DNA of 18,691 nucleotides from an uncultured archaeon (lineage in GTDB: Archaea > Asgardarchaeota > Lokiarchaeia > Sigyniarchaeales > SOKP01). The stretch is taken from the NCBI GenBank assembly GCA_964388035.1, contig CAYLZE010000102.1, positions 1 through 18,691 of the forward strand, written 5' to 3'. The position numbers and the translations under genes were made by a program. The notes below the pieces were generated by a model that was not told where the DNA came from, ran no database searches, and saw only the letters and a program-made list of their open reading frames with translations. Below, in pieces: positions 1 to 18,691 of this stretch. Numbering within the stretch: the stretch's first letter is position 1; each line of letters opens with the position of its first letter.

Positions 1-202
1 GTACCCGAATAATAATGTGGATATATAAATGAAAATTTTTGGCTTTATAAAGCACTTTTAGACTTAAAAAAAACATTATTAATTCCCAACACGATTTATC
101 TCCTTTTATTTTATAGGAAAATGCAGTGATTGAATAAATAACGATTCAAAAACTTGCAAAAGTAATTAGATAAGATAAAAAAGTAAAGAAAAATAAAATG
201 AA

Positions 203-310
203 TCAAATAATAAAATGGAATATTAAACCATTTAAGATCATTATCCAGGAGATAATAAACAATGCCAAAAAACCTGATATGAGGGTAAAAATATATTTCG
301 TTATCTTCAT
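203..310 (-). CDS. Putative small hydrophobic membrane peptide (35 aa, MKITKYIFTLISGFLALFIISWIMILNGLIFHFII); may be the 5' part of a longer TGA-interrupted frame
   Basis: Manual translation: ATG at 310-308, TGA at 205-203. A full copy of the shared promoter motif (372-358) points at it. Below the ORF-track size cut-off. Confidence 0.35.
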   Translation of the reverse strand: MKITKYIFTLISGFLALFIISWIMILNGLIFHFII

Positions 311-357
311 CTTTTTAAGCCATCAAGCATGTTATTAACTTCTTTTGTCTTTCCCTG

Positions 358-372
358 TATATAAAGAAAAAA
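358..372 (-). promoter_or_regulatory. Shared pyrimidine-tract/TATA motif TTTTTTCTTTATATA
   Basis: Reverse complement of tatataaagaaaaaa; about 48 nt upstream of ATG 310. Confidence 0.5.
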
Positions 373-580
373 TTCCAATTGATCGAAATAAAATGCTATA
401 TTATTCCTAAAATGTATTTCAAATTAATTTTTTTTTTAATAGCTTTGGTATATAAACATAATATAAATCCTGAATTGGTGATTTAAAATTAAAAAATGTA
501 AGTATCGTTCTCGCTGTAATTTTTTTGACAAAAATGGAATGACTTGTAACAAATTACAAGGAGAAGGATGTGGTAAAAAA

Positions 581-685
581 ATGGAGCTTGATTATCATAA
601 ATTAAAGAAACAGAAAAATTGGAAAAATCCGAACAATTTATATTCAGATAGAAAAACAAGAGAAATTCTATTAGAATTCTCTTAA
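581..685 (+). CDS. Possible small protein (34 aa, MELDYHKLKKQKNWKNPNNLYSDRKTREILLEFS)
   Basis: Manual translation; purine-rich AAGGAGAAGGA upstream. No family recognised. Confidence 0.2.
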   Translation: MELDYHKLKKQKNWKNPNNLYSDRKTREILLEFS

Positions 686-762
686 TACTATACTTTTTTT
701 TAATATTTTCTCGTTATTTTCCTCATTCTTTAAAAAAGAACTTGTTTGCACACCATTATAGA

Positions 763-780
763 TTTTTTTCTTCAAATATA
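763..780 (+). promoter_or_regulatory. Variant of shared motif, TTTTTTTCTTCAAATATA
   Basis: One mismatch to consensus; ends 20 nt upstream of ATG 801. Confidence 0.35.
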
Positions 781-800
781 TACATTTATAACTGTTATTA

Positions 801-941
801 ATGAAAAAACAGAATCATGAGGAAAAAGAATTATTTAAAAATCTAACATGGTTAAAATTAGGTTTAATGAGTATTTATATTGAACCTGAAGAATTAAAAA
901 AGATTCTAAAGACAAAACAGGAAAGAAAAACAAAACATTGA
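801..941 (+). CDS. Small hypothetical protein (46 aa, MKKQNHEEKELFKNLTWLKLGLMSIYIEPEELKKILKTKQERKTKH)
   Basis: Manual translation ATG 801 to TGA 939-941. Protein-like composition; motif variant at leaderless spacing upstream. Confidence 0.4.
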   Translation: MKKQNHEEKELFKNLTWLKLGLMSIYIEPEELKKILKTKQERKTKH

Positions 942-1274
942 AATAACATTTTAAAACTAAATTTATTAGGATTTCTATTTTTTTTTTTTCTATTTTTTTT
1001 TTCTGCAGAATATCAATTATTTCATCTTTCATTTTAAATAAGAAAATGAGTAAGCTTCTCTATTTTTTTAAAATGTATTCTTTTTATTTCGGATTTTATC
1101 AATAGAAATTAGCATTTTGAAGTAGAGGAAATATGTCAGCTAGTTATAGATTTAAAGATTTTTACCTTTTTTTGATTCGATTAAATAAAATATAAGATAA
1201 TTCAAGTAGTACATTGTAAAACGTATAGTAATTTAATGGAAAATATTATAGTTAAAAAAAGCTGAAATAGTAAA

Positions 1275-2339
1275 TTAAACAAAATTTTTTCTAATCTTTA
1301 TTAATAGCCAAGAAGCAGTACCCGCTAATATTACTCCTAAAGAAATTCCTACTGGAGCGAGAATTTCTGCCGGAAGAGACATGTTCGCATATGGATCTCC
1401 AGCTGTTGTAGTATTTAAATCCTCGTCATTTTTCTTTCCACTACCACCCCCACCGCTCCCACCACCTCCAGCTCCGCCATCATCATCTTGAGCATTTGGC
1501 CCTGTATCTGTCTCGTTATTGGAGGGATTTGTGGAATTTCCAGGAATGACCTCGGTGATTTGATGGTCAGAAACTAACTCCATCGCTAAATTAAATGGTT
1601 GAAGTGTAGTTGATACATTATAACCAAAATTGTATGTTCCATTTATAGCCGTGCCAAAAAAAGTGCTTATTCGCACCCCTAGGTCTATCAGCTCCTTCTC
1701 ATTCATTAGAGTAAATAGCGTCTCACCCCCATCAGGAGCGCGTGCCCATAAATTAATGCATATTTCAAGAAATGGCCCCTCTGGAAATGACGAACCACGT
1801 AAGAAATAAAAATTGTACATGTAATCCGTATTTAAGGTGAAATTAAATTCTTCGGAATAGCCGTCAAAAATTTTTCTAACTCGGAAATTATCAGCATCTT
1901 GATTAATCATGCTCAAATCTCGGTTAATAGAGATATAAATATTTAAATTGACACTACAGGTCACGGTAAAAAAGAAATGATGGGTACCGTTGCGAGCGGC
2001 TAAATAAGGAAATTCCTTATAGGAACCAATATCGGAATCTCCATTAAATTGGGAATCAAATAATTCATACATATCACCATCAGTATCATTCATTTTCAAA
2101 TTTATGGAGCAAGTGTGAGGCGAGACAACTTCCATGTAAATACAATATGTTTCATTTTGGACGAGTGGTACGGCTCTAATTAATTGTTCACCTGGTGCAT
2201 GGAAAGTAAATACCTTATCCACCAGCAAATTCTCATCTGAAATACTTTTAGCTGGATGGGGAAGATTAGCCAGAAAAATCATGCATAGCATTATACAAAT
2301 GAGGATGCTCAAGATTCGACTTCTTTTTTTAGGTTTCAT
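1275..2339 (-). CDS. Type I membrane surface (glyco)protein: signal peptide, two tandem beta-rich domains, Asn/Thr/Gly-rich linker, C-terminal TM helix
   Basis: Basic N-terminus plus hydrophobic h-region; many N-x-S/T sequons; GGAGGGGSGGGGSG linker; TM ILAPVGISLGVILAGTASWLLI followed by KIRKNFV. Confidence 0.8.
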   Translation of the reverse strand: MKPKKRSRILSILICIMLCMIFLANLPHPAKSISDENLLVDKVFTFHAPGEQLIRAVPLVQNETYCIYMEVVSPHTCSINLKMNDTDGDMYELFDSQFNGDSDIGSYKEFPYLAARNGTHHFFFTVTCSVNLNIYISINRDLSMINQDADNFRVRKIFDGYSEEFNFTLNTDYMYNFYFLRGSSFPEGPFLEICINLWARAPDGGETLFTLMNEKELIDLGVRISTFFGTAINGTYNFGYNVSTTLQPFNLAMELVSDHQITEVIPGNSTNPSNNETDTGPNAQDDDGGAGGGGSGGGGSGKKNDEDLNTTTAGDPYANMSLPAEILAPVGISLGVILAGTASWLLIKIRKNFV

Positions 2340-2399
2340 GGTTAAAATTCTTCTATTTCTATTTAAATTAGGTATTTGATCATGGATCCCATCGAAATC

Positions 2400-2413
2400 A
2401 TTTAAAAGAAAAA
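2400..2413 (-). promoter_or_regulatory. Shared motif TTTTTCTTTTAAAT
   Basis: About 60 nt upstream of ATG 2339, correct orientation. Confidence 0.5.
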
Positions 2414-2518
2414 TTAATCAATCGAAAAAGGTATAAAAGAATTATTTACTTTCACGTTTCAAATTGATAAAATAAGCTTTTAAAAGTTATTTAAGTAACG
2501 AGTAAAAGCAATGAGGAT

Positions 2519-4477
2519 TTATAATTTTTCAAAGAAAATATTATCTTGAATTTCGAGCTGATAATGGTTGGCATCCTCCATGTAATAATCTATTTTGCTT
2601 TTTTGAAGTGAAGATAAAATAGAATCTCCATTTTCCACGGTGCCTTCTGCCAAATACTGTTCGAACAGTCCATTTTCAAATAATTTTCTTATTGCTGGAA
2701 TGCTTTCCTTGCTCAATATATCTTTTTTCTTAAAAGAAGGAGTTCTTTGATTATTTCGCACTTTTTTCCTGAGGTGAAAGATATTTATAATCCCAATAAG
2801 AATTGGCAGGGAATAAATGAGCAATACAAAACTTCCTATCCGAATGAAAGCAAATTCACTAATTATTGAAAATATCTGAAGCATCCACAGCATCACGCCC
2901 AACACTAATATTGGTATGGAAAGAATGAGGGCGAAATCCGAGAATTTTGAAGTAAAAGAAACATATTTTTTTCTTTTGATTCGGAATGTGTTCATCGCTA
3001 ATTTCTTTTGGACCATGGCTTTCTTTTCCAAATATGTTAATAGATATTGAAAATTTCCTTTCTTATCTTCCATCATCGCATTTTGAGACACCCGTATTAA
3101 ATAAGTATTATATGCGAAATTAAAAGGAAATAATAGCTCAGCATCTCCATGGTTTATTTCATAGTTAGTAAAAAATGCTGAGCAAATGTAAAAATTTACT
3201 TCCTTTTCTCCTGTTTTTAATGTCATATTTATGTTATCCTGAGTTACCTTTAAACCTAAGGCGTTAAAGAGAGATGCTAAGAATATTTTATCTTTATTCT
3301 GTAATCTGTCATGAAGCTGTTCTTGATATATTAAAATTTCCTTGAAATCATCTGTTCTATTTACTACATTTTCCAAATCGGCCTTTCTTTCGGCAATATT
3401 TGTAGAATTCTTTGTCACTATAAGTTGATTCCTTGGATTATCCGAATATTCCAAATTTATCACCATGAGTAGAATAATAGTCATTGTTTCATAAGGGATT
3501 TCTTTCCCATACAATAGTTGTATTCTTCCTCCTGAATCAACATCAACCATTAAATCGGCCTTTATTAATTTATAACCTTTTAATGGTAAGACCGTCTTGA
3601 ATTTCTCCAAATACTTTTTAAAATTTTCATTAGAAACATTTATGCTTAATTCATTTTGCTTATTGACTAAAGTTGAGTCTTGTTCAGAAAAATCGATTAT
3701 ACTTTTTGAGAGGGATTTAATCTTAAAAGGAAATTTCACAGGAATGAACTTTTTTTCCAAAAACGATTTAATCCTAACATTTCGACTATTTTGACGTAGA
3801 TTTCCTTCAAGAGGAGCAGGAGTATCGGGAGATTCCGTAATTTTATCTATAGATTTTTGATTTCTTTTATTAATTTTTAATTTGTTTTTAGTGTTAATAT
3901 TATTCATATCCGAAGTAGATATATTATTCTCTAAGTTTCTTTCATTTAAGTCGTGATTTATAATTAAAGGAGATGAGTTTTCAATATCTTGCTTTTTCGA
4001 GGCGAGCAAGTGATCTCTCTTTGGCGATGGGTTTAGTATATTCTCAGATTCATCTAAAAAATTTGAGATGACATTCTTAGTATATTCATCTTCTACTCGA
4101 TCAACAAATCTACTTGACTCTTGAAAATTTGCGGTAGAATCTGATGGAATAGGGTTTTTATTTACTTTTTTTTGATCATCCAAGGAATCCCATAAATCGA
4201 AAGCAGGTAACTGTTTTATTTTTTTTTTAGAACTAAACTCTGGCTTTTCTTTCTTCTTTTTTATTTTTGAATCGTCAAATGCTTTTTTGGCAGATTGAAG
4301 TAATATTTCAGCTCTTTTTAGCCCTATTCCAGGAATTTTTACCAAAACATCTACAGTAGAGAAAGCTAAATCTTCAATAGTTACTATTCCAGAATTTAAT
4401 AATGTCTGGGCGGTCTTTAAGCCAACATTAGGAAGATCAATTAACTCCAGATTTTTCTTATTTTTTTTTCCTTGCAT
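2519..4477 (-). CDS. Helix-hairpin-helix (HhH_5 / RadA N-terminal-domain-like) protein with long low-complexity linker and two C-terminal TM helices
   Basis: LIDLPNVGLKTAQTLLNSGIVTIEDLA...LVKIPGIGLKRAEILLQSAK is a tandem HhH. Hydrophobic segments FALILSIPILVLGVMLWMLQIF and IGSFVLLIYSLPILIGIINIF. Confidence 0.8.
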   Translation of the reverse strand: MQGKKNKKNLELIDLPNVGLKTAQTLLNSGIVTIEDLAFSTVDVLVKIPGIGLKRAEILLQSAKKAFDDSKIKKKKEKPEFSSKKKIKQLPAFDLWDSLDDQKKVNKNPIPSDSTANFQESSRFVDRVEDEYTKNVISNFLDESENILNPSPKRDHLLASKKQDIENSSPLIINHDLNERNLENNISTSDMNNINTKNKLKINKRNQKSIDKITESPDTPAPLEGNLRQNSRNVRIKSFLEKKFIPVKFPFKIKSLSKSIIDFSEQDSTLVNKQNELSINVSNENFKKYLEKFKTVLPLKGYKLIKADLMVDVDSGGRIQLLYGKEIPYETMTIILLMVINLEYSDNPRNQLIVTKNSTNIAERKADLENVVNRTDDFKEILIYQEQLHDRLQNKDKIFLASLFNALGLKVTQDNINMTLKTGEKEVNFYICSAFFTNYEINHGDAELLFPFNFAYNTYLIRVSQNAMMEDKKGNFQYLLTYLEKKAMVQKKLAMNTFRIKRKKYVSFTSKFSDFALILSIPILVLGVMLWMLQIFSIISEFAFIRIGSFVLLIYSLPILIGIINIFHLRKKVRNNQRTPSFKKKDILSKESIPAIRKLFENGLFEQYLAEGTVENGDSILSSLQKSKIDYYMEDANHYQLEIQDNIFFEKL

Positions 4478-4508
4478 TGATATGTCAAATTTTACTTTTC
4501 TTGATTTA

Positions 4509-4522
4509 ATATAAAGAAAAAA
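4509..4522 (-). promoter_or_regulatory. Shared motif TTTTTTCTTTATAT
   Basis: About 31 nt upstream of ATG 4477; back-to-back with the copy at 4551. Confidence 0.6.
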
Positions 4523-4550
4523 GTTCTAGCTTGCTGTTTCATGAAATAAA

Positions 4551-4565
4551 TTTTTTCTTTAAATA
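4551..4565 (+). promoter_or_regulatory. Shared motif TTTTTTCTTTAAATA
   Basis: 57 nt upstream of ATG 4623. Confidence 0.6.
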
Positions 4566-4622
4566 GAGCTCATTGAAATATAATTAAGATCCCAGAATTT
4601 TATTAACTATTTATACTGAATC

Positions 4623-4889
4623 ATGCAAATGGCTTTCGAAAAGAATTTTCAAGAAGAAGAACCTGTAGAGCTGAATAAGAAGGATCCTAAGGAATTTCCT
4701 ATTATAAAATTTGAAAAGAAATTTTTTCAAGGGGCTCTCAATGAGGAATTTGAAAGGGTTTTTATTTTACACCTATTCATTAAACATAATAAAGAACTTA
4801 ATTTAGAAGAAAAACAGGAATTATGCGCTCGCCAAAGAGAGTACATGAAGTCTTTATTAAGTAAGTTCCTTTCAACTCAAGATCCTTAG
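4623..4889 (+). CDS. Small hypothetical protein (88 aa, helical, charged)
   Basis: Fills the intergenic gap, has its own promoter motif, and its stop abuts the convergent gene's stop (4889/4890). Confidence 0.65.
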   Translation: MQMAFEKNFQEEEPVELNKKDPKEFPIIKFEKKFFQGALNEEFERVFILHLFIKHNKELNLEEKQELCARQREYMKSLLSKFLSTQDP

Positions 4890-5429
4890 TCATTCCCTTG
4901 AAATTGTCTTGAAATGTAAAGAATATTGGTTATTATTGCTGGCTTCGATAATATTTTCTTTAAGTAATCGAGCAATCCATTCTTTAACTGTTAAAGTATC
5001 AAATTTTTCGCATATCATTTCAATAGAATATGCAGGAACCACATTAAAGGATTGAAAATGCAAGAAAATCTCTTTCTTTAGCTTAGAGTAATTTAAATCT
5101 TGTTCATTTTCGGTATTATTTTCAATTTTAAATGATAGAAAGGAGGACGATTTTTTTTGATACTGTCCCTTTGCCTTCAAGTCGGGATTTCCTCCCAATT
5201 GACTAATTGCTATTTGGTTCTGTCTTTTCTTTATCTCAAGAACTGCATTCGACATTCCATAAACCACAGATTCTTTTCTCACAGTAATTGTTTTAGAAAG
5301 AATTTTTGCTCCACACCGAGTACAAGTCTTGCTTTTATTTCCCTTTTTTAAATATAAAAAACCATTGCATCTCGGACAACTAAAAACATAATAAGGGGTG
5401 GTATCTTTAGTCCACCTTTTTTCTGTCAT
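4890..5429 (-). CDS. Zn-ribbon (DUF1922-like) protein with probable C-terminal winged helix
   Basis: YYVFSCPRCNGFLY...KSKTCTRCG four-Cys ribbon; C-terminal WIARLLKENIIEASNNNQYSL wHTH-like wing; ATGA overlap with the upstream gene. Confidence 0.75.
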   Translation of the reverse strand: MTEKRWTKDTTPYYVFSCPRCNGFLYLKKGNKSKTCTRCGAKILSKTITVRKESVVYGMSNAVLEIKKRQNQIAISQLGGNPDLKAKGQYQKKSSSFLSFKIENNTENEQDLNYSKLKKEIFLHFQSFNVVPAYSIEMICEKFDTLTVKEWIARLLKENIIEASNNNQYSLHFKTISRE

Positions 5430-6022
5430 GAAATTTGAACCTCAGTATCGCGAATTTTTAATATGGTAAGATTTTGATTAACTTTTTTATAAGAGAGCAA
5501 TTTTTGCCCCAATTCTAAGGCGAACTCGGAGGGATAATAGAGATCGTTGCCGTTTTTAAAGAATAAATAGGGATGGTTTGAAAATAATTGACATATTTTT
5601 TTATTTGCATCTTTTGAGGTTAGATCAAAGCCCACCCCTCTTCTAACTTGTTTAAATGAATAAACTACATCGTTTAATATGCAAGCTTCCTCTCTACATA
5701 TCTTGACTTTCTCAGGAACAAGGGCGGATGCTTCTCTAGTCTTTGGAGCTCTTTTCGTGGTCAAGACGAAATATTTAATAGCTCCTTGTTCTTTGATGTT
5801 AAGTTCATACCCCTCCAAGCATTCATATAAATATTGAAATTGAAGAACAAGTTCGATAATTTTTTCGATAATATTTGGAGGAAGTTCAAGGGCTTCTGCT
5901 AATTTGCTAAAATTCAATTTTTCTTGTTCATGGTCTTCAAATTTCGCCAAGGTCTCAATAATTTGATGCAGTTTAGTTAACACAGTTCCAAAGGAATTTC
6001 GAATTTGTTCTTGATCAGACAT
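5426..6022 (-). CDS. Hypothetical protein, probably one or two winged-helix domains
   Basis: KLNFSKLAEALELPPNIIEKIIEL is HTH-like; HPYLFFKNGNDLYYPSEFALEL is wing-like. Translationally coupled to 4890..5429. Confidence 0.7.
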   Translation of the reverse strand: MSDQEQIRNSFGTVLTKLHQIIETLAKFEDHEQEKLNFSKLAEALELPPNIIEKIIELVLQFQYLYECLEGYELNIKEQGAIKYFVLTTKRAPKTREASALVPEKVKICREEACILNDVVYSFKQVRRGVGFDLTSKDANKKICQLFSNHPYLFFKNGNDLYYPSEFALELGQKLLSYKKVNQNLTILKIRDTEVQIS

Positions 6023-6044
6023 GGAATAATCTATAAAAAGAAAT

Positions 6045-6060
6045 TATATAAAGAAAAAAA
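6045..6060 (-). promoter_or_regulatory. Shared motif TTTTTTTCTTTATATA
   Basis: 22 nt upstream of ATG 6022, which fits a leaderless transcript. Confidence 0.65.
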
Positions 6061-6245
6061 TTCATATAATAATCGTAAATTATAGCCTCGATAAATTCCC
6101 TACTTATTCAAATTTTATTCTTTGTAATAATTGAGATTAAATCCAAGATGTTAATCAAATTTAAAAATCGTAGCTCATTCTAATAAAGAGTAGCATCAAA
6201 ATAAAGAAGAAGAAGAATAAAAAAAGATAAAGTTTCAAAATAGAA

Positions 6246-6268
6246 GCGATATCAAATTTAAATATCGC
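6246..6268. repeat. Short inverted repeat GCGATAT-N9-ATATCGC downstream of the TFB paralogue (hairpin/terminator or binding site)
   Basis: Perfect 7-bp arms; on the minus strand it is followed by T-rich tracts. Confidence 0.35.
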
Positions 6269-6295
6269 ATTATTTTGACATGAGAGCACCTTATT

Positions 6296-7603
6296 TTAGG
6301 TGCATAAAATATGTGGAGGACCCGGAGGTCCTTTACCTGAAAAACTATAGATATTAAAATTATAATTAGGATTTGGTTCACTTCTTAATATCTTCGAACC
6401 TAGTTTCGAAGAATGAAAAATTTTTCTTTTTGGAGGGATAATTTCTGCAACAATTAAGGTCTCAAAAACAGAGAATATTATCAAGTGATTAGCAAAATCA
6501 GGCATACTTATTTCGTTTTTACTCTCTAATAGCCTTAATTTTGGAGTTATCTGAACCATGTTAGGATTCACATTTAAACTCATGCATTCTGCTTCTTGAA
6601 GAGCTGCATCTTCCTTGTTCTCTTCCGATTCTAACTTTTCAGAGGGATTTTCAATTATTCCCAATTTATCAAGGATTTGCGTGATGAGTTGAGAAGATGC
6701 TACCAAGCTGGTGAAGCCAGGCACGTTAAATTTCTCAATTATATTCTTTTTTACTTGCCCTTGAACGGTGGACATTCGAATGCCCACTTTATCACAGATC
6801 TGTGCTACACTTATTTTCTGTTTATAGTCAGGAGTGAGCACGATAACGCTGCAAGCAAGACCAGCGATGACTTCTTCCTTAGTGTTTTTGATAACTTCCC
6901 ATAAACGTTCCATGAAGGCAACTGCTTTATGATAAAATTCCATTCCCAAACCAAATTCTTTCACGGCATTCATTATTTTTTGCCGGCAATACATTTTTTT
7001 ATCCCTGAAGGCGCTGGACAATTCTTTTTCATGCCGAATAACTGTGAGAAGTGCCCCTTTCGACTCTTCTTTAGATAACTTGGAGTTCTCTAATAATTTG
7101 GTAAGGTTAATGGAGATCCCTTTTGATTTGCAAAAAACATAAATTACCGCGGGGACTAATTTTTCCATGTTTCTAAATTTCGTTCCTTTATCTAACTTAT
7201 TCCAAATTACTTTCACGGTCTTTAGAATTTCCAAATTTCGGGAAAAATTATGATATCCTAAGGTTTCCATTAAGCGCGAGATTTCTTGACGAGCCATCTC
7301 ATAGGAATTCTCCTCATTGGTTTTTGCAGTAATGTTTTGTAACTTATTTAATCGAATTATTTGGGGGGATCGAGAGGATCTCAGGCGCTCATGTTTAAAT
7401 CCTATTTGTGTTGTTTGTAACGGGGCGTTTTGTATCTTAACCTCATTATATGGCCGATGGTATTCTAACTTGGGAACTTCTAATACGATGCCGCAATTCC
7501 CGCATACATAACCCTGACTAGTTTCAATTATATTTGTGGATTTGCATGCATCACATGCTAATGTTTCTATTGGATCAAAATTTTTTTCAGTTTGGGAAGC
7601 CAT
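6296..7603 (-). CDS. tfb: Divergent transcription initiation factor IIB (TFB) paralogue with C-terminal extension, 435 aa
   Basis: Zn ribbon CDACKSTNIIETSQGYVCGNCG; two cyclin repeats (LVPAVIYVFCK; VIAGLACSVIV...SVAQICDKVGIRMSTVQ). Start moved from 7729 to ATG 7603 because a BRE-TATA lies at 7677-7663. Confidence 0.88.
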   Translation of the reverse strand: MASQTEKNFDPIETLACDACKSTNIIETSQGYVCGNCGIVLEVPKLEYHRPYNEVKIQNAPLQTTQIGFKHERLRSSRSPQIIRLNKLQNITAKTNEENSYEMARQEISRLMETLGYHNFSRNLEILKTVKVIWNKLDKGTKFRNMEKLVPAVIYVFCKSKGISINLTKLLENSKLSKEESKGALLTVIRHEKELSSAFRDKKMYCRQKIMNAVKEFGLGMEFYHKAVAFMERLWEVIKNTKEEVIAGLACSVIVLTPDYKQKISVAQICDKVGIRMSTVQGQVKKNIIEKFNVPGFTSLVASSQLITQILDKLGIIENPSEKLESEENKEDAALQEAECMSLNVNPNMVQITPKLRLLESKNEISMPDFANHLIIFSVFETLIVAEIIPPKRKIFHSSKLGSKILRSEPNPNYNFNIYSFSGKGPPGPPHILCT

Positions 7604-7662
7604 TTTTTTATCACAACTTTTTTTTCTAATTTTTCTAAGATCTATATGGGGGGGAGTGTGCC

Positions 7663-7677
7663 TTTTAAACTTTTCGG
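7663..7677 (-). promoter_or_regulatory. Canonical archaeal BRE-TATA promoter CCGAAAAG-TTTAAAA
   Basis: Purine-rich BRE directly before TTTAAA, about 60 nt upstream of ATG 7603. Confidence 0.6.
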
Positions 7678-8043
7678 TTTTGATATAATTTTCAGAATAA
7701 ATTATAATTATTAAACAAGTAGATACCATTCTTCAGAGAATACTGAACAATGTATTGGACAAAAAGGTCGAATGAAATTTCGTGGATCACTTTTCATCTT
7801 CACCCAAATATTAAAGTTCATTTAATAAAAAGAGAGTTTAAATACGTAATGGATATTAATTTTTAGAATAGTTATATATTCTTAAAAATCCCCCATTTTT
7901 AAAATGAGTTAATAATCTAGACGTTCAAGATCAAGAAATACTAAATGGGACTTAGAAGGGCTCTAAATGGCTTATAATCAAGTGCATGTATGTTTTTAAT
8001 AATTGATTGATCATTTTTCATCATAGAATCATAAAAATATCAC

Positions 8044-8057
8044 TTTTTTTTTAAATA
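8044..8057 (+). promoter_or_regulatory. Variant of shared motif (T9-AAATA, no C)
   Basis: 21 nt upstream of ATG 8079 (leaderless spacing). Confidence 0.5.
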
Positions 8058-8078
8058 CTCCTGATCATACGAAATTGC

Positions 8079-8825
8079 ATGGAAGGATTGATTGAATTCT
8101 TAGTAATACAAAATATTTTAGCTTTTATTGTTATCGCGATTAGTTCGGGAATCATATCGCGAACCTTGCGTCATTACGATTTAGGGCCGTTTAATACGAT
8201 ATGTAATATATTAGGATTTATAGGCATTATAGTACATGAGCTCTCTCATTATATTATGAGTCTTTTAGTTGGAATTCCTCCCGCTAAAATTGAATTTACC
8301 TATCGATGGATGAATGGAAGTGTTTCTTATAAAAAAGGAACTCAAAAAAGCTTCTTACAAGGTTTCTTAACCTCACTAGCTCCTATTCTAATCATAACAT
8401 GGTTAATTTATATTTGTATTGGAGAACTAATTATTTCGGTTTCTCCTCTCCGATTTTTCTTTTTCTTATTCTTGACTATCTCTTTATTAGTAGGCGCAAG
8501 ACCCTCAAGCCGAGATTTAAAAAATTTGGTCTATTGGTTTAAAAACGATATCCGATATTCCTTCTATCAAATCTTCTTAGTAATGTTATCTTTAATATGG
8601 ACAAGTTCCATCTTTAATTTATTGCTCTCGTTATTTGAAGATACATGGTTTGTTATAAGTCTTTTTGTATCTCTTTTCCTTTTTTACTATTTAACCAAAT
8701 ATGTAATAAAAGGTATCGCTTACTTAATTATTTTAATAACTCATCGCTTTTCTTTGAGTCCTTTAGCAATCGCGATGAAAGAAAGTAAATTAACTCCAAT
8801 TAAGAGAAAAAGAACTGAATTTTAA
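8079..8825 (+). CDS. Membrane zinc metalloprotease, M50B/zincin-like
   Basis: GIIVHELSH (HExxH) next to a TM helix; GSV, SLAP and PSSRD motifs; multiple TM segments. Confidence 0.8.
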   Translation: MEGLIEFLVIQNILAFIVIAISSGIISRTLRHYDLGPFNTICNILGFIGIIVHELSHYIMSLLVGIPPAKIEFTYRWMNGSVSYKKGTQKSFLQGFLTSLAPILIITWLIYICIGELIISVSPLRFFFFLFLTISLLVGARPSSRDLKNLVYWFKNDIRYSFYQIFLVMLSLIWTSSIFNLLLSLFEDTWFVISLFVSLFLFYYLTKYVIKGIAYLIILITHRFSLSPLAIAMKESKLTPIKRKRTEF

Positions 8826-8843
8826 CAAAAAGGTGATAAAAAA

Positions 8844-9188
8844 ATGAACAAATTATTTTGCTACTTTATACTATTTATTGCATTTTTAATTTCTTTCCAA
8901 ACAAATCCCATGGGCATTCTTATCATTGTATGTATCCCAGTTGGGCTCTATCTCATCAACCGAGTCAGAAAAAATCGAAAAAAGAATCAAGCCGGAGTGT
9001 CGGATTTAGAGACCTTACTTGCTCTCGTTTTAAATACTCAGTTGAATGCCCGAAATGATGGACAAGGAAGTAGTGTTGATGATAAAGCAATGCAATGGAA
9101 TGATAAAACATCATATTTTCCAGCAGAAAATCCTGATGAAAAAGAAGCCAGAATGGTATTGGGAGAATTAAGGAAAAATAGTAACTAA
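8844..9188 (+). CDS. Small membrane protein (N-terminal TM hairpin, basic patch, acidic tail)
   Basis: GGTGA SD-like sequence at 8832-8836; hydrophobic residues 4-38; 18 nt after the protease gene. Confidence 0.7.
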   Translation: MNKLFCYFILFIAFLISFQTNPMGILIIVCIPVGLYLINRVRKNRKKNQAGVSDLETLLALVLNTQLNARNDGQGSSVDDKAMQWNDKTSYFPAENPDEKEARMVLGELRKNSN

Positions 9189-9205
9189 AAAAAAAAGCAC
9201 GCATT

Positions 9206-9916
9206 ATGATAAATAATATTGATGAGCAAAACATATTATTGCGTTTCAATTTAGCTTTAAAGCAATATCCCTTTATTCATATTTACGGAAAGGGAGGAAT
9301 GGGTAAAACTACCCTCGTTTTATATTTGCTCTCTCGTTTACTAAAAAATGATGAGACCTGTTTGTGGGTCCAAGCATCAAATTTATTCCCAAAGCGCAGG
9401 TTATCCCAAATGGTTGCAGATTTTCCTGAAAGGTTAAATCACCTTCAAAGTCACTTCTTAATTCTTCCCAATACGGGAATTATAAAGGATTTTAAAGAGC
9501 AAGAATATCTTCTACGAAAAGTATCTCATGCATATTTAGAGAAAATTCCGGGATTAAGTTATTTAATAATCGATACTATATCGCATCACTTAAGATATCA
9601 TTTATCTTTGGAAAAGGAAATGAATGCGAGAGCCAGGATTGTCAATGATTTCTTTGAACAGCATTTATTTCCCCTTTTAATGAAATGCTCATTGAATAAG
9701 GTCTCTCTTTTCTTGATTCATGAAGTATCTTCCGGTCGTGAAAAAGGAACCAAAATGTTTTACGATACACTTTTTTCCAGAATAAAAGGTATTACAATTG
9801 AATTGTATTCGGATTTCTTTAATCACCATAAATACATGAAAATTAAGATGAATGGACGAATTACTAATTTTGAATATAAAATAAATTCGGAGGGATTTAT
9901 TTTTTCGTCCCTATAA
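9206..9916 (+). CDS. RadB/aRadC-like RecA-family ATPase (core only), divergent
   Basis: Walker A GKGGMGKTT; CLWVQASNLFPKRRLSQM matches IYIDTExxFxxxRLxQ; Walker B LIIDTI; LIHEV at the TNQV position; no N-terminal domain. Confidence 0.8.
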   Translation: MINNIDEQNILLRFNLALKQYPFIHIYGKGGMGKTTLVLYLLSRLLKNDETCLWVQASNLFPKRRLSQMVADFPERLNHLQSHFLILPNTGIIKDFKEQEYLLRKVSHAYLEKIPGLSYLIIDTISHHLRYHLSLEKEMNARARIVNDFFEQHLFPLLMKCSLNKVSLFLIHEVSSGREKGTKMFYDTLFSRIKGITIELYSDFFNHHKYMKIKMNGRITNFEYKINSEGFIFSSL

Positions 9917-10003
9917 TAATTTAAAAAAATAAAGATACATTATTGGGAGCATCATTTTTGTGGGCATTCAGTGATTATAGTCCTTTTATCTGTTTATTGA
10001 GTC

Positions 10004-10017
10004 TTTTTTCTTTAAAT
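10004..10017 (+). promoter_or_regulatory. Shared motif TTTTTTCTTTAAAT
   Basis: About 70 nt upstream of FEN1 ATG 10087. Confidence 0.55.
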
Positions 10018-10086
10018 GGATGGGAAAAAGTTTCCTTAATAGCAACTAAGTTTTTTTATTATTACAAGACCGGAACATGGAATAAT

Positions 10087-11169
10087 ATGGGAGTAAAAAT
10101 TACAGAGCTTTTAAAATATCAGGACATTACTTTTTCTGACCTAGAAGGAAAAATAATTGCAGTGGATGCATCCAATATCTTGCTAAGTTTTCTCAATTTT
10201 TCTCCAAAAAATACGGATAATATATTTATTGATAAGACCCAGAGAGTCATCAATCATCTTTATGGCCTTTTATATCGAATTCATTTTTTTTATTCAATAA
10301 AGGTCTTACCTCTCTTTTGCTTTGACGGAAAGATTTCCGAATTAAAGCGGATTATTACTAAAGATCAACTGAATGACTATTTGTTTACAAAAAAAATGTA
10401 TCGAAATGCCATGAAAAGAGAGGATTATGCATCAGCCCGTCAAATTGCCATGAGCAAGGAGTTTTTATGGTCCAATGTTATAGAAGAGTCGAAAAAGTTG
10501 TTAAGTGGACTAGGGGTGCCTTATATAGAATCCCCTTCCTCTGCTGAAGCCCAATGTGCATATTTGGTTAAAAACCATCACGTGGACTATATGAACTCCC
10601 AGGACTTTGATTCTCTCCTGTTCGGAAGCCCTTATATGATACAAAATGTTTCCAAATCGCTTAAGAAAAAAGTACGAGGGCGCTGGACATATCAAAAGAT
10701 TCAACCAAAGCTATTTAATTTAGAGGATTGTTTAATTCACATGAATATCAATTACTTTCAATTTATAGATTTGGCCCTATTACTGAAAACCGATTACTTT
10801 CATGGAATTAAAGGCATCGGCCCACATAAAGCTTTGAAATTGATAAAATTGCATGGGTCAATCGAGAATTTAATAAAAAAAGAACAGAAAAACTATGACT
10901 TTAATGCCCTCTCTCCTTCCATTATTAAAGAAGTGAGGAAAATCTTCTTGTTTCCTGATGTCATAGATCCGGAAGCGGCATTCACCTGGACAGCTCCGAT
11001 TAGATTAGCTGTGCAACGTTTATTGTGCAAGGATCATCATTTAAATACTGAAAGAGTATATAAAAATTTAGATAAGTTGATTGAAAAATATCACGCTTGC
11101 ATTAAAAATTTTGAAGTATTAAGAGCTGAAAAAAAGAAAACTCAATTAACTTTGGACCAATTATTCTAA
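10087..11169 (+). CDS. fen: Flap endonuclease 1 (FEN1/XPG family) paralogue, 360 aa
   Basis: MGVKI start, IAVDA, FDGK, AEAQ, SQDFDSLLFG, TDY..GIKGIGP H3TH motif, C-terminal PIP box QLTLDQLF. Start reset to the family-typical MGV. Confidence 0.92.
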   Translation: MGVKITELLKYQDITFSDLEGKIIAVDASNILLSFLNFSPKNTDNIFIDKTQRVINHLYGLLYRIHFFYSIKVLPLFCFDGKISELKRIITKDQLNDYLFTKKMYRNAMKREDYASARQIAMSKEFLWSNVIEESKKLLSGLGVPYIESPSSAEAQCAYLVKNHHVDYMNSQDFDSLLFGSPYMIQNVSKSLKKKVRGRWTYQKIQPKLFNLEDCLIHMNINYFQFIDLALLLKTDYFHGIKGIGPHKALKLIKLHGSIENLIKKEQKNYDFNALSPSIIKEVRKIFLFPDVIDPEAAFTWTAPIRLAVQRLLCKDHHLNTERVYKNLDKLIEKYHACIKNFEVLRAEKKKTQLTLDQLF

Positions 11170-11432
11170 ACTAATAAAATAATGGTTTTCATTTTCCAAA
11201 TGGATATTTAGACAAATAGTGAGGGTTTTATTTGCTCTATTCTTTACCCTATCTGCAAAGAAAATAGTCCCCTTTTTTTGATAATTTTACAGAGTTATGA
11301 TTTAAGCTTATTGCCTTCAATATTTAAAAAATGATTAATTAGTATAAGCTCATGAAATTCGAAAGAGGGGTATTTTAAATATTATTGATATACTTTTTAA
11401 AGAAGAGAAATATTTCAAGTCAGAGGAGAGAA

Positions 11433-11447
11433 TTTTTTCTTTTTATA
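11433..11447 (+). promoter_or_regulatory. Variant of shared motif, TTTTTTCTTTTTATA
   Basis: About 87 nt upstream of TTG 11535. Confidence 0.4.
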
Positions 11448-11534
11448 GAGGGGATCTATTTGGGTAGCAAGCAGCTTTTTTAGATTTCTCCTGGAAAAAA
11501 TAACCTAAAAAATACTCAAAATTGGTGATAAAAG

Positions 11535-13283
11535 TTGGATACGGGGAGTGATTTCATTACAGCTGAGTTTCTTCATCTCATTTTCTTCAAGCAAAAAAGC
11601 GTGCTTATTTACCCCCACGTGGATATAAAGCATTTAAATGCTTTGGAAATATTTGCTGTAGGGCACGATATCATTCCCATTGATAAGACTGCATTAAATA
11701 GCGTTGAGGATATCCTGGAATCGAACATTTACTCAACAGTTCCTAATCTTTACATTATCTATAACTTGTCCACGGAAGATGTAGAAAATTTAACGCGTTA
11801 TAATAACCTTCATTGTATACTGAATTCTTCAGAAGATATGAAGAAAATAAGGGATGTAATAGGAGATTCTATTGTCATTTATAATAAAAAAACAAAGAAA
11901 TTTCTCAATTATGATTTTATCAAGGAAGATATCACTTTTGAAAATAATTTAATATCGGCTTGCAAAACCCCGGATCTATTAAGGGATGAAATATTAAAAA
12001 TCAAGATTTTAGCTGGAAAAATGTTTGCCCTTCTCAGTGAGGGCAAACCAATGAAAATGATGATGGATCTCATTGCGAGAGAATATAAAGAAGAACAAGA
12101 ACAGAAAAAAATTTTAGAATTCATGCAAAATTATTATGAAGTTACACTTCCCGATGTAAATTCCTTAATAAAATCGAATGATTTGATAGAAAAAGGGGGA
12201 GAACCTCAATATTGGGATCCCCCATCTTTCACATATCAAGATGAATATAATAAAATTAAAGAATTATCGGGACACCTCCCCCGCGATTTTATTTCATGCA
12301 TGCGTGATTATTGTGAAAAAAAAGTGAATTGCTCTAACTTGGACCTACAAGAATTGATAAATCCCGAAAGAATGTATTTTTATTTACGGAAGCATCATTG
12401 GAACAAGGGAATTCCAGATGAGTTTCTAAAAGAGTGGTTGACCTCTAAACAAATGGATGAGGCTCAAAAAGAGATTTTATTAAATTCATTAGGTATTTCA
12501 AGAGAAAAGATCGATTTATTCACAGCTCAGATCCCTTCCGATTCTGGGGTTGAGATTTCTAAGAGAAAAGTAGTCAAAACTGGAAAGAAACAAGCAAAAC
12601 TAGATCTTATACAAGATGAAATTAAGAAAGTTTCGGAAGGGGAGGAGGTCTCTTTATTAGAAGAGCCAATTAACTTTGAAGTCGAACCTGACTATCTTGA
12701 ACAACCCCTTATAGATGAGAAGGTTGATTTTATTGAGGAAAAAACCGTGGAGAAACTTCAAAGCTCCGCCAACCTCCCATTATCAGAAAAAAGTTCAAAT
12801 ATAACTGAGGCATCTTTTGATCTCTCCGCTATTTCTTCTCACCTTTATTCACTAATTTCTACTATCGAGGTAAAACTTGAGGCATTAAATAATTATTTGA
12901 TTTATCAGCAGCAAAAAGAATTAGATGTTTTCGAAAACATGTATCAACACGGTGAAGATTGTATAAAACAAGGCAAGGAAGAAATAGGATTCAGGAACAA
13001 ATATTTAGCTATTGGGCTTCTTTCTAAATTCCTATGCGTTAAACATGTGGGAAAACGGAATGCAATAAAAAAGATTGATGAAGATGATCTCGCAACCTTG
13101 ATTAAAATTCTTGAACAATCTCTCCACGAGCCAATAGCTTACCATAAAAACATAGAGTATATTGCTAATTTATACAATGAAATTTTAAATGGAAATGAAT
13201 CATTCAAGCTAGATTCGGAAAAATTTAGAAAAATTGACCATTTTATGACAGAATTACATTCTCGTTTATTGAATTACACATAA
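11535..13283 (+). CDS. Large hypothetical protein (582 aa), possible degenerate HEPN-like C-terminal domain
   Basis: Long ORF; GGTGA SD-like sequence at 11524-11528 before TTG; acidic linker; helical C-terminus. Confidence 0.75.
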   Translation: MDTGSDFITAEFLHLIFFKQKSVLIYPHVDIKHLNALEIFAVGHDIIPIDKTALNSVEDILESNIYSTVPNLYIIYNLSTEDVENLTRYNNLHCILNSSEDMKKIRDVIGDSIVIYNKKTKKFLNYDFIKEDITFENNLISACKTPDLLRDEILKIKILAGKMFALLSEGKPMKMMMDLIAREYKEEQEQKKILEFMQNYYEVTLPDVNSLIKSNDLIEKGGEPQYWDPPSFTYQDEYNKIKELSGHLPRDFISCMRDYCEKKVNCSNLDLQELINPERMYFYLRKHHWNKGIPDEFLKEWLTSKQMDEAQKEILLNSLGISREKIDLFTAQIPSDSGVEISKRKVVKTGKKQAKLDLIQDEIKKVSEGEEVSLLEEPINFEVEPDYLEQPLIDEKVDFIEEKTVEKLQSSANLPLSEKSSNITEASFDLSAISSHLYSLISTIEVKLEALNNYLIYQQQKELDVFENMYQHGEDCIKQGKEEIGFRNKYLAIGLLSKFLCVKHVGKRNAIKKIDEDDLATLIKILEQSLHEPIAYHKNIEYIANLYNEILNGNESFKLDSEKFRKIDHFMTELHSRLLNYT

Positions 13284-13296
13284 TTTCAGAAGTAAA

Positions 13297-13926
13297 TTAG
13301 GAAAGCTTACTTTTATTGATATTCAATTTGTTTCTTGCCTGATGAAATGCATAAGCTGAGGAATTGCAAAGCAAAATGATGTTATTCTGTACCAAGCATT
13401 TTTTATTTCCTTGCTGTACCGCAAGACTGCGCAGATCCGTTATAAAGACAATGAGTGCTAATTGGGTACTTAAGGTTGGCCAATAATTCATCTGAGTAAG
13501 TATTTTTAAAAGAGTCTCTGCATTTGTAAGAGCTCGCTCTAGGTTGAAGATGTCTGCAAAATCATGCATCATTTCCAAATATTCTTTTAGAAGAATTAGC
13601 CTGATTTGAAGTAATTCTTCTCTCGAACGTAATCGAGTGTTCAAAAAACAACATTGCATTTTTACGTTCTTTCTATAATATTCCTTAAACTTTTGCCATT
13701 GAAGCATGAATTCAGAGAAAATTGCTCCTATATCCTCAAATCTAAGTTTTTTTGGGATAAATGCATTTCGGATTTTTTCTAAAAGTAGTTCAAATATGGA
13801 GGTGGTTATTTTTTTATCTAGAAAGCTCGTTTCCCTGAAAATGTAATTTATTATCTGTTTTTTCAATTGAGGATCAAATTTCTTTTCCTTTTCAGTAAGA
13901 AAAATGTCCCTTTCTAATGTACTCAT
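13297..13926 (-). CDS. Hypothetical protein with TFIIB-like cyclin-fold C-terminus, no Zn ribbon (about 209 aa)
   Basis: WPTLSTQLALIVFITD...LVQNNIILLCNSSAYAFHQARNKL resembles TFB repeat 2 (P.GxAAAxxYxA...TQxxIAxxxxVxxxTIRxxxKxL). ATG 13926 preferred over TTG 13974. Confidence 0.6.
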   Translation of the reverse strand: MSTLERDIFLTEKEKKFDPQLKKQIINYIFRETSFLDKKITTSIFELLLEKIRNAFIPKKLRFEDIGAIFSEFMLQWQKFKEYYRKNVKMQCCFLNTRLRSREELLQIRLILLKEYLEMMHDFADIFNLERALTNAETLLKILTQMNYWPTLSTQLALIVFITDLRSLAVQQGNKKCLVQNNIILLCNSSAYAFHQARNKLNINKSKLS

Positions 13927-13976
13927 TTCTCTCAGTTCTAAGATAATGATTAATTGAAAGAAAATTAGATCCAAAG

Positions 13977-13991
13977 TATTTAAAAGAAAAA
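13977..13991 (-). promoter_or_regulatory. Shared motif TTTTTCTTTTAAATA
   Basis: 50 nt upstream of ATG 13926. Confidence 0.55.
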
Positions 13992-14043
13992 GCGATTGGA
14001 ACTTTTAAAAAAAAAATGATAAGTAAAGAGAGAAAAAAATCAT

Positions 14044-14670
14044 TCATTTTAAAACATTAAACAAGACCCTTCCGATTAAATCTTTAAAACAAAGTAGGAT
14101 ATTTTTACCTTCTAATGCAATGCTGGGATAAATAACAAGCGTCCCATCAGGGTACTTTTCTTCCTCTGGTAATCCCAAATCTTTTTTAAATTGATCTATT
14201 GGAATTGCATCTTCTAAATCCCGTTTATTCAATTGTATCACATAATGAATAGCTTTGGAGGACGTGAAACTCATTAACTCACGATAACTTCTTTTATTTT
14301 CTTCCCTTTTTTTTGGATCTGAATCCGCTACGAACACAATACCATCTGCTCCATCTAAAACATATTCTCTAGTAGAAAGGAACCGTTCTTGTCCCGTACA
14401 CGTGACTATTTGAATAAAAATGGTGAGCAATGTATCATTTATTTTAAAAGTGAACTGCAGATACATGCTATCTTTCCATAACGTCCTTCCATCTGTTGTT
14501 TCAATAGATAAACTCTTGGAAATTCTTTTTGAATTTAATTCTCTTTTTAAGATATTGTAACTGGTAGTTTTTCCTGATTCTCCAGGACCCCAATAGACAA
14601 TTTTAAATTGGAGTGCGGAATTTAATGGATGAATTATTTTAGAGGTGGTCTTCATGCTCTCTATGGACAC
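14044..14670 (-). CDS. mglA: MglA-like small GTPase
   Basis: KIVYWGPGESGKTT (G1); GRTL with the MglA-type Arg; TCTGQ (G3, cf. TVPGQ); GADGIVFVADS; NKRD (G4). Confidence 0.9.
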   Translation of the reverse strand: MSIESMKTTSKIIHPLNSALQFKIVYWGPGESGKTTSYNILKRELNSKRISKSLSIETTDGRTLWKDSMYLQFTFKINDTLLTIFIQIVTCTGQERFLSTREYVLDGADGIVFVADSDPKKREENKRSYRELMSFTSSKAIHYVIQLNKRDLEDAIPIDQFKKDLGLPEEEKYPDGTLVIYPSIALEGKNILLCFKDLIGRVLFNVLK

Positions 14671-14676
14671 CTCCCT

Positions 14677-15219
14677 TTAAAGAATACTCCCCAATTCTTT
14701 TCCAAATAAAGTATCTTTAACATTTCGGATGTATTCTTTTAATTCTGTCTCGTTCATACTTAACGTTTTTTTAATATAACTGTTATTTTCAATTTCTGAT
14801 CGAATCTTATTAGCATATTGATTCATTTGAAGTATAATTAATCCGATATTCACGTCTTTATCCGTTAAAATAATGATCAAGATCTCTCTTTTTTTCTCGG
14901 GAGTGATTTGGACTTTTCCGATGGACTTCACGAAGATCTGAAGATCATTATAAATGAGAGAAGCGCGTTCTAATTCATTCGCATCGAAAAAGTCTTGCCC
15001 CTGGCGCGCCACGCCATATAATGCGGCGCCGATGGAGCTCAAGTCCCAATAATTCAGCTTGCGGTCGAACTTGGTATCGATGGCAATGAGTTTTGCGTCC
15101 TGATCGATGGCAATTAGTCCGTAGGTATATCCTTTTCGCATCAACTTGCTGTAATTGTAACGCATCTCGTCCAAGATTTCCGCTATTTTATTTTTCCATA
15201 ATACTTGGGGTGTTTGCAT
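14677..15219 (-). CDS. mglB: Roadblock/LC7 (MglB-like) protein with C-terminal helical extension
   Basis: LIAIDQDAKLIA...LSSIGAALYG...IFVKSIG...ILIIILTDKDVNIGLIILQM Roadblock pattern; 6 nt upstream of mglA. Confidence 0.82.
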   Translation of the reverse strand: MQTPQVLWKNKIAEILDEMRYNYSKLMRKGYTYGLIAIDQDAKLIAIDTKFDRKLNYWDLSSIGAALYGVARQGQDFFDANELERASLIYNDLQIFVKSIGKVQITPEKKREILIIILTDKDVNIGLIILQMNQYANKIRSEIENNSYIKKTLSMNETELKEYIRNVKDTLFGKELGSIL

Positions 15220-15231
15220 ATTTTTTTATCC

Positions 15232-15257
15232 TCAATCAAGTTGTACATGTTGATTGA
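15232..15257. promoter_or_regulatory. Inverted repeat TCAATCAA-N10-TTGATTGA, candidate operator or leader hairpin for mglB
   Basis: Perfect 8-bp arms between the promoter motif and the start codon. Confidence 0.45.
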
Positions 15258-15274
15258 ATGTAGAATATTCTCGT

Positions 15275-15335
15275 AATATTTAAAGAAAAAATTAGACCCA
15301 ATTTGAATGAACTTAATAATTTTTCTTTAAATATT
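15275..15335. promoter_or_regulatory. Back-to-back copies of the shared motif forming a perfect 16-bp inverted repeat (TTTTTCTTTAAATATT)
   Basis: AATATTTAAAGAAAAA at 15275-15290 and TTTTTCTTTAAATATT at 15320-15335, each facing one divergent gene. Confidence 0.7.
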
Positions 15336-15354
15336 CAGAAAAGATCTTTTAAAC

Positions 15355-16077
15355 GTGAAAGAGATGGATCAACATTCATATAATTTTTTTGGACAAAAAA
15401 CCGCTCTTTTTTTTAATTCTCCTTCGAAATTTGATTCTCACGTGTTCTTTAGGGTGATAAAAAAGAAAAATAATGAAACGTGGGAAAAACCTTCCCAAGG
15501 GGAGGGAGTAATAATACGATTATCCTTGGAAGAACAAGTTCAAGTATTAGACGTCCTCGAACAGAAGGCGGACTCATGGAGTGGATATCATAAGTATAAA
15601 GGAAATGGAACGCCCATAAAAGTTGCCTGGAAAAAGGACAAGGAGCCGGAAAAAAATACTATTTGGATTAATATCGGGAATTATTCCAAAATGTTGAGTG
15701 CTCCTGAAATTCAGATTCTTAAAATGTTAATGAGTCATATTTTAGAGGAAAAGATTGCATTTGCTACTTTTTCAAAAAAAAATCCCCAACAAAGTAAAAG
15801 ATCAAATAATAAGGAGCTAAGTTCATTAAAAGAAGCCCCTTCTGAACACCAAGACGCATCTTCGTCATCCACGATTACTTCTAAAAAAAGACCTCCATCT
15901 TATAATGAGTTTACCTGCTTGACTGAAAAAGGCAGAATCTTGCGGGAATATGATGATTGTGTGGAAATTCAATTTATAACCGGAGAGATCAAGAAAATAC
16001 CTCTTGAAGCTATTAAATCTCCATTTAATAGAAACATGAACGTACAAGAATTTTCTTATGATTCTTCCATCATATAA
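15355..16077 (+). CDS. Candidate Whirly/PC4-superfamily single-stranded nucleic-acid-binding protein with extra C-terminal domain
   Basis: Duplicated strands-then-helix pattern: GQKTAL...W...IIRLSLEE...YH...KMLSAPEIQILK. ATG 15364 is an alternative start. The CDS is solid; the fold call is tentative. Confidence 0.6.
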   Translation: MKEMDQHSYNFFGQKTALFFNSPSKFDSHVFFRVIKKKNNETWEKPSQGEGVIIRLSLEEQVQVLDVLEQKADSWSGYHKYKGNGTPIKVAWKKDKEPEKNTIWINIGNYSKMLSAPEIQILKMLMSHILEEKIAFATFSKKNPQQSKRSNNKELSSLKEAPSEHQDASSSSTITSKKRPPSYNEFTCLTEKGRILREYDDCVEIQFITGEIKKIPLEAIKSPFNRNMNVQEFSYDSSII

Positions 16078-16111
16078 TTTACCTAAATCCAATGAATGCA
16101 ATCAAAACATC

Positions 16112-17392
16112 ATGAAAAAACTTAGACTATTTTCTTTTAAAAATTTTCATTATAATCTTGGTGCACTATTCATTATATCGCTCAGTCGAAGTGTATTGAT
16201 AGTTTACTTGTTCCAATTTTTTCCTATTTTCTATATCTCAATATTGGATGTGAATCGACAGGAATTTGCATTCATTCAAATAATATCTTACTCCGTGCTG
16301 TTTTGCAATCCTTTTATGGGTTATTTTTATGATAAATTCAATATTAATAAGAAATTTCTTCTTTCTTTATTAGGAGGGCTTCTTTTCCTAAGTTTTTTCT
16401 TTTTTTCACTTAACGCGACAAATCTTGCAGTTTTCGGGACATTTGTATCTATATGTCTCGTAATTCAAGAGCTTTTACGTTGTGGGGCACAGGATATTTT
16501 GGTAAAGATTGAAAAAAGTGCTCTGGATAAAGAAAAGGAAAAAATTCGTGATTACAAACTTTTAGTGGGAAGAATTGGGTTTGCCATAGGTTCTTCTATT
16601 CCGTTTCTTATTTTCATATTTATCGAAAAGGAGTTAACAAATCTTTTTTTTTGGAATCTATTTTTTATCTTTGGGAGCCTTACCATATTACCGTTGATTT
16701 TTATAGGATTTTTTGTTAAAATTGAAGGATATTACACGAAAGAAATATCTTTAAAAGAAACGGAATTAGATACTTACAATATATCTAAAAATCAAAGGAA
16801 ATTTAACTTGGTTTCATTAGGTCTCATGTATGCTTTTTACTTTTTCATGTTTTCCGATAAGATTTTTTCCTACGTGTTCAATCCATGGATTTTCCAAAAA
16901 TTTGGAGAAGATGGATTTTATCTATATTCTGCTTTTTATATAATATTCATCAATATAAACGTGATCGGAAGCTCCTTTGCCTTGAAGGTTAGCAAAGATT
17001 TCAATCGAAAACTTATAATATATTTTGCCATGGCAACTTATGCACCTTTAATGATAATGATGTTAATTGTGGACATTGTTCCCTTTATCTTTTTATATTT
17101 AATAATAAACATGTTAGGAGGGCTAATTGGGCTCAACTACTCCAGCATCATGGTAAAAGTTGCTCAGCAAGGAAAAAACAAAACCTTGAGGTATAGAATA
17201 ATGAACACGGCTTATGCCCTTGCCTCTGTAATTTTAATCCCTTTGGGTACTCTAATGACTTCTTGGATTGAATATGAAGTAATAATATTAATTGGAATAA
17301 TATTAACCATGTTTTCTTTAATACCTCTTTATTTCGTAAAATCTGAATTTCCAAAAAAGGGAACTCTAATTCTTCAGAAATCCTCCTATTGA
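16112..17392 (+). CDS. Major facilitator superfamily transporter
   Basis: About 12 TM segments in two halves; GYFYDKFNINKK motif-A-like loop. ATG 16112 avoids overlap with the upstream gene. Confidence 0.88.
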   Translation: MKKLRLFSFKNFHYNLGALFIISLSRSVLIVYLFQFFPIFYISILDVNRQEFAFIQIISYSVLFCNPFMGYFYDKFNINKKFLLSLLGGLLFLSFFFFSLNATNLAVFGTFVSICLVIQELLRCGAQDILVKIEKSALDKEKEKIRDYKLLVGRIGFAIGSSIPFLIFIFIEKELTNLFFWNLFFIFGSLTILPLIFIGFFVKIEGYYTKEISLKETELDTYNISKNQRKFNLVSLGLMYAFYFFMFSDKIFSYVFNPWIFQKFGEDGFYLYSAFYIIFININVIGSSFALKVSKDFNRKLIIYFAMATYAPLMIMMLIVDIVPFIFLYLIINMLGGLIGLNYSSIMVKVAQQGKNKTLRYRIMNTAYALASVILIPLGTLMTSWIEYEVIILIGIILTMFSLIPLYFVKSEFPKKGTLILQKSSY

Positions 17393-17423
17393 TGTAGTCA
17401 TTAATAAAGAAGGATTGAAAAGC

Positions 17424-18341
17424 CTAAAGAGGGGTTATCGTAGTGTTTTTGGTAAAATGCAGTTCCTTTTTGTCAGAATAAGAGTCTTTCCGAATTGAAA
17501 GATTGGTCAAAGACACTTTTTCTCCATTTTGCAAGACTCTCAAACTTTCAATGGCGTCTAAACCCCATGCATTTATTAATATTTCATTTCCATCAACCAA
17601 TAGTTTGAATTTTAATAAAAACGACTTCTCTCCACTTTTTTTATTAAATTCTTTTAAATCCAAGATTTTAACCGTCCCTTGAAGTCGTGAAAGAAACTTT
17701 TTTTCATCTAGTAATCTCGTTAAAGGGAGAGACGGTAATTTATGCCCCATCTCTTCAATAGGTTTTTTCATTAAGGGAATTTTTTTTGCAGAATCCTCCT
17801 CCTCCGAGAGAAACATTATCTTGCTTTTTCTACCAACGTGTACTTCTAAGTATTCATTATTTAATTTTGCATATCCCCCTATAACTCTTACCAGTCTATT
17901 GAGGTCGAAAAGTTCATTATTAATGATATCTGCTTTATCTCCCCATAAAATTACTTTTATTATTCCCGAATTATCTTTTAATAAAAAGGAACTAACTTTT
18001 CCTGTTGTCTCATCTTTTTTAGTGAAAAAATGTACCGGATTAATCTTTCCTATTCTTCCTGCAAGAACAATATTGACCATTCCTTCCGAAATCTCATCGA
18101 TATTAATTTTAAATTCATCATAATCCATTTCTTCTGCCATGAGGTCGTATAAGGAAGGGTCCACGTCGGGAGAGCGCAAGGAAAAACCTTGTTCTTTTGC
18201 AATCAGAAATAAAATGCCCTTATCAGAAATATAATCTTTAAATTCCCTCCGTTTTTTCTCAATTTCCAAGGAAAGTTCTTCTCTACTGAATCCCGCCTGG
18301 AGTAAAGATTCTTTTATTTCTTCTAGTGAGGTGTTTTCCAT
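17424..18341 (-). CDS. rpa: Replication protein A / SSB-type protein: N-terminal helical domain plus two OB folds
   Basis: IVLAGRI...FTKKDETTGKVSSFLLKDNSGIIKVILWGDKA...LEVHVG; second OB fold EFNKKSGEK...INAWG...ELH. Confidence 0.88.
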   Translation of the reverse strand: MENTSLEEIKESLLQAGFSREELSLEIEKKRREFKDYISDKGILFLIAKEQGFSLRSPDVDPSLYDLMAEEMDYDEFKINIDEISEGMVNIVLAGRIGKINPVHFFTKKDETTGKVSSFLLKDNSGIIKVILWGDKADIINNELFDLNRLVRVIGGYAKLNNEYLEVHVGRKSKIMFLSEEEDSAKKIPLMKKPIEEMGHKLPSLPLTRLLDEKKFLSRLQGTVKILDLKEFNKKSGEKSFLLKFKLLVDGNEILINAWGLDAIESLRVLQNGEKVSLTNLSIRKDSYSDKKELHFTKNTTITPL

Positions 18342-18399
18342 GCTTTTTTTATTATATTTTATACATTTTCGTAGGATTGCTTTTCATTTAAAATGAGAT

Positions 18400-18414
18400 T
18401 ATATAAAAAAAAAA
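18400..18414 (-). promoter_or_regulatory. Variant of shared motif (T10-ATATA, no C)
   Basis: About 58 nt upstream of rpa ATG 18341. Confidence 0.4.
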
Positions 18415-18431
18415 CATCCTCTTCAAGATCC

Positions 18432-18448
18432 TTTTTTCTTTAAATATT
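18432..18448 (+). promoter_or_regulatory. Shared motif TTTTTTCTTTAAATATT
   Basis: Contains the same 16-mer as 15320-15335; 48 nt upstream of ATG 18497. Confidence 0.65.
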
Positions 18449-18496
18449 CCTATTTTAAAACAATACAACAAAAATGGTTGAAGGAAGTGATATGGT

Positions 18497-18691
18497 ATGG
18501 GTATTGTTGTATTAACACCAAAAAAGAAGAAATTAAAGGTTGTTCAATATGCATTCTTTGGAATTCTTTCATTTATATTAATTCTATATCCATTTTTTGG
18601 AACCACGTGGAGAGCTACTTTAAGCCAAGCATTTGGATACGTGGTTGGTCCCGTATTCAATACGATAGGAAACATTCTCGTGCTCGTGGGA
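18497..18691 (+). CDS. Membrane protein, 5' partial (runs off the window)
   Basis: Manual translation MGIVVLTPKKKKLKVVQYAFFGILSFILILYPFFGTTWRATLSQAFGYVVGPVFNTIGNILVLVG..., open for 65 codons; GGAAGTGA upstream. Confidence 0.7.
   Translation, partial: MGIVVLTPKKKKLKVVQYAFFGILSFILILYPFFGTTWRATLSQAFGYVVGPVFNTIGNILVLVG

Follow-up and report, generated by a model that had tools for sequence, protein, structure and literature searches.

In archaea, the contact between TFB and the BRE sets the polarity of transcription. TFB3 of the Sulfolobales functions in the DNA-damage response (Ups pili, Ced DNA import); it is a truncated protein without the DNA-reading part and works together with TFB1 as a co-activator. 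Haloarchaea reportedly possess families of TFB paralogues, several per genome, that divide promoters among them. To our knowledge, none of the haloarchaeal paralogues has been described with a strand-swapped BRE and corresponding Arg-to-Gln changes. Alternative TFBs that control gene sets of their own are already known, and the promoters studied differ only subtly from housekeeping ones. TFB2 of Sulfolobus acidocaldarius is a full-length paralogue that is found beside the housekeeping TFB, occupies and drives cell-division promoters and targets its own promoter; TFB1 and TFB2 promoters have similar BREs and differ in BRE-TATA spacing alone (bioRxiv 10.64898/2026.09.06.749720). Asgard viruses and mobile genetic elements carry extra TFB genes, which are proposed to redirect host transcription (bioRxiv 10.1101/2021.07.29.453957; PMC13700489).

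The window analysed here is the whole of an 18.7-kb contig (C102) from an uncultured lokiarchaeial archaeon. It carries the gene for P0002, a protein of the TFB/TFIIB family that is complete although highly divergent, and about 15 of its transcription units have T-rich elements in place of the BRE. The protein is proposed to be an island-specific transcription initiation factor that would read a T6-C element through an altered recognition helix, in the manner of an alternative sigma factor, and the probability of this role is put at roughly 0.55. No published description of such a system, a divergent TFB with an island of T-tract promoters, was found. The new aspect of the locus is that another element stands in place of the BRE and that the BRE-reading residues have changed in step. 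Thus, the sequences could reveal a specificity rule, and a small set of proteins and oligonucleotides would suffice to test it. The features of the locus are listed in Table 1.

Table 1. Positions of the divergent TFB gene, its parts and the promoters in the 18.7-kb window
Feature	Position	Strand	Remarks
Divergent TFB-family gene P0002	6296..7603	-	Stop codon 6296-6298; assigned by homology and fold
Zn ribbon, C17-x2-C20 ... C34-x2-C37	7493..7555	-	Four Cys invariant in 50 relatives
Linker in the B-reader/B-linker place	7379..7474	-	Family-specific motif LEYHRPY..Q.APL..TQIG.K.ER, conserved columns
Cyclin repeat 1, about residues 92-198	7010..7330	-	pLDDT about 95; VIA alignment to 1d3u_B
Cyclin repeat 2, about residues 202-315	6659..7000	-	Houses the HTH; AF2 model, VIA alignment
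Recognition helix R276-K292, RMSTVQGQVKKNIIEK	6728..6778	-	Aligned with canonical TE[VA]T[IL]RNRYK
C-terminal extension, residues 320-435	6299..6646	-	Poorly conserved; one helix and four short strands predicted, low confidence
K424-G-P-P427 near the C-terminus	6323..6334	-	K[G/D]PP kept in nearly all orthologues
Own core promoter	7653..7677	-	Purine BRE CCGAAAAG 7677-7670, TATA TTTAAAAG 7669-7662, ACACTCC box 7659-7653
Conserved CTTAG	7635..7639	-	About 30 nt 3' of TATA start; probable start-site region, position deduced
16-nt element AAGTGATCCACGAAAT	7777..7792	-	About 115 nt 5' of TATA; common to the C27 duplicate; possible regulator site
T-tract/TATA promoter	8044..8057	+	Divergently transcribed membrane-protein gene 8079-8825
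T-tract/TATA promoter	6045..6060	-	Operon 5426-6022 / 4890-5429, just 3' of the TFB-like gene
Back-to-back T-tract/TATA pair	4509..4565		4509-4522(-) HHH membrane protein; 4551-4565(+) 88-aa ORF
Back-to-back T-tract/TATA pair	15275..15335		15275-15291(-) operon of 180-aa ORF and Arf-like GTPase; 15320-15335(+) gene 15355-16077
Back-to-back T-tract/TATA pair	18400..18448		18400-18414(-) OB-fold protein; 18432-18448(+)
T-tract/TATA promoter	11433..11447	+	582-aa island marker gene
Further T-tract/TATA copies	358-372(-), 428-441(+), 2400-2413(-), 10004-10017(+), 13977-13991(-), 14003-14016(-)		

The coding sequence of P0002 specifies 435 aa and lies inside a longer open reading frame (6296-7729, minus strand). 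The ATG at 7603 is the most likely start because a GTGAT Shine-Dalgarno sequence is found at 7614-7610, the N-terminus MASQT is common to the orthologues and the promoter of the gene falls inside the longer frame. A sequence-only reading of this DNA had given the gene the span 6296-7677; the gene itself stands, but 7677 belongs to the promoter and the coding sequence ends at 7603.

Sequence alone is insufficient to place the protein, as its profile finds only weak TFIIB matches among PDB sequences (E 0.03). The Pfam TFIIB model PF00382 misses it (13.3 bits, cut-off 23.6 bits), and its match to NCBIfam PRK00423 (E 1.3e-6) is far under the 384-bit cut-off of that model. Comparison by hhalign of the P0002 family with the 12 canonical TFBs of the genome gives a probability of 97.9% (E 5.8e-13) over residues 32-286. 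The best Foldseek and VIA matches of the AF2 model are TFB/TFIIB. The model superimposes on Pyrococcus 1d3u_B, which is bound to TBP and DNA, with a Z of 18.1 and an rmsd of 2.5 Å over 198 of 201 residues, and human TFIIB cores follow at Z 16-17. The core has a pLDDT of about 95 and its two cyclin-fold repeats are placed as in the TBP-DNA-bound core. Clear homology combined with scores below the cut-offs makes P0002 a superfamily-level member that lies outside the curated family models. In a TFB phylogeny, the island TFBs of both host families form one clade (100/100 support) and the P0002 family groups with lokiarchaeial sequences only, in a tree where a long branch could artificially attract divergent sequences.

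The modules of a working TFB all have counterparts, with a putative one for the B-reader/B-linker. The Zn ribbon matches PF08271 below the cut-off (E 4e-4) and ribbon strands are seen at residues 25-34 of the model. The linker segment is strongly conserved within the family and aligns loosely with PEWRAF ... GAP ... GLST of canonical TFBs; its motif differs and the pLDDT there is <60. The invariant cysteines of the ribbon and the family-invariant residues of this reader/linker-like segment argue for a working polymerase contact rather than a decoy. The structural match to the TFB/TFIIB core stops at about residue 307-320, leaving a tail of about 115 aa that ends GKGPPGPPHILCT, close to the extension of about 110 aa first noticed. 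K[G/D]PP is the only conserved sequence in the tail, for which an atlas look-up returned no usable match, and within this genome a K[G/D]PP end is limited to the two family members. The tail and K[G/D]PP play no part in the proposed model. The predicted complex of core and tail with the TBP of the genome scored 0.02 in a run without controls, which counts neither for nor against the model. P0002 is not the main TFB of the organism, as the genome holds 12 canonical TFBs, all of which keep R-x-R and have no tail, together with one TBP gene.

The HTH of the second repeat (S265-K286, SVAQICDKVGIRMSTVQGQVKK, window 6746-6811) is modelled as a helix at residues 266-273, a turn and a helix at 277-292. 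The helix reads M-S-T-V-Q-G-Q-V: both canonical arginines are glutamines (Gln281, Gln283), the preceding Glu is Met, and the conserved BRE-contacting T-E-V-T-x-R-x-R-Y set of canonical archaeal TFBs is absent. The change is a family trait, with MST[IV]QxQ[VI] where canonical TFBs have TE[VA]T[IL]RNRY. In an alignment of 50 sequences, the M is kept in 45, the S in 49, the T in 46, the first Q in 39 (H in 7, N in 4) and the second Q in 46. An alternative TFB with a rewritten BRE-recognition helix, as claimed from the sequence at the outset, is therefore what the gene encodes.

A T6-C-TTTAAATA motif is present 5' of about 15 transcription units on the contig, where it is about 15-fold enriched relative to the rest of the genome; matches elsewhere show no orientation bias. 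The pattern TTTTYTTTWWAWA is found 14 times in the window, where 1.45 occurrences are expected, and 0 of 200 shuffles reach this count. PWM matches number 0.91 per kb on the contig and about 0.055 per kb in the rest of the genome. Both the PWM and the patterns were built from this window or the regions described, and only their rarity elsewhere tests them independently. On the contig, 10 PWM matches lie sense-upstream of a gene and 2 are antisense-only; the corresponding numbers elsewhere are 41 and 55, which marks the motif as noise outside the island. Five of the six strict TATA boxes on the contig are preceded by pyrimidines, whereas only 20 of 296 elsewhere are pyrimidine-rich upstream and 40 of 296 are purine-rich. 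The pyrimidine-BRE motif noticed from the letters is thus specific to the island. The T-run occupies the exact BRE position and is the sole conserved asymmetry beside a near-palindromic TATA. The T-runs were also considered as terminators, which was rejected since many copies are located between divergent genes. The island extends beyond the window, as a second contig (C40) has more T-tract promoters. Its cargo includes RadA-like, Hef-like helicase, FEN1-like and OB-fold proteins, membrane and surface proteins, and an Arf-like GTPase beside a 180-aa ORF.

The promoter of the TFB gene itself is of the other type, as had been claimed. It lies 59 nt 5' of the ATG (CCGAAAAG-TTTAAAAG, 7677-7662), and its purine BRE and TATA are kept in about 25 orthologues. 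None of the T-tract matches in the window is directed at the P0002 gene, which fits a two-tier order. The promoter is probably regulated, as suggested by the conserved ACTCC box and the upstream elements. An exact 25-nt duplicate of the core promoter is found at G000:C27:39934-39958; 3' of it there is no Rfam match and tblastn finds no family-gene remnant. The second family copy in the genome, on contig C42, is without the conserved own-promoter, which counts against the role proposed for P0002.

In the proposed mechanism, P0002 would be made from its conventional purine-BRE/TATA promoter, itself probably regulated, and would join the single TBP of the cell at the TATA boxes of the accessory island. 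The altered helix, with Gln-x-Gln for Arg-x-Arg, would then read the T6-C element at the BRE position. This contact would set the direction of transcription and recruit RNA polymerase, so that the island genes are activated in the second tier of a putative cascade. The initial reading of the locus is thus supported in part: P0002 is a dedicated alternative TFB, and its place as master regulator, with its gene transcribed by a housekeeping TFB, is putative.

The factor and its island are linked in other genomes. Among 70 family genomes, 37 have both the TFB and the 582-aa island marker, 10 have the TFB only, 8 have the marker without a full-length TFB and 15 have neither. The two genes are on one contig, 5-25 kb apart, in 16 genomes. 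At least one motif match is present within ±1.5 kb at 24 of 32 orthologue loci. The strict motif clusters at the gene in G192 (5 of 22 matches within 17 kb) and G207 (6 of 26 within 16 kb), as does the loose motif in G147 (7 of 77 within 40 kb). The total number of loose-motif matches in a genome fails to distinguish carriers from non-carriers; clustering alone tells them apart. An exception is G159 (99% complete, 240 contigs), which has 26 strict matches against 11 in the control and a 14-kb patch with 7 PWM matches around a homologue of an island gene; it yielded no family member at E <= 1e-12, and none in the patch. The contig ends at the patch, so the family gene may simply be unassembled.

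The helix and the promoter differ again in a sister family. In the closed genome G326 the helix is ASTVYSH, the promoters are T8-G-[CT]-TTTTATAA and all three ATAA-type matches lie within 12 kb of the gene. In G331 the helix is ASTVYTR and Y-C-C stands ahead of the TATA. These genomes support a joint change of helix and promoter element in the sister clade, in a comparison that spans three clades with few promoters each and related genomes that are non-independent. Two queries found no long divergent TFB in another sister-family genome, G213 (closed, 4.4 Mb).

These data also bear on whether something else reads the T-rich element. Another DNA-binding protein of the island is one candidate, such as the Zn-ribbon protein encoded at 4890-5429, or the T-run might assist TBP simply as a bendable A/T stretch; P0002 would then be a TFB3-like co-activator, a factor that competes or represses by occupying TBP, or one that serves only a few promoters. 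Binding of the T-tract by P0002 is a prediction, and G159 has T-tract promoters without a detectable family member. Co-occurrence of the TFB with the island marker is imperfect, and the tail with its conserved K[G/D]PP may point to partner binding, for which the simple model has no use. This alternative is nevertheless unlikely. P0002 keeps the Zn ribbon, the reader/linker-like segment and every other module of a working TFB, whereas TFB3 is truncated. Its changes are concentrated and conserved at DNA-reading positions and differ again where the promoter element differs. The polarity of the promoters requires an asymmetric reader at the BRE position, and a search by hhalign of TFB profiles against all other proteins of the contig found no second TFB-like protein.

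Less likely still is that the island is a mobile element (an integrative element, plasmid or provirus) and P0002 its take-over initiation factor, by the mechanism proposed above but in the service of the element rather than the host. The distribution of the family is patchy: 47 of the 70 family genomes contain a full-length copy, copy numbers range from 1 to 5 per genome, and stop codons are present in many fragments. Yet gene order around the factor is kept across at least seven genera, and in the tree the island TFBs follow the two host families, which fits long vertical residence. An IS66 transposase and a group II intron RT adjoin one orthologue; no integrase, capsid or replication-initiator gene was seen in the window or on C40. 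Promoter usage is unlike that of the host and TFB homologues are reported in Asgard viruses and mobile elements (bioRxiv 10.1101/2021.07.29.453957; PMC13700489), but no relative of P0002 was found among IMG/VR viral contigs, and among PHROGs its neighbours have no match and the TFB itself one weak match.

That the contig is a mis-binned piece of an organism with ordinarily T-rich promoters and P0002 as its normal TFB is rejected as highly improbable: the bin has a contamination estimate of 7.3%, the window is an entire contig and C42 holds a second copy, 42% identical, whose neighbours are syntenic, but several copies are found in genomes of about 10 contigs or fewer (three in G210, four in G309), the motif is confined to 30-40 kb around the gene in G192, G207 and the 10-contig G147 rather than genome-wide, canonical TFBs occur alongside in every family genome searched (5-34 first-look candidates each, counts not individually checked), and the GC content of 31.3% is inside the range of the bin.

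If P0002 is an island-specific initiation factor, a wider and more tentative proposal is that Lokiarchaeia possess a second promoter code, in which a TFIIB-family factor with Gln for Arg reads a strand-swapped BRE (T6-C in the place of the complementary purine-rich bases of housekeeping promoters) and factor and element co-evolve between families. The code might switch on and off a programme of recombination, membrane and surface genes, possibly including intercellular DNA exchange, with the K[G/D]PP tail as a docking or turnover signal. The cargo, which combines a second set of recombination tools with membrane and surface proteins, points to such a programme, as yet undescribed, in organisms that are now cultured.

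Compared with archaeal TFB/TFIIB (Pyrococcus woesei TFBc-TBP-BRE/TATA, PDB 1D3U and 1AIS), P0002 has the same architecture of Zn ribbon, linker-like segment, two cyclin repeats and repeat-2 HTH at an identity of 11-14%. It differs in Q-x-Q for R-x-R and M for E, in a rewritten reader/linker motif, in an additional tail of about 115 aa that finishes with K[G/D]PP, and in the associated promoters, which carry T6-C in place of a purine-rich BRE. TFB2 of S. acidocaldarius is the best experimental precedent for an alternative-sigma-like TFB, whereas P0002 is known from sequence and a model; here the element is replaced and the reading helix changed, and the P0002 gene has a promoter of the ordinary type. 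TFB3 is likewise a paralogue tied to DNA repair and exchange genes, and the island cargo is similar in flavour, but TFB3 has no reader or DNA-binding second repeat whereas P0002 is complete, with both repeats and its own altered HTH. The haloarchaeal paralogues are ordinary in sequence and length. Compared with the TFBs of viruses and mobile elements, no member of the P0002 family was found in IMG/VR contigs, and no virus or plasmid hallmark genes are seen alongside it.

The eukaryotic factors Brf1/Brf2 and Rrn7/TAF1B resemble P0002 in having a TFIIB-like core, a long extension at the C-terminus and a promoter class of their own. The Brf1 and Brf2 cores match the P0002 model at Z 13-15.8; the P0002 tail, whose model is of low confidence, has no detected similarity to the Brf homology blocks. 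A single RNA polymerase is involved here, in contrast to the eukaryotic factors, and the kin of P0002 in the tree are lokiarchaeial only. The Asgard archaea are the closest relatives of eukaryotes, and for the three polymerase systems of eukaryotes the division of promoters among TFIIB-like factors was a founding event. A second promoter code, if true, would be a prokaryotic precedent, in the closest archaeal relatives, for class-specific, tail-bearing TFIIB-like factors such as Brf1 and Rrn7.

The window's promoters depart from those of the rest of its genome, a Loki-type (Promethearchaeota) Asgard MAG of 5.47 Mb (96.7% complete, 7.3% contamination) in which the window is the whole of contig C102. 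The element T5-7-C-TTT(A/T)(A/T)AT(A) precedes, and points at, about 15 transcription units on C102, and the pattern TTTTYTTTWWAWA occurs 14 times in the window against 1.45 expected, a count of at least 14 being reached in 0 of 200 shuffles. C102 ranks first in motif density among 211 contigs. It carries 11 of the genome's 209 strict-pattern matches on 0.34% of the DNA, and a PWM finds 0.91 hits per kb there versus about 0.055 per kb elsewhere. On C102 10 PWM hits are sense-upstream and 2 antisense, whereas outside it the numbers are 41 and 55; this lack of orientation bias suggests that most hits outside the contig are noise. Genes in the rest of the genome have an A-rich sense strand upstream. 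The T-run comprises exactly the seven bases ahead of TATA, which is the BRE position, and approximates the complement of a purine BRE such as that of the factor gene itself (CGAAAAG-TTTAAAAG). Terminators were considered as an explanation for the T-runs and rejected because many copies lie back to back between divergent genes. On C40 small additional motif clusters precede the genes for a RadA-like protein that carries an HhH domain, for a Hef-like helicase and for a surface protein of 1605 aa; others, on C42, surround a second copy of the TFB-like gene.

Some of the promoters bear on the annotation of the window's cargo. For the FEN1-like gene the annotated TTG start is probably incorrect, since a T-tract promoter lies inside the frame, and translation likely begins at a downstream Met (MGVKITELL...). 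C76 encodes another FEN1, of the housekeeping type and 35% identical to this one. The listed TTG start of another gene is doubtful because it is abutted by the proximal member of a tandem T-tract/TATA pair spaced 26 nt apart. The 179-aa product of the operon next to the TFB-like gene could bind nucleic acid; the closest relative's locus (L013) lacks this operon at the corresponding position.

P0002, the 435-aa product of the TFB-like gene, is a genuine TFB-family member that has strongly diverged. Domain models barely recognize it: the TFIIB Zn ribbon is matched in Pfam only below threshold, the Pfam TFIIB repeat model gives 13.3 bits (cut-off 23.6), and the NCBIfam TFIIB match is weak (E 1.3e-6; model cut-off 384 bits). 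Its family membership follows from structural and profile-profile matches. An AlphaFold2 model based on a 50-sequence alignment (mean pLDDT 76.7, about 95 across residues 100-320) shows a Zn ribbon joined by a poorly ordered linker to two cyclin repeats, followed by a tail of low confidence. Among known structures the model comes closest to Pyrococcus woesei TFBc as bound to TBP and BRE/TATA DNA (1d3u_B; Z 18.1, rmsd 2.5 Å, 198/201 residues); human TFIIB is tied with TFBc, at most 1 Z unit apart, and Brf1 and Brf2 reach about 15 and 13. Residues 32-286 match the genome's 12 canonical TFBs with 97.9% probability (E 5.8e-13). All four Zn-ribbon cysteines are invariant in the family, and the B-reader/B-linker position holds a strongly conserved family-specific motif, LEYHRPY..Q.APL..TQIG.K.ER, taken as a sign that P0002 may still engage RNA polymerase.

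The sequence-only reading had proposed that the BRE-recognition helix of P0002 is rewritten, and both hhalign and MAFFT pair the canonical G-V-T-E-[VA]-T-[IL]-R-N-R-Y-K with G-I-R-M-S-T-V-Q-G-Q-V-K. R-x-R, whose two arginines reportedly contact the BRE in TFB and TFIIB (1D3U and 1C9B), is kept in 12/12 canonical TFBs of the genome. Among 50 relatives of P0002 the helix has, in order, M in 45, S in 49, T in 46, Q in 39 (H in 7, N in 4), a variable residue and Q in 46; the proposal is thus right, and the altered helix characterizes the family. The long C-terminal extension is likewise present, at residues 320-435, whereas all 12 canonical TFBs end 12-20 residues past the helix. It is modeled with low confidence as one helix and four short strands, and is unconserved except for a K-[G/D]-P-P end, 3-9 residues from the C-terminus and preceded by aromatic residues, in nearly every orthologue. 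KGPP near the C-terminus is confined in the source genome to the two family members, and a sister-family genus has S-P-P instead. As a guess, K-[G/D]-P-P might be a docking or turnover signal.

P0002 is not the only or main TFB, as the genome has 12 canonical TFB genes with two repeats, some divergent TFB genes (a few) and one TBP gene. Many relatives in the same order have matches for 2-4 TBP genes. The second family member, on C42, has neighbors paralogous to those of the window copy; part of the promoters in this mini-island are of the T-tract type, and the family copy there lacks the conserved own-promoter. A divergent TFB-like protein on C26 has a very long branch and falls outside the P0002 family. 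Within the phylum the P0002 family is limited to a single taxonomic family (53/68 genomes; essentially none elsewhere at E <= 1e-10), with 1-5 copies per genome, many fragments with stop codons, and 166 matches at E <= 1e-30 in a library of 50%-identity cluster representatives. Related long TFBs occur in some genera of a sister family. In a TFB phylogeny the island TFBs from the two taxonomic families group as a single clade (100/100 support) on a long branch away from all canonical paralogues, a grouping that may owe something to long-branch attraction.

The P0002 gene most probably starts at an internal ATG, judging from GTGAT just ahead of it and the N-terminus MASQT common to orthologues, and the promoter named in the sequence-only reading falls within the longer frame. 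That promoter is indeed of the purine-BRE/TATA rather than the T-rich type, and about 25 orthologues from many genera, with proteins that share just 35-55% identity, preserve its layout. No T-tract motif pointing at the TFB-like gene was found on C102, which fits the proposed two-tier cascade and hints that the first tier is under regulation too. The promoter's 25-nt core (CCGAAAAGTTTAAAAGGCACACTCC) has exactly one other genomic copy, on C27, and both copies share the 16-mer AAGTGATCCACGAAAT about 105-115 nt upstream. Downstream of the C27 copy no ORF, family-gene remnant or Rfam match was found; about 180 nt follow, ending in a GC hairpin and T-run (fold z -3.0). The C27 site may be a relic promoter, or else a small RNA that escaped annotation and shares the first-tier control of the TFB-like gene.

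Positions of features in the window and at related loci
Feature	Contig	Position	Strand	Details
Two-gene operon directly downstream of TFB-like gene	window	4890-6022		T-tract promoter; 198-aa protein, no family; 179-aa protein, DUF1922-type Zn ribbon
ORF of P0002	window	6296-7729	minus	most probable start ATG 7603; GTGAT 7614-7610
K-[G/D]-P-P of P0002	window	6323-6334	minus	
Own core promoter	window	7677-7662	minus	CCGAAAAG-TTTAAAAG
ACACTCC	window	7659-7653		downstream of core promoter
CTTAG	window	7639-7635		followed by Shine-Dalgarno
FEN1-like nuclease gene	window	9943-11169		
T-tract promoter in FEN1-like frame	window	10004-10017		
Gene behind tandem pair	window	13297-13974		
Tandem T-tract/TATA pair	window	13977-14016		
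Other cargo	window			RadB/KaiC-like ATPase; OB-fold protein; HhH membrane protein; MFS transporter; Arf-like GTPase adjoining 180-aa ORF (no Pfam match)
Divergent TFB-like protein	G000:C26	4727-5746		339 aa; hhalign 98% to canonical TFBs; helix IAEYSIRDHY
Copy of own-promoter core	G000:C27	39934-39958		
Region of that copy	G000:C27	39826-40160		L102:826-1160
Second, paralogous mini-island	G000:C42	23500-36000		L100, L101; paralogues of 354-aa and 114-aa window proteins; 256-aa solo TFIIB-repeat-like protein (hhalign 92% to canonical TFBs); canonical TFB; 1315-aa surface protein
Family copy in mini-island	G000:C42	26625-27866		413 aa; 42% identity to P0002
Contig end in relative	G159:C136	4001-18120		L103; 14 kb

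Co-occurrence of the clade with the motif was tested across genomes. At 24/32 orthologue loci the window-derived PWM has one or more sites in the ±1.5 kb around the gene (0.28 per kb), and several genomes show motif hits concentrated near the gene: 5/22 strict hits lie within 17 kb in G192, 6/26 within 16 kb in G207, two each near the gene in G204 and G083, and 7/77 loose hits within 40 kb in G147. With the 582-aa window protein as island marker, the 70 genomes of the taxonomic family divide into 37 with both factor and marker, 10 with the factor alone, 8 with the marker alone (2 of them with truncated factor copies) and 15 with neither; in 16 genomes factor and marker share a contig, at a distance of 5-25 kb, and five near-complete genomes without the factor also lack the marker. 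Against this, the 99%-complete relative G159 has the promoters (26 strict hits versus 11 in the control, and, at a contig end, 7 T-tract PWM hits that surround a gene for a homologue of the 354-aa island protein), and its whole assembly yielded no family member. Either its factor gene is unassembled or T-tract promoters can exist without the factor.

Helix and promoter element also appear to co-vary between clades. In the closed sister-family genome G326 the helix is E-I-T-A-S-T-V-Y-S-H, the neighbors' promoters read T8-G-[CT]-TTTTATAA, and all 3 ATAA-type matches in the genome are found no farther than 12 kb from the gene. G331, also of the sister family, has G-V-S-A-S-T-V-Y-T-R and Y-C-C ahead of TATA. 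In G147, a divergent representative of the family to which the window belongs, the helix reads M-S-T-I-N-Y-Q and the pre-TATA base is often A, not C. Since few clades and few promoters are involved, the co-variation is suggestive only.

The favored reading, with a probability of about 0.55, is that P0002 is an island-specific initiation factor that would be produced from a conventional, regulated promoter, pair with the cell's single TBP and read the T-run of the island promoters through its Gln-bearing helix. That another protein reads the T-run and P0002 has a different role is unlikely, though it is the strongest of the rivals. A mobile-element nature of the island, with P0002 as its take-over factor, is less likely still; virus or integrase evidence was looked for and not found, and the TFBs of Asgard viruses and MGEs have been reported, not characterised (bioRxiv 10.1101/2021.07.29.453957; PMC13700489). 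A binning artefact is highly improbable, as several family copies also occur in genomes assembled into about 10 contigs, so the paralogy is real.

The observation of an alternative-TFB system is well supported, and the mechanism is plausible but unproven. A literature search found no paper describing the P0002 family or the T-rich promoter class. TFB3 is truncated, and the closest experimental analogue of P0002 is TFB2 of S. acidocaldarius. TFB2 occupies division-gene promoters, and its system differs from the present one in that the BREs look similar and only the BRE-TATA spacing differs (bioRxiv 10.64898/2026.09.06.749720).
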